From Eubacteriales bacterium (GTDB lineage: Bacteria; Bacillota; Clostridia; Oscillospirales; CAG-272), in the NCBI GenBank assembly GCA_045533675.1, contig JAZSIF010000044.1:5254-69253 (forward strand): DNA of 64,000 nucleotides. Reading direction: 5' to 3'. The notes beneath the pieces were generated by a model that was given only the letters and a program-made list of their open reading frames with translations, searched no databases and was not told the DNA's origin. A program made the translations under genes and the position numbers. Within the stretch, counting starts at the first letter, position 1, and each line of letters starts with the position of its first letter. Positions 1 through 64,000 of this stretch are shown piece after piece.

Positions 1-29
1 GCGAATAATTCGGAGTGAAAGGAGAAACG

Positions 30-1802
30 ATGATGATGAAAAAATCACGATGGATGATGCTGCTTGCGGCGCTGATCTGTCTTTCGATGCTGTTTGCCTC
101 CTGCGGCTCCGGTGTGACGGATGCTCCCGATGAGGAGACCCCAAACGGACCCGCTGATTCGAACGGTGGCAAGACCCCGGGCGATGACGATCCTACCGTC
201 GATGATGGTCCCGGAAATGAGACTGTCATTTACCGAGCAATTACCGACGAATGGAGCAAGTACCTTGCGTACAAGGCTCCCGAGGTAGAGTCTGCCAAGA
301 CCGCGACCCTGTTGGCAAAGGACAACGGTGACAACTGGCGCGTTGAGCGACACGGTACGTTTTTGAGACAGACCAAGCTGGTGAATGAAAACACCACGGA
401 GGCTCCTACGTACCGTGAATACACGACCTGTGTTTACAGTGTCATTACGGGCGAGGCAGTTACGGACGAATACCGCTATCTGGTATACAATGACGCCACA
501 CGTCCTGAGTTGAGCTATTCTTTCGACTATTCCGATGCAATAGTAGAGGTACGTACCGCTACCTTGACCGAGGTTGAGGGCGGTGCCGAGGAATACGTAT
601 ATACCTACGATTACTACACCCATGATGGCGAAAAGCTCAATGAGACTGCTCTTGAGGAGTCGAGCTTTGATTGGACCTGGAACGGAGACTATTGCTACAC
701 CTACGTGGAGGACACTTGCTATATCAGCGAGGACGGTGTGATCATTAAGACCTACGCGAACGGCAAGGAAGTCCAGCCCATCGGCTTTGACGTGGTTTGC
801 GGTGACTTTGGATATATCTCCGACGGCGGAATCTATTCGATCTTTGATCTCAACGGAAAGCTGCTTACCAGCTATGTCGCCAGCGGAGCGTACACGAATT
901 ACAACTACGATTATCTTTCCAACGGAAATATGCTGTTCCGTTACGTCAGAGAGTGCAACGCTGAGGAAAGTCGTTACACCGTGGAGGATGAGTACGGTGA
1001 GAAGTGGTTGTATTCCTACGTGATCGTGGATGCGGCAACCGGTACCGCTAAGGAGATCCCCGTAGAATTTGTGATTGACCGTATGGTTACCAAAGCGCAG
1101 GACATGAGTACAAATCTGACGCTGAAGGGTGACTACCAGTATGCCGAGATCACCAAGATCAAGGACGGCTCTCTGGAGGCAACCTCGATTCCCGTGATTC
1201 TCGACAACAATTTGAAGATCGTTGCCGAGCTTCCTCTGATTCTCAAGAATCAGACCTCCTTCGTGGAGGCGATCAGCCAATCCTTCTGGATCGTAGCGGT
1301 GGACGTCTTCGGAACGAGATGCTATTATTCTGTGGATCTTTCCACCGGTAAGGTAGCTCTTTACTACGATATGAGAGAAACCTACACCTATCGTGCGGTG
1401 GACGGTGGCTTCCTGTATGACAAGGTCCTCTATAATGATCTGATGGTACAGCTGTTGGATCTGTCCGAGGCGACGGGAATTGAAGCGTTTGGCAACGGAA
1501 AACTGCTTGTAACCACCTCTGTGGGTGATACGGTTCAGAAAAAGCTTGTCTACATCGAAAACGGTCAGGTGAAGAGCACGGTTTTGTGTGATGGAAATGA
1601 CGGTTTGGACGAATGGTATGGACTGATTCGTATTGCCGAATACGACAGCCTGGGCAGCTTTAAGGGCTACGTGTACCGTAACGAGAAGGGCGAATTGCTG
1701 TTATCGGGACAGAGAGTCTACTTGGAACAGAGCTTCGACGGTACGTACCTTATGAGAGTTAAAGATGAAAACGGTGTTGATTCCTATTATAGCGTTCGGT
1801 AA
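30..1802 (+). CDS. Secreted lipoprotein, unknown function (paralog of 1820..3724)
   Basis: ORF track 15..1802. GGAG at 21-24 is followed by an ATG triplet at 30-38. Signal peptide with lipobox LFAS-C. A D/P/G-rich linker precedes a Tyr/Asp-rich body colinear with the next gene (LSNGNMLFRYV..YSYVIVDAATGTAKE vs LENGNMLLQAKV..LVYVIIDPAAKTAAK). Confidence 0.8.
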   Translation: MMMKKSRWMMLLAALICLSMLFASCGSGVTDAPDEETPNGPADSNGGKTPGDDDPTVDDGPGNETVIYRAITDEWSKYLAYKAPEVESAKTATLLAKDNGDNWRVERHGTFLRQTKLVNENTTEAPTYREYTTCVYSVITGEAVTDEYRYLVYNDATRPELSYSFDYSDAIVEVRTATLTEVEGGAEEYVYTYDYYTHDGEKLNETALEESSFDWTWNGDYCYTYVEDTCYISEDGVIIKTYANGKEVQPIGFDVVCGDFGYISDGGIYSIFDLNGKLLTSYVASGAYTNYNYDYLSNGNMLFRYVRECNAEESRYTVEDEYGEKWLYSYVIVDAATGTAKEIPVEFVIDRMVTKAQDMSTNLTLKGDYQYAEITKIKDGSLEATSIPVILDNNLKIVAELPLILKNQTSFVEAISQSFWIVAVDVFGTRCYYSVDLSTGKVALYYDMRETYTYRAVDGGFLYDKVLYNDLMVQLLDLSEATGIEAFGNGKLLVTTSVGDTVQKKLVYIENGQVKSTVLCDGNDGLDEWYGLIRIAEYDSLGSFKGYVYRNEKGELLLSGQRVYLEQSFDGTYLMRVKDENGVDSYYSVR

Positions 1803-1819
1803 CGAGAAAGGGGAATAGA

Positions 1820-3724
1820 ATGAAAAAGAAACTATTTGCACTGCTTTTGGCAGTAGCTTGTATGATTCTTCCTGTGGTTGGCTGTGGAAACGAATGTGAT
1901 GCCCACGTGGATGCCGACGGGGACAGAATTTGTGACAATTGCGAAGAGGCAATTACCTGTGAGACCCATACCGATGCCAACGGCGACTTTGTGTGCGACG
2001 TTTGCGGCTCGGCAACCAACACGGGCTGTGATTCCCACGTGGACGAGGACAAGAACCTTGCCTGCGACAAGTGCGGCGCAACCTTGACGGGCGGCTGTGA
2101 TCCCCACAAGGATGACAACGCGGATAAGTTCTGCGACACCTGCGGCGGCGCCATCGTGATTCAGACTCAGGTAGCGGCTCCCAAGGAGGAGACCCGCGTA
2201 GATATGGTGGTCAACACCATTCCTACCGATGTCGCACTCGGCACCTATGTTGATACCAGCGCAACTATCGCGAAGCCCATGACGGGAACCCTCGTGAAGG
2301 GGACTTTGTGCCATGAGAATCGGTTTGCCTATACCATTGAGGATGACGCGGCAGGTCTGACCACCTATAAGTTGACCAATCTTGTGAACGGTCAGGTGGT
2401 GTTCCAGAAGACCGAGGTTGAGGATGTGGCGCTTTCGGTCAGCTTCTTTGATCTTTATATTTACGTGACCGAAACGAAGGAGGGAGTTACCACCGATTCC
2501 TATTACTGGTATGCTGACGCGCTCCAGACCGCTCCCTTCGCAATCCAGACGGTCGAGGCAGGAGAGCCCCGCGGCTTGCTCTTTAGCAAATATCTTGAAA
2601 ACGGAGAGGAGCTGTACACCATGGAAGGTCTGGGATACATCTTCGACGACGACAAGCTGTTGTTTGCGGGTGTTGACATGAAGACCTTTGTAGACCGTCC
2701 CTACTTTAACTATGCGACCGACGCATACGGCTATGTACAACACAACGACCGAATTCTTGTGTACAATCTTGCCAAGTGGATGGACTGTGTATATTCCTAC
2801 ACCATTCCTTCCTACTATGAGGAAGTGAAAACGTTCTATCTGGAGAATGGCAACATGCTCCTGCAAGCGAAGGTTCAACTGGCAGACAGCGCTGTATCCT
2901 ATGACTTTATCGAGTATGGTGACAAGTACGATCTGGTGTACGTGATCATTGATCCCGCCGCCAAGACCGCCGCTAAGACTGAGTTCGGGTATTATATAAG
3001 TGAAGTAACTCTTTGCAAGGATATAATAGATGGATACTTTACCGACGCGGCACCCAATGCGATCCGGGCATTTCCCATCGTGAACGATCGTATTGATATG
3101 AACGCATCTAAGATTTTTGTCGTTGATAACTCCTTGAAGATCCTGTTGGACGTTGAGCAGGCAATGGGTAAGCAGGCTACATACGGCTCTGACATTACGT
3201 GTCTGCCCAACGGCTTGATGCGTGTGACGCTGGAGTTGGATTATTTCACAGAGATCGACGCAGTTTACACGACCGCAGGTGAGTTTGTTTGCTACCTGCC
3301 TGAGGGTGCAAGCTTCTATCGCAACTACGTGAAATACAACGGCGAGCTCTACAACTACCGCATGGAGCCCTTGGCTGACTTCACCGAGGCCGGCTATTCC
3401 ATGGCTGGAGAGTTTGACAACTACGCAATTCTTTCCAAGCTGAACGAGGAGAGCGGTGTTACCGAGTACTTCTACTACGACGGAGTGAATATCACTCTGA
3501 TCGATGTGGCAGACGGCGAAGGTGAGACGATCTACGACGTAAACGATACTGGCTTCTGGGTGAGATACCAGTTGGAGGGCGAGACGCTTTATGCGGTCTA
3601 TGATGCGGCAAACCACTTGATTGTAACCACGGAAGAAACCGGTTATCGTATGTCCACGATTGACTATGAGACGGGTGCTTACCTGATCTACACCTACGAC
3701 GGAAATTACTATCTTGTAAAGTAA
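1820..3724 (+). CDS. Secreted lipoprotein with N-terminal Cys/His/Asp tandem repeats, unknown function
   Basis: 634-aa ORF with AAAGGGGA RBS upstream. Signal peptide with lipobox VVG-C. Four short Cys-rich repeats, then a body paralogous to 30..1802. Confidence 0.85.
   Translation: MKKKLFALLLAVACMILPVVGCGNECDAHVDADGDRICDNCEEAITCETHTDANGDFVCDVCGSATNTGCDSHVDEDKNLACDKCGATLTGGCDPHKDDNADKFCDTCGGAIVIQTQVAAPKEETRVDMVVNTIPTDVALGTYVDTSATIAKPMTGTLVKGTLCHENRFAYTIEDDAAGLTTYKLTNLVNGQVVFQKTEVEDVALSVSFFDLYIYVTETKEGVTTDSYYWYADALQTAPFAIQTVEAGEPRGLLFSKYLENGEELYTMEGLGYIFDDDKLLFAGVDMKTFVDRPYFNYATDAYGYVQHNDRILVYNLAKWMDCVYSYTIPSYYEEVKTFYLENGNMLLQAKVQLADSAVSYDFIEYGDKYDLVYVIIDPAAKTAAKTEFGYYISEVTLCKDIIDGYFTDAAPNAIRAFPIVNDRIDMNASKIFVVDNSLKILLDVEQAMGKQATYGSDITCLPNGLMRVTLELDYFTEIDAVYTTAGEFVCYLPEGASFYRNYVKYNGELYNYRMEPLADFTEAGYSMAGEFDNYAILSKLNEESGVTEYFYYDGVNITLIDVADGEGETIYDVNDTGFWVRYQLEGETLYAVYDAANHLIVTTEETGYRMSTIDYETGAYLIYTYDGNYYLVK
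1895..2149 (+). repeat. Four tandem 21-23-aa coding repeats, C-[DE]-x-H-x-D-x-[DN]-x-[DN]-x-x-C-D-x-C
   Basis: Residues 26-110 of the 1820 ORF: CDAHVDADGDRICDNC / CETHTDANGDFVCDVC / CDSHVDEDKNLACDKC / CDPHKDDNADKFCDTC. Repeat starts at C26, C47, C70 and C93. Confidence 0.9.
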
Positions 3725-3758
3725 TCCCCTTGGAATGAAAATCGAATAAGCATGAAAG

Positions 3759-3788
3759 TCCCCCGCTGAGTAATCGGCGGGGGATTTT
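3759..3788. terminator. Rho-independent terminator-like hairpin between convergent genes
   Basis: TCCCCCGC (3759-3766) pairs with GCGGGGGA (3777-3784) and is followed by TTTT. It lies between the lipoprotein stop (3724) and the ptsH stop (3866). Confidence 0.7.
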
Positions 3789-3865
3789 CGGCATGGTGTG
3801 GTTATTACTTTTTGCTCTCTCTCTGAGGCTCGTGCGCATCCCCTGACGAGGGAGATCCGTTTTAA

Positions 3866-4129
3866 TCAATTTCCGAAGGTTTCTTTCAAAACCGATTCGA
3901 GGTGGCGAAGGGATGCTTCCTCATCCTTTCCCTCGATGCGGATGATCACCGTTTCGCCGTGGCGGATACCAAGCCCCATGACGGCAAGCAACTTTTTGAG
4001 ATCGGCGGTCCTCTCGCCCTTACATATGGTAACGTTGTCGGACAGGCGTTGTGCCTCCTTCACAAGAAGTCCCGCGGGGCGGGCGTGAAGTCCCGCGGGG
4101 TCTTTGACGGTAAATGAAAGCTCTTTCAT
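3866..4129 (-). CDS. ptsH: Phosphocarrier protein HPr (His15 present, residue 46 is Lys)
   Basis: 87-aa ORF with the GLHARPAG active-site motif. Its start overlaps the ptsI stop in an ATGA. Aligned to the canonical NLKS46IMGVMSLG it reads DLKK46LLAVMGLG. Confidence 0.93.
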   Translation of the reverse strand: MKELSFTVKDPAGLHARPAGLLVKEAQRLSDNVTICKGERTADLKKLLAVMGLGIRHGETVIIRIEGKDEEASLRHLESVLKETFGN

Positions 4130-5793
4130 TTGGTGGATTCTCCTTTTTCTTGTTTATGAGCGCTAAGGTCAAGGCTTCGGATGCGGTCGCGGAGGGGAAG
4201 CACGTAGGCGGGGGAGACCGACAATTCGTCCACTCCGATCCGCAAGAACCATTCGGTCAGCTCGGTATCCGCTCCCAGCTCGCCGCAAATTCCGATCCAT
4301 TTCCCGTGGAGGTGGGCATTGTCCGCGGCAGTCTTGATCATACGCAGAACGGCTTCGTGGTGCGGATCATAGAAGCGGGACAGACTTCGGTTCTGACGGT
4401 CCAGCGCCAAGGTATACTGAGTCAGGTCGTTGGTGCCGATGCTGAAAAAGTCTACGTGGGGTGCCAGGCGATCGCTGATCAGGGCGGCGGCGGGGGTCTC
4501 GATCATAATGCCGATCTCGGTGTCGGAGGCATAGGCGATCCGCTTTTTATCCAGCTCGCGGCGGACGTCGGCAAGAATTTCTTTTAGCTCCATGACCTCC
4601 TCTAAGGAAGTGATCATAGGGAACATGATCGAGAGCCTTCCAAACACCGATGCCCGAAGCAGGGCGCGGAGCTGGGTTCGAAGGATCTCGGGACGAAGCA
4701 GACAAATGCGGACGGCACGCAAACCGAGGGCGGGGTTTTCCTCCTTGTCCAGACCAAAATAATCCACCTGCTTATCCGCGCCTATATCCAAGGTACGGAT
4801 CACGACTTTTTTCCCTCCCATGCTTTGGAGAACGGTTTTATAGACCGAAAACTGTTCCTCCTCTGAGGGGAAATCCTTGCGGTCGAGATAGAGAAACTCG
4901 CTTCGAAAAAGTCCAATGCCTCCCGCATCGTTGAGCAGGGCGGCACCTACCTCCCGAAGCCCTTGAATATTGGCAAATACGTCTATGCGTTTGCCGTCTC
5001 TCGTCACGTTGTCCATGCCCTTGTATTTTTGAAGCAGGGCTTTGGCTTTGACATCCTCGGCAAGTCGCCGTTTCATATCGGTCAGTGTCTTTTCGTCGGG
5101 ATCAAGATAGACCCTGCCCGTAAATCCGTCCACAATTGCCGTGGTTCCGTTACCTGCTTGCATCAACTCCTCACCCACGTCTACCACGGCGGGGATCCCC
5201 ATGGTACGGGCAAGGATGGCGGTATGGGAATTGACCGATCCCTCGGCGGTGATGAATGCCGAGACTCGGGTACGGTCCAGCTGCATGGTCTCGCTGGGGG
5301 CTAAATCGTCCGCGCAAACGATTCTCTGCTCTCCTCGGACAGATTCCTCCCGCGCGGCGGATTTGCCCGAAAGAGACTCGATCAGACGCATGGAAATGTC
5401 CCGCACGTCGGCGGCTCGTGCCTGCATGTAAGGGTCATCCATGGAGGAAAAAACCATAGAGAAATTTTCGGCGGCGGTGGACACCGCATATTCGGCGTTG
5501 ATCCGCTCGGTGCGGATGGTGTTCCTCACCGAATCGTTATAGTCATCATCCTCCAGCATCATGCCGTGGATCTCAAAGATCTGGGCGCCGCTTTCTCCAA
5601 TGTCACGGAGTGCCTTTTCGTAAAGCTCCTTTAATTCACAGAGCGCGTTCTCCTTTGCCCTTTGAAAACGGCAGAGCTCGGCATCCACGTCCCTGACGGT
5701 GTATCGGGGAACAGGCGAGCCGTTTCTCCGAAAGAAGGAGAGCTTTCCGATGGCAATGCCGCCGTACACACCTTTTCCGATTAATGTGATCAT
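4126..5793 (-). CDS. ptsI: PTS Enzyme I (phosphoenolpyruvate-protein phosphotransferase)
   Basis: ORF track 4126..5817. Full-length EI-like sequence (GGIAIGK N-terminus, AEGSVNSHTAILARTMGIPAVV His region, C-terminal PEP-utilising domain GICGELGAD). Start moved to ATG 5793, which has GGAAG 6 nt upstream. Confidence 0.93.
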   Translation of the reverse strand: MITLIGKGVYGGIAIGKLSFFRRNGSPVPRYTVRDVDAELCRFQRAKENALCELKELYEKALRDIGESGAQIFEIHGMMLEDDDYNDSVRNTIRTERINAEYAVSTAAENFSMVFSSMDDPYMQARAADVRDISMRLIESLSGKSAAREESVRGEQRIVCADDLAPSETMQLDRTRVSAFITAEGSVNSHTAILARTMGIPAVVDVGEELMQAGNGTTAIVDGFTGRVYLDPDEKTLTDMKRRLAEDVKAKALLQKYKGMDNVTRDGKRIDVFANIQGLREVGAALLNDAGGIGLFRSEFLYLDRKDFPSEEEQFSVYKTVLQSMGGKKVVIRTLDIGADKQVDYFGLDKEENPALGLRAVRICLLRPEILRTQLRALLRASVFGRLSIMFPMITSLEEVMELKEILADVRRELDKKRIAYASDTEIGIMIETPAAALISDRLAPHVDFFSIGTNDLTQYTLALDRQNRSLSRFYDPHHEAVLRMIKTAADNAHLHGKWIGICGELGADTELTEWFLRIGVDELSVSPAYVLPLRDRIRSLDLSAHKQEKGESTK

Positions 5794-5882
5794 AGTGCTT
5801 CCTTTCTGTTGTTGCATACACTGGTAGTATGTGACGGAAGACGCGATTTTAACAGAAAAACGTGGAAATTTCCCCGCAAAAC

Positions 5883-5911
5883 TTGACAGGGAAAAATCGG
5901 TGTGCTATAAT
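5883..5911 (+). promoter_or_regulatory. Sigma-70-type promoter (TTGACA-17-TATAAT with TGn)
   Basis: TTGACA at 5883-5888, 17-nt spacer, TGC-TATAAT at 5903-5911. It lies 33 nt upstream of the 5944 ORF. Confidence 0.65.
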
Positions 5912-5943
5912 CATATTATATCAATGAAAAGGAGTAGACTGTT

Positions 5944-6210
5944 ATGGATATTTTGAAGAAGCTGTTTCCTCTGTCCTTTAAGAAGATGAGCGAGGTCAAG
6001 GAGCTGATCATCGCGATTGTCGTGTATCTGGTCGTTGCGATCCTGGCGGGTGTTGCCATTTTCTTGGCTACACTGATCGTGGGATGGATCCCCGTTGTGG
6101 GCGCTCTGGTTGGCTGGCTGTTGGGTATTGTTGGCAGCCTGATTGACCTGTACGCGCTGGTCGGCATCGTGCTTGTCATTCTTGTTTACACCAAGGTGAT
6201 CAAGGACTAA
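5944..6210 (+). CDS. Small hydrophobic membrane protein (88 aa), unknown function
   Basis: AAAAGGAG RBS. Amphipathic N-terminus followed by 2-3 predicted TM segments. Has its own consensus promoter and terminator. Confidence 0.7.
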   Translation: MDILKKLFPLSFKKMSEVKELIIAIVVYLVVAILAGVAIFLATLIVGWIPVVGALVGWLLGIVGSLIDLYALVGIVLVILVYTKVIKD

Positions 6211-6222
6211 AGGACAATGAAA

Positions 6223-6266
6223 GACTCCGCTCTACGCGCACGCACGCAAGAGCGGAGTCTTTTATT
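6223..6266 (+). terminator. Rho-independent terminator
   Basis: GACTCCGCTCT (6223-6233) pairs with AGAGCGGAGTC (6249-6259), followed by TTTTATT. Confidence 0.8.
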
Positions 6267-6274
6267 ATTTGAAA

Positions 6275-6379
6275 ACGGACCGTCGAGGACGTCGGTCCCC
6301 AAAAGTAGGCACGCCATGTGTAGGACTTGATGTAAGAAAAAATTTGTGTGAAAGTTTTGCGCCGCTTTTTCAAAAGCGG
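6275..6379. repeat. F1 intergenic repeat, one-ended copy (hairpin-3 module plus right end)
   Basis: ACGGACCGTCGAGGACGTCGGTCC (6275-6298) also occurs at 63881-63906. AATTTGTGTGAAAGTTTTGCGCCGCTTTTTCAAAAGCGG (6341-6379) matches the right ends at 13969-14006, 42600-42636 and 47789-47828. Confidence 0.75.
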
Positions 6380-6408
6380 AAAAATTCACTCATAACTAAC
6401 GATCCAAT

Positions 6409-7233
6409 CTAACCCCTCTGCGTTTTCCGATACTCTCTCGGGCTTATCCCAAAGTTTTTTTTAAATATCTTCGAGAAATAATTGTAATCGGGGATGCCGC
6501 AACGGCGGGCGATCTCACTCACGGGGAGAGATGTCTCCCTTAGAAGGCGGCAGGCCACGGAGAGCCGTCTCTCCTTAATATGCTCGGCGGGTGTCGTCTC
6601 AAAATATTCCCGAAAGATGGAATAGATCTCGCTGTGGGATAGATGGAAATGGGTACAAAGCACACGGACGGTCAGCTCCTCGGTCAGATGCTCGTCCACG
6701 TAGGAGGAGAGGCGCAGGTCGATCTGCTTCTCGGCTCCTCTGGCTAGTGTTTTGAGGTATTCGTAGCCCGTACAGGCATCTAAAATTCGCATGGCGCAGG
6801 TGATCTTCTCCTCCTCGGTGGTGGGGAGCTGTCGAAACAGCGCGCGAAGGCTCTCTCGCCGTTCTGTGGGAATGCGCTCGGCAAGGTCCTCAAAATCCGC
6901 CTTCGGGTTCGATTTGATCTGTCCGATGGCGATATAGCCGATAATCCGATCGTCGTAGAGAATGGGAGAAATTCCCTCAATCAGCCCCGCGTGGCAGGTG
7001 TACACATACTGCCTGCGGGTCTTTTTGCATTGGGCGAAGGCATGGCGGTCGCAGGCTCGGCAACGCTCATTCATTTCCTCATCCTCTCGGAGCATGGCGC
7101 AAAAGGGGGTGAGCTTTTCGGGGTAAAAGCAAAGCTCGTTTTCCCCGCTGTCGTAAATGCAGATCTTGATTTTTGTCAGATAATAGAAATCGTGCAGGAG
7201 TTCCCGCATTTTTTTTAGATTATAGGTTTCCAT
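6409..7233 (-). CDS. AraC-family transcriptional regulator with PocR-like sensor domain
   Basis: ORF track 6409..7263. Cys-rich N-terminal sensor (CRACDRHAFAQC..YTCHAGL) and C-terminal AraC HTH (GISPREYR). Start set at ATG 7233, which has GGAG upstream. Divergent from the sugar cassette. Confidence 0.85.
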   Translation of the reverse strand: METYNLKKMRELLHDFYYLTKIKICIYDSGENELCFYPEKLTPFCAMLREDEEMNERCRACDRHAFAQCKKTRRQYVYTCHAGLIEGISPILYDDRIIGYIAIGQIKSNPKADFEDLAERIPTERRESLRALFRQLPTTEEEKITCAMRILDACTGYEYLKTLARGAEKQIDLRLSSYVDEHLTEELTVRVLCTHFHLSHSEIYSIFREYFETTPAEHIKERRLSVACRLLRETSLPVSEIARRCGIPDYNYFSKIFKKNFGISPREYRKTQRG

Positions 7234-7334
7234 CAATCGTATTCTCCGATACAAAATTACCATATTTATAGATAAATTATACTATAAAGGAAACAAAAAA
7301 TCAAGTAAAATAGTAAAAAAGGAGGGTAAAAACC

Positions 7335-8807
7335 ATGAATTACTTGAGTTTAGATGTGGGAACCACCTGCTGTAAATGTCAGTTGTTTTCCGAAACGGGA
7401 GAAATTCTCGAATATCTGTCGAAGGAATACGATTTTCGCACGGACGGGGAATATCATTACGTGAACGTGGATGCCGTATGGCAGCACCTTTCGGAAATGA
7501 TCTCCTCCATTGCGAAGAAGCACGAGATCTCCTCGATCTGTGTGTCCTCCTTGGGAGAGTCCTTCGTACTGTTGGACGAAAAGGATGAGATTTTGTTTTA
7601 TCCTATGCTGTATACCGACCCCCGCGGTGAGGAGGAGGCAAAGGAGATTCTCGCGAAGCTTGGCGAGGAGCTCTGCTTCAAGACCTCGGGCGTTTTGCCC
7701 CACAGTATGTATTCGGTCTCCAAGCTTCTTTGGATCAAGAAACATCACCCCGAGCTTTACAGAAGAGCCGACAAGGTGCTTCTCGTGGGGGAATATATTG
7801 GATATCTTCTGTCGGGCGAGCGTGTTATTGACTACGGCTTGGGTGCCCGCACGGGTGTGCTTGACGTGGTCAAGCGTGATTTTTCCGAGGAGATGCTGTC
7901 GGCACTCGATCTGCCTCGCTCTCTCTTCTCCAAGGTCATGCGGACGGGAAGCGTGGTGGGTGCCGTAAAGGCTGACGTGAAGGCGAAACTGGGCATGAGC
8001 GGATCTCCCGTTGTAGTTCTCGGATCTCACGACCAGGTCTGCACCTCGTTGGGTGCGGGCGTGCTGTCCGAGGGGGATGCGGTAGACGGTATGGGAACGG
8101 TGGAGTGCATTACGGCGCTTCACTCCTCCAAGCCCGAAAACGTGGTCATGGGTCGACAGGGCTATCCTTGCGTTCCCTATGCCATTGAGGGACTTTACTG
8201 CACCTATTTCTGGAACTTCTCCTGTTGCTCCTCGGTGAACTGGTACCGCAAGAAGATTATGCACGAGTATGCGGGCGAGGAAAAGAGCTTCTTTGCTCAC
8301 ATTGAAAAGGAGATCGAAAGCAAGCCTACGGGAATCCTCACGCTGCCTTATTTGGGCGGCGCCAGCACCCCTTATCAGAATTTGGACGCCAAGGGAGTGA
8401 TCATCGGGCTTTCCATTGACACCACCGATCGTCAGCTTTTCCAGTCTCTCCTTGAGGGAACTGCCATGGAGATGCGGTTCAACTCCGAGGTGGCAGAAAG
8501 CTACGGTATTCCGATCCGCAACGTGGTGGCTACGGGCGGAGGAGCCAATTCGGTGAAGTGGTTGCAGCTCAAAGCCGATATTCAGGGCATTCCCGTGAAG
8601 ACCCTGCGTTCCAGCGAGGGCGGTCTTTGCGGATGCGCCATGCTTCAGGCAGTGGCACTGGGCGGTGCCAAGGATCTCTTTGAGGCAAGAGACATGTTCG
8701 TTCGGTACGCAAAGGAATTTGTTCCTCAAGAGGAGGCGCATGCCGCCTACGAGGAGGATTACAACAAATACAAAAAAATCTATCATTTGGTAAAGGAACT
8801 TTATTGA
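7335..8807 (+). CDS. FGGY-family carbohydrate kinase
   Basis: 490-aa ORF with GGAGGG RBS. N-terminal LSLDVGTTCCK ATPase motif, HDQVCTSLGAG and GGGANS motifs typical of xylulo-, fuculo- and rhamnulokinase relatives. Confidence 0.9.
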   Translation: MNYLSLDVGTTCCKCQLFSETGEILEYLSKEYDFRTDGEYHYVNVDAVWQHLSEMISSIAKKHEISSICVSSLGESFVLLDEKDEILFYPMLYTDPRGEEEAKEILAKLGEELCFKTSGVLPHSMYSVSKLLWIKKHHPELYRRADKVLLVGEYIGYLLSGERVIDYGLGARTGVLDVVKRDFSEEMLSALDLPRSLFSKVMRTGSVVGAVKADVKAKLGMSGSPVVVLGSHDQVCTSLGAGVLSEGDAVDGMGTVECITALHSSKPENVVMGRQGYPCVPYAIEGLYCTYFWNFSCCSSVNWYRKKIMHEYAGEEKSFFAHIEKEIESKPTGILTLPYLGGASTPYQNLDAKGVIIGLSIDTTDRQLFQSLLEGTAMEMRFNSEVAESYGIPIRNVVATGGGANSVKWLQLKADIQGIPVKTLRSSEGGLCGCAMLQAVALGGAKDLFEARDMFVRYAKEFVPQEEAHAAYEEDYNKYKKIYHLVKELY

Positions 8808-8808
8808 C

Positions 8809-10203
8809 ATGAAATTTGCGTTGTTTTTCGGAAACCGCGGATTTATGCCTGCTGAGCTGATCGCGGTCGCAAGAACCGATATGATCAAGGCAGTGACCGA
8901 TGCGGGTCACGAGGTCCTGACCATGGATGAAAAGGCGACCCGCTACGGCGCGGTCGAGACCCGTGATGAGGGAAGACTCTATCACGATTGGCTCAAGTCC
9001 CATGAGGGCGAGTATGACGGTGTCATTCTCTGTATGCCCATCTTTATCGACGAGAACGGCGCAGTGACCGCCCTACAGGATGCGGGTGTGCCGATCCTTA
9101 TGCAGGCATATCCCGACGAGATCGGCAAGATGGACTTCCAGCACCGCCGTGACGCGTACTGCGGAAAGTTCTCGGTGACCGACGTATTCTATCAGTACAA
9201 GATCCCCTTCACGGTGATGAAGCCCCACGTGGTTCATCCTCTCAGCGATGCCTTCAAGCAGAACCTTGCTGACTTTGCCGCCATCTGCCGTGTGGTCAAG
9301 GGCATGAAGCGCTTCAACCTCGGTTGTATCGGCGCGAGGACCACCGCCTTCAAGACGGTTCGCTTTGATGAGGTAACCCTCCAGAGATACGGCATCAACG
9401 TAGAGTCCTTCGACCTCTCCGAGCTCTTCTTCAAGGTTAACAACAAGGCAGACGACGATGCCACGGTGATTGCCAAGATGCAGAGACTGGAGAACTACGC
9501 GGATTTTAGCCGTGTACCTCTTCGCAACAAGCTGACTCTGGCAAAGATTTCCGTGGTCATCGATGAGTACATCGAGGAATATCACCTGGATGCCGTGACG
9601 CTCCGTTGCTGGAACGAGATGGAGACCGTTCTCCGTGTATGCCCCTGCGTGCTGATCTCCGAGCTGAACGACCGTGGAATCGTTTGCTCCTGTGAGATCG
9701 ACTTGACCAGTGCCATTACCATGAGAGCCATGGCTCTGGCATCCGAGAAGCCTACCGCTTGCCTTGACTGGAACAACAACTACGGCGAGGAGGAAAATAA
9801 AGTCATTCTCTTCCACTGCGGACCTGTGGCGCAGACGCTGATGGCAGAAAAGGGGACCGTTACCGAGCACAAAATGTTCGCTAAGGGTGATCCCGGAAGC
9901 GGATGGGGCTCCAACGAGGGTCGCATTGCCGCCTTCGATATGACCTTCTCCAACGGATTTACTGAGGACGGTAAGCTGAAGGTCTACGCAAGCGAGGCGA
10001 GGTTTACGGGAGAGCCTATTGAGGCTGCCTTCTTCGGCTGCGGCGGTGTTGCCGAGATCCCGAACCTTCAGGATAAGCTGATCAAGCTGGCAAAGGGTGG
10101 CTTTAAACACCACACCACCGTTGGTATGGGTCACATGAAGGCGGTTCTTGAGGAAGCCTTTGGTACATATCTCGGTTACGAGATCATAAATATTGACAAC
10201 TGA
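8809..10203 (+). CDS. L-fucose/L-arabinose isomerase-family sugar isomerase (short, about 465-aa type)
   Basis: 464-aa ORF starting 1 nt after the kinase stop. Overall resemblance to FucI/AraA-like family proteins. Substrate unknown. Confidence 0.75.
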   Translation: MKFALFFGNRGFMPAELIAVARTDMIKAVTDAGHEVLTMDEKATRYGAVETRDEGRLYHDWLKSHEGEYDGVILCMPIFIDENGAVTALQDAGVPILMQAYPDEIGKMDFQHRRDAYCGKFSVTDVFYQYKIPFTVMKPHVVHPLSDAFKQNLADFAAICRVVKGMKRFNLGCIGARTTAFKTVRFDEVTLQRYGINVESFDLSELFFKVNNKADDDATVIAKMQRLENYADFSRVPLRNKLTLAKISVVIDEYIEEYHLDAVTLRCWNEMETVLRVCPCVLISELNDRGIVCSCEIDLTSAITMRAMALASEKPTACLDWNNNYGEEENKVILFHCGPVAQTLMAEKGTVTEHKMFAKGDPGSGWGSNEGRIAAFDMTFSNGFTEDGKLKVYASEARFTGEPIEAAFFGCGGVAEIPNLQDKLIKLAKGGFKHHTTVGMGHMKAVLEEAFGTYLGYEIINIDN

Positions 10204-10219
10204 TAAGGAGAAAAGAATT

Positions 10220-11071
10220 ATGTTAGTAGGATTGAAAGAAGTTCTTGCTGAGGGCAAAAAGAGAGGCATTGCTGTTGGAAATTTTAACACGCCTACCTTG
10301 GAGTGCCTGATTGCCGTATTAGATGCCGCTGAGGAGCTGGACGTTCCCGTCATCATTGCTCATGCGCAGGTTCACGAGCCTGTGGCTCCCATTGATAAGA
10401 TCGGACCTGTAATGGTTGAGCTTGCCAAGCGCGCGAAGGTGAAGGTGTGCGCGCACCTGGACCACGGCGAGGATTTTGATTACTGCAAGAGAGCGATCGA
10501 TATCGGCTTTACCTCTATTATGATCGACTGCTCCACGCTTCCCTATGAGGAAAACGTAGCTGAGACCGCAAGAGTGACCGAGTATGCACACTCCCGCGGT
10601 GTGGACGTGGAGTCCGAGCTTGGAAGCCTTCCTCAGCGTGAGGGTGGCGCAGATAACGGAAGCGCTCCCGCAAAGCCCGAGGATCTTTACACCAAGCCCG
10701 AGCTTGTGCCCGATTATCTCGCTCGCACCGGTGTTGACGCGTTGGCGATTGCCTTCGGTACCGCACACGGTATCTACAAGGTGAAGCCCGTCTTGAACAT
10801 GGATATCATCACCGAGATCCGCAAGCGTTCCGACATTCCGTTGGTCATGCACGGCGGAAGCGGTATTTCGCATGAGGAATACCGTGAGGTCATTCGCCGT
10901 GGTGTCAACAAGATCAACTACTATTCCTATATGTCCTACGAGGGATATGCCAACGCTAAGGCAACCGTCGAGGCAACACCCGCTGATTTCTTCCACAATC
11001 TGGCGTACAACGCAACCCTTGCTATGAAGGAAAACGCAAAGGCAACCATGAAGGTCTTTGCGGGGATGTGA
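10220..11071 (+). CDS. Class II fructose/tagatose-bisphosphate aldolase-family protein
   Basis: ORF track 10193..11071. AAGGAG RBS before ATG 10220. Motifs GNFN, HLDHG and VMHGGSG of the class II FBA/KbaY/GatY family. Confidence 0.88.
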   Translation: MLVGLKEVLAEGKKRGIAVGNFNTPTLECLIAVLDAAEELDVPVIIAHAQVHEPVAPIDKIGPVMVELAKRAKVKVCAHLDHGEDFDYCKRAIDIGFTSIMIDCSTLPYEENVAETARVTEYAHSRGVDVESELGSLPQREGGADNGSAPAKPEDLYTKPELVPDYLARTGVDALAIAFGTAHGIYKVKPVLNMDIITEIRKRSDIPLVMHGGSGISHEEYREVIRRGVNKINYYSYMSYEGYANAKATVEATPADFFHNLAYNATLAMKENAKATMKVFAGM

Positions 11072-11074
11072 GCC

Positions 11075-11983
11075 ATGGACGGAAGAATATCGAATTTCGC
11101 GCAGGTTGCCAGCCTTCGCCGTTATACCTTGACCGAGGGACGCGCCAAGGGCTTGGAGGTTTTGGATTGTGACAATGGAAAGATCCGTTTTCTTCTGAAC
11201 CTTTCCAAGGCACTGGACGTCATGCAGCTCTATCATGAGGGACAGAACGTGTCCTTCCTGTCGAAGAACGCGCTTGAGGGAAGAGGAATTGACTTCATCC
11301 GCCGCTTTGAGGGAGGGATGCTCTATACCTGTGGTCTTGACAGTGTGGGTGACCGCGAGGGCTTTGAGCTTCACGGAACGCTACACAACACCCCTGCGGA
11401 GCTGATTCATTGTGCGTGCTCGGAGGATGGTATTATCGTAGAAGCGATTATCCATGATACGGCGCTGTTTGGAAAAAATCTTTCGATCCGCCGCAGAGTT
11501 ACCTCTGCCATTGGCTCGGAAACGGTGAAGGTGGAGGATACGCTCGTCAACGAGGGCTATGCTTCTGAGGAGTATTGTCTTTTGTATCACGTCAACGTAG
11601 GCTACCCCATGCTGGATGCGGGGGCGAAGATTGAGGCGGATGAGGAATCCTGCGTGCCGAGAACTCCCTTTGCCAAGGAGCGCGTGGCAACTCGTCACCT
11701 TATGACTGACTCGGTTGTAGGGGAGGACGAGACCTGCTATTTCCTCAAGCTGAAAAAGCCCGAGATCTCCTTGGTCAACGAGAAGCTGGGAAAGAGATTT
11801 ACTCTTGCCTATTCGAAGGAGACGCTTCCTTGCTTCATAGAATGGAAGAGTATGGCGAGCGGCGACTATGCCCTTGGTTTGGAGCCCTGCACCACCGAGC
11901 TTGACGATCGCTTTACCTATCGCACGATCGGAGCGGGTGAGAGGATCACCCTTTCGGTGGCGATTACGGTTGAACGGATTTAG
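11075..11983 (+). CDS. DUF4432 / aldose-1-epimerase-like protein
   Basis: 302-aa ORF, 3 nt after the aldolase stop. Recognised only by general resemblance to DUF4432 proteins found in sugar operons. Confidence 0.6.
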   Translation: MDGRISNFAQVASLRRYTLTEGRAKGLEVLDCDNGKIRFLLNLSKALDVMQLYHEGQNVSFLSKNALEGRGIDFIRRFEGGMLYTCGLDSVGDREGFELHGTLHNTPAELIHCACSEDGIIVEAIIHDTALFGKNLSIRRRVTSAIGSETVKVEDTLVNEGYASEEYCLLYHVNVGYPMLDAGAKIEADEESCVPRTPFAKERVATRHLMTDSVVGEDETCYFLKLKKPEISLVNEKLGKRFTLAYSKETLPCFIEWKSMASGDYALGLEPCTTELDDRFTYRTIGAGERITLSVAITVERI

Positions 11984-11995
11984 TTAAAAATTGAA

Positions 11996-12035
11996 GAACC
12001 CCATGGTGAAAAAACACCGATGGGGTTCTTTTTTT
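11996..12035 (+). terminator. Rho-independent terminator of the sugar cassette
   Basis: GAACCCCAT (11996-12004) pairs with ATGGGGTTC (12020-12028), followed by T7. Confidence 0.85.
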
Positions 12036-12075
12036 ATATATTGTGGTATCGTATGTGCGGTAATGCCATTATTTG

Positions 12076-12453
12076 TTATAAAACTCTTTTCATAGGTTCA
12101 TGGCGACAAGGCGACACGGGGTGCCGAGCTTGGGCAAAGCCGTTAATCGCCCAAAGGACGGTCATCATCGGGATTGAGCCAGATGCCAATGGGAAGAAGA
12201 GATTCATGGATGTGGCGAGGATCAGTCCCGCAAAAATGAGATTCTCGGGCTTGATCTTGTCTCCGATTTGCCCATGGATAATTTGTCCCACGCCGTAGGT
12301 GATGGAAAGGACAACAAGGATAATAGAGAGTGCGGATTTTTCATATCCAAGATCGGCGATGATTTCTTGGATCGCTGCCGCAAAGTTAATTTTTGTCACG
12401 TAGTTCACAAAGTAGATCATAGTCAGGATCCATGCAAGCGGCTTTCCATGCAA
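12076..12453 (-). pseudogene. Truncated MFS transporter (N-terminal about 115 aa only)
   Basis: TM1-TM3-like sequence (YFVNYVTKINFAAAIQEIIADLGY..GQIGDKIKPENLIF..WAINGFAQ). It then runs out of family-like sequence and stops. No remainder of the gene is present. Confidence 0.7.
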
Positions 12454-12644
12454 AAGGGAACGGTGATGGTGTCGGGCAGAGAGTCTGCCCCGTGAAGCTT
12501 TCTTGCTTTGCCGCTGACCAAATGGTCACGGACGAATTGCCATTCTCCATTCAGGTTCGTCCGGGTCTTTCGCTCGAATTGAAGGTTGGGATGCTCGGGA
12601 CGGGGCATGGTATTATTGATGGAACAGGTCATAATCAATACCAC
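12423..12644 (-). pseudogene. Glycoside hydrolase family 2 N-terminal fragment (about 70 aa)
   Basis: RPEHPNLQFERK..LNGEWQF..VPFCMESRLHG resembles the start of GH2 beta-galactosidases/glucuronidases. The frame ends inside the MFS fragment. Confidence 0.6.
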
Positions 12645-12794
12645 TCTTTTATGATGATGTAAGGATTCAAGGGTTATGGCTATCTTATACGTGATGCGGA
12701 AAAAGCAAGTGTCTTTTTTTGTTGCTTTTTTGAAATATGATCGAGATCATGTACTAATATAATAAAAATCGTCATATAAACTTGTCGAATTATA

Positions 12795-12823
12795 TTGACA
12801 AAAAAGATGAAAAATGTTATAAT
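12795..12823 (+). promoter_or_regulatory. Sigma-70-type promoter (TTGACA-17-TATAAT)
   Basis: TTGACA at 12795-12800 and TATAAT at 12818-12823, in an AT-rich spacer upstream of the AraC gene at 12892. Confidence 0.6.
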
Positions 12824-12891
12824 ATGTATGGTAAATATTTATTTCTTGGCTTTATAAGGTATGATGAAAAATAATAGGAGATGAAAGAATA

Positions 12892-13677
12892 ATGAAAAAA
12901 TACGACATATCCAATTTGATCATTTCCCGCATTGTGGATATCTACAGCTATACCCTTCCCGAGGAGCATGAGGCAAAGGGGATCTGCGGTCACGACGTAT
13001 TGATCGTCAAGGCAAAGGGAGAATCGGAATACAAGGTGGGCACTCAGAAGCTGTTGGCGGATGTCGGTCATCTGATTTTTCTGCCCAAGGGTACCGAATA
13101 CGAGCTTGCCGTGGAGGACGAGGGGGCTTGTACTGTCATAGAATTTGATTCCGTGGAGACAGCGGGGGCTGTTCCTTGTTCGTTCTTTACGGGGGGAGAG
13201 AGTGATCTCCTGGCTACTGTGAAGAATATTCACCACTATTGGAATCTTCGGGGACCCGCCTATCATTCGAAATGTCTGTCCGAAATTTACAGTCTGGTAA
13301 CGCAGATCGCTACCATTCAAGCCTATGCCTACTCCTTGGCGGGCAAATACCGTCTCATTCACCGTTCGGTGAAGTACATTGAGAGTCATTACCACCGTCA
13401 GGACCTTTACACGCCCATGCTTGCCAAGATGTCGGGAATGGGCGAGACCTACTACCGCAGTATCTTCCAGTCGGTCTTTGGTGTTCCTCCTACCCGATAC
13501 ATTCAGCAGTACCGCGTAGAGAAGGCAAAGACCCTTCTTGTGAATTCCGCGGGCTCGGTGGAGGAGATCGCTCTCGCCGTCGGCTTTGCCAATTCCTCCT
13601 ACTTCTGCAAGGTTTTCAAGGCGACCGCGGGCATGACTCCCTCGGAATTCGCCGAGCACGCTCGAAAGTTTGGCTGA
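12892..13677 (+). CDS. AraC-family transcriptional regulator (cupin sensor plus HTH)
   Basis: 261-aa ORF with C-terminal AraC HTH (SSYFCKVFKATAGMTPSEF). Divergent from the GH2/MFS remnants. Confidence 0.88.
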   Translation: MKKYDISNLIISRIVDIYSYTLPEEHEAKGICGHDVLIVKAKGESEYKVGTQKLLADVGHLIFLPKGTEYELAVEDEGACTVIEFDSVETAGAVPCSFFTGGESDLLATVKNIHHYWNLRGPAYHSKCLSEIYSLVTQIATIQAYAYSLAGKYRLIHRSVKYIESHYHRQDLYTPMLAKMSGMGETYYRSIFQSVFGVPPTRYIQQYRVEKAKTLLVNSAGSVEEIALAVGFANSSYFCKVFKATAGMTPSEFAEHARKFG

Positions 13678-13793
13678 GGATGCGGGTCGCTTTTGAAAAA
13701 GCTCCGCAAAACTTTTTATACAAATTATGGGTTATTTTAACATCACGTCCTATATAGGGTGTGCCGTATAACCTTTAGTTTTTCTCTAATGTA

Positions 13794-13847
13794 GAAAACC
13801 ATCGGACTGCATTGCTTGCGCATGCCACCGATGGTTTTCTTTTTTTT
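13794..13847 (+). terminator. Terminator hairpin (F1 hairpin-1 module)
   Basis: GAAAACCATCGG (13794-13805) pairs with CCGATGGTTTTC (13828-13839), followed by T8. Confidence 0.8.
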
Positions 13848-13860
13848 AATTCAATAAAAT

Positions 13861-13897
13861 GAAACCCGTCGGGACGCAGCAGGGTCCGACGGGTTTC
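13861..13897 (-). terminator. Terminator hairpin (F1 hairpin-2 module) for the minus-strand operon
   Basis: GAAACCCGTCGG..CCGACGGGTTTC. On the minus strand it is followed by ATTTTATT. The same hairpin occurs at 47683-47720. Confidence 0.7.
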
Positions 13898-14010
13898 TTC
13901 CTTAGAGAAAGAACAATAAGTTATTGTTTGCACAATGAAAAGGAACGTGTGTAAAACCGAGAAATCATTTGTATGAAAAGTTTTGCGCCGCTTTTTCAAA
14001 AGCGGCAAAT

Positions 14011-14041
14011 CGCATCCCCGCATCCCCGCATCCTCGCATCC
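14011..14041. repeat. 8-bp tandem repeat (CGCATCCY) x about 4
   Basis: CGCATCCC CGCATCCC CGCATCCT CGCATCC, between the two right-end motifs of the F1 copy. Confidence 0.9.
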
Positions 14042-14063
14042 TTTTTCAAAAGCGACTTGTCTC

Positions 14064-15506
14064 TTACACTTGGCGCATCAGACGTATATAGAATTCGCAA
14101 GCGCGGCAGGCGGTATCTACGCGAATGCGCTCGTTATTGCCATGAATGGTGGCGCGCTCTGCGGTGGTCAGATCCATGGCGGAGAAGCGGTAGACTCTGT
14201 CGGAGATTCTGCCCCAGTGACGGCTGTCCGAGCACTGAACCATGAGATAGGGGGTGGTGACGGTTCCCCTCCAGGTAGAGGACACCGCAAGGGCAACCTT
14301 CTCGTATGCGTCACAATCGGTTTTTGAGATGCGGCTGGGATTCATACCGTGAATGGCGGTGATCTCTACCGAGTCGTCTCCTACCGTCTTCTTCAGATAG
14401 GCAAGGGCGGAATCCATGGTATCATGGGGATTTAAGCGAATATTGGAGACCATTTCCGCCTCAGGGGGGATGACGTTGGAGGCGGAGCTTCCCTTCATTT
14501 GCGTAAAGGCAACGGTGGTACGCATCAGCGCGTTCAGCTCGCCGCCGCTCTTTTTACAGATCATGTCAAGCACGGGCGAGAAGCACCAGAGGTTGGCGAA
14601 GATCATGCGGTATACAAAGGAAGAGTGGCGTCCGAGGGTGTCAAACATTTTGGCAACGGGATCGGACAGGTGAGAGGGGAAGGGATGATCCTCAATTTTG
14701 CAACAGGCAGAGGAGAGGACACCCACGGGGGTGTGAGGCTTGGGGGCGGAGGCATGGCCGCCCGCGGATTTGGCGCGGTAGCGCACGTCCATCATCCCCT
14801 TTTCGGCAATACCGATCATGCCGCAGGGAGCCGATACACCGGGGAATACTCCCTCGACCACCGCGCCGCCCTCATCGAGAACCAGGGCGGGGGTGATGTG
14901 ATGCTCTTCAAAATAGTCCACAATGCGGACCGCGCCCTCGCCGTTGACCTCCTCACCGCCCGAAAAGGCAAAGTACACGTCATGCTCGGGGGTAAAGCCC
15001 TCCTTAATCAAGTGGTCGGCGGCAAAAAGCACACCGCCAAAGGTTACCTTGGTGTCAAGGGTCCCTCTTCCCCAAAGAACGCCGTCCTTGAGGATTCCCT
15101 CAAAGGGGGGCTTGTCCCAGTCGGCTTCGTTGACGGGTACCACGTCGTAATGCGCCATCAGCACGGTGGGGTCTCCCTCGCTTTTGCCCTTCCAGTGGTA
15201 GAGCAGGGCGCGACCCTCCATGCGGGTCAGCGTGCAGACCTCGTATACGTTGGGATAAAGTTCAGGCAGACGGGAAATCAGTCCCTCAAATTCGCTGTCA
15301 TCCTCCAAGGAGGAGTCCCGATAGGAGACCGTCTTGTAGCGAATGAGGGCAGAAAGATTTTCGATGACCCGCTCACGGTCAAAGACCTCCTCGCCCGCAA
15401 GGGCGGGGGCTTGTGCCTTCGGCTTGAAGCGCAGGGTGCGAATGAACAGAATCGAAAGAAAGATCAAAAGGAGCGCAAGGAGACCCAAAAGAATGTAACC
15501 AACCAT
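14064..15506 (-). CDS. M20/M25/M40-family metallopeptidase with N-terminal membrane anchor
   Basis: 480-aa ORF. One N-terminal TM helix, then M20 motifs (MAHYDVVP, GRGTLDTK, SGGEEV). Confidence 0.88.
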   Translation of the reverse strand: MVGYILLGLLALLLIFLSILFIRTLRFKPKAQAPALAGEEVFDRERVIENLSALIRYKTVSYRDSSLEDDSEFEGLISRLPELYPNVYEVCTLTRMEGRALLYHWKGKSEGDPTVLMAHYDVVPVNEADWDKPPFEGILKDGVLWGRGTLDTKVTFGGVLFAADHLIKEGFTPEHDVYFAFSGGEEVNGEGAVRIVDYFEEHHITPALVLDEGGAVVEGVFPGVSAPCGMIGIAEKGMMDVRYRAKSAGGHASAPKPHTPVGVLSSACCKIEDHPFPSHLSDPVAKMFDTLGRHSSFVYRMIFANLWCFSPVLDMICKKSGGELNALMRTTVAFTQMKGSSASNVIPPEAEMVSNIRLNPHDTMDSALAYLKKTVGDDSVEITAIHGMNPSRISKTDCDAYEKVALAVSSTWRGTVTTPYLMVQCSDSRHWGRISDRVYRFSAMDLTTAERATIHGNNERIRVDTACRACEFYIRLMRQV

Positions 15507-15516
15507 ACCTCACCTA

Positions 15517-16185
15517 TCAAAGCTTTCCTTTTTTATAAAGAATCCGCGCGACGGCAACCGTAAAGAGGACACCCACGGGAACCATAATGCCCACGGTGCT
15601 TGCGTTCAGGGCGGGAACGAAGATAAAGAGCGCCAGCATGAGAATGATGGGAGCCACCGACAGCTTGGCATTCTTGGAGATAAAGACCACCGCAAGACCG
15701 CCGAAGAGGGCGGGCAGAATCATATCAAAGGCAGGCTGAAGGACGGGGGCTTGCAGAAGAGGAGTCAGGGGCACGATAAAGATGACGCCCAGAATGATAA
15801 TGAGGGTGGTCACAATGCCCGATACCGCAATGGAAATGGTGGAGATGATCTCTCCCTCCTCCGAGGACGGCTTTACCTTTGCCCGCTCCATGGCATCCAG
15901 CGCGCAGGGGAGCTTCAGATTGGAAATATTCCCTGTCACGAAGGAGAGGTAAGCGCCTCCCGCGCCCAGCATAGGAACGAAGGTGAACATTTCCACGATT
16001 CCCACCGCCCAATACATGGGAAGAATGGCGAGAATCCCTGTAAAGAGGGCGTCCCACTTGGGGAACACTCCAAAGATCAGACAAACGGCAACGGGGAACA
16101 TAAGTACAAGGAAGAAGAGGCTAAGACCCCAAACGCGTCCATGACGGTGAACGCTTTCCAAATAGGTTTCATTTTGACGTTTCAT
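15517..16185 (-). CDS. Polytopic membrane protein, unknown function
   Basis: 222-aa ORF with about 6 hydrophobic segments. Sits 10 nt upstream of the M20 gene and 18 nt downstream of the next membrane protein. Confidence 0.75.
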   Translation of the reverse strand: MKRQNETYLESVHRHGRVWGLSLFFLVLMFPVAVCLIFGVFPKWDALFTGILAILPMYWAVGIVEMFTFVPMLGAGGAYLSFVTGNISNLKLPCALDAMERAKVKPSSEEGEIISTISIAVSGIVTTLIIILGVIFIVPLTPLLQAPVLQPAFDMILPALFGGLAVVFISKNAKLSVAPIILMLALFIFVPALNASTVGIMVPVGVLFTVAVARILYKKGKL

Positions 16186-16203
16186 CGTAGGGTTCCTCCT
16201 TTC

Positions 16204-16926
16204 TTACGCGAGCCATGCCGTGAAGGGGATGGCAGATGCCATGCCGCCTACCAGGCTGATGGGAAGCGCGTAATCCGTGATCCAGCGCGCGCGCAAAACC
16301 TTTGCCAAAAGACCGCAAATCAGCATCAAAAGCGCGGATGCCGCCATGACGCAAACAGGGATCAGACCCGAGGTGTCTCCCGAGAAGACGGTGGATACGT
16401 CACAGAACACGTAGCCGAGGAAGGCGGAGATCATGCCGAGGAACATGGCATTGTTAAAGATCTCGCCCCAACGGGCATCCTTTTTTTCCATGCTTTTCAG
16501 TCCGCTTTGAATTTTTTTGGTGCAGAGCGGGACCAAGAGAAGTCCTATGATAATGCCCAAAGTCATGACCCAAAGCACGGTCGCGAATTCTGAGGCGCCC
16601 TCCACCCCGTTCGGGAGCTGAGCGATGGTGGTCTCTGCCGCCACCGTCTCATAGCTCAGAGAGCCGATGATGGAAAGACGGAGCCAAGGGAGCGCCAAGC
16701 CAAGCTTTTGGGAAAGAATGGCAACGCCCACCAAGATCGAAACGGCGGGGGCGATGGTGAAGATGGCGGAGGAGCTGACGGTCTTTTTGAGGATCGCCTT
16801 GTCCATGCCCAGCTCCTTCGCGCGTTTGAGGGCGCGCGCAAGGAAAAAGACCGACTGCGCCAGCACCACCACAATGATCAGTCCCGCAAAAATAAAGAGA
16901 AGCGGGTGATTGACGGTGAATTCCAT
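16204..16926 (-). CDS. Polytopic membrane protein, unknown function (possibly DUF5058-like)
   Basis: ORF track 16204..17037. Start set at ATG 16926 with AAAGGAGA RBS. About 6 TM segments. The DUF assignment is from memory only. Confidence 0.7.
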   Translation of the reverse strand: MEFTVNHPLLFIFAGLIIVVVLAQSVFFLARALKRAKELGMDKAILKKTVSSSAIFTIAPAVSILVGVAILSQKLGLALPWLRLSIIGSLSYETVAAETTIAQLPNGVEGASEFATVLWVMTLGIIIGLLLVPLCTKKIQSGLKSMEKKDARWGEIFNNAMFLGMISAFLGYVFCDVSTVFSGDTSGLIPVCVMAASALLMLICGLLAKVLRARWITDYALPISLVGGMASAIPFTAWLA

Positions 16927-16951
16927 GAAAATCTCCTTTATGTATGTATTG

Positions 16952-17575
16952 TTAGTCGACGGATTCAATGACGTAAATGCCGCCCTTGCGAACCGACACA
17001 AGCGCGCAGTTTCCCGTGATCTCGTTGGAGACGGCATACTGGAAGCTGCGGGTGAGGGTGGCGTTCTTTAAGGGGTATTTGCAACCCTCCACCGAGACTC
17101 CTTTTGCCTTTTCGGACAGGCAGAGCAGGGAGAGATAGCGGAATCCGCTTCTCGGAATCAGGGTACTGGTGTTTTCGATGTAACGGGCACGGTTTTTGCC
17201 ATCGGTCATGATGGCATGAACTCTCTTCGAAAAGAGGTCCTCCAGAATCGCGAGATTGGAGAGGGTGTGGTCAAGGCGCCCCGAAAGACCGCCGATGAGG
17301 ATGATCTCGTCAGCCCCCTCCTTGAGGGCGGTGTCTACCGCCAATTGGGTGTCAGTAAAGTCCTTTTCGGCGGGGACCCTCAGAACCCTGGCTTTGTCGG
17401 GAATTTTGGAGGCACCGACGGAATCAAAATCACCGAGTACCACTGTGGGAGTCTCTCCCAAGGCAAGCGCGTTGGAAAGCCCCGAGTCGGCGGCGATCAC
17501 CAGATCGTCCCCCTTGGGATGTTCGGTAACGCGAGAGGGGTCCACAGAACCGCCCGTATAAATAAAGGCACGCAT
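16952..17575 (-). CDS. thiN: Thiamine pyrophosphokinase
   Basis: ORF track 16952..17599. MRAFIYTGG..VIAADSG..LGDFDS motifs. Conserved position after rsgA. Confidence 0.88.
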   Translation of the reverse strand: MRAFIYTGGSVDPSRVTEHPKGDDLVIAADSGLSNALALGETPTVVLGDFDSVGASKIPDKARVLRVPAEKDFTDTQLAVDTALKEGADEIILIGGLSGRLDHTLSNLAILEDLFSKRVHAIMTDGKNRARYIENTSTLIPRSGFRYLSLLCLSEKAKGVSVEGCKYPLKNATLTRSFQYAVSNEITGNCALVSVRKGGIYVIESVD

Positions 17576-17589
17576 AATGTTTCGATTCC

Positions 17590-18519
17590 TCACTTCCATT
17601 TTTTCTTATTCTTCAGAATACCGTGTAGCTCTACGTAGCTTGCGTGGCGGGAGGGAGGAATGTTTCCACCGCGCACCGCTTCTAAGATGGCGCAGCCCTC
17701 CTCCTTGGTGTGGGAGCATTTGGTATACTTGCATGCTCCGATGTAGGGGACGAATTCCCGCATGGTTTCGGGAAGCGCTTCGCAGTCGAAGAAATCGAAG
17801 CGCTCGAAATCCAGCATAGAGAAGCCGGGGGTATCAGCGATGTAACCGCAATCGGTGTCTTCCGACAGGGGGAAGAGCTCCACCTTACGGGTGGTGTGCC
17901 GTCCCCGCTCGATCTTTCGGCTGATCTCCGAGGTGGAGAGGTCAAGATGAGGGAAGATGGCATTGAGCAGGGTGGACTTCCCAATGCCCGAAGCCCCCGC
18001 AAAGGCGGCGGTGCGCGTGGGAAGATGCTCCTCCATCCAAGAGGAAAGGGCATCGACCCCTTCGCCCGTCACCGAGCTGAGAGAAAAGCAGGGAAAGCCC
18101 GCGGTCCGATAGATCGCTTCCAGCTCATCGGCATAGGCGGGATTTAATTCTTTTTTGGTAATCACCACCACGGGCTCGATTCCATTGTATTCGGCAATGG
18201 CGAGAAGCTTGTCCTGCGTGATCAGAATGGGAGTGGGAGATGCCACCGCCATGGTGACGAACAGGTAATCAAGATTTGCCATGGGGGGACGGATCAGCGC
18301 GTTGTGGCGGTTTGTAATCGTGTCGATGACAAAATCACCCTCCTCCGAGCGGGAAAGGGTGACCGAGTCGCCGGGCAGAGGGGTGATGCCCTCATGGCGA
18401 AAAGAGCCTCTGGCACGGCAAGAGATCTCCGTACCCACAGGCAGATCGGCGGACTCCAACAGACGGACCGTATAGAGCCCGCCCACGCCTTTGAGAATTT
18501 TTCCGATGGTTGTTGTCAT
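17590..18519 (-). CDS. rsgA: Ribosome small-subunit-dependent GTPase A
   Basis: ORF track 17590..18582. OB-fold N-terminus, GASGIGKSTLLN P-loop, C-terminal Zn motif CKYTKCSHTKEEGC. Start at ATG 18519 with AAGGAA RBS. Confidence 0.92.
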   Translation of the reverse strand: MTTTIGKILKGVGGLYTVRLLESADLPVGTEISCRARGSFRHEGITPLPGDSVTLSRSEEGDFVIDTITNRHNALIRPPMANLDYLFVTMAVASPTPILITQDKLLAIAEYNGIEPVVVITKKELNPAYADELEAIYRTAGFPCFSLSSVTGEGVDALSSWMEEHLPTRTAAFAGASGIGKSTLLNAIFPHLDLSTSEISRKIERGRHTTRKVELFPLSEDTDCGYIADTPGFSMLDFERFDFFDCEALPETMREFVPYIGACKYTKCSHTKEEGCAILEAVRGGNIPPSRHASYVELHGILKNKKKWK

Positions 18520-18578
18520 AATGTTTCCTTTATTTATATAGTCATGGAGTGAGAGCATGGGTGGCAGAGAGAAGAGCG

Positions 18579-19760
18579 TCAAGACGAGCTGACGTAAAGG
18601 TCCACCGACCAGACCGAAGAGGTCAGTGGCGTTCCCGGGAGAGGAGACTGGGAGATTACCGTCCCTTTGGGAGCGGCATTGCCCACAGTATAGGTGCTGC
18701 CTACGGTCAGACCGTATTCTCTCAAAATCTCGGCAGCCTCTTTCTCGCTTCTGCCGTACAGGTCGGGAACGAGGTGAATCTCATATTGATCCCCGAGACT
18801 GACCCAAAGGGAGACCTCGCTATTTGCCTCTAACATGGTGCGCGCGGGGTATTGCTGTTCGATGACCGTGCCCGTGGCATGGGCGGATACCTTGTATTGA
18901 ACGGTGCCAACCGTAAGCCCCGCATATTGCAATCGGTCTCTCGCGGCGGATTCCGAAAGTCCCAGAAGCTCGGGAACGTAGGTCCTTTTGGGAGGGGCGC
19001 CTCGGCTGAGCAACAGCGTGACCCGATCTCCCCCATAGAGGGGAGTTCCCGCGGGTGGGTCGGTGGACAGTACGGTGCCGCTTGGCTCTGAGGATGCTTT
19101 GGCGGAAAAGGATACCGCCATGGAGTGGTTTTTTAGGATGAGCTCGGCATCCCGCAGGGACAGCCCCACCAAATTCTCCAAGGCATAGGGGGTGGGGGCA
19201 CGGCTCACGGTCAGGACGACGTCGGGATAGTCGTCGTCGGAATAGAGACGGCGAACCACACCGCCTTTCGGAGTTTGTGAGATCACAAGTCCGGGGGAGA
19301 CTTCGGGATTTTCTTCATATTGTAAAATGAAATTAAAGGGTACGTCCTCCAGGGAAAAGGAAAGGGGATCCTTGCCCGTCAGGTCGGGAACCGTGACGGT
19401 GGTGTAACGGCGAGCCATAGGGGCGAAGGTAAGGAGGAGAAAGACGCTCATGGTTGCTACGGTGATGGTCAGCACACCGAGACACAGACCTACCAAAAGC
19501 GGCAGGGGAAGTCGTTCCTTTCTCTTGGCTTTTCTCGCGCGTACCCGTGCCACGCACGCCCGATATGCCGCCGCTGCGCGGCTGTTTCTTTTTTGCCGTT
19601 TGCCTGTTCCGTTGGACACCAAATAGGGCTCGGGGTCGGATAGGGGGCAGAAGTCACGGGGAGGGAGAGCGGAAAGGGTGTCTCTTCCTTTGAGGCGCGC
19701 AAGGGTGGGACGGGTGCGGGGAGACCGCTCCTTTTTTGATAGGGAAAAGCGATACTTCAT
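18579..19760 (-). CDS. Membrane protein with four extracellular PASTA domains and no kinase domain
   Basis: 393-aa ORF with AAAGGAGA RBS. About 95-aa Arg/Lys-rich cytoplasmic head, one TM, then four about 65-aa PASTA-like repeats (for example VPELLGLSESAARDRLQYAGLTVG..). No GxGxxG, HRD or DFG motifs. Confidence 0.85.
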   Translation of the reverse strand: MKYRFSLSKKERSPRTRPTLARLKGRDTLSALPPRDFCPLSDPEPYLVSNGTGKRQKRNSRAAAAYRACVARVRARKAKRKERLPLPLLVGLCLGVLTITVATMSVFLLLTFAPMARRYTTVTVPDLTGKDPLSFSLEDVPFNFILQYEENPEVSPGLVISQTPKGGVVRRLYSDDDYPDVVLTVSRAPTPYALENLVGLSLRDAELILKNHSMAVSFSAKASSEPSGTVLSTDPPAGTPLYGGDRVTLLLSRGAPPKRTYVPELLGLSESAARDRLQYAGLTVGTVQYKVSAHATGTVIEQQYPARTMLEANSEVSLWVSLGDQYEIHLVPDLYGRSEKEAAEILREYGLTVGSTYTVGNAAPKGTVISQSPLPGTPLTSSVWSVDLYVSSS

Positions 19761-19803
19761 GATTCGTCTCCTTTATAAAAATATGTAGAGACGAGGAAAA
19801 AGA

Positions 19804-20910
19804 TCATTCAGTGTCGGAAGAATCGTTCTGTTCCTCGGCACGGCGAAGCTGTCCGCAGGAGGCATTGATGTCCGAGCCGAGACGGCGGCGGACGGTGGCT
19901 CGAATCCCCTTCTTCTCCAGAATGGAGGCAAAGCGCTCAATCGCCGCCTTGTCCGAGGCGGAAAAGCCCGTTTCGGTGACGGGATTCACGGGAATGAGAT
20001 TCACGTGAATGGGGAAGGTGGAGGTGTCCTTGGGGGAACGAAGCGCGCTGTTGAGGAGTCTGGCAAGGCTGCCCGCGGCTTCGGGGGAGTCGTTCTTCCC
20101 CGCGATGAGAGTATATTCAAAGGAAAGTCTGCGCCCTGTGACGTCGTAATAGCGGCGGCAGGCGGCAAGCAGATCCTCGATGTTCCATTTTTTGTTTACG
20201 GGCATGATGGTGTTTCTCGTCTCGTTGTCCGAGGCATGGAGCGAAATTGATAGGGTAATGGGAAGGTTTTCTTTGGCAAGACGGTCAATTCCATTCACCA
20301 GTCCGCAGGTAGAGAGGGAAATATGGCGGTAGCCGATATTGAGTCCCTTTTCGTGCCCCACAAGGGTGAGAAAACGAATCACGTTTTCGTAGTTATCGAG
20401 GGGTTCTCCAATGCCCATCATGACCACGTTGGAGATCCGCTCGCCAAGGTCTTTTTCGGCGGAAATGATCTGCCCCAACATCTCGGAGGGGAGAAGGTCA
20501 CGGACCTTGCCGCCGATGGTGGAGGCGCAGAAGGCGCATCCCATGCGGCACCCCACTTGAGAGGAGATGCAGATGGTGTTTCCGTGCTTGTATTTCATGA
20601 CCACGCTCTCCACGCAGTTTCCGTCACGGAGGGTAAAGAGGTACTTGACCGTTCCGTCCAATGCCGAGACCAGCTTGCGGCGCACTGTGGGAAGAAAATA
20701 GTAGGCGACCTCGTTTAGTTTTCCCTTGAGGGCTTTTCCGAGATTGGTCATTTCCTCGGGACTTACACCGTGATGCATAGGGGAAAACATCTGCTCGGCT
20801 CGGTATTTTGGCTCTCCCAAGGACAACATCAGCTCGGTCAGCTCCTCGGGGAGAAGGGAGAGCAGGTCGCGTTTGCTTGCTTGATTCATGGATTCCATTG
20901 ATGACTTCAT
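19804..20910 (-). CDS. rlmN: 23S rRNA/tRNA (adenine-C2)-methyltransferase, radical SAM
   Basis: 368-aa ORF with CRMGCAFC radical-SAM cluster motif. ATGA overlap with the rsmB stop. Confidence 0.93.
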   Translation of the reverse strand: MKSSMESMNQASKRDLLSLLPEELTELMLSLGEPKYRAEQMFSPMHHGVSPEEMTNLGKALKGKLNEVAYYFLPTVRRKLVSALDGTVKYLFTLRDGNCVESVVMKYKHGNTICISSQVGCRMGCAFCASTIGGKVRDLLPSEMLGQIISAEKDLGERISNVVMMGIGEPLDNYENVIRFLTLVGHEKGLNIGYRHISLSTCGLVNGIDRLAKENLPITLSISLHASDNETRNTIMPVNKKWNIEDLLAACRRYYDVTGRRLSFEYTLIAGKNDSPEAAGSLARLLNSALRSPKDTSTFPIHVNLIPVNPVTETGFSASDKAAIERFASILEKKGIRATVRRRLGSDINASCGQLRRAEEQNDSSDTE

Positions 20911-22193
20911 CCTTGCTTTTTGAATTTGGCGATGTAAAATCCGTCGGTTCCGTGTACGTTCGGCAACAGGGTGATCTGTCCCGTGGGGACTGACAGACTG
21001 CCCACCGAAAAGGGGGCGGGGGTAAATTCGGGGTGCTTCTCGAGGAATCGGGCAGCGTTCTTTTCGTTTTCCTCGGGGAGAATGGTACAGGTGGAGTAGA
21101 CGAGAGTGCCGCCGTTCCTCACGTATCGGCAGGCATTGTCAAGGATCGCCAGCTGAATGTCGGGAAGCGCCTCCGACGCGGCGGGGTCCTTATAGCGAAG
21201 CTCGGGCTTTTTTGCAAGCACGCCAAAGCCTGAGCAGGGAACGTCACAGAGAACACGGTCGGCTTTTCCAAAATATTCGGGCAGAGGGTCTCTGCCGTCA
21301 CGGACGGCGGGGGTGATGATGCCGATCCCGAGACGGACCGCGCCCGAGGAAATGAGGGGGAGCTTCTTTTCGTGGAGATCGAAGGCAAAAAGCGCTCCCT
21401 TGTTCTTCATGCGAATGGCAGCGCCAAAGCTTTTGGAGCCCGGGCAGGCGCAGATGTCCATGACGAGATCGCCCTCCTCGGCTCCCAGTGCTTCCACAGC
21501 GATCTGGGAGGCTTCGTCCTGCACGAAGAAAAGTCCGTCCGAGAAGCCATAGAGCTCACGCACCGATCCACGGACGAAAAGCCCTGTGGAGGAATAGGGT
21601 GTGGGGCGGGCATCGGGGATTTTTTCTGCCAGCTCCTCGCGGGAAATTTTCAACGTATTCACCGATAGGGTGGTGGGGGGAATCGAGCCGAAGGCAGCAA
21701 AAAGAGCTTCTGCCTTTTCTCTTCCGTAGACCGACAAGAGCTTGTCCACCAGGGGTTTTCCAACCGAATACTTCACCGACAGGTATTCGGTCAGATCCCC
21801 TTCGTCGGGAAGAATATGCTCGGGGGAGCGCAAGGCACTCCGCAGAACGGCATTGACAAAGCCCGACACTTTTTTCGGAACCAAAGACACGGTCTCATTG
21901 ACAGCGGCATGGGCGGGAATGCGGTCCATAAAGGAGAGCTGATAGAGTCCCAACCGCAGAGCGGTCTTGACCGATTGATCAAGAGTCTCCACGGGACGGG
22001 AGGAAAGGGAGCCGATCCAATGATCAAGGGTCAGCCTTTTTTCGGTAACGCCGTAAACAAGAGCCGCGCAGAGGGCGCGGTCACTGTTGGAAAGCCCCGA
22101 ATGCTCCAGGGCATGATCAAGGGACAGATTGATAAATTGGTCGTTGGTCTCTGCCTTTTGCAACAGGCGAAACGCAAGCTCTCTTGCCGTCAT
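20907..22193 (-). CDS. rsmB: 16S rRNA (cytosine967-C5)-methyltransferase
   Basis: 428-aa ORF. NusB-like N-terminus plus SAM methyltransferase domain (DICACPGSKS, DVPCSG). Conserved position after fmt. Confidence 0.92.
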   Translation of the reverse strand: MTARELAFRLLQKAETNDQFINLSLDHALEHSGLSNSDRALCAALVYGVTEKRLTLDHWIGSLSSRPVETLDQSVKTALRLGLYQLSFMDRIPAHAAVNETVSLVPKKVSGFVNAVLRSALRSPEHILPDEGDLTEYLSVKYSVGKPLVDKLLSVYGREKAEALFAAFGSIPPTTLSVNTLKISREELAEKIPDARPTPYSSTGLFVRGSVRELYGFSDGLFFVQDEASQIAVEALGAEEGDLVMDICACPGSKSFGAAIRMKNKGALFAFDLHEKKLPLISSGAVRLGIGIITPAVRDGRDPLPEYFGKADRVLCDVPCSGFGVLAKKPELRYKDPAASEALPDIQLAILDNACRYVRNGGTLVYSTCTILPEENEKNAARFLEKHPEFTPAPFSVGSLSVPTGQITLLPNVHGTDGFYIAKFKKQG

Positions 22194-22259
22194 AAAGCTC
22201 TCCTTTCCGAGACGTAGGATTTTCTTGAGATCCTACCTCATTTTTTCGTGTTTTGCGGT

Positions 22260-22958
22260 TTAATCCCTTCGTCTGCCGCCTGCCAAAATGATCAGACGCA
22301 GAAGGGTCAAAAGGGAGGTGACCAGGGCTGCCACATAGGTCAGCGCGGCGGCAGTCAGTACCTCACGGGAGGCGGCGCACTCCTCGTCGGTGAGCATTCC
22401 CGAGGATCGAATCGCCTTCATGGCACGGGAGGATGCGTTAAATTCCACAGGCAGGGTCACAAGCTGGAAAAAGGCAATCAGTCCATAGAGCACAATACCC
22501 GCCAGCATGAGATAGTCGGATGCCATCAAGAGACCGATGAAGAAAAGGGGGATCGCCAGCATCGACCCAAATTGGGTCACGGGAACGATGGCGGCGCGAA
22601 GCTTGATGGGCGCGTAGCCCTTGGCGTGCTGGACAGCGTGACCTGCCTCGTGGCAAGCGACACCGATGGCGGCGGCGCTCTTGGAGTCGTGTACGGCGTC
22701 CGAGAGCCGAATCACATTCTCTCGGGGGTCAAAGTGGTCATTGAGCTCCCCTCGGATATGCTCAATCCGCACGTGGGAAAGTCCGTTTCCGTCCAAAACC
22801 CGCCGAGCCGCCTCGGCACCCGTCATGCCCCGACGGGTGGGGAAGGACGCGTATTTCTTATAGGTGCTTTGTACCTTGAACTGTGCCCAGATGGCAAAGA
22901 ACATGGCGGGAAGCACCAAAAGAATGGTCCAGTCAAATCGGAATAATCCAAAGATCAT
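22260..22958 (-). CDS. YugP-type putative neutral zinc metallopeptidase (membrane)
   Basis: 232-aa ORF with HEAGHAVQ zinc motif and flanking TM segments. Confidence 0.85.
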   Translation of the reverse strand: MIFGLFRFDWTILLVLPAMFFAIWAQFKVQSTYKKYASFPTRRGMTGAEAARRVLDGNGLSHVRIEHIRGELNDHFDPRENVIRLSDAVHDSKSAAAIGVACHEAGHAVQHAKGYAPIKLRAAIVPVTQFGSMLAIPLFFIGLLMASDYLMLAGIVLYGLIAFFQLVTLPVEFNASSRAMKAIRSSGMLTDEECAASREVLTAAALTYVAALVTSLLTLLRLIILAGGRRRD

Positions 22959-22974
22959 AATAGAGATACCTCGT

Positions 22975-23907
22975 TTAGTTCAAAAGATCGCCCGCGTTCA
23001 CTTTTCTGCCCCGAACGAAATCCGAGGCGCTCATGCGGGGCTTGCCCTCGGGAAGAACGCCGAGGAGGGTCACCGAGCCCTTCCCGCAGGCAACAGTAAT
23101 GCCGTCCTCCAGGGAAAGTACCCGTCCCGCCTCGCCAAGGACTGTTTCCTCGTCGCAAATACGGGCGGCGGTAATTTTCAAAAGCCTTCCGTCGGGCGTA
23201 TGGGTAAAGGAAAGGGGAATGGGAGAAAGTCCGCGAATTTGGTTATGGACCTCTCTGGCACTGCGAGAAAAGTCAATAAGACAGTCCTCCTTCGCGATTT
23301 TTGCCGCATAGGTGGCACCCGCTTCCTCTTGGGGAACGCGGGGACAATCGCCCGTCTCCAGGGCGGCGAGGGTGCGGACAATGAGAGAAGCGCCGAGGGC
23401 GCCCAGCTTGTCGTGGATCGTCTCGAAATTGTCGTCGTCGGCAATGGGAAGCTCTTCACGGAGGAGCATATCTCCCGTGTCCAGTCCTACGTCCATATAC
23501 ATGGTGGTGATGCCCGTGACCGCTTTGCCGTCGAGAATCGCCCGTTGCATGGGGGCGGCGCCTCTGTACTCGGGCAAAAGGGAGCCGTGGACGTTGACAC
23601 AGCCGTATTTGGGGAAGCGAAGCACCGATTCGGGCAGAATCTTTCCGTATGCTACCACGACGATGATCTCGGGATCAAGCTCGGAAAGCAATGCCGAAAA
23701 GGCTTCGTCCTTCAGGGTATTGGGCTGATAGACGGGAATGCCCGCCGCAAGCGCCGCAACCTTGACGGGAGGCGGGGTGAGGGTATATCCCCGTCCCTTA
23801 GGTTTGTCGGGCTGGGTCAGAACACCGATCATGTCGTGTCCCGCCTCGATCAGCGCTTTCAGGGAAAAGACGGCGAAATCGGGGGTCCCCATAAATAGAA
23901 TCTTCAT
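22975..23907 (-). CDS. fmt: Methionyl-tRNA formyltransferase
   Basis: 310-aa ORF. MKILFMGTPDFAV N-terminus and HGSLLPEYRGAAP motif. Confidence 0.95.
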   Translation of the reverse strand: MKILFMGTPDFAVFSLKALIEAGHDMIGVLTQPDKPKGRGYTLTPPPVKVAALAAGIPVYQPNTLKDEAFSALLSELDPEIIVVVAYGKILPESVLRFPKYGCVNVHGSLLPEYRGAAPMQRAILDGKAVTGITTMYMDVGLDTGDMLLREELPIADDDNFETIHDKLGALGASLIVRTLAALETGDCPRVPQEEAGATYAAKIAKEDCLIDFSRSAREVHNQIRGLSPIPLSFTHTPDGRLLKITAARICDEETVLGEAGRVLSLEDGITVACGKGSVTLLGVLPEGKPRMSASDFVRGRKVNAGDLLN

Positions 23908-23919
23908 GAGTCTTTCTCC

Positions 23920-24375
23920 TTATTCGTTGTCCATGCGAAGGGCACAGTCGATATAGAGCTTGCCGTCCAGGTGGTCCAGCTCATGGCAGAATGCCTTGGC
24001 AAGAAGACCTGACCCCGTATAGTCTACGGTTTCTCCCTTTCGATTCATGGCGCGAACGGTCACGTGCATGGGGCGGCGGGTTACACCCCATCTGCCGGGG
24101 ACGGAGAGACAGCCCTCCTCGCCCTCCTGCTCGCCCGAAAAGGCGATGATCTTGGGATTGATCAGCTCAAAAAGCCCCTCGTCGGGAGTCTCGATGACCA
24201 CGATCCGACGAAGCACGCCTACCTGAGGCGCGGCAAGTCCCACGCCGTCGGCGGCACGCATCGTCTCGATCATATCGTCCAAAAGCGTGAGGACTCTCGG
24301 GGTAATGCTATCTACGGGACGGCAGACCTTTCGGAGAGTGGGGTCGCCTACCTTAAGTATTTTCAGTTTTGCCAT
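23920..24375 (-). CDS. def: Peptide deformylase
   Basis: 151-aa ORF with GVGLAAPQ, EGCLS and HELDH motifs. Confidence 0.95.
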   Translation of the reverse strand: MAKLKILKVGDPTLRKVCRPVDSITPRVLTLLDDMIETMRAADGVGLAAPQVGVLRRIVVIETPDEGLFELINPKIIAFSGEQEGEEGCLSVPGRWGVTRRPMHVTVRAMNRKGETVDYTGSGLLAKAFCHELDHLDGKLYIDCALRMDNE

Positions 24376-24416
24376 AAGATGCTCCTTCTATGTTTTGAAT
24401 GTAAAATCAAGCGTTG

Positions 24417-26906
24417 TCAAAGATTGGATGGATTAAAATCGATGGAGAGACTGAGACCTCGGACCGATGCCCGCGAAAACTCGCAAAGAATCTCCGAGAA
24501 CATGGCGCGGGTCCGCTTCGTGAGACGGCATTTGACGATCACGCGCATACGGTATTTGTTCTCCACCTTATACACCGATGCCTCAAAGGGACCGAAGATT
24601 ACCAAGGGAAGATCGGAATAGGCACCGCTTTTGGCACGGTTCAGCATATCCGAAAGGATGGCGGATGCCTTCGCCAGCTCGGTCTCGTTGTGGGAGGTGA
24701 GCATGAGGGAGGCAATGTCGCAGAAGGGCGGGAAGGTCAGCGCTTTCCGCAGGCGGATCTCTGCCTCGAAAAAGGCTTCATAGTCCTGCTTGCAAGCCAG
24801 ACGAATACACTCGTGATTGGGGTTGGCGGTCTGAATGATCGCCTCGCCCGCGTGGGTTCCCCTGCCTGCCCGTCCAATGACCTGTGTCAGCATGGAAAAG
24901 GTGCGCTCGGCGGCACGGTAATCGTCTAAGTACAGAGAGGTGTCCGCTAAAAGAACGCCCACCAAGGTTACGTTCGGGAAGTCGTGTCCTTTTGTCACCA
25001 TTTGGGTACCAAGCAACACATCCGCCTCGTGGCGGCGAAAGGTCCCCAGCATTTCCTCATAGGAATAGCGGGAGACAGTGGTATCGGTATCCATGCGGAG
25101 AATGCGCGCGTCGGGCAAAAGAGAGGAAACATCTTCCTCTACCCGTTGGGTACCAAAGCCCATACGGGCAAGGTGAACGCTTCCGCAGGCGGGGCAGGTC
25201 TTTGGCAAGGGTGAGCGAGCGCCGCACCAGTGACAGCGAAGCTCTCCCTCCTCATATCCCTTTTTTGTATGATAGGTCATGGACACACTGCAGTGGGGGC
25301 AGAGAATCGCTTCGCCGCAGCTTCGGCAGCTGATGAAATTGTTGTATCCCCGACGGTTGAGAAAGAGGATGGATTGATTCTTTTCCTTTTGCGTAGAGAC
25401 CAGTCTCTCGCAGAGCAAGGACCCCAAGGGAGAAACGGCACTCATAGAGCTGTCCTCCCGCATATCGGCAATGGTAACCTTGGGAAGCGTGGCACCGCCA
25501 AAGCGGTCTTTCAGCTTAACGAGGGTATAGATCCCCGCGGTCGCCTTGTAGTAGCTCTCAAAGGAGGGAGTGGCAGATGCCAAAAGCATCAGCGCCTTGT
25601 GATGGGCGCAACGGAAACGGGCGATGTCCTTGGCGTGATATTTGGGATTCATGTCGGATTTATAGGTGTGCTCCTGCTCCTCGTCCATGACGATCATACC
25701 GAGATGATCGAGCGGGGCGAACACGGCAGAGCGAGTGCCGATGACCACGTCGGCGCCTCCCGATCGGATACGGGCATAGGTGTCAAGCCGTTCGCCTGCC
25801 GATAGTCCCGAGTGAATCACGGCAATCCGCTTGCCAAAGCGGGAGCCAAAGATTTCTAAGGTCTGGGGGGTCAGAGCGATCTCGGGCAGGAGAACGATGA
25901 CACTCTTGCCCTTGGCAAGCACGTGCTCGATGGTTTTGAGCATCACAGAGGTCTTTCCGCTTCCCGTCACACCAAACAGGAGCGCCGCCTTGGCTTCTTC
26001 GGTATCGGACAGAGCGCAAAGCTCCTTATAGGCGGCGGTCTGCTCTTCGTTCAGTTCAATGGGAGGGGGGCAGGGGAGATCGTCTCGCAAGAGACCGCGG
26101 TCGATGGTTCGCTTTTCGCGAGAGATCAGCCCTTTTTTCTCCATGGCGGCGAGCTGGGCGGAAGTCACCCCGCACCTCTCACAGAGGATTGCTTCCCGAT
26201 GCTCCTCCTCGGAAGAGTCAAGGAGATAGCGGAGTACAGTCAGGTGGGCGGCGGACCGAAGCTTTATGGTACTGTCCGTCCCCTTGAGAATGGCATCGGC
26301 ACGGTCGGGAGCCACCGAAAGAGAGGTGACCCATTCGGTCTTTTCCCCGCTTTTGCGGAGCTCGAAGTCCCGAGCGATCAGTCCGAGGGACAGAAGCTGC
26401 TTGATCGATGCCTCGGCCTTTTCACCAAATCGAATTTTTAATAAATCAAAGCGGACGCTTCCGTGTCTTTGGATCAGCTCCCAGACAAGAAGCGCCGCCG
26501 CGTCAAGATCATGAAGCCGCTCGGAGGAGGGAACCGTCCCCGTGGGGCGATAGATCTCCTCCAGATAAGAAAGGGCAGACGAGGGGACCATGGCGCGAAC
26601 GGCGTCGCCAACGGTACAAAGAGTCTGCTCCTTCATAAAAAAGCAAAGGGAGGACATTTCCTCATTCAAGGATACCCCATGATCGCACACCGAAAGGATC
26701 GGCTTGCAGCCGATCTCCTTGCTATCGGGTTGGTCCTTCAGCGATACCACAAGACCCATACGCTTTCGGTTGGCATTCCCAAAGGGGACCATGACGAAGT
26801 CGCCGGGGGAGACTCGGTCCGAAAGCTCGGGCGGAATGAAGTAGTCGAAGGCGTTGTCGAGAAAATAAGGGTTATCCAAGAGATGGATCCCCGCATATTC
26901 GGGCAT
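24417..26906 (-). CDS. priA: Primosomal protein N' (replication restart helicase)
   Basis: 829-aa ORF with AGGAGG RBS. GVTGSGKT Walker A, DEEQ box and a Cys-rich zinc-binding insert (CRSCGEAILCPHC..CHWCG..CPACG). Confidence 0.94.
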   Translation of the reverse strand: MPEYAGIHLLDNPYFLDNAFDYFIPPELSDRVSPGDFVMVPFGNANRKRMGLVVSLKDQPDSKEIGCKPILSVCDHGVSLNEEMSSLCFFMKEQTLCTVGDAVRAMVPSSALSYLEEIYRPTGTVPSSERLHDLDAAALLVWELIQRHGSVRFDLLKIRFGEKAEASIKQLLSLGLIARDFELRKSGEKTEWVTSLSVAPDRADAILKGTDSTIKLRSAAHLTVLRYLLDSSEEEHREAILCERCGVTSAQLAAMEKKGLISREKRTIDRGLLRDDLPCPPPIELNEEQTAAYKELCALSDTEEAKAALLFGVTGSGKTSVMLKTIEHVLAKGKSVIVLLPEIALTPQTLEIFGSRFGKRIAVIHSGLSAGERLDTYARIRSGGADVVIGTRSAVFAPLDHLGMIVMDEEQEHTYKSDMNPKYHAKDIARFRCAHHKALMLLASATPSFESYYKATAGIYTLVKLKDRFGGATLPKVTIADMREDSSMSAVSPLGSLLCERLVSTQKEKNQSILFLNRRGYNNFISCRSCGEAILCPHCSVSMTYHTKKGYEEGELRCHWCGARSPLPKTCPACGSVHLARMGFGTQRVEEDVSSLLPDARILRMDTDTTVSRYSYEEMLGTFRRHEADVLLGTQMVTKGHDFPNVTLVGVLLADTSLYLDDYRAAERTFSMLTQVIGRAGRGTHAGEAIIQTANPNHECIRLACKQDYEAFFEAEIRLRKALTFPPFCDIASLMLTSHNETELAKASAILSDMLNRAKSGAYSDLPLVIFGPFEASVYKVENKYRMRVIVKCRLTKRTRAMFSEILCEFSRASVRGLSLSIDFNPSNL

Positions 26907-26931
26907 AACGTGTCCTCCTGAGAATGGATTG

Positions 26932-26968
26932 AGAAAAAACAGCGGCGGGGGGGCTTGCTCCCGCCGCT
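26932..26968 (-). terminator. Terminator-like hairpin between rpoZ and priA
   Basis: On the minus strand: AGCGGCGGGAG-CAAG-CCCCCCCGCCGCT followed by GTTTTTTC. Confidence 0.65.
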
Positions 26969-26998
26969 ATGACAGTTCCTCTTAAGCGATCCCTCGGA

Positions 26999-27340
26999 TC
27001 AGTTCTCCTCGGGCTGTGCCGCTTCCTCGCCCGCGTTCTCAGCTTCTTCCTCGGCGGGAGCTTCCGCTGTTTCCTCCTCGGGCTTGTGGACGATGGAATA
27101 TTCTCCCGCGTGAATACGGGTGATGGCATACTTGACTGCTTTTTCGTCACGGTATTCCTTGTTGATCATGTTGATCAGGTTGCGATCGACCTCCTTGTTG
27201 CCCGTGGCTGCCTTTTCGGCGGCATCACGCTGTCTGACATACTCGTCGGTGATCAGACGGGCGCACTTGGCGGTGGCGAGCGCCAGCTCGTAACGGTTGA
27301 ATTCGTCCTTCGTAAGCTCTTGAATGGTAGGGTACAGCAT
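26999..27340 (-). CDS. rpoZ: DNA-directed RNA polymerase subunit omega (with acidic C-terminal tail)
   Basis: ORF track 26999..27379. Start at ATG 27340 after AAAGGAGAA. MLYPTIQEL..NRYELALATAKCAR is omega-like. Position between gmk and priA is conserved. Confidence 0.85.
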   Translation of the reverse strand: MLYPTIQELTKDEFNRYELALATAKCARLITDEYVRQRDAAEKAATGNKEVDRNLINMINKEYRDEKAVKYAITRIHAGEYSIVHKPEEETAEAPAEEEAENAGEEAAQPEEN

Positions 27341-27427
27341 AAGATTCTCCTTTTTCTTACAATGATATAAAAATTTCAAGTGTTTGTGTTTCTATAATAT
27401 CCCATTTTGTGGGAAAATATGCGGTTT

Positions 27428-28033
27428 TCAGTCGAAGTAGTGGTCAAGGGGGGCATGGTCACGGCGTAGGGCGTGCGCCTCGGCGCGGACGATGGCACGG
27501 ATATCCTCGGCGGCATCCGTATCCTTCCCGTCATGGTTCAATACCACGTAGTCGTAGAAGTCGGCAATGGCAATCTCCTCACGGGTTCTCGCGAGACGGT
27601 TTTGAATCTTTTCCTCGGTCTCGGTCCCTCTGCCTCGCAGTCTTTGCTCCTGGATGGCAAAGGAGGGAGGAAGCAGCAGAATGAGAATCGCCTCGGGATA
27701 GAGCTTCTTTACGTTGGCGGCACCCTCGACCTCGATCTCGAGAATCAGGTGCTTGCCCGATGCCAAAACCTCCTCGGCTTCCTTCAGGGGCGTGCCGTAG
27801 AAGTTTCCGCAATATTCGGTGTATTCGAGCATTTTGCCCTCATCGATGCGGGAAAGAAATTCCTCACGGGTAATAAAGTGGTAGTTGACGCCGTCTACCT
27901 CGCCCGGACGGGGAGCACGGGTGGTCGCGGAGACCGAATAGGCGAACTCTCCCGTTTTCAAGAGATGGGCATTGACCGTGCCCTTTCCGCTTCCCGCGGG
28001 ACCCGAAATGACGATCAGTAATCCTTTTTCCAT
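27428..28033 (-). CDS. gmk: Guanylate kinase
   Basis: 201-aa ORF with GPAGSGKGT P-loop and SATTRAPRPGE motif. Confidence 0.95.
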   Translation of the reverse strand: MEKGLLIVISGPAGSGKGTVNAHLLKTGEFAYSVSATTRAPRPGEVDGVNYHFITREEFLSRIDEGKMLEYTEYCGNFYGTPLKEAEEVLASGKHLILEIEVEGAANVKKLYPEAILILLLPPSFAIQEQRLRGRGTETEEKIQNRLARTREEIAIADFYDYVVLNHDGKDTDAAEDIRAIVRAEAHALRRDHAPLDHYFD

Positions 28034-28051
28034 GGTGACGTGCTCTCCTCC

Positions 28052-28324
28052 TTATTCGGTTACTTCCTCGTCCTCGTCCGACGCGCCCTCTCCCGTATCC
28101 AGGCGGTTGGCGATGGTCTCGGATTGGATGGCGGACAAAATGACGTGCTCGCTGTCGGTGATGATCACCGAGCGGGTCCGTCTGCCACAGGAAACGTCAA
28201 TGACCCGTCCCGTGTCCTTGGCGTCCTGAATCAGACGCTTGACGGGAGCGGAGTCGGGGGAGACGATGGTAATGATACGGTCGGAGGCGACCATGTTTCC
28301 AAAGCCGATATTGATGAATTTCAT
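28052..28324 (-). CDS. remA: DUF370 protein RemA
   Basis: 90-aa [32 protein letters not shown] is characteristic of RemA/YlzA. Confidence 0.92.
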
Positions 28325-28336
28325 GTCGCTGCTCCT

Positions 28337-29224
28337 TTACTCAATGTTTTGAATTTGCTCACGAATCTTTTCGATCTCGCATTTGATGTCTACCACCAAA
28401 CGGGCAATGTCGGAATTCTGACACTTGGAGCCGATGGTGTTGGTCTCGCGGTTGATCTCCTGTACCAGGAAGTCCAGACGTCTGCCTACGGGCTCGGTGG
28501 AGGCGAGAATGTCGGAAAAACCGTCGAAGTGGGAACGAAGGCGGACCAATTCCTCGTCGATGGCAATGCGGTCCGCAAAGATGGCGCACTCGGTGAGGAT
28601 CCGATTTTCGTCAAATACGATGCGGTTGTCGGACAGCATTTCTCTGAGCTTCTGCTCCAGCTTTTCCCGATACGCTCCCGTTTCGTGCTCGGAGAGCGTT
28701 TCGATCCGATCCACACGGGTGCGGATGGCATCGATCTTTTCCAAAAGATCACGGCGGATGTTCTCTCCCTCCCGCTCTCTGGCGGTGAGAAATCGGGCAA
28801 GGGCGGCATCCAGCACCACCCGAAGGTCAGCCCAGTCCTTGTCGGCATCCTCCTCGGATTTTTTTACGAGAAAGAGGTCACGGTTCTGCGCTACGGTCAT
28901 GACGCTGATATCATCGGTCAGACCAAAGCGGTCGCGGAGCGTCCGAAGCGCCCTGATATATGCGTCGGCATATCCCTCATCCAGAGCAATTTCCACGTCG
29001 GGGGAATTCACCACGTCAATGGTGACGAATACATCTACCTTTCCCCTCGACACCGAGGCGCTTTGCAGGTGGGGCTTGATCCGTTCCTCCAAAAAAGAAA
29101 AGGCGCGGGGCAGCTTTACCGAGCAGTCGAAGAAGCGGTTGTTCACCGATTTGATCTCCACGGTGATGTCCTTTCCGCCTACCGTTTCTCTGGCTCTGCC
29201 AAAGGCAGTCATGCTTCTGATCAT
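28337..29224 (-). CDS. yicC: YicC/YloC-family stress-induced protein
   Basis: ORF track 28337..29308. Start at ATG 29224 gives MIRSMTAFGRA, the canonical YicC N-terminus. Confidence 0.9.
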   Translation of the reverse strand: MIRSMTAFGRARETVGGKDITVEIKSVNNRFFDCSVKLPRAFSFLEERIKPHLQSASVSRGKVDVFVTIDVVNSPDVEIALDEGYADAYIRALRTLRDRFGLTDDISVMTVAQNRDLFLVKKSEEDADKDWADLRVVLDAALARFLTAREREGENIRRDLLEKIDAIRTRVDRIETLSEHETGAYREKLEQKLREMLSDNRIVFDENRILTECAIFADRIAIDEELVRLRSHFDGFSDILASTEPVGRRLDFLVQEINRETNTIGSKCQNSDIARLVVDIKCEIEKIREQIQNIE

Positions 29225-29267
29225 AATACAAATTCTCCCGTAGCTTTTAAGATAACTCAACAATTTA

Positions 29268-29296
29268 ATTATAAACTTTTTTTTGAATCTTGTCAA
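29268..29296 (-). promoter_or_regulatory. Sigma-70-type promoter for the yicC operon (TTGACA-17-TATAAT)
   Basis: On the minus strand, TTGACA is the complement of 29291-29296 and TATAAT the complement of 29268-29273, with a 17-nt spacer. Confidence 0.6.
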
Positions 29297-29491
29297 CGGA
29301 ATTTTCAATTTTATGGAGGTTCGTACAAAATAATATTATATATTTTCATTTTTTTGACGTTTTGGATAGCTCGGACGACAGAATGGGGCGCTCCCATATC
29401 ACCGTAGGGCGGGAGCAAGCCCCCGCTCTACGGAAGAGAGGTGATTTTCGCGAAAAATATGGAGAGAAAGAAAAAAATTTGCGAAAAGCTC

Positions 29492-29520
29492 TTGCATTTT
29501 TCGTAATTATTTGGTAAAAT
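29492..29520 (+). promoter_or_regulatory. Candidate promoter for efp (TTGCAT-17-TAAAAT)
   Basis: TTGCAT at 29492-29497 and TAAAAT at 29515-29520, about 58 nt upstream of the efp ATG. Confidence 0.45.
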
Positions 29521-29578
29521 AAAGTGTAAAGCTATGCATACGACGATATGCACGACAATTTTTTGGAGGAAGATAAAA

Positions 29579-30136
29579 ATGGTAGTAGCAGACGATTTTA
29601 AAAATGGCATTACGTTCGATATGGACGGTAACGTGTATCAGGTCATCGAGTTCCAGCACGTAAAACCCGGTAAGGGAGCGGCATTCGTTCGTACCAAGAT
29701 CAAGAACGTCATTTCGGGTTCCGTGATTGAGAGAACCTTCAGCCCCACCGACAAGTTTGAAAACGCGTATATTGAGAGAAAGGAAATGCAGTACTCCTAC
29801 AACGACGGAGATCTCTATTACTTTATGGACATGGAGACCTTCGACATGGTTCCCCTCAACAGCGACAAGCTGCCCGAGAGCTTCCGGTTCGTCAAGGAAG
29901 AAATGCTCTGCAAGATCCTTTCCTACAAGGGCAACGTGTTTGCCGTAGAGCCTCCCACGTTTGTGGAGCTGGCTGTCACGCAGACCGATCCCGGCTTTGC
30001 GGGCAACACCGCGACCAACACCCTCAAGCCCGCGACCCTGGAGACCGGCGCGGTCATTAAGGTTCCGCTCTTTATCAACGAGGGCGAGGTGTTGAAGATC
30101 GATACCAGAACCGGCGAGTATCTGTCTCGCGCGTAA
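29579..30136 (+). CDS. efp: Elongation factor P
   Basis: ORF track 29534..30136. GGAGGAAG RBS before ATG 29579. The motif [19 protein letters not shown] contains the conserved modified Lys. Confidence 0.95.
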
Positions 30137-30155
30137 TTCAGAGGAGGTTGTTCAC

Positions 30156-30602
30156 ATGACTGAAATGACGTTGAACGAGAAGGCATCCTACATTAAGGGT
30201 CTGGTTGAGGGCATGGATCTTGACACCGCCAAGGGCGAGGGAAAGGTCATTGCCGCTCTGCTCGATCTGGTTTCTGATATGGCTGTTACCATTGAGGAGC
30301 TGGAGGAGGAAATTGATACCCTCTACGATTACTGCGAGGAGCTGGATGAGGACCTGGGCGAGGTTGAGACGATCCTTGTTGAGGACGACGACTGCGACTG
30401 CGACGAGTGTGACTGCGATTGCGACGATTGCGATTGCTGCTGCGATGAGGACGAGTTCTTTGAGATCGAGTGCCCCTCTTGCGGTGACACCGTGTACCTG
30501 GACGGCTCCATCGATCCCGAGGAGCTGGTTTGCCCCGCTTGCGGCGAGAAGTTTGAGTGCCTTGTTGCCGAAGAGGACCTGGAAGCCCTGGATCAGGAAT
30601 AA
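30156..30602 (+). CDS. Acidic protein with (Cys-Asp)n tract and C-terminal zinc ribbon (CD1247-N-terminal-domain-like)
   Basis: 148-aa ORF with GAGGAGG RBS. Contains DDDCDCDECDCDCDDCDCCCDEDE followed by CPSCG..CPACG. Sits immediately after efp. Confidence 0.8.
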   Translation: MTEMTLNEKASYIKGLVEGMDLDTAKGEGKVIAALLDLVSDMAVTIEELEEEIDTLYDYCEELDEDLGEVETILVEDDDCDCDECDCDCDDCDCCCDEDEFFEIECPSCGDTVYLDGSIDPEELVCPACGEKFECLVAEEDLEALDQE

Positions 30603-30618
30603 GAAAAAAGTACAAATC

Positions 30619-30654
30619 AAAAAGGAGTCGGTCGAATGACTGACTCCTTTTTGT
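30619..30654. terminator. Bidirectional terminator hairpin
   Basis: AAAAAGGAGTC (30619-30629) pairs with GACTCCTTTTT (30642-30652). A-run upstream and T-run downstream. Confidence 0.8.
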
Positions 30655-30678
30655 TGCATCCCGAAAACCCTGCCCCAC

Positions 30679-30942
30679 GTGTCATCTTGAGCGGAGCAAA
30701 CCATCCGGTGAATGGTTTGCGTAGTCGAACCCGACGAAAGGAGGGCAACGCGGCAGCGTTGAGATCTACGCGGATTGTTTGTTTTCAAGTCCCTTGTTTT
30801 GCGGAATATATTCTTTATGGCAAAAGGCTTCGGGTAAGTCATAGGAGATCCCGTCGTCGCCGATGGCTCCTCGGTTTTGGATCGGCTCGCGAGGCTCCCT
30901 CACCAAAACTTCGACTCCGCTCCGCTTCGCTCAGGATGACAC
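30679..30942 (+). mobile_element. F2 element copy 1: MITE-like structured repeat with GTGTCATCYTGAGCGRAG inverted termini
   Basis: GTGTCATCTTGAGCGGAG at 30679 and CTTCGCTCAGGATGACAC ending at 30942. The first 72 nt are identical to copy 2 (42283-42354). Internal hairpin GCAAACCAT-N7-ATGGTTTGC. No credible ORF. Confidence 0.6.
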
Positions 30943-31050
30943 ATAACGGATGGCAGGTCAATAAACGGCGCGCTTGTTCGACGCCGGCAGTATCAGGGCT
31001 ATGCCCGAAACTGAAATACCCTCCGTTTTATTTGTCTGCGAGGCCATGGA

Positions 31051-32490
31051 TTAGCTTCTCGAATACAGCTCGCAAAGGGACTTGAACTTTTGGGGATCGG
31101 CGGAGCGGAGCTGGTCCTCGGTGATACGGTAGCGCCAGTTGTTGGTCGCCTTGCCCGGGGTGTTCATACGGGTGTCGGCACCGTACACGAGAATATCTTG
31201 CATGGGGAAGATCGCCAGATCCGCATGGCTTGCCATGACGGTCTTAAGAATCATTTCGCATCCGAGATTCCAGTCGTCGTCCTTGGCGTTACAGTAAGTC
31301 AGTACGCGTCTGCGGGAATCGGGGTCACATTCCCACACGTAGCCAAGCAGGGTATTGTTGTCGTGAGTGCCCGTATATGCCACACAATTTTTTACATAGT
31401 TATGGGGGCGATGCGGGGAATCGCTGTTGTCCATAAAGCCGAATTGCAGGACCCGCATGCCGGGAAATTTGCTATATTTTAAAAGATCGATAACCTCGGG
31501 GGTGATGTCCCCTAAGTCCTCGGCGATCACCAGACGGTCCTTGGCGACCTCTCGGATCGCGTTGACAAGCGCCCTGCCGGGACCCTTGACCCATTTTCCC
31601 TCCTTGGCGGATTTTGCCGCGGCGGGAATGCTCCAGTAGGATTCGATTCCACGGAAGTGGTCAATGCGAACACCGTCAAAAAGGGTGAGCATATATTCCA
31701 TGCGGCGGCGCCACCAGGAAAAGCCGCTTTTTTTCATGGCGCTCCAGCGGTAAAGGGGATTGCCCCATAGCTGACCGTCCTCGGAAAAATAATCGGGAGG
31801 ACATCCCGCTACCGCCGAGGGGTAGCCCTTGGCATCCAGCTGAAATTCCTCTCGGTTTGCCCATACGTCGGCACTGTCTGCCGCCACGTAGATGGGAATG
31901 TCTCCGATGATCTCAATGCCGCGGCGGTTGGCGTATTCCTTGAGAGACATCCACTGGGTAAAGAATTCATGCTGAATGAATTGCCAAAGCGCCAGCTCGT
32001 CCTCGTCAGGGGTCGTGATCGTCCATTCCTGCCAGGGAAGACCCCTGTTGGCTTTTTTGAGGGCGAGAAACTCCGATGCTTTTTGGAGCTCGGGATAGCT
32101 TTCAAGAAACGCGGCGATCCCACGCTTCTCCTCCTTGCTCACACGGGAGGCGGCAAGGGCGAGGAGAGCGAGACGCTCTTTTGCCAGTCGGTCAAACTCG
32201 CAGAGATAGGGAGAGCCTTGACGGGCACTCAAAACCTCTCTGTCGGTCAAAAGACCCTTGGCTCTCAGGGTGGGCAGATCAATAAAATAGGGGTTTCCGC
32301 CAAAGGCAGAATAGGATTTGTAAGGGGAATTGTATTCGTCGGTCATGCAAAAGGGCAGTACCTGCCATTTTTGAAAGCCGCAATCGGCAAGAAAATCCAC
32401 GAAGAAGCGGGCTTCCTTACCAAAGGAGCCGCAGGAATAGTCTCCGGGGAGAGAAGAGACGTGCATGAGCACGCCGGAAGAACGGTTCAT
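31051..32490 (-). CDS. malQ: 4-alpha-glucanotransferase (GH77 amylomaltase), paralog 1
   Basis: ORF track 31051..32700. AGGAGG RBS before ATG 32490 gives MNRSSGVLMHVSSLPG. GH77 motifs: NPYFID, RIDHFRG, GEDLG-like AEDLG, TGTHDN. Confidence 0.92.
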   Translation of the reverse strand: MNRSSGVLMHVSSLPGDYSCGSFGKEARFFVDFLADCGFQKWQVLPFCMTDEYNSPYKSYSAFGGNPYFIDLPTLRAKGLLTDREVLSARQGSPYLCEFDRLAKERLALLALAASRVSKEEKRGIAAFLESYPELQKASEFLALKKANRGLPWQEWTITTPDEDELALWQFIQHEFFTQWMSLKEYANRRGIEIIGDIPIYVAADSADVWANREEFQLDAKGYPSAVAGCPPDYFSEDGQLWGNPLYRWSAMKKSGFSWWRRRMEYMLTLFDGVRIDHFRGIESYWSIPAAAKSAKEGKWVKGPGRALVNAIREVAKDRLVIAEDLGDITPEVIDLLKYSKFPGMRVLQFGFMDNSDSPHRPHNYVKNCVAYTGTHDNNTLLGYVWECDPDSRRRVLTYCNAKDDDWNLGCEMILKTVMASHADLAIFPMQDILVYGADTRMNTPGKATNNWRYRITEDQLRSADPQKFKSLCELYSRS

Positions 32491-32519
32491 AAATGGTCCT
32501 CCTATTCGGGGGCTATGGA

Positions 32520-33515
32520 TTACAGCCCCGTAAGAAATTGAGCAAAGGCAATGATCATGGGCATGGTCGCTAAGGAGAAGAGAGAGGTCGTCCCCACCGC
32601 TTGTGCCGAGTAACCCGGGGAGATGTCGTACAGCTCCGCCAGCATAGATACGACCGTCGCCGAGGGCATGGCGCTGACGGTTGCCGCAAACAGGATCCAC
32701 GTCCGATCAAAGCCCAAGAGCCACATCAGGGTGACAATGGCAAGGGGAAGCGCCAAAAGCTTGATGACAGAGAGATAATAAATTTTACCCGAACCGAGAA
32801 TCTGTTTCCAGGTACGGGTTGCCAGCAGCGCGCCGATGATCAGGGTAGACACGGGAGCGCAGAGAGAGGCAACAAAGGAGAGTGCTTGCGTGACGGCGGG
32901 GGCGCAGGCACCAATGACACCGTTTACACCCGCGGGAAGATGGGGGACGAGAAGTCCCTTGGCAAGGAAAAGCACAATGCCGATGGTGCTTGGAATCGTA
33001 CCGAGATTCAGAAAAATCTTTTTGGGGGTCAGCTTGATATCCTTGCGGTTCCTACCAAGAATGAAAAGTCCCAAGGACCAGAGGAGCAGGTTGAAGATGA
33101 CTACGAAAAAGGCACCCATGAAGGCGCCGAGAGCGCCGAAGAGGGATTCAAGAATCGGAATGCCGATAAATCCCACGTTGCCGAAGACGGTGGCAAACTC
33201 GGAGATCTTTTTCTCGTTCAGATCGTGAAAACGAAAATAGACGACATAGGCGATTCCCGCCAGAACAAGATGCAGAACCAGTCCAAAGCCCATGATCTTG
33301 AAGCCGAGCAGAAGATATTCCTCGGTGTATTCCATGCGCACAAGGGAATAGACAATGAGGGCGGGCTGACCGAGGGTGATGATGAGACGAGAAAGATTCT
33401 TGGATGCCACCGAGGTGATGATGCCCACCTTGCCCGCAAAGTAGCCAACGGCAAGCATGAGAAAGAGGGCGGCAATGAGTGAGAAAAAGGGAAAGAGGTC
33501 CAACGCGCCGTTCAT
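32520..33515 (-). CDS. AEC-family (auxin efflux carrier) transporter
   Basis: 331-aa ORF with about 10 TM segments and an AEC/membrane-transport-family-like sequence. ATGA overlap with the upstream udg stop. Confidence 0.85.
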   Translation of the reverse strand: MNGALDLFPFFSLIAALFLMLAVGYFAGKVGIITSVASKNLSRLIITLGQPALIVYSLVRMEYTEEYLLLGFKIMGFGLVLHLVLAGIAYVVYFRFHDLNEKKISEFATVFGNVGFIGIPILESLFGALGAFMGAFFVVIFNLLLWSLGLFILGRNRKDIKLTPKKIFLNLGTIPSTIGIVLFLAKGLLVPHLPAGVNGVIGACAPAVTQALSFVASLCAPVSTLIIGALLATRTWKQILGSGKIYYLSVIKLLALPLAIVTLMWLLGFDRTWILFAATVSAMPSATVVSMLAELYDISPGYSAQAVGTTSLFSLATMPMIIAFAQFLTGL

Positions 33516-34081
33516 GCCTTCCCCTCCTTGAGAGAATCCAGCGTTTCCTTGATCTTCTTCATATCCGAAAGCATCTCCTCCTTGCGGCGGGGGTCACGGA
33601 GCAGAAGGGCGGGGTGGTAGACGGCGGTAATGAGAAAATCTCCCCGCTCGAACCACTCGCCGTGCTCCTTGGTGATCTTGAAATCGGGCTTGATCAACCG
33701 CATGGCGGAGACGCGTCCGAGACAGACAATGATCCTCGGTCGAATGAGGCGTACCTGACGGCGCAAAAATTCCATGCAGGCATCCTCCTCGGCGGGCAGG
33801 GGATCTCGATTCTTGGGCGGACGGCATTTGAGAATATTGGCGATATAGACCTCCTCGCGGGGCAGGTCTACCGCAAAGAGAAATTGGTCCAGAAGCTTGC
33901 CTGCCCGTCCCACAAAGGGCGTGCCGGACAGGTCCTCCTGCTCACCGGGGGCTTCCCCCACAAAGAGCACGTCAGCCGAGGGGTTGCCTGCGCCGAATAC
34001 GCAGTTGGTTCGGGTCTTGTGCAGCGCGCACCCTTGGCAGGAGGCGCAGTCCTCCATGAGGGTCTTCCATTCGTTGGTCAT
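33512..34081 (-). CDS. Uracil-DNA glycosylase, family 4
   Basis: 189-aa ORF. CxxC cluster ligands (CQGCALH) and the GEAPGEQED family-4 motif. Confidence 0.9.
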
Positions 34082-34150
34082 GATTATGGCTTCCTTTCGC
34101 TTAGGTTGGCGGAGAAAAACAAAGGCTCACCGATTGGGGAGGAGTTTGCA

Positions 34151-35425
34151 TTATTCCTCTGCTGTAATTCTTCTACACTCCATATAGTAGCGCTTGTCCT
34201 CGGCGTGACCCATGGAGAAGGTCTTGCGGGGGAGGGCACCGTCAAAGATGACGGTCTTGAAGAGCTGGTCCTTGGACATGCCTGAGAAGAGGAATCCGAT
34301 GGCGTTCTCCTTCTTCGCCAGAGCGAGGAGAGAGTCCTCGTTATGGATATAGTCCACGGTAGCACCCTCGTGGGTCTTTAAGTATTCGTCAATGAAATCC
34401 TGCAGCGTGCCAACGGTGAGCTGACGAACAGGGCGAGCCACCGTGATCGTTCCCTCCGCGTCGTCGCTCACAAAGGTTATTTCCTGAGGAGCGGCATCTC
34501 CCGACAGACGGGAAACATAGGTGCTAAGGGCTCGCAATACGTCCAATGGATCCACACCGAACAGCACGCGGTAAATGGGCTCGAATTTCAACGCGCCGTC
34601 GTGAATGTTCACTACCTCGGCAAGGGCAAAGCGCGCGGGGTGATTGGCGGCTGCCTCGGCACCGATGCGAGCCTTGATCTCCTCATAGGTCGCCTTTGCT
34701 GAGGCTAAGGAGTGGTTGCCGTCTCCTACGGCGAAGAGAAGGGGAGCCAGATCCTTCTTGCCGTAGCGAGCCTCCATTTGAGAATCCTCGGTCAGGGCGT
34801 CCAGCGCCTTTCCGAAGGAGGAGATCTCTTCGGGGGAAAGGAAGCGCCCCGCGAGATGTCCGCCCGAAAGCATGAGATCGGTGTCGTAGGCATCGATGGC
34901 AGCCTCTTTTTTCGAGAGGGGCTCGATGACCGAGTGAGCGGGGTCGTCAATGAGCAGCATGACGTGGGGCAGCTCAATGGAAGCGCCGCGGCGGATGGCA
35001 ACACGGGGAGGAATGCGCTCTAAAACCGTTGCCTCGGTGGCACGGATCATGGAGTCCGCGCCCTTGCGGTAATCGTACCGCTCCAGATCGACTGCCAGAA
35101 CCACCCCCCGACGGATACTTCCGTCGGACTGGGTACGCTCCACGTAGATCATGGAATCCTTGTGGCAGATGAGACGCCCTGAAAGGTTCTTCTTCATTTC
35201 GGCGTTGATGAGGGGCAGTCGGGTGTCTGCCTCGTGGAGATACACCTCGGGCAAAAACATCCGAAGAGTGGAGGGAGCGTCGCCCACAAGCTCTTCGGCT
35301 TTCCGCCAATATTCGGGCTCGCTGGTAAACTGGTCACAAGCTACCACCGCCCACTTTTTGGGGTCTACTTTTTGAAAGTCAGGCAGAAGAATGTCCGCGC
35401 TCTTGTAGCATTTGGTTTCGTTCAT
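34151..35425 (-). CDS. DUF1015 domain protein
   Basis: 424-aa ORF. An N-terminus of the form ..[22 protein letters not shown] is typical of DUF1015. Confidence 0.8.
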
Positions 35426-35439
35426 GATATGCCCTTTCT

Positions 35440-36270
35440 TTAATGATGAGATTGTCTTTTGGGAGGGGTGAAGCCCTCAAATACTCCGAAAAATCCTTGC
35501 TTTTTACAGTGGAGGTATTCCTCCCGTCGGGAGAGGGTCCACAAAAATCCCGCCTTCCTCAAAAATCGGGTTACAAGGCGGACCGAGGGACGGTTGGAAA
35601 GGTCCTTTCGGACCGACAGAAAATCGGGACGGGAGAGAAAATTGAGGAGCATATGGGAAAGAAAGAAGCCGGCGACTCGGCTTCCCTTGCGGTTGTGCTT
35701 GGCGACCGAGGTCACAAGCTGTCCGCGGGCAAAGCTCGGTCGGTAATTTTTAAACCAGGAGAGAATCAGGGGACTAAAGGAGATCACCGAAAAGGGTCCC
35801 ATATAGCCGTCCAGCAGCTCCGAGAGGGGAGAGAGGAGTCGGGGGTCTGCCCGATCGCCCTTGATCTCGATCATCAAGGGGACTCTGCCCCCTACCAAGG
35901 CGAGAACCTCTTGGAGGGTGGGGATATGCTCGGTGCTGTTTTTCAGAAAAATCCGTTTGATCTGAGGGAGAGTCAGCTGACTGACCCTTGCGTGCGCGCC
36001 GCAGGTCCTTGACAGGTCGTCATCGTGGGAGACCACGATCGCCCCGTCCTTCGAGAGCCGCACGTCCAGCTCAATGCCGTATCCCGCCCGCACGGCACGG
36101 GAAAAGGCAGATAGGGAATTTTCGGGGATCCCGTCTCCATGCAAGCCCCTGTGGGCGTAATCAACCCGTAAAAGCCCCGTGTCTGCCCCCTCACCCATAC
36201 GGGGGAGGATCAGAAAGAGCCACAAAAGGGCGAACAGCAGAAGAAGGAGAAGAAACAGTCCGATCAGCAC
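35440..36270 (-). CDS. Glycerophosphodiester phosphodiesterase-family protein (membrane anchored)
   Basis: 276-aa ORF. N-terminal TM, then HRGLH..ENS..ELDV..HDD GDPD motifs. Confidence 0.88.
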   Translation of the reverse strand: MLIGLFLLLLLLFALLWLFLILPRMGEGADTGLLRVDYAHRGLHGDGIPENSLSAFSRAVRAGYGIELDVRLSKDGAIVVSHDDDLSRTCGAHARVSQLTLPQIKRIFLKNSTEHIPTLQEVLALVGGRVPLMIEIKGDRADPRLLSPLSELLDGYMGPFSVISFSPLILSWFKNYRPSFARGQLVTSVAKHNRKGSRVAGFFLSHMLLNFLSRPDFLSVRKDLSNRPSVRLVTRFLRKAGFLWTLSRREEYLHCKKQGFFGVFEGFTPPKRQSHH

Positions 36271-36839
36271 GGCATACTTCCTTTTTTCATCATCGCCACA
36301 CGAAGAACGGCCGCTTGCGTCTTTCCGTCGGGCACGTTGCCCTCGAGGATCTCCTCCACAAGCTCGGAGAGGGGAATCTTCTCCACCTCCAAAAATTCGT
36401 CCTCGTCCAGATCAAGGCTGCCGAAGCTCAGCCCCTCCGCCAAATACATATGGATCGTTTCGCCGATGAGGGCGGGAGAGCCAAAATATTTCCCGAGATA
36501 GGTCAGGGTCTTGCATTCCGCGCCCGTCTCCTCGCGGAGCTCGCGAAGAGCGGCAAGGCGGGGATCCTCATCGGGAGAATCCAATTTTCCCGCGGGGATT
36601 TCCAAAAGGACGGTGGCGAAGGGATAGCGATATTGGCGCACGCAGATGACCTCGCCCTCGTCGGTGAGGGGAACCACACAGACGGCTCCCACGTGCTTGA
36701 TATATTCTCGGTGAGCGGGCTTTCCGTCGGGCAGGAGAATGTCGTCTCGATAGACGTGAAGGACCACACCGTCGAAGATATTTTCCGAGGAGGTGGTTGT
36801 CTCGCGGAAGGCTTCGATGTTTCTGTTTATGTCTTTCAT
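36264..36839 (-). CDS. NUDIX hydrolase (ADP-ribose pyrophosphatase-like)
   Basis: ORF track 36264..36857. Start at ATG 36839 after GTGAGG. Nudix box GKLDSPDEDPRLAALRELREETG. Confidence 0.88.
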   Translation of the reverse strand: MKDINRNIEAFRETTTSSENIFDGVVLHVYRDDILLPDGKPAHREYIKHVGAVCVVPLTDEGEVICVRQYRYPFATVLLEIPAGKLDSPDEDPRLAALRELREETGAECKTLTYLGKYFGSPALIGETIHMYLAEGLSFGSLDLDEDEFLEVEKIPLSELVEEILEGNVPDGKTQAAVLRVAMMKKGSMPC

Positions 36840-36982
36840 GACAAACCTCACTTCCATAAAAATGAAATCAATATATTATACTATATATTTGCCAAAAAAT
36901 CAAGTGGGAAGACAAATTTCACTTGCGTTTCGGAAGAAAATGTGATAGAATAGAGACATGGATGAAAGCGGGGGGCAAGACC

Positions 36983-37429
36983 ATGAAGCACGTAGATATT
37001 TATACCGACGGAGCCTGTCGGGGAAATCCCGGTCGGGGGGGCTATGGAGCCATTCTTGTATTCGGGAGCAAGGAAAAGGAGCTGTCGGGGGGAGAGGCAA
37101 TGACCACCAACAACCGCATGGAGCTGATGGCTGCCATTGTGGCTTTGGAGGCGCTGAAGGAGCCCTGTGACGTGACCCTCACCTCGGACTCCAAATATCT
37201 GACCGATGCCGTCAACAAGGGCTGGCTCTTTGCGTGGAAGCAAAAGGGCTGGGTCAAGGCGGACAGGAAGCCCGTCCTCAACGTGGAGCTATGGGAGCGT
37301 ATCGACCGCCTCCTCTCCATCCACACCGTTCGCTTCGTGTGGGTGCACGGACATCAAGGACATGTGTACAACGAACGCTGCGACGCGCTCGCCACCGCTT
37401 TCGCGGACAGCTTTTTGGCGAGGGAGTAG
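36983..37429 (+). CDS. rnhA: Ribonuclease HI
   Basis: ORF track 36923..37429. [25 protein letters not shown] catalytic motifs. An alternative start at 36962 is possible. Confidence 0.9.
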
Positions 37430-37487
37430 TGGGTGGAGTTGGTTGAGATGGATGGGATGGAATAGAATATTGTATATCTGTGAGGAA

Positions 37488-37530
37488 GAAATCCGTCGGC
37501 ACCTTTGGCGCCACCGACGGATTTCTTTTT
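37488..37530 (+). terminator. Rho-independent terminator (same arms as the F1 hairpin-1 module)
   Basis: GAAATCCGTCGG (37488-37499) pairs with CCGACGGATTTC (37514-37525), followed by T5. Confidence 0.85.
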
Positions 37531-37600
37531 GTAAAATGTTGGGATAATCTACCTTTCTCCGAGGCATAATAAGAAAAAATCCATCATGAGGAGAAGCATT

Positions 37601-39727
37601 GTGAAATCCCAACGCCAACATCACATTTACGCACCGCTCAAGGGCAGGATCATTCCCTTGGAGCAGGTTCCCGACAGCGTTTTTTCAGAACGGATTCTCG
37701 GGGACGGATGTGCCATTCTCCCCGAGGAGGGGAAAATTTTCAGCCCCGTGGACGGCACGGTATCCTCGGTGGCTGAGGCAAAGCATGCCTATGGATTCCT
37801 GTCGGAGGACGGTACCGAGGTTCTCGTTCACTTCGGGCTCGAAACGGTATCTCTCAAGGGAGAGGGCTTTGTAACCCATGTCAAGGAGGGCGACTCGGTC
37901 CGTGTAGGAGACCTGATTGCCGAGGTCGACCTGTCCCTTTTGGAGGAGAGGGGGATTTCCTCTATGACCCCCGTTCTTGTTTGCAACGCCCCCAAGGAAA
38001 GTGAGATCGAGCAACCCTCGGACAGGGCATCGGTGGGCGAGACCCTCTTTTCTCTGTCCGAGAAGCGAAAGAAAAAGGAAGGAGGAGAGGGGCGCTCCCG
38101 TGCCTTTGACTTCTTGCAGCGTCTTGGGAAGGTCCTGATGGTCGTCATTGCCGTTATGCCCGCGGCGGGACTTGCCATCAGCCTCGGAAAGCTGATTGCC
38201 TTGGCGGGAGCTGACGTATCCTTTCTGGTTTCCGTGGGCTCGGTCCTCGAGAGCATCGGATGGGCGGTCATCGGAAATCTCCACCTGCTCTTTGCCGTCG
38301 CCATCGGCGGTTCCTGGGCAAAGGACCGAGCGGGGGGAGCCTTTGCCGCCGCTCTGACCTTTATTCTCATCAACAACATCACAGGCGCGCTCTTCGGTGT
38401 GACCTCGGAGATGCTTGCCGACCCCGAGGCGACGGTACAGACCATCTTCGGACAGACCATTGCGGTGGAGGGGTATTTCACCTCGGTCATGGGCGCTCCC
38501 GCGCTGAACATGGGTGTGTTTGTCGGTATCATTTCGGGCTTTATCGGCGGGATCCTTTACAACAAGTATTACAATTTCCGCAAGCTGCCCGACGCCCTTT
38601 CCTTCTTCAACGGCAAGCGCTTTGTGCCCCTGGTGGTCATCCTTTGGTCCCTCGTTGCCTCGCTCATTCTGTCGGTGGTATGGCCTCTCGTTCAGCACGG
38701 CATCAATTCCTTCGGCGTGTGGATCGCAAGCTCGGCGGATACGTCCCCTGTGTTAGCGCCCTTCGTGTATGGCACGCTTGAGAGATTATTGCTCCCCTTT
38801 GGACTCCACCATATGCTGACCATTCCCATGAACTACACCTCCTTTGGCGGCTCCTACGAGATCCTTACGGGTGCATCGGCGGGTACGGTGGTGTTTGGTC
38901 AGGATCCTTTATGGCTGGCTTGGATCACCGACCTCATTAACTTCAAGAACGCGGGGGATATCGCCTCCTACGAAAATCTCCTGGCAACGGTCGTCCCCGC
39001 CCGATTCAAGGTAGGACAGATGATCGGCGCCACGGGGCTTCTGCTCGGCGTGGGACTTGCCATGTATCACCGTGTGGAGCCCGACAAGCGGCGGCGCTAC
39101 CGCTCGATCTTCTTGTCGGCGGGACTGGCGGTCTTTCTCACGGGTGTTACCGAGCCTCTCGAATTTATGTTCATGTTTTGCGCCATTCCTCTTTATATCG
39201 TTTACGCGGTCCTGCAGGGATTTGCCTTTGCCCTGGCGGGGCTTGTGAATCTCCGACTGCACTCCTTCGGAAACGTGGAGCTTGCCACCCGATTGCCTAT
39301 TTCCCTTGAGGCGGGGCTGCTGGGTGACGTGATCAATTTCGTTATTGCGTCGATCGCTTTCTTCGTCATCGGCTATTTTGTGGCGCGGTTTATGATTGGA
39401 AAATTCCGCTACGCCACGCCCGGCCGTCTCGGAAATTATTTGGACGAGGGAATCTCGGCAGAGCCCTCGGAGGGAGGGACTGCCCCCTTGGGCGACAGCC
39501 AGCCCGCAAGGATCATCGGGCTGCTTGGCGGCAGAGAAAATATTGTCGTCGTGGATGCCTGCATGACCCGATTGCGGGTGACTGTGAAAAATCCCGATCT
39601 GGTCGCCGATGCCGACGCGTGGAAAAAGGAGGGCGCCCTCAGTCTTCTTAAAAAGGGAGACGGGGTGCAGGCGGTGTACGGACCCAAGGCGGACGTCCTG
39701 AAATCCGACATCAACGATCTGTTATGA
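37601..39727 (+). CDS. PTS glucose/maltose-family transporter, fused IIA-IIC-IIB
   Basis: ORF track 37586..39727. AGGAGA sits 6 nt before GTG 37601, and ATG 37586 has no RBS. N-terminal EIIA-Glc domain (HAYG, VHFGLETV), central Glc-family EIIC, C-terminal EIIB (VDACMTRLRV). Confidence 0.88.
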   Translation: MKSQRQHHIYAPLKGRIIPLEQVPDSVFSERILGDGCAILPEEGKIFSPVDGTVSSVAEAKHAYGFLSEDGTEVLVHFGLETVSLKGEGFVTHVKEGDSVRVGDLIAEVDLSLLEERGISSMTPVLVCNAPKESEIEQPSDRASVGETLFSLSEKRKKKEGGEGRSRAFDFLQRLGKVLMVVIAVMPAAGLAISLGKLIALAGADVSFLVSVGSVLESIGWAVIGNLHLLFAVAIGGSWAKDRAGGAFAAALTFILINNITGALFGVTSEMLADPEATVQTIFGQTIAVEGYFTSVMGAPALNMGVFVGIISGFIGGILYNKYYNFRKLPDALSFFNGKRFVPLVVILWSLVASLILSVVWPLVQHGINSFGVWIASSADTSPVLAPFVYGTLERLLLPFGLHHMLTIPMNYTSFGGSYEILTGASAGTVVFGQDPLWLAWITDLINFKNAGDIASYENLLATVVPARFKVGQMIGATGLLLGVGLAMYHRVEPDKRRRYRSIFLSAGLAVFLTGVTEPLEFMFMFCAIPLYIVYAVLQGFAFALAGLVNLRLHSFGNVELATRLPISLEAGLLGDVINFVIASIAFFVIGYFVARFMIGKFRYATPGRLGNYLDEGISAEPSEGGTAPLGDSQPARIIGLLGGRENIVVVDACMTRLRVTVKNPDLVADADAWKKEGALSLLKKGDGVQAVYGPKADVLKSDINDLL

Positions 39728-40557
39728 GAAAGAGAATGACCATGAATATCCACTCTCACGGGGGAGCGGATGACGGATATAAGCAAAAGGAGCTGGCGGA
39801 GTTTCTTCTGCGGGAGAGCCCCTCTGTGGTGGCGTTGCAGGAGGTCTGTCAGACAAGAAGCGCCCCTGTCCGTGAGCCGCCGAGGGGCTTTCGTGTGATG
39901 GGGGAGGAGATCCCCCTGCGGGAGGACAATTTTCTCTTAGGGCTCTTTGATCTTCTTGGGGGAGAATACGAGGCGGTGTGGCTTCCCGTCAAGGTAGGCT
40001 ACGGCACAAGAGACGAGGGGCTGGCGCTTCTCACCCGCTTTCCCGCGGGAGAGGCGAGGGAAATCCTCCTGACTCCCTACCGTCCCTATGAGGACTGGAG
40101 ACGGCGCTCGGCGCTGGCTGTCTCTGATCCCTCGGGCAGGGAATGGACGGTGTCCTTGCACATGAGCTGGTGGGAGGAGGGCTTTCTCTTGGAATGGAAT
40201 CGGCTCTCCGCCTCCCTTCGCGATGCGCCCTCGGTTTGGCTTATGGGAGATTTCAACCTGCCCTCTTGGCAGATGGAGAGGGAAGGGGACCCGCTTGCCC
40301 GTGAGGGCTATGCCGATGCCTTTTCCTTGGCAAAGCGGCGGGACGAGGAGGATACCGTGCTCCCTTATGCCGACGGTTGGCGGGAGCGGTCGGCGGGAGC
40401 GGACGGTTTGCGGATCGACGGGATCCGATGCCGCCCCGCTCGCCCCGTTCTCAGGTACCGCAGGATCTTTGACGGAAGAGAAGAGCCTGTCCTTTCCGAC
40501 CATTTTGGAATTATGATCGAAACCGAGGAGGATGAAGATGAACACAAACGCTCGTAA
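39724..40557 (+). CDS. Endonuclease/exonuclease/phosphatase-family protein, candidate maltose-6'-phosphate phosphatase (MapP-like)
   Basis: 277-aa ORF with ATGA overlap to the PTS stop. EEP motifs ALQEV, GDFN and SDHFG. The MapP call rests on context only. Confidence 0.7.
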   Translation: MRKRMTMNIHSHGGADDGYKQKELAEFLLRESPSVVALQEVCQTRSAPVREPPRGFRVMGEEIPLREDNFLLGLFDLLGGEYEAVWLPVKVGYGTRDEGLALLTRFPAGEAREILLTPYRPYEDWRRRSALAVSDPSGREWTVSLHMSWWEEGFLLEWNRLSASLRDAPSVWLMGDFNLPSWQMEREGDPLAREGYADAFSLAKRRDEEDTVLPYADGWRERSAGADGLRIDGIRCRPARPVLRYRRIFDGREEPVLSDHFGIMIETEEDEDEHKRS

Positions 40558-42040
40558 AGCGGGAGTCCTGCTCCCCGTCACCGCTCTGCCGTCTCCCTTT
40601 GGCATTGGGTGCTTCTCAAAAGAAGCTTATGAATTTGCGGACGCCTTGGCGGAAAGCGGACAGAGATATTGGCAGGTGCTTCCGCTTTCCCCCACCTCCT
40701 TTGGCGACTCTCCCTATCAATCCCCCTCCGCCTTTGCGGGGAATCCCTATTTCATTGACCTTTTCGGTCTTGTGGAGGATGGACTCCTTTCACGAAAGGA
40801 ATGCGAGGAAGCCCTTGGGGACGCGCCCGAGGATTATGTGGACTACGGTCTGCAATATGACAAAAGACTCCCCCTTCTGAAGCTGGCGGCAAGCCGCTTC
40901 CGAGAAAGGGAGAGCGAGGAATATCGAGAATTTTCAGAAAAGAATCAGGGCTGGCTTGACGATTACGCCCTCTTTATGGCACTGAAGGACTCCCTTGGGG
41001 GGCTTCCCTTGGCGCAATGGGAAAAGGGGCTTCGCCTTCGTGATCCGCAAGCGATTTCCGAGGCAAGGAAAAGACTCTCGGAGGAAATGGAGGTCTATCG
41101 CTTTCTCCAATTCCGCTTTTTTGAGGAATGGGGGCGGCTGCGGGCGTATGCCAATGAGAGGGGAATTCGTATCATCGGCGACCTGCCCATTTACGTCTCG
41201 GCGGACAGCGCGGACGTGTGGGCAAACCCCGAGCTCTTTTTACTGGACGGGGAGGGAGCGCCCCTTCGTGTGGCGGGCTGTCCCCCCGACGATTTCAGTG
41301 AGGGCGGTCAGCTTTGGGGCAATCCTCTCTACCGTTGGGACGCCCATCGGAGAGAGGATTACGCTTGGTGGCTTGCCAGACTTTCCCAAGCCTTTGAGCT
41401 CTTTGACACCGTGCGGATCGACCATTTCAGAGGCTTTGATTCCTACTATTCGATCCCCGCGGGGGACCCCGACGCAAAAGGAGGCAGATGGGAAAAGGGA
41501 ATCGGCGACGAATTTTTTCGCGTGGCAAGAGAGACGCTGGGCGAGAGGGAGATTCTTGCCGAGGATCTTGGCTTTACCACCGACTCGGTACGGTCGCTTC
41601 TTGAATCCTGTGGATTCCCCGGCATGAAAATCCTGCAATTCGGGTTTGGGGGAGAGGAGGGAGAGTATTCCTCGGAGGACCTGCCCCACAATTACCCCGC
41701 TCATTGCGTTGCCTACACGGGTACTCACGACAACGCTACCCTTTTTCAATGGCTCTCGGAGGCATCCGAGAAAGAAAAAAACAAGGTGCGGGAATATCTT
41801 TGGACACGGGAGGAATCCGTGAGGGCGCTTTCGGAAAGCCTGATTGCCGCCCTCATGCGCTCTCCCGCCGAGCTCTGTGTGGTTCCCTTACAGGACTACC
41901 TTGGACTTGGGAAGGAAGCCCGAATGAACGTTCCCGCCCGAGCCGTGGGAAATTGGCAATGGCGGGTGAGAGCGGAGGAACTGACAGAGGAGCTCCGGGA
42001 AAGGATTCGGAGATATTCAAAAATCGGCGGGAGGAGTTAG
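40538..42040 (+). CDS. malQ: 4-alpha-glucanotransferase (GH77), paralog 2
   Basis: ORF track 40532..42040. GAGGAGG ends at 40531, so ATG 40538 is favoured. GH77 motifs: NPYFID, RIDHFRG, AEDLG, TGTHDN. Confidence 0.92.
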   Translation: MNTNARKAGVLLPVTALPSPFGIGCFSKEAYEFADALAESGQRYWQVLPLSPTSFGDSPYQSPSAFAGNPYFIDLFGLVEDGLLSRKECEEALGDAPEDYVDYGLQYDKRLPLLKLAASRFRERESEEYREFSEKNQGWLDDYALFMALKDSLGGLPLAQWEKGLRLRDPQAISEARKRLSEEMEVYRFLQFRFFEEWGRLRAYANERGIRIIGDLPIYVSADSADVWANPELFLLDGEGAPLRVAGCPPDDFSEGGQLWGNPLYRWDAHRREDYAWWLARLSQAFELFDTVRIDHFRGFDSYYSIPAGDPDAKGGRWEKGIGDEFFRVARETLGEREILAEDLGFTTDSVRSLLESCGFPGMKILQFGFGGEEGEYSSEDLPHNYPAHCVAYTGTHDNATLFQWLSEASEKEKNKVREYLWTREESVRALSESLIAALMRSPAELCVVPLQDYLGLGKEARMNVPARAVGNWQWRVRAEELTEELRERIRRYSKIGGRS

Positions 42041-42192
42041 TTGGGGAGGTTAGTTGGGCATAGGAGAGGACGCGGGGACGCGGTCGCTTTTGAATAAGCT
42101 CCGCAAAACTTTTATTACAAATTATTTTTTGGGGTCCTACAATATCTCCTATTCCTTGTGTTCCGTGTAACTGAATGTTTTTTTCTAAGGTA

Positions 42193-42244
42193 GAAATCCG
42201 TCGGACTGCGAAGCTTACGCACGCCACCGACGGATTTCTTTTTT
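42193..42244 (+). terminator. Terminator hairpin (F1 hairpin-1 module) after malQ paralog 2
   Basis: GAAATCCGTCGG (42193-42204) pairs with CCGACGGATTTC (42227-42238), followed by T6. Confidence 0.8.
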
Positions 42245-42282
42245 GGAAAATAGTTTTTACGAAAGAGGGATTTGCCCCCGCC

Positions 42283-42527
42283 GTGTCATCTTGAGCGGAG
42301 CAAACCATCCGGTGAATGGTTTGCGTAGTCGAACCCGACGAAAGGAGGGCAACGAACCTCCAGTGAGTTGAGATCTCGGCGGATCGGTCGTTTTATGAAA
42401 TATAATCTTTGCGGAAGAAGGATTCGGATAAGGCTTTGGAGATCCCATCGTCGCCTGCGGCTCCTCGGTTTTGGATCGGCTCGCCGAGGCTCCCTCACCA
42501 AAACTTCGGCTTCGCTCAGGATGACAC
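42283..42527 (+). mobile_element. F2 element copy 2 (nested in F1)
   Basis: Same termini as copy 1, with 72 nt of identity at the left end and a close match at the right end (a few substitutions plus a 10-nt indel). Confidence 0.6.
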
Positions 42528-42672
42528 ATGAAGGAATGAAAAGTATAATCTATACGGTACACAAGGAATAGGAGATATTGTAGGACCCCAAAAAATAATT
42601 TTCGGAAAAGTTTTGCCGCGCTTTTTCAAAAGCGCGAAAAAACCTATTATCAACTAACTCCTCAACTAACCT

Positions 42673-43305
42673 CTACCTATAATCAAACCTCGACCCAATC
42701 TCCTGTGGCAGGTCCTTGCCGTAGCCCAGCTCAATGATTTTGGCGCGGAGGGATTCTCCCTCGGTGGCACGGACGGCGTAGCGGATACATACGTCGGCGG
42801 CGAAGTCGGTGCTGTCAATGAGCGCGCCTGCCGCGGCGAGAACCACCTGATATTTCCCGTACTCGGAGTAGCCGCAGCGCAGCTCGTATTCGGTGTAGGG
42901 CTGATAGGTAATGATGCCCCCCGCCTCAATGGCAAGGGATGCCGCGTGGGAGTAGGCGCGTACCAGTCCTCCCGCTCCCAACAGAGTCCCTCCGAAATAG
43001 CGGGTTACCACCACGGTCACGTTGCGCACTCCGCTCTTACGGATCACGTCGAGGACGGGCATTCCCGCCGTTCCTTGCGGCTCGCCGTCGTCCGAGTAGC
43101 GGGCAACCGCCTCGCCCCGCATCAGATAGGCAAAGACGTTATGGGTAGCGTCCTGATACTCCTTTTTCAGTCTCTTGACGAATGCCTGCGCCTCCTCCTC
43201 CGAGTCGGTTCGCAGCGCGTGACCGAGAAAGACCGAGCGCTTTTCCTCAAATTCTACGTGAGCCTCCTCACGGATTGTGGTAAAAAAATCTATATTCTCA
43301 CTCAT
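42673..43305 (-). CDS. yigZ: YigZ/IMPACT-family protein
   Basis: 210-aa ORF with KRSVFLGH..HNVFAY..DDGEPQGTAG..TRYFGGTLLGAGGL motifs. Confidence 0.9.
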   Translation of the reverse strand: MSENIDFFTTIREEAHVEFEEKRSVFLGHALRTDSEEEAQAFVKRLKKEYQDATHNVFAYLMRGEAVARYSDDGEPQGTAGMPVLDVIRKSGVRNVTVVVTRYFGGTLLGAGGLVRAYSHAASLAIEAGGIITYQPYTEYELRCGYSEYGKYQVVLAAAGALIDSTDFAADVCIRYAVRATEGESLRAKIIELGYGKDLPQEIGSRFDYR

Positions 43306-43318
43306 GGTTTTATCCTTA

Positions 43319-44197
43319 TCACTTTTTGATCATGCCGAGAAGCACTTGGGGAAGGGCGTCAATAAGATCACTTGCCATCACCGAATATTCGGTCAACGCT
43401 TCGGACGCCAGCTCGCCGCAACGCCCGTGGAGATAGACCCCGAGTCTTGCCCATATCAGCGGGTCGGACTCTTCCCGCAGACCGCCCGACAGAAGACCGC
43501 CGAGGATTCCCGAAAGCACGTCTCCCGAGCCCGCCGTCGCCATGCCGCTGTTGCCCGTCTTGTTTTCGTAGATCGTTCCCTTGCCGTCGGTTATGAGGGT
43601 GCGGTGTCCTTTGAGTACACAGACCGCTCCCGTTTGTTTGGCAAGAGCGGAAGCAGCCCCCGCGCGATTCGCCTCTACTTCGTCCGCGGTCCAACCCAAA
43701 AGCCGTGCCATCTCCATGGAATGGGGCGTCAGGATCGCTCCCTCGGTGTACTTAAAGAGAGAGGGATTCTTTGCCAAAAGATTCAAGGCATCCGCATCCA
43801 GCACGCGGGGCTTTTCCGCGCGGCGGAGCAAAAAGGAGAGAACGCGACGGGCGGCGGGAGAGGTTCCCATGCCGCAGCCGATCACCAATACGTCCGCCCA
43901 TTCCTCGGCTGCCGCCACGGTGTCAAGGTCTGGGTTGTCCCCGTCATAACCGCAAAGCAGAGCCTCGGGCAGAAGGGTGGCAAGAATCGGCAGGTTTTCC
44001 CGAACGGTCAATATCCTGCAAAGTCCCGCTCCCATGCGGTAGCATGCCTTAGCCGCAAAATAGGCGGCACCCGCCATGTCACGGCTTCCCGCCACCAGAA
44101 GCACCTTGCCGAAGGTCCCCTTGTGGGAGTTTTCTGACCGACGGGGGAGCAGGGAGGAATCTATCTCGTTGTCCAAAATCAAAGCGGTGTCGTTCAT
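43319..44197 (-). CDS. nnrD: ADP-dependent NAD(P)H-hydrate dehydratase
   Basis: 292-aa ORF. HKGTFGKVLLVAGS and GCGMG motifs, with a YjeF C-terminal-domain-like sequence. Confidence 0.9.
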   Translation of the reverse strand: MNDTALILDNEIDSSLLPRRSENSHKGTFGKVLLVAGSRDMAGAAYFAAKACYRMGAGLCRILTVRENLPILATLLPEALLCGYDGDNPDLDTVAAAEEWADVLVIGCGMGTSPAARRVLSFLLRRAEKPRVLDADALNLLAKNPSLFKYTEGAILTPHSMEMARLLGWTADEVEANRAGAASALAKQTGAVCVLKGHRTLITDGKGTIYENKTGNSGMATAGSGDVLSGILGGLLSGGLREESDPLIWARLGVYLHGRCGELASEALTEYSVMASDLIDALPQVLLGMIKK

Positions 44198-44316
44198 GGA
44201 GCGCTCCTTTTTTGCAATTCTGTTGTTATTTTACCACATTTATAAGGGAATGTAAAGAGAGTTGCCCGTGATTTTTCCCAAAAAAGAAGTTTATGAAAGA
44301 AAATTCCAAAAAACAC

Positions 44317-44345
44317 TTGACAAGAGAACGAAAATCAATTATAAT
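44317..44345 (+). promoter_or_regulatory. Sigma-70-type promoter for yceD-rpmF (TTGACA-17-TATAAT)
   Basis: TTGACA at 44317-44322 and TATAAT at 44340-44345. Confidence 0.65.
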
Positions 44346-44432
44346 GTGTAATGTCGCATTTTATGTCATCAAAAAAATGCGAGAAATTCGGATTCGGACG
44401 TGCCACCGATCCGAGCGGAAGGAGTGCGGTGT

Positions 44433-44966
44433 ATGATCGTGGACGTTTCTCCTCTTCTTAGCGGAGAGGTCAAGCAGCTGGACATTGATTATATGCTATC
44501 CCCCCAGACGCTGGACGGAGTGGTTTTTGAATCGGATGCTCACGTCACGGGCTGTATCACCGATCGCGCGGGATATATGCGCCTGACGCTGAGGGCTGAG
44601 CTGAACTATCACGGCGAGTGCGCGAGATGTCTTGCTCCTGTTGACGGAGTTTTCTCTCTTGACTTTGAGCGTACGGTTGCCACCGAGGGAATGCTCACAG
44701 ACCCCGATGCCGAGGAGATGCTGGACGAATACGTGGTGCTCCGCAAAAACGAGCTGGACGTGGACGAGGCGCTCAGAGAGGAGCTGCTCTTGGGATTCCC
44801 CATGAGATTGCTCTGCGACGAGGACTGTCCCGGTCTTTGCCCCAAATGCGGAAAGCCGAGAAGAGAGGGCGATTGCGGTTGCTCCGAGCGTGAGATCGAC
44901 CCAAGGCTCGCCGTTCTCAAGAATTTCTTTCATGACGAGGATGACGAGAAAGACGGAAGCAATTAA
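44433..44966 (+). CDS. yceD: YceD-family (DUF177) protein
   Basis: ORF track 44400..44966. AAGGAG RBS before ATG 44433. C-terminal CxxC..CxxC. Conserved position upstream of rpmF. Confidence 0.88.
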   Translation: MIVDVSPLLSGEVKQLDIDYMLSPQTLDGVVFESDAHVTGCITDRAGYMRLTLRAELNYHGECARCLAPVDGVFSLDFERTVATEGMLTDPDAEEMLDEYVVLRKNELDVDEALREELLLGFPMRLLCDEDCPGLCPKCGKPRREGDCGCSEREIDPRLAVLKNFFHDEDDEKDGSN

Positions 44967-45013
44967 ATTTATATAAACGAAAGTGTTATACACGCTTCAA
45001 GGAGGTGTAGATA

Positions 45014-45199
45014 ATGGCAGTACCGAAGAAGAAAGTATCGAAGGCTCGCAGAGACAAGAGACGCTCCAACGTATGGAAGCTCACCCTTCCCGGCATCAAC
45101 AAGTGCCCCAAGTGCGGAGAGTACGTTAGAAATCACTGCGTTTGCAAAGCTTGCGGATATTACGACGGCAAGGAAGTGCTCAAGGTCGAGAGCAAATAA
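45014..45199 (+). CDS. rpmF: 50S ribosomal protein L32
   Basis: 61-aa ORF with AAGGAGG RBS. MAVPKKKVSKARRDKRR plus a CxxC..CxxC zinc ribbon. Confidence 0.95.
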   Translation: MAVPKKKVSKARRDKRRSNVWKLTLPGINKCPKCGEYVRNHCVCKACGYYDGKEVLKVESK

Positions 45200-45259
45200 T
45201 TCAAAAGAGAGCGGCTTTGTTTCCATAACGAGCCGTTTTTCTTTTCATGAGGAAGTCTT

Positions 45260-45877
45260 ATGACGATCAAGCAGTTTTTGAAAACGGGAGCTGTCCTTTT
45301 GGCGGCGGCGCTCCTCGCCCTCTTCCTGCTTTCCTGCGCCGAGGAAGAGCCCGCTTCGCGGGCACCCTACGACGAGGAACGCATGTCGGACTATCTTTGC
45401 CCCGTCACCTACAAGGACTTGACGGTCACCGTGTCCGAGAACGAATCGAGGGGCGGGGCGGTATGGCGCGCGGTCCTTTCGGGAGTCACCGTCAGGGAAT
45501 ATCCTGAGGAGCAGGTGGCGTACTACCGAGAGCAGATTCAAAGACAGTATGAGTACCTCGCCGACCGCGAGGACATGAAATACGAGGACCTGCTCAGCCT
45601 GCGGGGGATGACCGAGGAAGCCATGCTGGAAAAAGCCCGTGACATGGTCAAGAGCGACCTTGTCTTTTTGTGGGTCGCGCGGGATGCGGGTATCTCGCTG
45701 TCCGAGGCGGAGAAAAGCGTCCATTACGACCGTTACGCGGACAAATACGTGGAGCGCCACGGCTATGACCGAGCCTACGTGGACGCCAATCTGCGGGAAG
45801 AGGTATATGCCTCCATGCTCTTCGATAAGACCATGGAATATCTGATTCTCCACAATTCATTGCAAGAAGAAGCATAG
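45260..45877 (+). CDS. Lipoprotein, unknown function
   Basis: 205-aa ORF. Signal peptide with lipobox LLS-C. Helical acidic body vaguely like trigger-factor/SurA chaperone modules. Confidence 0.7.
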   Translation: MTIKQFLKTGAVLLAAALLALFLLSCAEEEPASRAPYDEERMSDYLCPVTYKDLTVTVSENESRGGAVWRAVLSGVTVREYPEEQVAYYREQIQRQYEYLADREDMKYEDLLSLRGMTEEAMLEKARDMVKSDLVFLWVARDAGISLSEAEKSVHYDRYADKYVERHGYDRAYVDANLREEVYASMLFDKTMEYLILHNSLQEEA

Positions 45878-45889
45878 AAAGCAACAGTC

Positions 45890-46660
45890 ATGAAGATACT
45901 TGCCATCGGCGACGTGGTGGGGACCCGCGCCGTCGAATATTTGAAGGGAAACCTTTGGCGCGAGCGGGAGAAGCTTTCTGCGGATTTCGTGGTAGTCAAC
46001 GGCGAGAACGCTACCGATATTCACGGGATCTCGGGAAGGGACGCACAGGAGCTTTTGTCGGCGGGTGCCGATCTCATTACCCTTGGGAATCATACCTATG
46101 GGAGAAGGGACATCTGCGCGCTGCTCGGCGACTCGGAGGCGATCATCCGTCCCGCCAATTATCCGCCCTTAGCCCCCGGTGCGGGCTATATCATCCTCAA
46201 CGTGTCGGGCTGGCGGATCCTTGGGATCAACGTCATGGGAACGGCACTGATGGAATCCTTGGCTTGTCCCTTCTCCACCGTGGACCGTATTCTCGAACGG
46301 GAGCGGGGAAGCTATGATTTTGCCCTCATGGATATTCACGCCGAGACGACCTCGGAGAAGATCGCCCTCGGACGCTATTTTGACGGGCGTGTTGCCGTCA
46401 TGTTTGGAACGCACACCCACGTGCAGACCGCGGACGAGCAGATTTTGCCCAAGGGCAGCGGATACATCACCGATCTCGGCATGACGGGACCCACGGACGG
46501 CGTCATCGGAACCGACGCGGCATGCGTCATTGAGAAATTCCGTACCAAAATGCCCGTTCGCTTTCAAGTAGCGGAGGGCGCCATTCAAGCGCAGGGCGCG
46601 CTCTTTACCGTTGATCCCGATACCGCTCGGGTCACCGAGGTTCGACGGGTACGATTTTGA
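45890..46660 (+). CDS. ymdB: TIGR00282/YmdB-family metallophosphoesterase
   Basis: 256-aa ORF with MKILAIGDVVG..NGENA..GNH motifs. Confidence 0.9.
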   Translation: MKILAIGDVVGTRAVEYLKGNLWREREKLSADFVVVNGENATDIHGISGRDAQELLSAGADLITLGNHTYGRRDICALLGDSEAIIRPANYPPLAPGAGYIILNVSGWRILGINVMGTALMESLACPFSTVDRILERERGSYDFALMDIHAETTSEKIALGRYFDGRVAVMFGTHTHVQTADEQILPKGSGYITDLGMTGPTDGVIGTDAACVIEKFRTKMPVRFQVAEGAIQAQGALFTVDPDTARVTEVRRVRF

Positions 46661-46670
46661 GGAGGAAATC

Positions 46671-47063
46671 ATGGAACAGCCGCTGAATTCCTATTCCACC
46701 GCGTCCTTGGCGTATCTTGGAGACTGTGTCCTTGAGCTGTGCGTCCGAGAGCATTTGGTAAAGCTTGGGCTTTCCTCATCCGCAAGGCTCAACAAGGAGG
46801 CGCTGGAATACGTCCGTGCCACCAAGCAGGCAAGAGCCATGGAAAGAATTCTCCCCCATTTGTCCGAGGAGGAGGCGGCGGTCTTTCGCCGCGGCAGAAA
46901 TATCGGGCATACCAATACCCCGAAATCCGCGACGGTAGCCGAATACCGAAGCGCCACGGGAATGGAGACCCTCTTCGGCTATCTCCACTTGGCGGGCAGG
47001 CGGGAGCGGATTCAAGAGCTTTTTTTGCTGGCATACGGCGAAGAGGGCAAGGAACAAGAATAA
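46671..47063 (+). CDS. mrnC: Mini-ribonuclease III
   Basis: ORF track 46611..47063. GAGGAGG RBS before ATG 46671. LAYLGDCVLE RNase III signature. Confidence 0.88.
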   Translation: MEQPLNSYSTASLAYLGDCVLELCVREHLVKLGLSSSARLNKEALEYVRATKQARAMERILPHLSEEEAAVFRRGRNIGHTNTPKSATVAEYRSATGMETLFGYLHLAGRRERIQELFLLAYGEEGKEQE

Positions 47064-47108
47064 AATGATTTTGAAATAAACCCAAAGTGAAAGAAAGGAT
47101 AAAAGAAA

Positions 47109-47615
47109 ATGACAAATCCGATGATTCAGATCCAAGTAAGGGATTATGGAACGATGACTGCCGAGCTCTTCCCCGAGAAGGCTCCCGTGACCGTCGAGAA
47201 CTTTTTGAAGCTGATCGAAGAGGGCTTTTTCAACGGTCTGATCTTCCACCGTGTTATTGAAGGCTTTATGATTCAGGGCGGTGGCTACGACGAGCATATG
47301 GAGCATAAGGACACCGAGTCCATCGTGGGCGAGTTTACTCAGAACGGCTTTGAAGGCAATGACCTTAAGCACGAAAGAGGAGTGCTGTCCATGGCACGTA
47401 CATCCGATCCCAATTCCGCCTCCTCCCAGTTCTTTATCATGCACAAGAACGCGCCCCATCTCGACAATCAGTACGCAGGCTTCGGTATTCTGACCGACGG
47501 CTTTGACGTGCTGGATGCCATCGCCGCCGTTCCTACGGGTATCTACGGCTGGTATATGCAGGACGTTCCGAGAACTCCTGTGGTCATCGAGTCTATGACT
47601 GTGGTGAACAGATAA
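47109..47615 (+). CDS. Cyclophilin-type peptidyl-prolyl cis-trans isomerase
   Basis: 168-aa ORF with FHRVIEGFMIQGG and SQFFI motifs. Confidence 0.93.
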   Translation: MTNPMIQIQVRDYGTMTAELFPEKAPVTVENFLKLIEEGFFNGLIFHRVIEGFMIQGGGYDEHMEHKDTESIVGEFTQNGFEGNDLKHERGVLSMARTSDPNSASSQFFIMHKNAPHLDNQYAGFGILTDGFDVLDAIAAVPTGIYGWYMQDVPRTPVVIESMTVVNR

Positions 47616-47623
47616 GAGTACGC

Positions 47624-47828
47624 GGGTCTGCTTTTTTCCTCCGCTACGGTGCGGGGTACGCAAAACTTTTTTATTTAAAAAAGAAACCCGTCGGGACGCA
47701 GCAGGGTCCGACGGGTTTTTACCTTAGAGAAAAAAGTTTCAATGATAGAGCACACGATGCGTAGAACGTGATGGAATAAAGAGCAAAAATTTGTATGAAA
47801 AGTTTTGCCGCGCTTTTTCAAAAGCGCG
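47624..47828. repeat. F1 intergenic repeat copy (degenerate left end, hairpin-2 module, intact right end)
   Basis: Left end GGGTCTGCTTTTTTCCTCCGC..CGCAAAACTTTTTTAT. Right end ATTTGTATGAAAAGTTTTGCCGCGCTTTTTCAAAAGCGCG (47789-47828). Confidence 0.75.
47683..47720. terminator. Bidirectional terminator hairpin (F1 hairpin-2 module)
   Basis: GAAACCCGTCGG..CCGACGGGTTT, flanked by A6 upstream and T5 downstream. It lies between convergent ppiase and ylbJ-like genes. Confidence 0.8.
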
Positions 47829-47866
47829 AAAAAAACCTCATCTTAACTAACTCCCCACAACCCTCC

Positions 47867-48865
47867 TCACAAGCCTCCCCACAAGCAAATTCCCATCAGG
47901 AGAAGATTCAGCGTTCCTTGGACGAGCTTAGCCAAGAGGTAGGGCAAAAGGGAGATGCGGGCGGGGGCGCAGATGGAAGCGATCTGGCAATGGACCGAAA
48001 GTCCCGAAAAGCCCCCGAGGAACGCCGCCAAGAGGTAGGAAAGAGGTTCCTCACAGAGAGCGGCACGGGTCATGCCCCCCGTCATTTCAAAGAAACCGAG
48101 CAGAAGCGCCGAGGAGGGAGAGGAAGAAGCGGCACCTCCCAAGATATGAGCAAGGACACCTGTCAGGGTGTAGAAAAAGAGCACGAACCCGAGGACCGAA
48201 AGCAGGGCGCTGACCGAGGAGGTCACGGCATGGCAGAAGAGCAGGGGGACTGAGGGGGATTCTTCCTTGGAAGTGGGAGCGGGGGCTTTTGGCGATCCTT
48301 TCGGAAGATCGGCGGCATTGCCCGCGAAGAAGCGGATTCCCACTCCCAAAATGAGGGAGGAAAGAAACGTAACGAGACACAGGAAAATGCCGATCCTCAG
48401 ATCCCCGAAGAGGGCGGCGCCCACACCCCCGAGGAGAAAGGAGATGCTCGGATTGTTGGAGAAGAGCAGGAGACGGCGAAGCTCACAAGCGCCGATCCTC
48501 CCCTTTCGATAGAGCTCCATTCCCGAGGAGGCGGCAACGGGAAATCCGCAGAGAAGCCCTAAAATCCACACGCAGCCGCTTTCCCCTCCCACGCCGAAGA
48601 GACGTCGGCAAAGGGGAGCGAGGAGACGGGAGAGTGGGGTGAGAATGCCCGAGGAGACGATCATGGCGGACAGCACCATAAAGGGAAAGAGGGCAGGGAT
48701 TACCCGTGAAAAGCAAAGGAGCAGACCCTCGTTTACAAGGGAAAGGCTCCGATCGGAATCATAGAGAAAGAGAAAAAGAAGGGACAGGCTGACCATGCCG
48801 AAGAGGGAGAGGGGTAGCGAGCGTCCCTCTTTTCTTTTTTTCGGCTTTTCTCTCGGTTCGGTCAT
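47867..48865 (-). CDS. ylbJ: YlbJ-like sporulation integral membrane protein (nucleoside-recognition domain type)
   Basis: 332-aa polytopic ORF. General resemblance to YlbJ, divergent from yqfC-yqfD. Confidence 0.6.
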   Translation of the reverse strand: MTEPREKPKKRKEGRSLPLSLFGMVSLSLLFLFLYDSDRSLSLVNEGLLLCFSRVIPALFPFMVLSAMIVSSGILTPLSRLLAPLCRRLFGVGGESGCVWILGLLCGFPVAASSGMELYRKGRIGACELRRLLLFSNNPSISFLLGGVGAALFGDLRIGIFLCLVTFLSSLILGVGIRFFAGNAADLPKGSPKAPAPTSKEESPSVPLLFCHAVTSSVSALLSVLGFVLFFYTLTGVLAHILGGAASSSPSSALLLGFFEMTGGMTRAALCEEPLSYLLAAFLGGFSGLSVHCQIASICAPARISLLPYLLAKLVQGTLNLLLMGICLWGGL

Positions 48866-48928
48866 GCTACGTGCTCTCCCCTCATAAAATGCAGTAATGG
48901 TACATCCTACGGATGAGGGCAGAAAAAT

Positions 48929-49249
48929 ATGCGAAAGGACGGGTCTTGTATGGGAAGGAAGCGGGAAAATCGGGAAGAGAGAGGGAGCGTCAAGGAACGG
49001 CTGTGCCGCGCGCTGGATCTGCCCCCCGACGTGTTTCCGGGGGAGAGCCTTGTGGAGATTCGGGGCAGAGGATTTCTGTCGGTCAGCGGCTGTCGGGGAA
49101 TCCTCGACTACACCCCTGACGAGATCCGTCTTTCGCTGAGGAAGGGAAGTCTGAGGGTAGAGGGCAAACGGCTGATCTGTACCTCCTACCTTGCGGGGGC
49201 GGTGGGAATTGACGGACAGATCCTCTCGGTACGCTTTGAGGAGGAATGA
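48929..49249 (+). CDS. yqfC: Sporulation protein YqfC
   Basis: 106-aa ORF. LDLPPDV..VEIRG..L.V.G..L.I motifs, followed by yqfD. An alternative start at ATG 48950 is possible. Confidence 0.85.
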   Translation: MRKDGSCMGRKRENREERGSVKERLCRALDLPPDVFPGESLVEIRGRGFLSVSGCRGILDYTPDEIRLSLRKGSLRVEGKRLICTSYLAGAVGIDGQILSVRFEEE

Positions 49250-50454
49250 TCATGCCACATCCTCTTCTTTTTTTGCTGGGCTACCGCGCGATCACCGCCA
49301 AGCGGGAGGATGCGGCACGGCTTTGCGAGCTTTGCAGACAAAAGGGCTTTGTTTATCGCCGATTGACCTTTTCGGAGGAATCGGTTACCTTCCGTTGTTC
49401 TATCGGAACGGCAAAACGGCTTAAAGCCGAAGCCTACGGGCAGGGGCTCGCCATCCGCGTGGGAGAGGTGAAGGGGCTGCCCGGCATTCTGTACGAGCGT
49501 CGGTATCGGTTTGGAATCCCTTTTGGAATTCTGTTCTGTGTGTTTTTCTTTGTTTGGTCGGAGGGGACCCTTTTCTCGATTCGGGTGGATGGAAATTCCA
49601 AGCTCAGTGATGAGGAAATTATCGAGGAGCTTTCGGCATGTGGGCTTTCTGTGGGGGACTCTCTCCGAGGGCTTGATACCTCAATCCTCGAAAACCGTGT
49701 GCTCATCGCCTCGGAGGACATTGCCTGGATCAGCGTCAATCTGCGGGGCAACGTAGCCCACGTGGTAGTCAGGGAGCGGGAAGCCCCTCCCGCGGAGGAG
49801 CGGGCGGATGCCTCGAATCTGGTTGCCAAGCGGGGCGGGATCATTGAGTGGATGGAGGAGATCCGCGGCGAGATCGTGGTTGAAGTGGGGGATGCGGTGG
49901 CAGAGGGAGACCTTCTCGTGAGCGGCGTTTACGGAAAAGAGGACGGACCTCTCCGCATTTCCCGCGCCTCGGGACGGGTCTACGCGCGAACACAGCGGCA
50001 ATTCGAGGTTCGGATTCCCCTTGCCTATGAAAAAAAGGAGTACACGGGGGAGGTCCTCTCCGAAAAATATTTGATTTTCTTTAAAAAAGAAGTAAAATTT
50101 TTCGCAAATACTGGAAATTTACCCCCCACTTGTGATACAATAGAAAGGGTAGAGCATTTCGGTCTGCGGGAGGACAGCACCCTGCCTGTGGGGATTCGCA
50201 CCGTGGAGTTTCTCGAATACCGCACGGTGGAAGCCAAACGATCTCCCGATGCCGCCGAGGAGCTGGCGTATTACTATCTGCGCTTGCGGATGGAGAGCGA
50301 GATCCCCGAGGGGATGCTGGTTCGGAAATCCCTCCGTACCGAGCTGACTGACGAAGAATTCGTGCTCTATTGCGATGCCGAATATATTGAGGATATTGCC
50401 GAAGTAAAAAATATAGAAGTAGAAGGGAGCCTTGCTCCCGCGGAGAGAGAATGA
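49246..50454 (+). CDS. yqfD: Sporulation protein YqfD
   Basis: 402-aa ORF overlapping the yqfC stop. One central TM. Typical yqfC-yqfD-phoH order. Confidence 0.85.
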   Translation: MIMPHPLLFLLGYRAITAKREDAARLCELCRQKGFVYRRLTFSEESVTFRCSIGTAKRLKAEAYGQGLAIRVGEVKGLPGILYERRYRFGIPFGILFCVFFFVWSEGTLFSIRVDGNSKLSDEEIIEELSACGLSVGDSLRGLDTSILENRVLIASEDIAWISVNLRGNVAHVVVREREAPPAEERADASNLVAKRGGIIEWMEEIRGEIVVEVGDAVAEGDLLVSGVYGKEDGPLRISRASGRVYARTQRQFEVRIPLAYEKKEYTGEVLSEKYLIFFKKEVKFFANTGNLPPTCDTIERVEHFGLREDSTLPVGIRTVEFLEYRTVEAKRSPDAAEELAYYYLRLRMESEIPEGMLVRKSLRTELTDEEFVLYCDAEYIEDIAEVKNIEVEGSLAPAERE

Positions 50455-51494
50455 CACAAAAAACCGTACTGATCGAGAACAGTGAGCTGACCGCCCGTCT
50501 GTTCGGAAGCTATGACGTGAATGCCCGCATGGTGGAGCGTGCCTTTTCGGTGACTCTGCGCAACCGTGCCTCCGAGGAGGGGGACGCGGTCCTCATCAGC
50601 GGCGAGGACGAGGAGTCTGTCCGCATGGCGGCGGACGCGGTCCGCTATATGAGGGACATGGCAAAAAAGGGAGAGACCCTTACGGAGCAACAGGTGGGCT
50701 ACGTCATTGACACCCTCAAGGAGGGAAAGGCAGAGGAGCTTGCGGGGCTTCAGGGGGACTGTATCTGTATCACCACCAAGGGAAAGCCCATCAAGGCAAA
50801 GACGGCGGGACAGAAGCAGTACGTGAACGCCATTGAGAGGAATACGGTCGTGTTTGGCATCGGACCCGCGGGAACGGGTAAGACCTTTCTGGCGGTTGCC
50901 ATGGCGGTCAAGGCGCTGAGAGATAAGCAGGTCAGCCGTATTATTCTCACCCGCCCCGCCATTGAAGCGGGAGAGAAGCTTGGCTTTCTGCCGGGGGATC
51001 TGCAAAGCAAGATCGACCCCTATCTCCGACCCCTGTATGACGCCATGTACGAAATGCTTGGGGCGGAGAATTATCAAAGACAGTTAGAAAAAGGGGTTAT
51101 TGAGATCGCCCCCTTGGCGTATATGCGAGGGCGGACTCTGGATGACAGCTTCATTATCTTAGACGAGGCGCAGAACGCCACCCCCGAGCAGATGAAGATG
51201 TTTCTCACCCGTCTCGGATTCAATTCCAAGGCGGTGATCACGGGAGATCTCACACAGACCGACCTGCCCGCGGGACACAAGAGCGGACTTTCGGTGGCGG
51301 TCAAGATTCTCGGCGGGGTGGAGGATATTGCCATCCACACCTTCACCGACCGTGACGTGGTTCGTCACAAGCTGGTGCAGAGGATCATCCGCGCCTATGA
51401 GAAATACGAGCAAAGCGAACAGGAAAAGCAAGAAAAAAAGGCAGCCGCCAAGCGTTACCGCGCGGAGCGGGCGAATAAAGGAGACGTACAATGA
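50451..51494 (+). CDS. phoH: PhoH-family ATPase
   Basis: 347-aa ORF with GPAGTGKT Walker A and ILDEAQN Walker B. ATGA overlap with yqfD. Confidence 0.93.
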   Translation: MTQKTVLIENSELTARLFGSYDVNARMVERAFSVTLRNRASEEGDAVLISGEDEESVRMAADAVRYMRDMAKKGETLTEQQVGYVIDTLKEGKAEELAGLQGDCICITTKGKPIKAKTAGQKQYVNAIERNTVVFGIGPAGTGKTFLAVAMAVKALRDKQVSRIILTRPAIEAGEKLGFLPGDLQSKIDPYLRPLYDAMYEMLGAENYQRQLEKGVIEIAPLAYMRGRTLDDSFIILDEAQNATPEQMKMFLTRLGFNSKAVITGDLTQTDLPAGHKSGLSVAVKILGGVEDIAIHTFTDRDVVRHKLVQRIIRAYEKYEQSEQEKQEKKAAAKRYRAERANKGDVQ

Positions 51495-51976
51495 AAGACA
51501 GAGTGATGATCTATTTTGCCAACCAACAGAAGGAGGGGGTCATTAGCTATGCCCTCAAAATGCTTTTGCGCCGTGCCGTGGTGGCGACCCTTGACTATGA
51601 GGGCTTCTCAAACGAATGCTCGGTGTCCATCACCTTTACCGACAACGAGGGAATTCGGGAGCTGAATCGGGAGCATCGGAATATGGACCGTCCCACCGAC
51701 GTGCTTTCCTTTCCTCTCATTGATTTTGAGGGGGGCGAGGAGCCCTCGGTGGACGAGCCTGTGGTCATGCTGGGAGACATCGTTCTTTCCCTGGAAAAGG
51801 CAGAGGAGCAGGCAGGGGAGTATGGACACAGCTTTGAGAGAGAAACGGCATTTCTTTGCGTTCATTCCATGCTCCACCTCCTCGGCTACGACCACGTAGG
51901 GAGTGATGAGGAGGATGCTGAAATGCGCCGCCGCCAGAGAGAGATTCTCGAAAATATGGGGCTTTCGGTGAAATAA
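51491..51976 (+). CDS. ybeY: rRNA maturation endoribonuclease YbeY
   Basis: 161-aa ORF with HSMLHLLGYDH zinc motif. Confidence 0.94.
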   Translation: MKDRVMIYFANQQKEGVISYALKMLLRRAVVATLDYEGFSNECSVSITFTDNEGIRELNREHRNMDRPTDVLSFPLIDFEGGEEPSVDEPVVMLGDIVLSLEKAEEQAGEYGHSFERETAFLCVHSMLHLLGYDHVGSDEEDAEMRRRQREILENMGLSVK

Positions 51977-52021
51977 GGGATGAAGAAAGAATGACCGAGG
52001 TTATCCTTGCTCGATGCAACC

Positions 52022-52224
52022 TGTCATCCTGAGCGAAGCCGAAGTTTTGTTGAGTGGAGCGTAAGCGCAACGATGCAAAACCGAGGAGCGATAGCGACGA
52101 TGGGATCTCCAAGGACTTACCCGTGTCATTCCTATTCGAAGAATATATTCTTTGAGGACGGAGGGATACGGAAACTCCTCAACAGATCCCTGCGAGCCTT
52201 ACGGCTCTTGCTTCGGGATGACAC
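52022..52224 (-). mobile_element. F2 element copy 3 (diverged, inverted relative to copies 1 and 2)
   Basis: TGTCATCCTGAGCGAAGC at 52022 and GGGATGACAC ending at 52224. The interior is roughly 75-80 percent similar by eye to the reverse complement of copy 1 (for example CGAAGTTTTG.., AAAACCGAGGAGC, GGGATCTCC, GACTTACCCG). Confidence 0.55.
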
Positions 52225-52272
52225 AGAGGGGGATGTGAGGTGGTTGTGGTTTGCGTTTGGAAAGGGACAAGT

Positions 52273-52554
52273 ATGTATTGTGTTTATATACTCACAAGTG
52301 AACAGAACACCGTCATGTATATCGGAGTAACAAATGACTTGTATCGACGTCTTCGAGAACACAATGCCGAAGAAATCCCGAGCTTTACTAAAAAATATCG
52401 GGTTCATAAGCTTGTCTATTTTGAAACCTATTCCGAAATAAACGACGCGCTCCATCGTGAAAAACAACTAAAGAGGTGGACTCGTGTCAAAAAAAATTTA
52501 CTTGTGGAATCCAAAAACCCCAACTGGGAAGATTGGGGAAAGAATTTTTTCTAA
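52273..52554 (+). CDS. GIY-YIG nuclease-family protein (small, UPF0213-like)
   Basis: ORF track 52240..52554. AAGGGA RBS before ATG 52273. Motifs YVYILTS..MYIGVTNDL..R..EH and REKQLKRW. Hand count gives 106 G+C in 282 nt. Confidence 0.88.
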   Translation: MYCVYILTSEQNTVMYIGVTNDLYRRLREHNAEEIPSFTKKYRVHKLVYFETYSEINDALHREKQLKRWTRVKKNLLVESKNPNWEDWGKNFF

Positions 52555-52587
52555 AAGAGATTTTTATAAAACAGAAAGAGAACAACT

Positions 52588-53475
52588 ATGAAAAAGACAG
52601 GATTTATCGCCATTGTAGGCCGTCCCAACGTGGGGAAATCGACGCTGCTCAATTCCATTCTCGGAGAGAAGGTCGCCATTGTGTCCTCCAAGCCCCAGAC
52701 CACGAGAAACCGCATCGCGGGAATCTTTACCCGCGGGGAGGAGCAGTTCGTGTTTTTGGATACCCCCGGCATCCACAGACCCAAGAACTCCCTCGGGGAA
52801 TACATGGTCAAGGCGGCGGACACTTCCATGCGTGAAGCGGATGCTCTGGTGCTGGTGGTGGACACGGGTAAGGATATTTCTCCCGTGGAGGAGAACGTGA
52901 TCGCCTACCTGAAAAAGAGCGGCATTCCCTCGGTGCTGGCGCTGAATAAAATCGATCAGGTCAACCGTGAGGAGCTGGCAAAAACCATCAGTCTTTATGC
53001 CGAAAAGCACGACTTCTCCGCCTTTGTGCCCATTAGCGCGCGGAGCGGAAAGAACGTCGGGGAGCTTTTGGACGAGTGCGCCAAATTCTTAGAGGAATCC
53101 CCTTGGTTTTTCCCCGAGGATATGATCACCGACCAGCCCGAGCGGCAGATTGCCGCCGAGATCATCCGTGAGAAAATTCTCCGTACCCTCAATAAGGAAG
53201 TGCCCCACGGCACGGCAGTGGTCATTGAGGAATTCAAGGAAGAGGGAAGTCTCATTCGCATCCGCGCCGAGATATTCTGCGAAAAGGCGTCCCATAAGGG
53301 AATTTTGGTGGGTAAGAATGGCGCGTCCTTAAAGCTCATCGGAACGTATGCCCGTGAGGAGCTGGAGAAGATGCTGGGTGTGAAGGTCTACCTGAACCTT
53401 TGGGTCAAGGTCAAGGAAAACTGGCGGGAAAGCGCCAGAACTGTCAGCAATTTCGGCTATCGTGACGAGGAATAA
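52588..53475 (+). CDS. era: GTPase Era
   Basis: 295-aa ORF. GRPNVGKST, DTPG and NKID G-motifs plus a C-terminal KH domain. Confidence 0.95.
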   Translation: MKKTGFIAIVGRPNVGKSTLLNSILGEKVAIVSSKPQTTRNRIAGIFTRGEEQFVFLDTPGIHRPKNSLGEYMVKAADTSMREADALVLVVDTGKDISPVEENVIAYLKKSGIPSVLALNKIDQVNREELAKTISLYAEKHDFSAFVPISARSGKNVGELLDECAKFLEESPWFFPEDMITDQPERQIAAEIIREKILRTLNKEVPHGTAVVIEEFKEEGSLIRIRAEIFCEKASHKGILVGKNGASLKLIGTYAREELEKMLGVKVYLNLWVKVKENWRESARTVSNFGYRDEE

Positions 53476-53481
53476 GCGCTC

Positions 53482-54276
53482 ATGAAGAAGACCGTGGACG
53501 GGCTCATCCTGCGGGAAAGACCCACGGGGGAGAGCGATAAGCTTCTGACCGTTCTGACAGCAGAGGAGGGAAGGGTCACCATGATCGCCAAGGGCGCCCG
53601 TTCCTCCCGTTCCAAGCTTTTGTCGGTCTGTCAGCTTTACAATTACGTCAATTTGGAATATTACGAAAAGAACGACCTGCGATGGGCATCGGGGGGATCG
53701 ATCAACGAGAATTTTTTTAAAATCTCCGAGGAGCTGGAGGGAGCGGCACTGGCGGCGTACCTCTCCGAGATTGCCATCGAGATCACGGGAGAGGGCGTAC
53801 CCGCCCCCGAGATTCTCCGCGCGCTGCTCAACTGTCTCTATTGCATCCGAGAGGGGAAAAAGCCGAAGGAACAGATCAAGGCGGTCTTTGAATGGTTTGC
53901 CGTCTCGGTATCGGGATTTTCTCCCGCCCTTGACGCTTGCGCCGAGTGCGGAAAGGCATTTGCCGCCGACCTTTGGCTGGACGTGATGAACGGACACCTG
54001 CTTTGCGGCGACTGTCTCGGAACGCGCAAGGGAGGAAGTGTTCCCACGGAGGAGGACGAGTATCGGGCAAGAAATATTCTTCTGCCCCTCACTCCTTGGG
54101 CATTGGCTTCGATTCGTTACATTCTGTCCGCTCCCATTTCCCGCGTGTTGGCTTTTTCCGCAAACGACTCGGAGGGCATGGAGAATCTGGCGAGAGCGGC
54201 AGAGGTGTATCTGCTTAACCACCTGGAGAGAAGCTTCCCCACCTTGGAGTTTTACCGCAGCGTGACCCATGAATGA
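53482..54276 (+). CDS. recO: DNA repair protein RecO
   Basis: 264-aa ORF. OB-fold N-terminus and Cys4 motif (CAECG..CGDC). Conserved position after era. Confidence 0.9.
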   Translation: MKKTVDGLILRERPTGESDKLLTVLTAEEGRVTMIAKGARSSRSKLLSVCQLYNYVNLEYYEKNDLRWASGGSINENFFKISEELEGAALAAYLSEIAIEITGEGVPAPEILRALLNCLYCIREGKKPKEQIKAVFEWFAVSVSGFSPALDACAECGKAFAADLWLDVMNGHLLCGDCLGTRKGGSVPTEEDEYRARNILLPLTPWALASIRYILSAPISRVLAFSANDSEGMENLARAAEVYLLNHLERSFPTLEFYRSVTHE

Positions 54277-54296
54277 AGTAAAGAAAGATAGAACAT

Positions 54297-56687
54297 ATGA
54301 AGATTACCGAAAAAACACTCTCGACCTTGGAATTTGATAAAATCCGAGCCATGCTGGCGGATGCCTGCCCGACGGCGGGCGCGGCGGAAATGGCTCTGCT
54401 TCTGGCTCCCGCCGAGTATATGGATCAAGTGAAAACGAGGCAGAGAAAGACTACCGATGCCCGTCGCCTGTACGACACCAAGGGATTGCCTCCCTTTGGC
54501 ACGGTTACCGACGTGGGGGATTCCTGTGAGCGCGCGCTTAAGGGAGCGACCCTGACGCCCCGTGAGCTTATGGACGCGGCGGCGCTTTTGCGCTCCTCCC
54601 GCTCGCTTCTCGATTATATCCGTGCCAACCGTCTCTTTGAGACGGCGTTGGATGAGATCTTCGAGCGGCTTCTGCCGAACCGCTATTTGGAGGACAGAAT
54701 CACCCGTTCGATCCTCTCTGAGGAGCTGATTTCCGACGAGGCAAGCTCCACGCTCGCCGATTTGCGGCGCAAAATCCGTGCCGCCAATGGACGGATCAAG
54801 GAGACCCTGGCACGGTATATCAGCGGCTCCTACTCCAAATATTTGCAGGAAAATATCGTGACCCAGCGTAACGGTCGTTACGTCATACCCGTCAAGGCGG
54901 AGTGCCGCGGCGACGTGAAGGGACTGATTCACGATACCTCCTCCTCGGGGGCAACGGTGTTTGTCGAGCCCATGGCGGTGGTGGAGGCAAACAATGAGCT
55001 TCGGATGTTAGAGTCCAAGGAAGCCCATGAGATCGAGCGAATTCTCTCGGAGCTTTCGGGAGAGGTGGCATCCATCGCGCCAAGCCTTTCTCTCAATTAT
55101 CGCAACGTGACCGAGCTTGCCTTTTTCTTCGGGTGTGCCGAGCTGTCGTCACGGATGCAGGCGGTGGAGCCGGAAATCACCGAGGAGCGGGTCTGCCGAC
55201 TGATCAGGGCAAGACACCCTCTCATTGATAAAAAGACCGTGGTGCCCATTACCGTGACCCTTGGAGGAGACTACGATACCCTCATCATTACGGGTCCCAA
55301 TACGGGAGGTAAGACGGTCACCTTAAAGACCCTTGGACTGTTTGCCGCCATGGCACAGGCGGGACTGCATCTGCCCGCTGAGGAGGGAACCTCTCTTTGC
55401 GTGTTTGAGAAAATTTTGGTGGATCTGGGAGACGAACAGAGCATAGAGCAGTCTCTCTCTACCTTCTCCTCCCATATGGTGAATATCGTCTCGGTGGTCG
55501 CCGAGCGGAACGAGAGGACCCTTGCGCTCTTCGACGAGCTGGGAGCGGGAACCGATCCCGTGGAGGGAGCGGGACTTGCGGTGGCGATCATTGAGGATAT
55601 GAGACGGGCGGGGGCTCTTTGCGCCGCCACCACCCACTATACCGAGCTGAAAACCTACGCCCTGGACACCGAGGGCGTGTGCAACGCCTCCTGCGAGTTT
55701 GACGTGGAGACCCTCCGTCCCACCTACCGCCTGATCATCGGAACCCCGGGTAAATCCAATGCCTTTGCCATTTCCGAAAAGCTGGGACTGCCCACACGGA
55801 TCATCGAGCGGGCAAAAGCCTCCATCAGCGAGGAAAATAAACGCCTTGACGCCATCCTCGGAGAGCTGGAGGCAAGCCGACTGCAGGCTGACCGCAACCG
55901 AGAGGAGGCAGAGCGGTTGCGCATCGAATACGAGCGTGCCCGTGCCGAGGGTGAGCGGGAGATCGCCCGTCGACTTGCCGATGCGGAGAAGGAGCTTGAG
56001 CGGGCAAGAGCGAAGGCGCGGAACATGGTAGAGAGCGCCAAGGCATCCTCCGACTATATCATGGAGCAGATGGACAAATTGCGTAAGGAAAAGGAATCCG
56101 AGCGGCTTTCCGAGGAGCTGGCAAAAGCTCGCAGGGACATTCGGGAGCATTTACGCAATCACAGCGATTCCTTTGACCCCGTGCGGGTCAAGAAGAACGA
56201 AAAGGGCTATGTGTTACCCCGCAAGCTGCGTAAGGGCGACGAGGTGCTGATTGTGTCGCTTGATCGTAAGGCGGTGCTCACGGAGGACCCTGACCGCTCG
56301 GGCAAGGTGACGGTGCAGGCGGGGATCATCAAGACCAAGGTAGCCATCACCGATCTTCAGCTTTTGGAGGAGGAAGAAACGACGGTCAGCGCGGGCGGCA
56401 AACAATCGGCGGCGAGCGGATACCGACTGTCGGTGTCCCGTGACTTCAAGGACGAGATTCACCTGCGGGGCATGACGGGCGACGAAGCCTGGGGACATGT
56501 GGATAAATACTTTGACGAGGCACAGCTGGCGGGATTTCATACCGTCCGACTGGTTCACGGAAAGGGAACGGGAGCCTTAAAGGCGGCGCTTTGGAGGTAT
56601 TTAAAGACCGACCGACGGGTGGCATCCTTCCGCCAGGGGCAGTTCGGAGAGGGAGACGGCGGTGTTACCGTGGTGGAGCTGAAATAA
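54297..56687 (+). CDS. mutS2: Endonuclease MutS2
   Basis: 796-aa ORF. GPNTGGKT Walker A, coiled-coil region and C-terminal Smr domain (LRGM..VRLVHGKGTGAL). Confidence 0.94.
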   Translation: MKITEKTLSTLEFDKIRAMLADACPTAGAAEMALLLAPAEYMDQVKTRQRKTTDARRLYDTKGLPPFGTVTDVGDSCERALKGATLTPRELMDAAALLRSSRSLLDYIRANRLFETALDEIFERLLPNRYLEDRITRSILSEELISDEASSTLADLRRKIRAANGRIKETLARYISGSYSKYLQENIVTQRNGRYVIPVKAECRGDVKGLIHDTSSSGATVFVEPMAVVEANNELRMLESKEAHEIERILSELSGEVASIAPSLSLNYRNVTELAFFFGCAELSSRMQAVEPEITEERVCRLIRARHPLIDKKTVVPITVTLGGDYDTLIITGPNTGGKTVTLKTLGLFAAMAQAGLHLPAEEGTSLCVFEKILVDLGDEQSIEQSLSTFSSHMVNIVSVVAERNERTLALFDELGAGTDPVEGAGLAVAIIEDMRRAGALCAATTHYTELKTYALDTEGVCNASCEFDVETLRPTYRLIIGTPGKSNAFAISEKLGLPTRIIERAKASISEENKRLDAILGELEASRLQADRNREEAERLRIEYERARAEGEREIARRLADAEKELERARAKARNMVESAKASSDYIMEQMDKLRKEKESERLSEELAKARRDIREHLRNHSDSFDPVRVKKNEKGYVLPRKLRKGDEVLIVSLDRKAVLTEDPDRSGKVTVQAGIIKTKVAITDLQLLEEEETTVSAGGKQSAASGYRLSVSRDFKDEIHLRGMTGDEAWGHVDKYFDEAQLAGFHTVRLVHGKGTGALKAALWRYLKTDRRVASFRQGQFGEGDGGVTVVELK

Positions 56688-56793
56688 GAAGCTCTTTGTC
56701 GATCAAGTTTGCCAATCGGGAACGGAAAAGGCTTTCCCTTATTTATGCATTCTTCCGTTTCGACAAAAAAGAACGAATTTTTTGAAAAACGGC

Positions 56794-56822
56794 TTGCCAC
56801 GGCGACAAATCTATGCTATAAT
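56794..56822 (+). promoter_or_regulatory. Sigma-70-type promoter for prs (TTGCCA-17-TATAAT)
   Basis: TTGCCA at 56794-56799 and TATAAT at 56817-56822. Confidence 0.6.
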
Positions 56823-56892
56823 ATGGACGGAGATATGTGGACGGCAGAATGCCGCCCTGTCGGACAATTCAATAAAAATGTCGGAGGGTTTT

Positions 56893-58041
56893 ATGAAGGA
56901 AACACAAAACGGTGAGTTGAGCGTTATTGGGATGCGAGGCTGCGAGGAATTCGCGGCACAGGTTGACTACTACCTGAAGGAATGGCGCCGACACGGAGGC
57001 GAGGATTCGTTTATCGTGAAGGCGGATTGTCCCCGTTTTGGTACGGGTGAGGCGAAGGCGCTTCTCCACCAGTCCATGCGAGGACACGACGTGTATATCA
57101 TCTGCGATACGTTCAACTACGGCGTGACCTACAAGATGTACGGCAAAGAGGTTCCCATGAGCCCCGACGATCACTACGCTGACCTGAAGCGTATTATCGG
57201 TGCCATTGCGGGCAAGGCGAAGAGAATTACCGTGATCATGCCCATGCTCTATGAGGGCAGACAGCATAAGCGCTCCAGCCGCGAGTCCTTGGACTGTGCC
57301 TATATGCTCCAGGAGCTGGTGGCAATGGGTGTTTCCAACATTATTACCTTTGACGCCCACGACCCCCGTGTGCAGAACGCCATCCCCCTCTCGGGCTTTG
57401 ACGACGTAAAGCCCACCTACCAGATGATCAAGGCGCTGGTGAAGCACGTGCCCGACATACATCTGGATAAGGAGTCTATGATGATCATTTCTCCCGACGA
57501 GGGCGCCATGAATCGCTGTATGTACTTCTCCTCGGTGCTGGGTGTGGATATCGGTATGTTCTACAAGCGCCGCAACTACTCCATCATCGTCAACGGCAGA
57601 AACCCCATCGAGGCACACGAGTACCTCGGTCAGGATCTGACGGGTAAGGATGCCATCATTGTTGACGATATGATCTCCTCGGGAGAATCCCTGATTGACG
57701 TGGCGTTGCAGCTGAAGGACAAGGGTGCCAAGAGAATTTTCGCCTTTACCACCTTCGGTCTCTTTACCGATGGCTTGGACAAGTTTGATAAGGCACACGC
57801 GGACGGTGTATTCGATAAGATCTTTACCACCAACCTGGTATACCGCCGTCCCGAGCTCTACACCAGAGACTGGTACGTAGAGGTCAATATGTGCAAGTAC
57901 GTGTCCTACATCATCGACACCCTGAACCATGACGAGACCATCAGCGAGCTTCTGAATCCCGTCAAGCGCATCCACGCTTTGATGGAGAGACATAAGAAGA
58001 CCCAGAGCGAGCAGCTGAAGATCGACTTCGACCGCAAGTAA
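56893..58041 (+). CDS. prs: Ribose-phosphate pyrophosphokinase (long, about 380-aa form)
   Basis: ORF track 56782..58041. GGAGGG RBS before ATG 56893. PRPP-binding loop AIIVDDMISSGES. Confidence 0.85.
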   Translation: MKETQNGELSVIGMRGCEEFAAQVDYYLKEWRRHGGEDSFIVKADCPRFGTGEAKALLHQSMRGHDVYIICDTFNYGVTYKMYGKEVPMSPDDHYADLKRIIGAIAGKAKRITVIMPMLYEGRQHKRSSRESLDCAYMLQELVAMGVSNIITFDAHDPRVQNAIPLSGFDDVKPTYQMIKALVKHVPDIHLDKESMMIISPDEGAMNRCMYFSSVLGVDIGMFYKRRNYSIIVNGRNPIEAHEYLGQDLTGKDAIIVDDMISSGESLIDVALQLKDKGAKRIFAFTTFGLFTDGLDKFDKAHADGVFDKIFTTNLVYRRPELYTRDWYVEVNMCKYVSYIIDTLNHDETISELLNPVKRIHALMERHKKTQSEQLKIDFDRK

Positions 58042-58054
58042 TTGAATCACCCAA

Positions 58055-58086
58055 AGGAGCAGAGCAAGCGTTCTGCTCCTTTTTTG
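58055..58086 (+). terminator. Rho-independent terminator after prs
   Basis: AGGAGCAGA (58055-58063) pairs with TCTGCTCCT (58072-58080), followed by T5. Confidence 0.85.
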
Positions 58087-58181
58087 TTCCCCTCAAAAAT
58101 ATAAAATTTTCTTTTGATGGGCGGAGCCAACCTCGGAGAGCGTGTGGGCGGCGCCGTCGGAGAAAGCGGAGCAAAGCGAAT

Positions 58182-58280
58182 ATCATTATCATTCCCATTC
58201 CCATTATCATTACCATTATCATTATCATTATCATTATCATTTTCATTTTCATTATCATTACCATTATCATTATCATTATC
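58182..58280. repeat. Imperfect hexanucleotide microsatellite (NNCATT) x 16.5
   Basis: Unit series: ATCATT ATCATT CCCATT CCCATT ATCATT ACCATT ATCATT x4 TTCATT x2 ATCATT ACCATT ATCATT x2 ATC. Confidence 0.95.
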
Positions 58281-58595
58281 GGCTTTTTTGGGTTCTTGGG
58301 TTTTAAAATTTTGCCGTTTTTAAGGAGAAAATCCCCCCCTTTTTTTCTCTCAAAAAATGGCGGTATATCAAGCTTTTTCAAGCTTCTTGGTTTTTCGGCT
58401 CGAGAAGAAAACCCATTGGGTTATTGGGTTTTCAGCCCCCCAAAATCCCTGTGCTTTCTTACACCCATATTATACCACGAAAAAAGTCTCAAACCGTCTC
58501 AGTTAGTCTCACCTTATCTCAATGATTGAGAAAAAATTTAAGCGAGAAAAACCTCTTCTTCAACGAACGAATTTCTAAAAAAATCCCACATGCCC

Positions 58596-58624
58596 TTGAC
58601 AAGCATTTTGAAATGTGATACAAT
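58596..58624 (+). promoter_or_regulatory. Sigma-70-type promoter for the TetR/ABC operon (TTGACA-17-TACAAT with TGn)
   Basis: TTGACA at 58596-58601 and TGA-TACAAT at 58616-58624. Confidence 0.65.
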
Positions 58625-58628
58625 ACAC

Positions 58629-58651
58629 CTGTAATATAACACATGTTACAG
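58629..58651. promoter_or_regulatory. Candidate TetR operator (inverted repeat CTGTAA-N11-TTACAG)
   Basis: Inverted hexamers at 58629-58634 and 58646-58651, just downstream of the -10 element. Confidence 0.3.
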
Positions 58652-58664
58652 AAAGGAGGGCTTT

Positions 58665-59228
58665 ATGCCGCCCAAGGTTAAATATACCAAAGAGGAGATT
58701 GCGGACGTGGGCTTTTCCATGGTGCGAAAGCACGGGGAGGAGATTCTCACCGCTCGCCACCTTGCCGCTGAGCTTGGCACGTCCACCGCTCCGATTTTCA
58801 CCGCCTTTTCGGGGATCGAGGAGCTTCATGCCGCCGTCGTCGAACGGGCAAAGGAATGCTACCGCCGATATGCCGAGGCGGGCATGGAAATGGACCCGCC
58901 CTTCAAGGGCTGCGGTCTGCAATACATCCGCTTTGCCAAGGAGGAGCCCATGCTCTTTCGGATGCTTTTTATGCGATCAAGCGGGGAGGGGCACTCTCCC
59001 ACCCATTATTTTCCCGCCGAATACGAGCAGGAGTCGGAGGTGCGAGAAACCGTCAAAGCCTACGAAGCCGACGATGAGCGGGCGAAGAAGATCTATAACC
59101 ACCTGTCGGTCTATGCCCACGGCTTGGCAACGCTTTATGCCCAAGGGCAAAGTACCTTTACCGACGGGGACGTGAGCCGCATGCTCAGCGAGGTGTTCGG
59201 CGCGTTGATGAGAGGAGAAAAAGTATGA
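58665..59228 (+). CDS. TetR/AcrR-family transcriptional regulator
   Basis: 187-aa ORF with AAAGGAGGG RBS. N-terminal HTH (TARHLAAELGTSTAPIF). Confidence 0.88.
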   Translation: MPPKVKYTKEEIADVGFSMVRKHGEEILTARHLAAELGTSTAPIFTAFSGIEELHAAVVERAKECYRRYAEAGMEMDPPFKGCGLQYIRFAKEEPMLFRMLFMRSSGEGHSPTHYFPAEYEQESEVRETVKAYEADDERAKKIYNHLSVYAHGLATLYAQGQSTFTDGDVSRMLSEVFGALMRGEKV

Positions 59229-60139
59229 AAAATATCATTGAGATCGAAGGACTTTCCAAATCCTTCGGAGAGATCCGTGCCGTCCGTGACCTTTCTTTTT
59301 CCGTGCGGGAGGGGGAACTCTTTGCCTTTCTCGGAGAGAACGGGGCGGGCAAATCCACCACCATTCATATCCTTTGCGGACAGCTCCCGAAGGATGGGGG
59401 ACGGGTGCGCATCGATGGATGTGACATCGACAAGGAAGGGGATCGGGTCAAGGGAAGCCTTGGCGTGGTGTTCCAAAATTCGCTTCTTGACCGCGCGCTG
59501 ACGGTCAAGGATAATCTTCTCTGCCGCGGGGCGCTCTACGGACTCCACGGCGAGGCGCTGCGCGGGCGCGTTGCCGAGCTTGCGAAGCTTCTTGATTTTG
59601 AGGACCTGCTTGGACGGACCGTAGGAAAGCTCTCGGGAGGACAGAGACGGCGCATTGATATTGCCCGCGCGCTCATTCATGCCCCGAGGCTCCTCATTCT
59701 CGACGAGCCCACCACGGGACTGGATCCCCAAACGAGACGGCTTCTTTGGGACGTGGTGGAGAAGCTTCGGAAAAAGGAGGGGATGACCGTCTTTCTGACC
59801 ACCCACTATATGGAGGAAGCCGCGGAGGCGGACTACGTCATCATCCTGGACGGCGGTCAGATCGCCGCCAAGGGCTCTCCCCTTGCCTTGAAGAATCAAT
59901 ATACGGGGGATCGCGTCTCTCTCTACGGGGTCACCGAGGAGCAGGTAAAGATGCTGGGTATCCCCTACGAAGCCATTCGGGACGGCTTCCGCCTGACTGT
60001 GGAGAATACCCGTGTCGCTACCGAGCTGATCCTGAAAAATCCCGACCTTTTCCTTGACTATGAGATCGTCAAGGGCAAGATGGACGACGTCTTTTTGGCG
60101 GTTACGGGCAAGAAGCTGACGGGAGGGGAAGACAAATGA
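59225..60139 (+). CDS. ABC transporter ATP-binding protein
   Basis: 304-aa ORF with GENGAGKST Walker A, LSGGQRRR signature and LILDEPT Walker B. Confidence 0.93.
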   Translation: MKNIIEIEGLSKSFGEIRAVRDLSFSVREGELFAFLGENGAGKSTTIHILCGQLPKDGGRVRIDGCDIDKEGDRVKGSLGVVFQNSLLDRALTVKDNLLCRGALYGLHGEALRGRVAELAKLLDFEDLLGRTVGKLSGGQRRRIDIARALIHAPRLLILDEPTTGLDPQTRRLLWDVVEKLRKKEGMTVFLTTHYMEEAAEADYVIILDGGQIAAKGSPLALKNQYTGDRVSLYGVTEEQVKMLGIPYEAIRDGFRLTVENTRVATELILKNPDLFLDYEIVKGKMDDVFLAVTGKKLTGGEDK

Positions 60140-61032
60140 GTATATTGCGTGCCTTGATCAAACGAAATATTAAGCTGTTTTTTAAGGATAAGGGACTCTT
60201 TTTCACGTCGCTGATTACGCCTATGATTCTTTTGGTGCTGTATGCCACCTTCCTCGGGAACGTGTACAGGGATAGCCTTTTGATGACCCTGCCCGCGGGG
60301 CTCAGTCTTTCCGAGGGGGTGATTGACGGCTACGTGGGCGGTCAGCTCATTTCCTCAATCTTAGCGGTCTCCTGCGTGACGGTGGCGTTCTGCTCCAATA
60401 TGCTGATGGTGCAGGACCGAGCAAACGGCACGGTAAAGGATTTGACCGTGTCCCCCGTCAAGCCGAATGTACTCGCCGTCAGCTATTATGTCACTACCCT
60501 CGTCTCTACCTTGATCATCTGCCTTTCCGCCACGGTCATTTGTCTTTTCTACGTATCCCTGATCGGTTGGTATCTGACTCTTGGGGACGTGCTTCTATTG
60601 GTCCTTGACGTGGTTCTTCTGGTGATGTTCGGAACAGCGCTTTCCAGTTTCGTCAACTTTTTCCTGTCCACCCAGGGGCAGATCTCGGCGGTTGGCTCGA
60701 TCATCAGCTCGGTGTATGGCTTTATCTGCGGCGCCTACATGCCCATCTCCCAGTTTCCCGAGGGACTGCAAAAGGTACTCTCCTTCCTGCCGGGTACCTA
60801 TGCCACCTCGCTTATGCGAGAGCACGCTCTGGACGGTGTGTTCTCGGTTATGGGAGAGGAAGGACTGCCCCATGAGGCGGTGCGGGCGATTCGGGAGACG
60901 GTGGACTGTGAGATCTTTTTCTTTGATTCGCCCGTGCCTACGGGGGTCAAATACGCGGTGCTCTGTGGGACGGTGGTACTCCTTGTGGCGGGGTATGTTC
61001 TTCTGCACACGTTTTCTCGAAAAAAACGGTAA
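60136..61032 (+). CDS. ABC-2-type transporter permease
   Basis: 298-aa ORF with 6 TM segments, overlapping the ATPase stop. Confidence 0.85.
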   Translation: MSILRALIKRNIKLFFKDKGLFFTSLITPMILLVLYATFLGNVYRDSLLMTLPAGLSLSEGVIDGYVGGQLISSILAVSCVTVAFCSNMLMVQDRANGTVKDLTVSPVKPNVLAVSYYVTTLVSTLIICLSATVICLFYVSLIGWYLTLGDVLLLVLDVVLLVMFGTALSSFVNFFLSTQGQISAVGSIISSVYGFICGAYMPISQFPEGLQKVLSFLPGTYATSLMREHALDGVFSVMGEEGLPHEAVRAIRETVDCEIFFFDSPVPTGVKYAVLCGTVVLLVAGYVLLHTFSRKKR

Positions 61033-61049
61033 ATTCCAGGGATTTTTAC

Positions 61050-61078
61050 TTGAATATCGGGACAAAATGTGATATAAT
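61050..61078 (+). promoter_or_regulatory. Sigma-70-type promoter for fprA (TTGAAT-17-TATAAT with TGn)
   Basis: TTGAAT at 61050-61055 and TGA-TATAAT at 61070-61078. Confidence 0.6.
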
Positions 61079-61107
61079 TGAAAAAAAGTCTCAGAAAGGA
61101 CATACCT

Positions 61108-62262
61108 ATGATTACAAAGGATATTCGATATATCGGAGTCAACGACCGCGCCATAGATTTGTTTGAGGGGCAGTATATCGTGCCGAATGGCATGGCATAT
61201 AATTCTTACGTGATTCTCGACGAGAGGATCGCCGTCATGGACACAGTGGATGCCCGCTTCGGAGAGGAGTGGATCGCCAACCTGAAAAAAGAGATTGGCG
61301 ACCGTACCCCCGACTACCTGATCGTACAGCACATGGAGCCCGATCACTCCTCGAGCATTGCCCGCTTTATGGAGGAATACCCTCGGGCGGTGGTGGTGTC
61401 CGGCGACAAATCCTTCCCCATGATGAAGCAGTTCTTTGGGGATGACTTTCCCGCTCGCCGAATGGCGATCAAGGACGGAGATACGCTCTCTCTCGGTACC
61501 CACGCGCTGACCTTTGTCGCCGCGCCCATGGTTCACTGGCCCGAGGTCATGGTGACCTACGATGCCACCGATAAGGTGCTCTTCTCGGCAGACGGCTTCG
61601 GAAAATTCGGCGCGTTGGACGTGGAAGAGGACTGGGCGTGCGAGGCAAGACGCTATTATTTCGGCATCGTCGGAAAGTACGGAGCGCAGGTACAAAAGCT
61701 GCTCGCCCGCGCGTCGGCGCTGGATATTCGGATCATTTGTCCCCTGCACGGTCCCGTGCTGACCGAGAATCTCGGCTATTACATAGACCTGTACAATACC
61801 TGGTCGAGCTACGGCGTGGAATCCGAGGGCATCGTGATTGCTTACACCTCGGTGTACGGCAATACGAAAAAGGCAGTGGAGCTTCTCCGTGATGAGCTTG
61901 TACGCTTGGGATGCCCCAAGGTCGTGGTGAACGACCTTGCCAGGTGTGATCGTGCCGAGGCGGTAGAGGATGCGTTCCGCTACGGAACGTTGGTGCTTGC
62001 CACCACCACCTACAACGGCGACATTTTCCCCTTTATGAGGGACTTCCTTCATGAGCTGACCGAGCGATTCTATCAGAAGAAGCGGATCGCCCTTGTGGAA
62101 AACGGGACCTGGACACCCGTGGCGGCGAAGAAGATGCGGGGCATGCTGGAGGGAGGCAAGGAGCTGACCTTCTTGGAGCCCGTGATAACGCTTCGTTCGG
62201 GGCTTTCCGACGAGAACCGTAAAAGGATCACCGAGCTTGCCGCCGCGCTTTTAGCGGAATAA
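61108..62262 (+). CDS. FprA-family A-type flavoprotein (flavodiiron O2/NO reductase)
   Basis: ORF track 61078..62262. AAAGGA RBS before ATG 61108. Metallo-beta-lactamase-like di-iron motif (HMEPDHSS) plus a C-terminal flavodoxin-like domain. Confidence 0.9.
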   Translation: MITKDIRYIGVNDRAIDLFEGQYIVPNGMAYNSYVILDERIAVMDTVDARFGEEWIANLKKEIGDRTPDYLIVQHMEPDHSSSIARFMEEYPRAVVVSGDKSFPMMKQFFGDDFPARRMAIKDGDTLSLGTHALTFVAAPMVHWPEVMVTYDATDKVLFSADGFGKFGALDVEEDWACEARRYYFGIVGKYGAQVQKLLARASALDIRIICPLHGPVLTENLGYYIDLYNTWSSYGVESEGIVIAYTSVYGNTKKAVELLRDELVRLGCPKVVVNDLARCDRAEAVEDAFRYGTLVLATTTYNGDIFPFMRDFLHELTERFYQKKRIALVENGTWTPVAAKKMRGMLEGGKELTFLEPVITLRSGLSDENRKRITELAAALLAE

Positions 62263-62310
62263 TTGAAGGCGAAACAAAAAATAATAAAGACATGTAGGGA
62301 GGATTTTATC

Positions 62311-62466
62311 ATGAAATATGTATGTGGAGTTTGCGGATACGAATACGACGAGGCAGCGGGCGCGCCTGACGCGGGCATTGCCGCAGGAACCAAGTGGGAG
62401 GACGTTCCCGAGGATTTCGTGTGCCCCCTGTGCGGTGTTGGCAAGGAAGAATTTTCCGCCGAATAA
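62311..62466 (+). CDS. Rubredoxin
   Basis: ORF track 62263..62466. GGGAGG RBS before ATG 62311. CGVCG..CPLCG iron ligands. Confidence 0.93.
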
Positions 62467-62490
62467 GTTTAGTGAAAAGGAGGACGCGAT

Positions 62491-62799
62491 ATGTCCATCG
62501 TTCATGTTAAAGAAGCGAATTTTGAAGAAGAGGTCTTGAAGAGTGACAAGACCGTGCTGTTGGATTTCTATGCCGACTGGTGCGGGCCCTGCCGCATGAT
62601 CGCCCCCATTTTGGAGGAGATCGCCCGTGAGCATGAGGAATATAAGATCTGCAAGGTCAACGTGGACGAAGAGCCCGCCTTGGCGATGAGATACGAGGTC
62701 ATGAGCATTCCCACGCTCTTTGTTTTGAAGAACGGAGAGGTGGTTGCGACCTCCATGGGCGCGAAGCCCAAGGCGCAGATTCTTTCGATGCTTGCTTAA
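62491..62799 (+). CDS. trxA: Thioredoxin
   Basis: 102-aa ORF with WCGPC active site. Confidence 0.95.
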   Translation: MSIVHVKEANFEEEVLKSDKTVLLDFYADWCGPCRMIAPILEEIAREHEEYKICKVNVDEEPALAMRYEVMSIPTLFVLKNGEVVATSMGAKPKAQILSMLA

Positions 62800-62812
62800 C
62801 TGAGGAAAGACC

Positions 62813-63727
62813 ATGGAAAAAATCTATGACGTTGTGATCGTAGGCGGAGGGCCGGCGGGATATACCGCCGCCCTCTATTCCGCAAGGGCGGGATTGTCCG
62901 CGCTGGTGCTTGAGAAATTTTCGGCAGGGGGGCAGATGACCGAGACGCCCATGATCGAAAATTACCCCGGTTTTTCCGAGGGCATCGACGGCTTTACTCT
63001 CGGTGACCGCATGAAAAACGGTGCCGAGCGCTTCGGGGCGGAAACGAGACAGACCGAGGTGCTGTCACTGTCTCTCGCGGAAACTCCGAAGAAGATCGTA
63101 ACCGATAGCGGCGAGATTTTCGCGAGGACGGTAATCTTGGCGACGGGAGCGGTACATCGGCATTTGGGAATCGAGCATGAGCAGGAGTTGATTGGCAGAG
63201 GTGTGGGCTACTGCGCCGCCTGTGACGGCATGCTTTACCGAGGCAAGACGGTCGCGGTGGTTGGCGGCGGAAATTCCGCCGTGTCGGATGCCCTGCTTCT
63301 GTCGAAGATCTGCCAAAAGATCTATCTCATCCACCGCCGTGACACCCTGCGGGCGACCAAGGTGTATCATGATCCCCTCATGAGAGCCGAGAACGTGGAA
63401 TTCCTGTGGGATAGTCGGGTATCCGAGCTTCTCTATGACAGGAAGCTGACGGGAGTCCGTATCGAGAATCTGAAGAGCGGGGAAGTGAGCGAGCTTTCTT
63501 TGGATGGGTTATTTATCAGCATCGGACGCTCGCCCGCCACCGAGCTGGTGGCAGGACAGGTGGAGCTGGATCCCTTTGGCTACATTCTCGCCGACGAGTC
63601 CACAAAGACCAATCTTCCCGGAGTGTTCGCCGCGGGCGACGTGCGGGGAAAGGCGCTTCGCCAGATCGTGACCGCCGTATCGGACGGTGCCACCGCCGCT
63701 CATTTTGCGGAGGAATATTTGGTGTAG
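62813..63727 (+). CDS. trxB: Thioredoxin-disulfide reductase
   Basis: 304-aa ORF with GGGPAG FAD motif, CAACDG redox centre, GGGNSA and HRRDTLRA NADPH motifs. Confidence 0.94.
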   Translation: MEKIYDVVIVGGGPAGYTAALYSARAGLSALVLEKFSAGGQMTETPMIENYPGFSEGIDGFTLGDRMKNGAERFGAETRQTEVLSLSLAETPKKIVTDSGEIFARTVILATGAVHRHLGIEHEQELIGRGVGYCAACDGMLYRGKTVAVVGGGNSAVSDALLLSKICQKIYLIHRRDTLRATKVYHDPLMRAENVEFLWDSRVSELLYDRKLTGVRIENLKSGEVSELSLDGLFISIGRSPATELVAGQVELDPFGYILADESTKTNLPGVFAAGDVRGKALRQIVTAVSDGATAAHFAEEYLV

Positions 63728-63730
63728 TCG

Positions 63731-63958
63731 GTTCAAAAGCGGCGCAAAGCTTTTATGCGAATTATGAATTGACTTTACAATGGATGTGTTGTAAGGCTTG
63801 ATCGTTTGTCTCTAAAAAAGAAATCCGTCGGACCGTGTTGCTTCGAGCGCTGCTGACGGATTTTCTTTTTGTAATGGATAACGGACCGTCGAGGACGTGG
63901 GTCCGTATCGTGCCCCAAACAAAAGTTTGACGGTTTTGTGTACTTTTTGTGAGCTTTT
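63731..63958. repeat. F1 intergenic repeat copy (left end, hairpin-1 and hairpin-3 modules, degenerate right end)
   Basis: GTTCAAAAGCGGCGCAAAGCTTTTATGCGAATTAT at 63731-63765. Hairpin at 63820-63870. ACGGACCGTCGAGGACGTGGGTCCGT at 63881-63906, as at 6275-6298. Confidence 0.65.
63820..63870 (+). terminator. Terminator hairpin after trxB (F1 hairpin-1 module)
   Basis: AAATCCGTC (63821-63829) pairs with GACGGATTT (63855-63863), followed by TCTTTTT. Confidence 0.75.
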
Positions 63959-63960
63959 GG

Positions 63961-63989
63961 TTGACAACCGCTCGCGTTGGGTGTATAAT
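63961..63989 (+). promoter_or_regulatory. Consensus sigma-70 promoter facing out of the window (TTGACA-17-TATAAT)
   Basis: TTGACA at 63961-63966 and TATAAT at 63984-63989. Confidence 0.6.
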
Positions 63990-64000
63990 GAAGAAGTAGT

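Follow-up and report, generated by a model that had tools for sequence, protein, structure and literature searches.

Structured quasi-palindromic DNA repeats adjoining ssn-type GIY-YIG nuclease genes in gut Clostridia

The window analyzed here, a stretch of 64,000 nucleotides assigned to a Eubacteriales bacterium, carries three intergenic copies of a repeat designated F2, which range from 203 to 264 nt in length (Table 1). Copies 1 and 2 are solo elements, the first lying between two genes that converge on it and the second enclosed by a repeat of another family (family B), and copy 3, which is inverted and more diverged, shares the spacer between ybeY and era with a small gene, ssn, encoding a GIY-YIG protein. 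The three copies proposed in the preliminary description of this DNA were borne out by the sequence and by a family-profile search of the window, which returned exactly these copies and no fourth at E ≤ 10.

Table 1. Positions of the F2 copies, the ssn gene, and neighboring features in the window.
Feature	Position	Strand	Description	Search statistic
F2 copy 1	30679-30942	+	Solo quasi-palindromic element	nhmmer E 2.9e-42
F2 copy 2	42283-42527	+	Solo element inside family-B repeat 42082-42642	Profile E 8.6e-40
F2 copy 3	52022-52224	-	Diverged, inverted element	Profile E 8e-38
ssn	52273-52554	+	93-aa single-domain GIY-YIG protein, presumed cognate ssDNA nuclease (from sequence)	
ybeY-era spacer	51977-52587	+	611 nt: ~45 nt, F2 copy 3, 48 nt, ssn, 33 nt	
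148-aa gene	30156-30602		Flanks copy 1, converging on it	
GH77 gene	31051-32700	-	Flanks copy 1, converging on it	
GH77 gene	40532-42040	+	Flanks copy 2	
UPF0029 gene	42673-43305	-	Flanks copy 2	
Family-B repeat	6258-6386			
Family-B repeat	13685-14012			
Family-B repeat	42082-42642		Holds F2 copy 2	
Family-B repeat	47667-47834			
Family-B repeat	63735-63904			

The element is bounded by inverted termini, TGTCATCYTGAGCG, as first described: GTCATCYTGAGCGRAG occurs five times in the window without a mismatch, copies 1 and 2 each carrying it at both ends and copy 3 at a single end, and the pattern TGTCATC[CT]TGAGC is found five times, compared with no occurrence in 30 dinucleotide shuffles. The second terminus of copy 3 is degenerate (TGTGTCATCCCGAAGC) and points to the ssn gene, 48 nt away; this copy also lacks the left-hand modules of the fold presented below (H1, the 5' strand of P2, and P3). 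Alignment of copies 1 and 2 confirmed the 72 identical nucleotides reported earlier, which form part of a common stretch of 78 nt with 97% identity, as well as the renewed similarity in the 3' third, which includes a 10-nt indel. The view that the copies contain no believable ORF also stands, the ORFs crossing them having given no match in a Pfam search. Relative to shuffles, all three copies fold more stably, with z values of -3.7 to -4.1 for RNA and -2.4 to -5.1 for ssDNA of either strand.

Further members were sought with a pattern of 22 specified bases, TCCTCGGTTTTG...CAAAACTTCG, conserved in all three window copies, in a scan that covered one genome per species. The scan yielded 105 stretches. 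These represent at least 25 assemblies of gut Clostridia, some of which contain as many as ~17 loci. Both termini were present in 69 of the 113 pattern matches (a number that includes the three window copies), at a length of 180-380 nt. The hosts are metagenome-assembled genomes (MAGs) of gut Clostridia, Oscillospiraceae, and Eubacteriales from ruminants and humans, the one exception being a match without termini in a Verrucomicrobiae MAG. The window itself derives from a bacterium of this kind, as the Era identities given below indicate. F2 is present in many copies in many genomes, and its members are non-coding, quasi-palindromic stretches of gut Clostridia DNA, ~200-300 bp in length. The 18-mer terminus alone was found on 41 IMG/VR contigs, with many matches inside short palindromic units of 70-100 nt, in whose fetched flanks no ssn homologue was detected; the bare terminus is widespread, yet it says little about F2. 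Searched as a string in full-text literature, the terminus matched unrelated primers only.

An alignment of 39 full copies gave a consensus fold of 69 pairs. Its terminal stem, P1, comprises 14 bp (TGTCATCCTGAGCG/CGCTCAGGATGACA), is formed by the two termini ~200 nt apart, and encloses a branched fold composed of P2 (AGTCGAA/TTCGACT), the internal helices P3, P4, P5 (GGGATCTCG/CGAGATCCC), and P6, and P7 (GGTTTTG/CAAAAC), with a nearly invariant junction (ATCCCWTCGTCGC..CGCTCCTC) and optional hairpins, H1 and H2, just within either terminus. The apex of P6 is palindromic and marks the dyad center; what looks like a conserved loop in the central hairpin is palindromic in its own right (AGAATATATTCT) and forms that center. 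Both strands of F2 carry the head TGTCAT at the 5' end, positions 2-6 of which are invariant in the 39 sequences.

The fold is supported by covariation. Among these 39 sequences, which are related to one another, 94.3% of the cells are paired, compared with 85.8% after shuffling, 28 pairs are changed on both sides (19.9 in shuffles), and 211 cells are compensatory (65 in shuffles), none of the 500 shuffles reaching any of the observed values. The covariation score was 0.221, compared with 0.090 for the shuffles (0 of 500) and 0.05-0.07 for slid controls. Compensatory changes are found mostly in P3-P6, and P1, P2, and P7 are kept as sequence, although for P7 and half of P2 the search pattern itself required this invariance. 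Template-switch repair of quasi-palindromes could imitate compensatory change.

Outside the TGTCA ends, many copies possess outer arms of a few recurrent types, which are combined in various ways on the left and right, and the flanks of F2 are often inverted outer arms. The CCCC run, described initially as lying outside the element, belongs to one outer-arm type of the family (compare AAAACATCCCCCCGC followed by GGTCATCC in L076, L077, and L058) and is neither external to it nor a target site. At four loci (L105, L061, L132, and L043), the terminal 9-mer GTGTCATCC or a near copy is present ~12 nt outside the true left terminus (in L105, GTGTCATCCACGGCTATG followed by TGTCATCCTGAGCG), possibly left over from a nested or tandem insertion. 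In L069, L071, L090, L099, L107, L114, L118, and L133 the head is of a variant form, TGTCATTC (matched by GAATGACA at the opposite end), which is invariably accompanied by an internal P5 variant, GGGATATGGC/GCCATATCCC; this combination either marks a subfamily or reflects co-evolution with a nuclease whose specificity differs.

The gene adjoining copy 3 was overlooked in the preliminary description, which consequently missed the Ssn connection, the main explanatory fact. Its product matches Pfam PF01541 over residues 1-73 (E 6.9e-18) and has no DNA-binding extension; the database gene call (P0241) uses a GTG start at 52240 and predicts 104 aa. The Ssn family, reported from Neisseria and other mostly Gram-negative bacteria, comprises single-domain GIY-YIG proteins of ~94 aa (CDD cd10448) that bind a hairpin repeat solely as ssDNA, the Neisseria repeat being NTS (CGTCATTCCCGCGMAVGCGGGAATCYRG) and Ssn-associated repeats in general being termed SRMs, with a length of 20-50 nt (Chenal et al., Nat Commun 2025; PMC11893778). 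In vitro, Ssn proteins cleave ssDNA at a position located a few nucleotides 5' to the repeat; they are inactive on dsDNA, RNA, and the reverse strand, do not bind RNA, and in Neisseria depend critically for binding on a C after the NTS palindrome (PMC11893778). Repeats flank the ssn gene in 71% of homologues, and the authors liken the system to RAYT/REP and present mobility as a hypothesis only; their main text makes no mention of Clostridia, Firmicutes, or MITEs (PMC11893778).

The window protein shares 44% identity over 88 aa with N. gonorrhoeae SsnA (BLASTP, E 2e-25), and its Y5, Y16, and E63 align with the catalytic Y6, Y17, and E64 of SsnA. In a tblastn comparison with the N. gonorrhoeae ssnA locus (PLSDB) it gave E 2e-15, which lies within the E < 1e-10 criterion for ssn homologues (PMC11893778). 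The Neisseria ORF, which lies among seven exact NTS motifs, was taken as SsnA on the basis of its length of 94 aa, the residues Y6/Y17/E64, which are the catalytic ones of N. meningitidis SsnA, and the flanking NTS motifs. Given the homology to SsnA, this reference ORF, and the aligned catalytic residues, the window gene is an ssn gene and its product, judged by sequence, is a member of the Ssn family. A PDB sequence search with the window protein returned a single weak match, UPF0213 (1ZG2, E 4.5e-4), and the only NCBIfam match, to a group I intron endonuclease, is sub-threshold and reflects the generic GIY-YIG motif. The nearest ssn homologue found anywhere is 74% identical to the window Ssn. 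Close homologues (P0242-P0360), some of whose clusters have hundreds of members, are located mostly on contigs of 0.5-2.5 kb, as expected if flanking multi-copy repeats break short-read assemblies. The SsnA reference was taken from two PLSDB entries, NZ_CP119142.1 and NZ_CP119140.1, which are 2.17-Mb N. gonorrhoeae chromosomes filed as plasmids.

The association of ssn with F2 was assessed in two samples. In the first, which comprised 651 kb of loci fetched by the DNA pattern together with the window and searched for ssn homologues with phmmer, all eight homologues adjoin F2 and none is found elsewhere in that DNA. In seven of the eight, the gene lies no more than ~50 nt from the terminus of a full-length F2, and at L145 two short head-bearing repeats are placed between ssn and F2. 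F2 is upstream of ssn in six cases (in either orientation) and downstream in two. In the second sample, consisting of four further genomic contexts fetched through protein homology alone, an element of the form TGTCATYCTGAGC...GCTCAGGATGAC lies directly upstream of ssn in all four, as a full F2 in L159 and L160 and as a shorter element in L158 and L155. Every ssn homologue recovered thus abuts such an element. In the Clostridia loci the GTCAT head points to the ssn gene, as in the Neisseria arrangement NTS-ssnA-NTS; the ssn cassette of the window has an element on one side only. A further observation concerns L085, in which an F2 follows an ssn gene and the flank to the right of that F2 in element orientation (~6300-6490 in locus + coordinates) contains five small hairpins in tandem, each headed by GATATRCA (e.g., GATATACAGCCAGATGGGCTGAT), an array that resembles a REP/BIME-type cluster abutting the element.

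The preliminary description had left the choice between a conserved structured RNA and a conserved structured DNA. On an RNA reading, F2 would be a family of structured ncRNA genes whose helices serve to fold the transcript, and the adjoining GIY-YIG gene would be regulated by it as a leader or an sRNA. The clearly covarying multi-helix fold, the stability of the RNA folds relative to shuffles, and the position of the element in the 5' region of ssn in six of the eight homologues of the DNA-first sample would all suit such genes. However, the two strands fold equally well, with alifold energies of -117.0 kcal/mol for one strand and -117.5 kcal/mol for its reverse and 60 pairs in common; single-sequence energies favor the top strand in 12 of 31 cases, and wobble pairs, scored as G-T versus A-C mismatches, reveal no consistent strand preference. 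As ssDNA, the two strands of every window copy are likewise about equal in folding. Both orientations are found upstream of ssn. According to crude ORF-based gene calls, the 45 elements with two flanking genes are divided into 21 between convergent genes, which is about half, 11 between divergent genes, eight oriented with co-directional neighbors, and five oriented against them, and the last two numbers give F2 no orientation bias relative to genes. The Rfam scan that had been called for found no described element, with no match to the Rfam (15) covariance models at the gathering score over the whole window and only noise for copy 1 at E ≤ 10. The palindromic termini and apex are a property of DNA, and the characterized Ssn proteins do not bind RNA. 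A strand-symmetric fold, the lack of orientation bias, the palindromic termini and apex, and the lack of an Rfam match together point to folded DNA and not to a strand-specific transcript, so an ncRNA gene family is very unlikely. The structured nature of the element proposed earlier is supported, covariation being clear, and between RNA and DNA the evidence favors DNA that can fold on either strand. Two other structural readings were also rejected: pairing of the head with an internal GGGATC, which would make F2 an NTS with a giant loop (the ATTC head variant does not covary, and copies 1 and 2 have no GGGATC), and a hammerhead-like interpretation of CUGAGCG (the core is wrong, and Rfam gave no match).

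Orthologous sites in related genomes provide evidence of insertion. In three sets of close relatives, whose Era proteins are 96%, 90%, and 87% identical to that of the window, ybeY and era are separated by 30, 56, and 3 nt, respectively; the 96% match is an entry named "MAG: Clostridia bacterium" and the 87% matches are Oscillospiraceae entries. Compared with the 611 nt of the window, this spacing identifies copy 3 plus ssn as an insertion. The sites of the other two copies were compared with those of two syntenic relatives, L153 and L154, the latter being the same contig as that of the 96% Era relative. F2 is absent from the site of copy 1 in L153 and also in L154, which covers it in part, and the B element of L154 at the site of copy 2 has no F2; family-B repeats are present at these sites instead. 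At the covered orthologous sites of all three copies, the syntenic close relatives are therefore free of F2, which amounts to insertion polymorphism at all three. Together with the multi-copy family in many genomes, this absence supports the initial characterization of F2 as a recently mobile non-autonomous element. The ssn homologues are likewise situated in unrelated gene neighborhoods, and at different loci in related genomes. L159 and L160 encode identical Ssn proteins and have the same downstream genes (ICMT, HAD) but differ in their F2 copies and upstream genes, which indicates rearrangement or replacement with a breakpoint within the element. A clean insertion of copy 2 could not be derived from the family-B alignment, which is messy, one B hairpin appearing to have been replaced and not interrupted. 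Just after the ybeY stop, the left insertion junction (51980-52005, ATGAAGAAAGAATGACCGAGGTTATCC) loosely resembles the first ~25 nt of era, which starts at 52588 (ATGAAAAAGACAGGATTTATCGCC), and the resemblance could stem from a long target duplication that has since decayed, or from chance.

These properties, namely terminal inverted repeats of 14-17 bp, many copies, intergenic location, and insertion polymorphism, are also those of an ordinary MITE, that is, a deletion derivative of an IS mobilized in trans by a transposase, of the DDE type or another, that binds the terminal inverted repeats, with the GIY-YIG gene as a passenger or frequent neighbor. The element ends, however, are not accompanied by direct repeats, so that the earlier statement that there is no target-site duplication still applies, and this distinguishes F2 from classical MITEs, in which a direct duplication surrounds the terminal inverted repeats. 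Nor does a transposase-binding model predict internal helices that covary, and no gene other than ssn recurs at the termini. In ~715 kb of loci, inspected unsystematically, nothing longer was noticed that combined these ends with a transposase ORF. We therefore regard an origin as an ordinary MITE as unlikely.

A different kind of explanation would be a palindrome serving the host, such as a bidirectional terminator, an mRNA-stabilizing hairpin, or a site for a nucleoid protein, selected at the 3' ends of genes and linked with ssn only secondarily. The excess of F2 between convergent genes (21/45) would be expected of such a palindrome, as would the outer arms of several genomes, in which a 5' A-run is matched by a 3' T-run (AAACAAA...|...|...TTTGTTT) in the manner of a bidirectional intrinsic terminator. 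The window copies, on the other hand, have no T-run arms, and beside copy 1 there is a separate canonical terminator hairpin (30617-30654). Furthermore, the absence of F2 from the orthologous sites of close relatives makes it dispensable there, and the strict adjacency to ssn is left unexplained, which renders a host-serving palindrome improbable as the main account of F2.

Among known systems, F2 and its neighboring gene resemble Ssn and its SRMs most directly in the protein, a single-domain GIY-YIG of ~94 aa with the same catalytic residues and homology at E 2e-25, in the gene, which abuts a repeat whose GTCAT head is directed toward it, and in the repeats, which are multi-copy, intergenic, and hairpin-forming. 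The heads are also alike, TGTCAT in F2 corresponding to CGTCAT... in NTS and to HGTCWY... in the SRM pattern, with the head immediately before the stem in each. In contrast to the 20-50 nt of SRMs, F2 measures 200-300 nt, which is 5-10 times longer, its stem is built from two distant termini around a covarying multi-helix core, and both strands are headed. Its hosts are Gram-positive gut Clostridia, a group that goes unmentioned in the SRM paper, and for F2 orthologous sites with and without the element have been recorded, whereas mobility is only hypothesized in that paper. The published pattern, HGTCWYN(0-2)YYVSBRHN(0-5)WNVSBRGN(0-2)RNCYNB, found eight sites as a regular expression in a 3.2-kb Neisseria locus and had no match on either strand of the window (shuffle mean 0.54). 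Since the termini of F2 are fully palindromic, the C that follows the NTS palindrome has no obvious equivalent in them. For these reasons F2 is classed here as an expanded variant of Ssn-associated repeats that falls outside the published definition of SRMs.

F2 shares with the REP/REPIN-RAYT systems, reportedly described by Nunvar et al. in 2010 and by Bertels and Rainey in 2011, a low-copy nuclease gene flanked by palindromic repeats that are thought to be its substrate, repeats arranged as inverted dimers and able to fold as ssDNA, intergenic copies numbering in the dozens, and BIME-like mosaics. It differs in being several times longer than a REPIN and in its partner, a hydrolytic GIY-YIG nuclease and not an IS200/IS605-like HUH Y1 tyrosine transposase, so that there is no covalent strand-transfer chemistry. 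With the MITE-like Correia, ERIC, and BOX elements it has in common a length of 100-300 bp, inverted termini, intergenic location, a modular interior, and strain-variable presence. Correia elements make a TA duplication, whereas F2 has no target duplication, covaries internally, and is accompanied by a dedicated nuclease gene.

We consider it probable (roughly 0.7) that F2 is the cognate ssDNA-folding repeat of the window Ssn and that nicking guided by its heads, followed by host repair or recombination, alters its copies. Replication, repair, or uptake, among other processes, would expose single-stranded DNA, in which either strand of F2 would fold. By analogy with the characterized proteins, Ssn would then bind the head and stem and nick a few nucleotides 5' of the head, that is, at the boundary of the element. 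Host repair or recombination at such nicks would change copy number and position, giving rise to solo elements such as copies 1 and 2 and to one linked with the nuclease gene, copy 3. We infer cleavage of the F2 termini by the window Ssn from this analogy, and, further, that cleavage may drive the spread of F2 and may entail a benefit or a cost for the host. A hydrolytic GIY-YIG nuclease is incapable of strand transfer or ligation alone, which leaves the copying step unexplained, and recognition of a site of ~30 nt does not account for the conserved internal helices P3-P6.

A bolder interpretation, which we advance only tentatively and think doubtful, is that F2 and ssn constitute a self-contained, undescribed mobile unit, in which a hydrolytic, ssDNA-specific GIY-YIG nuclease spreads large structured quasi-palindromes by nicking folded single strands, without HUH, DDE, or recombinase chemistry. 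Were this so, copying would require the covarying internal helices, and the insertion between ybeY and era would supply the first natural example of the states before and after such an event. A categorically new system is not implied by F2-ssn, since the nuclease-repeat partnership was published in 2025. F2 is an undescribed, far larger, and structurally elaborate variant of the Ssn repeat-nuclease partnership in a different phylum, and not a new RNA.

The partnership of Ssn with repeats is thereby extended to abundant gut Clostridia. Because the published SRM pattern misses covarying repeats of 200-300 nt, pattern-based censuses under-count such systems. The filled and empty orthologous sites, including the repeat and nuclease cleanly inserted at the conserved ybeY-era junction, offer concrete substrates for tests of movement, and the protein and its element provide a new nuclease/site pair for ssDNA tools. 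On a practical level, F2 repeats break metagenome assemblies and spawn spurious ORFs.

The surroundings of F2 in the window contain several further repetitive features. Family B is characterized by inverted ends, CGCTTTTGAAAAAGCnCCGCAAAACTTTT...AAAAGTTTTGCGCCGCTTTTTCAAAAGCG, around one or two terminator-like hairpins (GAAAnCCGTCGG...CCGACGGnTTTC), and B copies are also found at orthologous intergenic sites of L153 and L154; the B repeat that hosts copy 2 is context and not part of F2. A segment of ~4.9 kb (42673-47615, from the UPF0029 gene to a peptidyl-prolyl isomerase gene) is inverted relative to L154 (11981-16849), with breakpoints at the B repeats 42082-42642, which holds copy 2, and 47667-47834. 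The two GH77 genes are inverted paralogues encoding 4-alpha-glucanotransferases, and an F2 copy is located just past the 3' end of each; the two copies point the same way and so do not belong to an inverted segmental duplication. Finally, positions 58169-58288 consist of imperfect 6-nt repeats (TATCAT/TACCAT/TTTCAT) extending over ~120 nt.

Follow-up and report, generated by a model that had tools for sequence, protein, structure and literature searches.

A GIY-YIG nuclease gene and a hairpin-ended repeat inserted between ybeY and era: probable members of a widespread, apparently undescribed repeat family

In the window (the whole stretch of 64,000 nucleotides of DNA analysed here), the gap between ybeY and era is an insertion consisting of one copy of a dispersed repeat, F2, and the gene of a 93-aa GIY-YIG nuclease. 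Relatives of this nuclease carry the same kind of hairpin-ended repeat next to their genes in at least eight phyla. On balance, we regard the insertion as a recent, composite selfish element of a very widespread and apparently undescribed family; this reading stands or falls with the wider explanation set out below, which we consider slightly better than an even bet.

Results

Insertion between ybeY and era

The original prediction placed F2 copy 3 and a GIY-YIG gene in a 611-bp gap between ybeY and era, and both the coordinates and the content of the gap were correct. The features of the locus and the two other F2 copies in the window are as follows.

30680-30943, plus strand: F2 copy 1, gene-less, between convergent genes and after a terminator-like hairpin
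42284-42528, plus strand: F2 copy 2, gene-less, nested in another palindromic intergenic repeat
50451-51494: phoH (Pfam)
51491-51976, plus strand: ybeY (PF02130, E=4.8e-46), host gene left of the insertion
51984-51990: AGAAAGA, which may form a 7-bp direct repeat with the right border of the insertion (weak, purine-rich context)
51991-52021: 31 inserted nt that separate F2 from the host spacer, absent from empty sites
52022-52224, minus strand: F2 copy 3, gene-less, with hairpin ends (repeat search, alignment, nhmmer E=1.5e-50)
52022-52110, plus strand: end module B of F2 copy 3, TGTCATCC-TGAGCGAAG...inner hairpin TTTTG/CAAAA...GGGATCTCC (sequence)
52139-52152: central palindrome AAGAATATATTCTT, kept in all three F2 copies (alignment)
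52185-52224, minus strand: other end module of F2 copy 3, reading TGTCATCCC-GAAGC..hairpin..GGGATC on that strand (sequence, fold)
52225-52272, plus strand: spacer with AAGGGA, the likely ribosome-binding site of the nuclease gene (sequence)
52273-52554, plus strand: 93-aa stand-alone GIY-YIG nuclease gene, UPF0213/Slx1-like (PF01541, E=6.9e-18)
52573-52579: AGAAAGA, right copy of the possible border repeat
52588-53475, plus strand: era (MMR_HSR1 and KH_2), host gene right of the insertion
53482-54276: recO (Pfam)

In the three closest relatives, whose YbeY proteins are 92%, 78% and 78% identical, the junction is uninterrupted and the ybeY-era spacer is 28 bp long, so that about 583 bp have been inserted here: F2 copy 3 and the nuclease gene, together with 31 nt (51991-52021) that gave no repeat or family match. 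The empty site in relative L201 reads ...AAAAGAAAGAGAAAAC..., and comparison of the border AGAAAGA against it revealed no clear target-site duplication, only this weak, purine-rich match at the borders of the whole insert. While dgkA and cdd had been expected between ybeY and era as the norm, era directly follows ybeY in this lineage and neither gene is present. Nor is the position of the nuclease gene conserved: the relatives' site is empty, and phoH, ybeY, era and recO were found within 10 kb of the gene in none of 80 homologue loci. The gene is co-oriented with ybeY and era and is followed by no terminator, so era can still be read through.

The G+C content of the nuclease gene is 37.6% (106 of 282 nt, exactly as counted by hand in the original prediction), compared to 54.1% for the window. 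This had been taken as a sign of foreign origin, an argument that does not hold: the gene is AT-richer than its flanks in 80 of 80 loci (median 12 points) and its G+C tracks that of the host, which together make the offset a family trait and rule out low G+C as proof of foreignness.

Three copies of F2 in the window

F2 is a non-coding element of 203-264 bp with inverted ends, present in three copies within 64 kb. The nhmmer profile that matched copy 3 was built from copies 1 and 2, relative to which copy 3 is inverted and shortened at one end; the module B type is common to copies 1 and 2 (arms 97% complementary). Copy 1 follows the stop codon of a GH77 gene at a distance of 108 nt, and the palindromic repeat around copy 2 has its arms at 42119-42169 and 42551-42601. 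The end of copy 3 (52224) lies 48 nt before the nuclease ATG, as predicted. Within the window, matches and near-matches to a 16-mer motif are confined to the six ends of the F2 copies (five matches versus 0.78 expected). Mean likeness of the three copies is 75%, which argues against a recent burst. Among sequencing runs, the region was found in one DNA metagenome and in no RNA run; in that metagenome, read depth over F2 copy 3 was 187 versus ~4-6 on the flanks, and the rise over the module was 30-40-fold.

Neither F2 nor the motif was found in the relatives' contigs syntenic to copy 1. The contigs syntenic to copies 1 and 2 are without F2, but their spacers hold a different repeat instead of a clean empty site; the flanks of copies 1 and 2 themselves displayed no target-site duplication.

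A minimal nuclease under purifying selection

Homologues begin at MYYVYIL, placing the start at ATG 52273 rather than GTG 52240. As predicted, the 93-aa product is a GIY-YIG-only protein: PF01541 is its sole domain match (65 bits, against a cutoff of 22.6), and residues Y5, Y16, G18, R26, H30, E63 and N75 are invariant among 38 homologues. The AF2 model (pLDDT 92.8) has three strands plus helices. A profile search against the PDB matched 1zg2 at 9e-9 and 1ywl at 7e-5, while Foldseek ranked 1zg2 first, followed by the Slx1 entries 4xlg, 7cq3 and 6seh. With a single domain of ~90-110 aa that is closest to BH0048, EF2693 and Slx1 in both sequence and fold, the protein falls within UPF0213. Its dN/dS is ~0.02-0.05. 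It is therefore an intact minimal UPF0213/Slx1-like GIY-YIG protein under strong purifying selection, for which enzymatic activity is predicted. Prokaryotic Slx1-like proteins have been treated as vertically inherited repair factors (PMC1564403).

The family comprises ~8,000 clusters at 50% identity, annotated in databases merely as 'GIY-YIG nuclease family protein', and the subfamily carries the C-terminal signature EKQLKxWxRxKKxxLxExxNPxWxD. The protein ends at residue 93 and contains no C-terminal DNA-binding domain. TIGR01453 matched residues 3-33 only, at 21.7 bits against a cutoff of 56, and I-TevI ranked 15th by fold (E=1). Searches of PADLOC defence families and of PHROGs gave no full-length match, only partial matches of 30 residues (E>=1.6e-4 for PADLOC). 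Three loci hold two nuclease copies within 20 kb, and genes near contig ends are enriched: 24 of 80 have one within 1 kb, versus 12.8 expected.

Gene-repeat linkage across bacteria

The association between such nucleases and the motif, which the original prediction had put forward, was evaluated in 80 loci encoding nuclease relatives from at least eight phyla by searching for GTCATCCTGAGCGAAG with up to three mismatches. It proved strong: density was 2.26/kb within 400 bp of the gene versus 0.073/kb beyond, a 31-fold local enrichment, and 53 of the 80 loci had the motif within that distance. These derive from Clostridia, Spirochaetes, Fibrobacter, Bacteroidota, Patescibacteria, Proteobacteria, Actinobacteria and Chloroflexi, and motif and nuclease also occur on RefSeq plasmids of Planktothrix and Spirosoma (Cyanobacteria and Bacteroidota). 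F2-like elements adjoin the gene in six other Clostridia loci, in either orientation. Peptides derived from the motif (CHPE.., VILS.., ..FAQDD and ..LRMT) end over-called family ORFs.

The reverse link, from motif to nuclease, is weak. Motif copies are extremely common in metagenome contigs (exact 16-mer scan, among the matches listed), and a nuclease gene was carried by 3 of 211 motif-selected loci: 3 of 120 from metagenomes, among the matches listed, and none of 91 viral contigs. A protein pattern scan of viral contigs also found no nuclease relative. About 98% of the motif sites in these listed metagenome matches and viral loci thus have no nuclease nearby. All three nuclease genes are 61-263 bp from the motif, and GIY-YIG was the only real protein family recurring within 1.5 kb of it in the 120 metagenome loci, among the matches listed. 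A search of openly accessible literature, sequence strings included, returned no paper linking GIY-YIG genes to these repeats; the pairing and the repeat family are apparently undescribed.

Module anatomy and covariation

The repeat is built from a module reading GTC, a 5-nt stem strand, GAGCG-N-AG..(T)CGA, the complementary stem strand and then TC, with the GTCA tag in all aligned modules. Modules occur singly, as inverted doublets of 70-300 bp, in tandem arrays, and in forms with extra inner hairpins; in metagenomes, the median doublet measures 93 bp, and singlets are also present. Layouts were counted in 81 loci, including the window. The most common places the gene between two inverted GTCA-tagged hairpin modules (24 of 81), while 14, the window among them, have a complete doublet adjoining the start codon; in the window, the gene is not part of F2 and no module follows it. 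In a further layout class (13 of 81), the 150 nt on either side of the gene are free of modules. Doublets without a gene, tandem arrays and partial 'stutters' are densest beside the nuclease gene.

The 5-bp stem of the module covaries. An exact complement of the stem 5-mer was found downstream in 180 of 283 cases (control, 35 +/- 5.6), and double-change cells numbered 29 versus 7.4 +/- 3.2, a level that none of 500 shuffles reached. Of 27 gene-enclosing units, 19 have unlike left and right stems, and in 17 of these 19 both stems are compensated, each inside its own module. Stems are also shared within loci: 42 of 90 dispersed copies have the stem of the gene-flanking copies at the same locus, versus 14.7 +/- 5.3. 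With standard DNA parameters, the short end modules fold no better than shuffled sequences (z -1.05 to +1.2), and only a 98-nt segment with the inner hairpin of F2 copy 1 reached z -2.0, so the structural case rests on covariation. As part of the same overall explanation, and with the same modest lean in its favour, we interpret F2 as a long gene-less doublet of this GTCA-tagged hairpin module family.

Discussion

Proposed explanation

The explanation we favour, if by a narrow measure of belief, is a REP/RAYT-like or MITE-like family of hairpin-ended repeats in which gene-bearing members encode the nuclease and F2 is a gene-less member. Gene-bearing members would carry one gene, for a minimal 90-100 aa nuclease of Slx1/UPF0213 type, which would usually replace the doublet spacer and sometimes sit just outside a complete doublet, as in the window. 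The nuclease may recognise the folded hairpin end and nick at or near the GTCA tag, cutting modules in this way, and repair or replication at the nick could then copy the gene cassette and gene-less modules, preferentially close by. Such a scheme would be similar to the role proposed for RAYT at REP/REPIN repeats. The nuclease could plausibly also act in trans on the gene-less copies at 30680 and 42284, and might even mobilise them. As GIY-YIG enzymes do no more to DNA than hydrolyse it, any transposition would have to rely on replication or repair by the host.

A bolder version is possible, though we hold it as doubtful: a new class of prokaryotic mobile element with a single protein, an Slx1-like GIY-YIG nuclease of ~93 aa. 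By recognising the folded, GTCA-tagged hairpin ends, this nuclease would multiply its own ~400-bp cassette together with a vast number of gene-less hairpin repeats in most bacterial phyla, through nick-primed copying that draws on host replication or repair. If true, the element would be a functional counterpart of REPIN-RAYT that uses an unrelated nuclease fold, and could be the smallest autonomous DNA element described so far.

Alternative explanations

It is rather unlikely, in our estimate, that the gene is a passenger of homing type. Here the repeats would form an independent REP- or MITE-like family, not mobilised by the nuclease, and a free-standing GIY-YIG homing gene would target them as multi-copy sites, with gene-less doublets being cut and the gene copied into their spacer by repair. 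The commonest layout, in which the gene exactly replaces the ~28-nt doublet spacer (L033, L034), is what this predicts, most repeats are gene-less, and the gene moves between phyla at 52-63% identity; GIY-YIG enzymes are also classic homing endonucleases, with weak matches to such families here. However, near-identical gene-less doublets in tandem beside a gene-bearing one stay unconverted (L029, L034, L058), the gene also occurs outside complete doublets, as in the window, and the protein adds no DNA-binding domain to its 93-aa core. A very large family under long-term purifying selection also contrasts with the usual decay of homing genes, and no other enzyme recurs near the repeats.

Less probable again is a host-maintenance role, in which an Slx1-like repair enzyme resolves hairpins or cruciforms of co-travelling repeats during replication and restrains rather than spreads them. 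The nearest folds are Slx1 bound to branched DNA, selection is strongly purifying, and prokaryotic Slx1-like proteins are viewed as repair factors (PMC1564403), all of which would suit such a partner. On the other hand, its locus is not conserved and the ybeY-era site of the closest relatives is without it, the gene is itself bounded by repeats and sits at assembly breaks, and the concentration of arrays and stutters beside the gene is the opposite of restraint.

We consider it very unlikely that F2 or the module acts as a structured RNA (a leader, terminator, stabiliser, or nuclease guide or cofactor). The stem covaries, a module directly precedes the ribosome-binding site in many loci, and, folded as RNA, complete F2 copies outperform shuffled sequences (z -2.8 to -5.6), but the better-folding strand differs between copies. 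The repeat had no Rfam 15 match in the window, in the ybeY-era gap even at E<=10, or in 16 related loci. G-U versus A-C pairs displayed no asymmetry between ends (42 versus 47), and their counts inside stems were just 6 versus 3, so no strand can be assigned to the module. The original prediction had raised an RNA cofactor for the nuclease, and the evidence speaks against this role: the element can precede or follow the gene in either orientation, and most copies in the listed metagenome matches and viral loci are far from any nuclease gene.

Several specific identities were rejected. A group I intron with a homing gene had no Rfam match at the gathering score or at E<=10, and the module, as judged by eye, lacks the core motifs of a hammerhead or hairpin ribozyme, of attC and of a tRNA-like structure. 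An apparent G-T excess (44 versus 6) was traced to one recurrent outermost-stem variant (GGACC). Elsewhere in the related loci, Rfam matched only T-box, 5S and pemK.

Finally, the notion that unrelated AT-rich or repeat-prone features simply pile up in permissive intergenic spots, although gene and F2 are adjacent rather than nested in the window and F2 copy 2 illustrates landing inside other repeats, is scarcely credible and already contradicted by the 31-fold enrichment across phyla, the sole recurrent GIY-YIG neighbour and the precise enclosure of the gene by modules, as well as by stems that are genome-specific and shared and by the arrival of both features in one 28-bp spacer.

Implications

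Linking nuclease and repeat would assign a function to each, provide genome-resident repeat systems of REP/RAYT type with a second, independent enzymatic route, and single out a minimal nuclease whose specificity combines structure and sequence and which is easily assayed in vitro. It would also explain many assembly breaks and mis-called ORFs; the repeat yields junk peptides (..CHPERSEGS.. and ..EILRFAQDDK) that clutter protein databases. In this genome, the essential ybeY-era operon tolerates an insertion of this kind if the inserted gene points the same way.

Comparison with known systems

I-TevI and T4 Seg are examples of intron-borne and free-standing GIY-YIG homing endonucleases, with which the present gene shares a catalytic core, selfish horizontal movement and insertion between conserved genes. 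It differs in having no C-terminal DNA-binding domain and no intron, in a TIGR01453 score below cutoff, in nearest folds that are UPF0213 and Slx1 rather than I-TevI, and in being bounded by a dispersed repeat. UPF0213/COG2827 proteins (PDB 1zg2, 1ywl) have the same minimal single-domain architecture and give the best sequence and fold matches, while the subfamily described here has a C-terminal signature, is repeat-associated and is mobile, unlike the vertical repair factors of the literature (PMC1564403).

IS200/IS605 elements are likewise very small and have folded subterminal hairpins at two unlike ends as likely recognition elements; here, however, there is no TnpA (Y1) or TnpB, the ends are mutually inverted repeats and no strand bias was detected. 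MITEs and their autonomous parent insertion sequences resemble the family in that they are multi-copy, non-coding elements of 70-300 bp with terminal inverted repeats, nest in other repeats and have a longer counterpart that shares their ends and carries a gene. In contrast to MITEs, the family has no DDE, serine or tyrosine transposase and no clear target-site duplication, and each end is a covarying hairpin, with left and right often different.

RAYTs are described as typically single-copy and vertically inherited (PMC5581495). The nuclease gene is not at a conserved locus, spans at least eight phyla and is often at assembly breaks; its product is a GIY-YIG (Slx1/UPF0213) hydrolase, whereas RAYT is an HUH/Y1 (IS200-like) transposase, and the tag is GTCA rather than the GTAG or CGTC of REP. 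Yet REP/REPIN-RAYT systems share with this family a short hairpin repeat with a 5' tetranucleotide tag, found in intergenic DNA as singlets, inverted doublets and tandem clusters, a small nuclease gene flanked by inverted copies of the same, also dispersed, repeat, genome-specific repeat variants and an enzyme under purifying selection.

Contents and recent arrival of the ybeY-era insert

The gap between ybeY and era measures 611 bp in the window and contains four pieces, among them the third copy of F2 (a gene-less repeat with hairpin-bearing ends) and a nuclease gene.

Features of the ybeY-era region
50451-51494: phoH
51491-51976: ybeY
Start of the gap: spacer, 45 nt
52022-52224: F2 copy 3, 203 bp, starting TGTCATCCTGAGCGAAGC and finishing GCTTCGGGATGACA
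Between F2 copy 3 and the nuclease ORF: 48 nt with a ribosome-binding site
52273-52554: nuclease ORF, 93 aa, GIY-YIG as sole domain (PF01541, E=6.9e-18)
52588-53475: era
53482-54276: recO

The original prediction was confirmed in its coordinates, gap contents, F2 copy and GIY-YIG domain, and its hand count of 106 G+C in 282 nt for the nuclease gene (37.6%, versus 54.1% for the window) was exact. Copy 3 is an inverted, shortened version of the repeats at 30680-30943 and 42284-42528 and matches the F2 profile at E=1.5e-50, and the 16-mer motif (≤3 mismatches) is confined in the window to the ends of the three F2 elements. Contig depth rises from ~4-6 to 187 across 52037-52103 in the only metagenome run found to contain the window.

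Metagenome contigs of the closest relatives carry the order yabP-yqfD-phoH-ybeY-era-recO-mutS2 with a ybeY-era spacer of 26-29 bp. Uninterrupted junctions thus exist, and the dgkA/cdd genes that had been expected after ybeY are not found there in this lineage. In five of these contigs YbeY is 92% identical, and two relatives are at 78%; in the aligned junctions the window has ~583 bp extra. The sequence AGAAAGA borders the insert on both sides and occurs once in the empty site, which is only a hint of duplication because the spacer is so purine-rich; no clear target duplication was seen in the alignment with the relatives' empty sites. None of phoH, ybeY, era and recO lay within 10 kb of the gene in 80 loci encoding relatives of the nuclease, so the gene is not conserved at this position. 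In the window's lineage the insert is a new arrival.

The proposed foreign origin stands because relatives have empty sites, and not on the composition argument first made for it: in 80/80 loci the nuclease gene has a lower G+C than the DNA around it (median difference 12 points, range 2-30), and its G+C varies in step with host G+C. A low G+C content characterises the nuclease family.

The gene is co-oriented with ybeY and era, and consensus promoter and terminator matches are weak, at shuffle level. Read-through into era is plausible, given this orientation and the lack of any plus-strand consensus promoter or terminator match between the two genes.

Other repeats and genes in the window

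A second intergenic repeat family, unrelated to F2, has inverted arms (CGCTTTTGAAAAAGCTCCGCAAAACTTTT...) with a terminator-like hairpin, or two of them, in between (AGAAATCCGTCGG...CCGACGGATTTCT); one of its copies contains F2 copy 2. The gene-less F2 copies lie 108 nt or 244 nt past the stop codons of two paralogous GH77 genes, which explain the inverted repeats I2, I10 and I12; relatives have both genes without F2.

Second repeat family, GH77 genes and tandem array
6258-6386; 13685-14012; 42082-42169 with 42551-42642; 47663-47834; 63799-63904: second repeat family, window
L209 11085-11475; L211 11430-12060: second repeat family, relatives' contigs
31051-32490, minus strand: GH77 4-alpha-glucanotransferase gene
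40532-42040, plus strand: paralogous GH77 4-alpha-glucanotransferase gene
58169-58288: tandem array, 12- and 18-bp spacing, hexamers CATTAT, CATTCC and CATTTT

The motif is linked to the nuclease gene across phyla

Scanning one genome per species, we confirmed 567 relatives of the nuclease and used the best 80 of these (52-76% identical), whose hosts include Clostridia, Treponema, Fibrobacter, Hymenobacter and other Bacteroidota, Ignavibacteria, Patescibacteria, Alpha- and Gammaproteobacteria, Bifidobacterium and Anaerolineae. Motif copies (≤3 mismatches) numbered 136 in the 60 kb up to 400 bp from the gene, compared with 73 in the other 998 kb, that is 2.26 versus 0.073 per kb, a 31-fold enrichment (ratio 34 at ≤1 mismatch and 41 at ≤2), with a copy near the gene in 53/80 loci. 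RefSeq plasmids of Planktothrix agardhii and Spirosoma oryzicola show the same association. Among 150 family representatives from a 1.8-billion-protein library, the out-of-domain parts of over-called ORFs held 27 motif-encoded peptides (for example V[IT][LPS]S, H[FLSP]ER, A[QR][DNGS]D and L[RKEG][MV]T), versus 1.8 ± 1.3 after shuffling. These peptides are of the kind named originally. The association between GIY-YIG genes and the motif put forward there is real, and gene and hairpin modules (short GTCA-tagged units containing the motif) are physically linked across phyla.

In the reverse direction, an exact 16-mer scan of metagenome contigs gave at least 120 loci, mostly from soil. Among the matches listed, the nuclease was encoded in 3/120, always 61-263 bp from the motif, and in 0/91 viral contigs carrying the motif, so ~98% of these motif sites are gene-less; gene-less modules vastly outnumber gene-bearing ones. 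When ORFs within 1.5 kb of the motif were clustered, the GIY-YIG protein was the single recurrent genuine family among the matches listed, with no recurrent transposase or other enzyme.

Gene callers often run ORFs of this family into the flanking repeat (many of the representatives P0361-P0510, and the window, whose database entry is 104 aa from GTG 52240, range 52240-52554), and such over-calls, up to 207 aa with repeat-encoded tails, add artefactual termini to protein databases. The longest representative, P0365 (323 aa), has a large C-terminal extension without motif-encoded peptides.

The module is a selected hairpin

The minimal module reads GTC-ATCCT-GAGCGAAGCGA-AGGAT-CTC. The five bases after GTC differ among genomes (ATCCT, ATTCT, ATTCC, ATTTC, ATCTT, ATGTC, ATTGC, ATGCT, ATGTT, ACCCT and others) and the downstream partner changes along with them: the exact complement of the stem lies downstream in 180/283 modules, versus 35 ± 5.6 with stems swapped between modules. 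An ungapped alignment of 38 modules from protein-selected loci showed double changes in 4/5 stem pairs, with 29 double-change cells versus 7.4 ± 3.2, a value reached in 0/500 shuffles and exceeding every slid register. The module is a selected hairpin, and single modules were no better folded than shuffles under standard DNA parameters. Its loop retains GAGCG-N-AG and (T)CGA, between which many modules, including the longer F2 ends, have an extra variable hairpin.

Modules occur singly, in inverted doublets (median 93 bp), in head-to-tail arrays (periods 86-132 bp) and as tandem stutters limited to the module's first 12-20 nt plus flank (L020, L031, L047, L076 and Planktothrix). Stutters in L020, L031, L047, L062, L076, L086, L151 and the Planktothrix plasmid locus L304 include 6-25 nt of flank at periods of 18-42 bp and adjoin the outer side of a complete module end; repeated nick-and-repair could have left them, as could slippage.

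The nuclease is a stand-alone UPF0213/Slx1-like protein

Y5, Y16, G18, R26, H30, E63 and N75 are invariant in 38 homologues, which share the C-terminal signature EKQLKxWxRxKKNxLxExxNPxWxD, and dN/dS is 0.02-0.05 in close pairs; judged by its sequence, the nuclease is intact and under selection. Its profile matches both solved UPF0213 proteins (1zg2, 9e-9; 1ywl, 7e-5), and its confident model (pLDDT 92.8) has 1zg2 as nearest structure, followed by Slx1 bound to branched or flap DNA and next by UvrC, with I-TevI far behind. The nuclease belongs to the UPF0213/Slx1-like stand-alone GIY-YIG group; its family comprises 8,040 clusters (50% identity) at E≤1e-10 and 23,733 at E≤1e-3. The protein falls short of the family model score for group I intron endonucleases, and family-model searches returned no known defence or phage family.

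Layout of gene and modules

Arrangement of gene and modules in 81 loci, including the window
24/81: gene enclosed by an inward-pointing module on each side
14/81: complete doublet whose end lies 22-96 nt upstream of the start codon, as in the window
30/81: one side only occupied, or other arrangements
13/81: module absent within 150 nt

In the enclosed layout, the GTCA tags are 45-60 nt upstream of the start and 31-58 nt past the end of the gene, giving a unit of ~400 bp; in L033 and L034 the gene sits in the exact place of the ~28-nt spacer of neighbouring gene-less doublets. Left and right stems are unlike in 19/27 enclosing units, a frequent combination being ATCCT with ATTCT, and 17 of these 19 show separate compensation for either stem; the conserved feature is therefore the local hairpin of each end rather than end-to-end pairing. 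Elements like F2, whose inner sequences are those seen in the window, adjoin the gene in six loci (L007, L009, L010, L014, L025 and L026), on either side of it and in both orientations. Dispersed module copies at distances above 1 kb share the stem of gene-flanking copies of the same locus in 42/90 cases, versus 14.7 ± 5.3 for other loci. In 24/80 loci the nuclease gene is no more than 1 kb from a contig end, versus 12.8 expected (P ~2e-4), the mark of an assembly-breaking repeat.

On the Planktothrix agardhii plasmid (NZ_LR882964.1, 18.5-19.5 kb), an MmeI-type restriction-modification gene lies on one side, and the DISARM defence gene drmA on the other, of a block made up of the GIY-YIG gene, its doublets and end stutters (23-nt and 32-nt). 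Gene-bearing units lie between a T-box leader and valS in L019 (9667-10400) and directly upstream of valS in L038 (about 9850-10400), possibly a common ancestral site; in L033 (9063-9310) a T-box leader lies ~1.2 kb downstream of the unit, with no valS seen. In four different Clostridia MAGs (L001, in the regions 1-190 and 469-560, L002, L003 and L008) the nuclease gene is followed by ~75 nt of conserved sequence (ATACCTTTTGGCTTTAC..CCCCCGTTTTTGGCA..TATACCTTTTGG.CTTATGACCCACG), which also precedes the whole module-gene block in L003 and L001 and may mark a larger unit.

Proposed mechanism and alternatives

By analogy with REP/RAYT, we consider it somewhat probable that the nuclease nicks hairpin ends and so spreads the modules and its own gene cassette. 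It would bind a folded module end and nick at or near the GTCA tag, a reaction to which the Slx1-like fold would be suited. Replication or repair primed at the nick would copy modules and cassette, mostly nearby, producing arrays, stutters and nested insertions around the gene, and an occasional ectopic event would start a new site, ybeY-era being one example. F2 copies 1 and 2 would serve as non-autonomous substrates.

The main rival is a homing-type passenger, a gene that only targets a repeat family spread by other means. We regard this as unlikely, since near-identical, unconverted doublets lie beside the gene and the nuclease shows long-term selection and has no DNA-binding domain. A repair-partner role for the nuclease fits less well and appears improbable. 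The structured-RNA option raised originally, or any RNA-level role of the element, is very unlikely: the element has no Rfam match, the better-folding strand is inconsistent among F2 copies, position and orientation relative to the gene vary and wobble asymmetry is absent. Coincidence of gene and repeat is hardly credible.

Comparison with known systems

In a phylogenomic survey that makes no mention of repeats (PMC1564403), UPF0213/Slx1-like stand-alone GIY-YIG proteins are regarded as repair proteins with vertical inheritance, and we found no description of the GIY-YIG/repeat pairing in the openly accessible literature. The nicking system proposed here would be a repeat-plus-nuclease genome parasite or resident; a genuinely new class of mobile element driven by a nuclease is possible but doubtful. 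In behaviour the repeats and their nuclease are closest to REP/REPIN elements with their RAYT and to MITEs with an autonomous parent; they have neither HUH/Y1 nor DDE transposase, the enzymes that define such systems.
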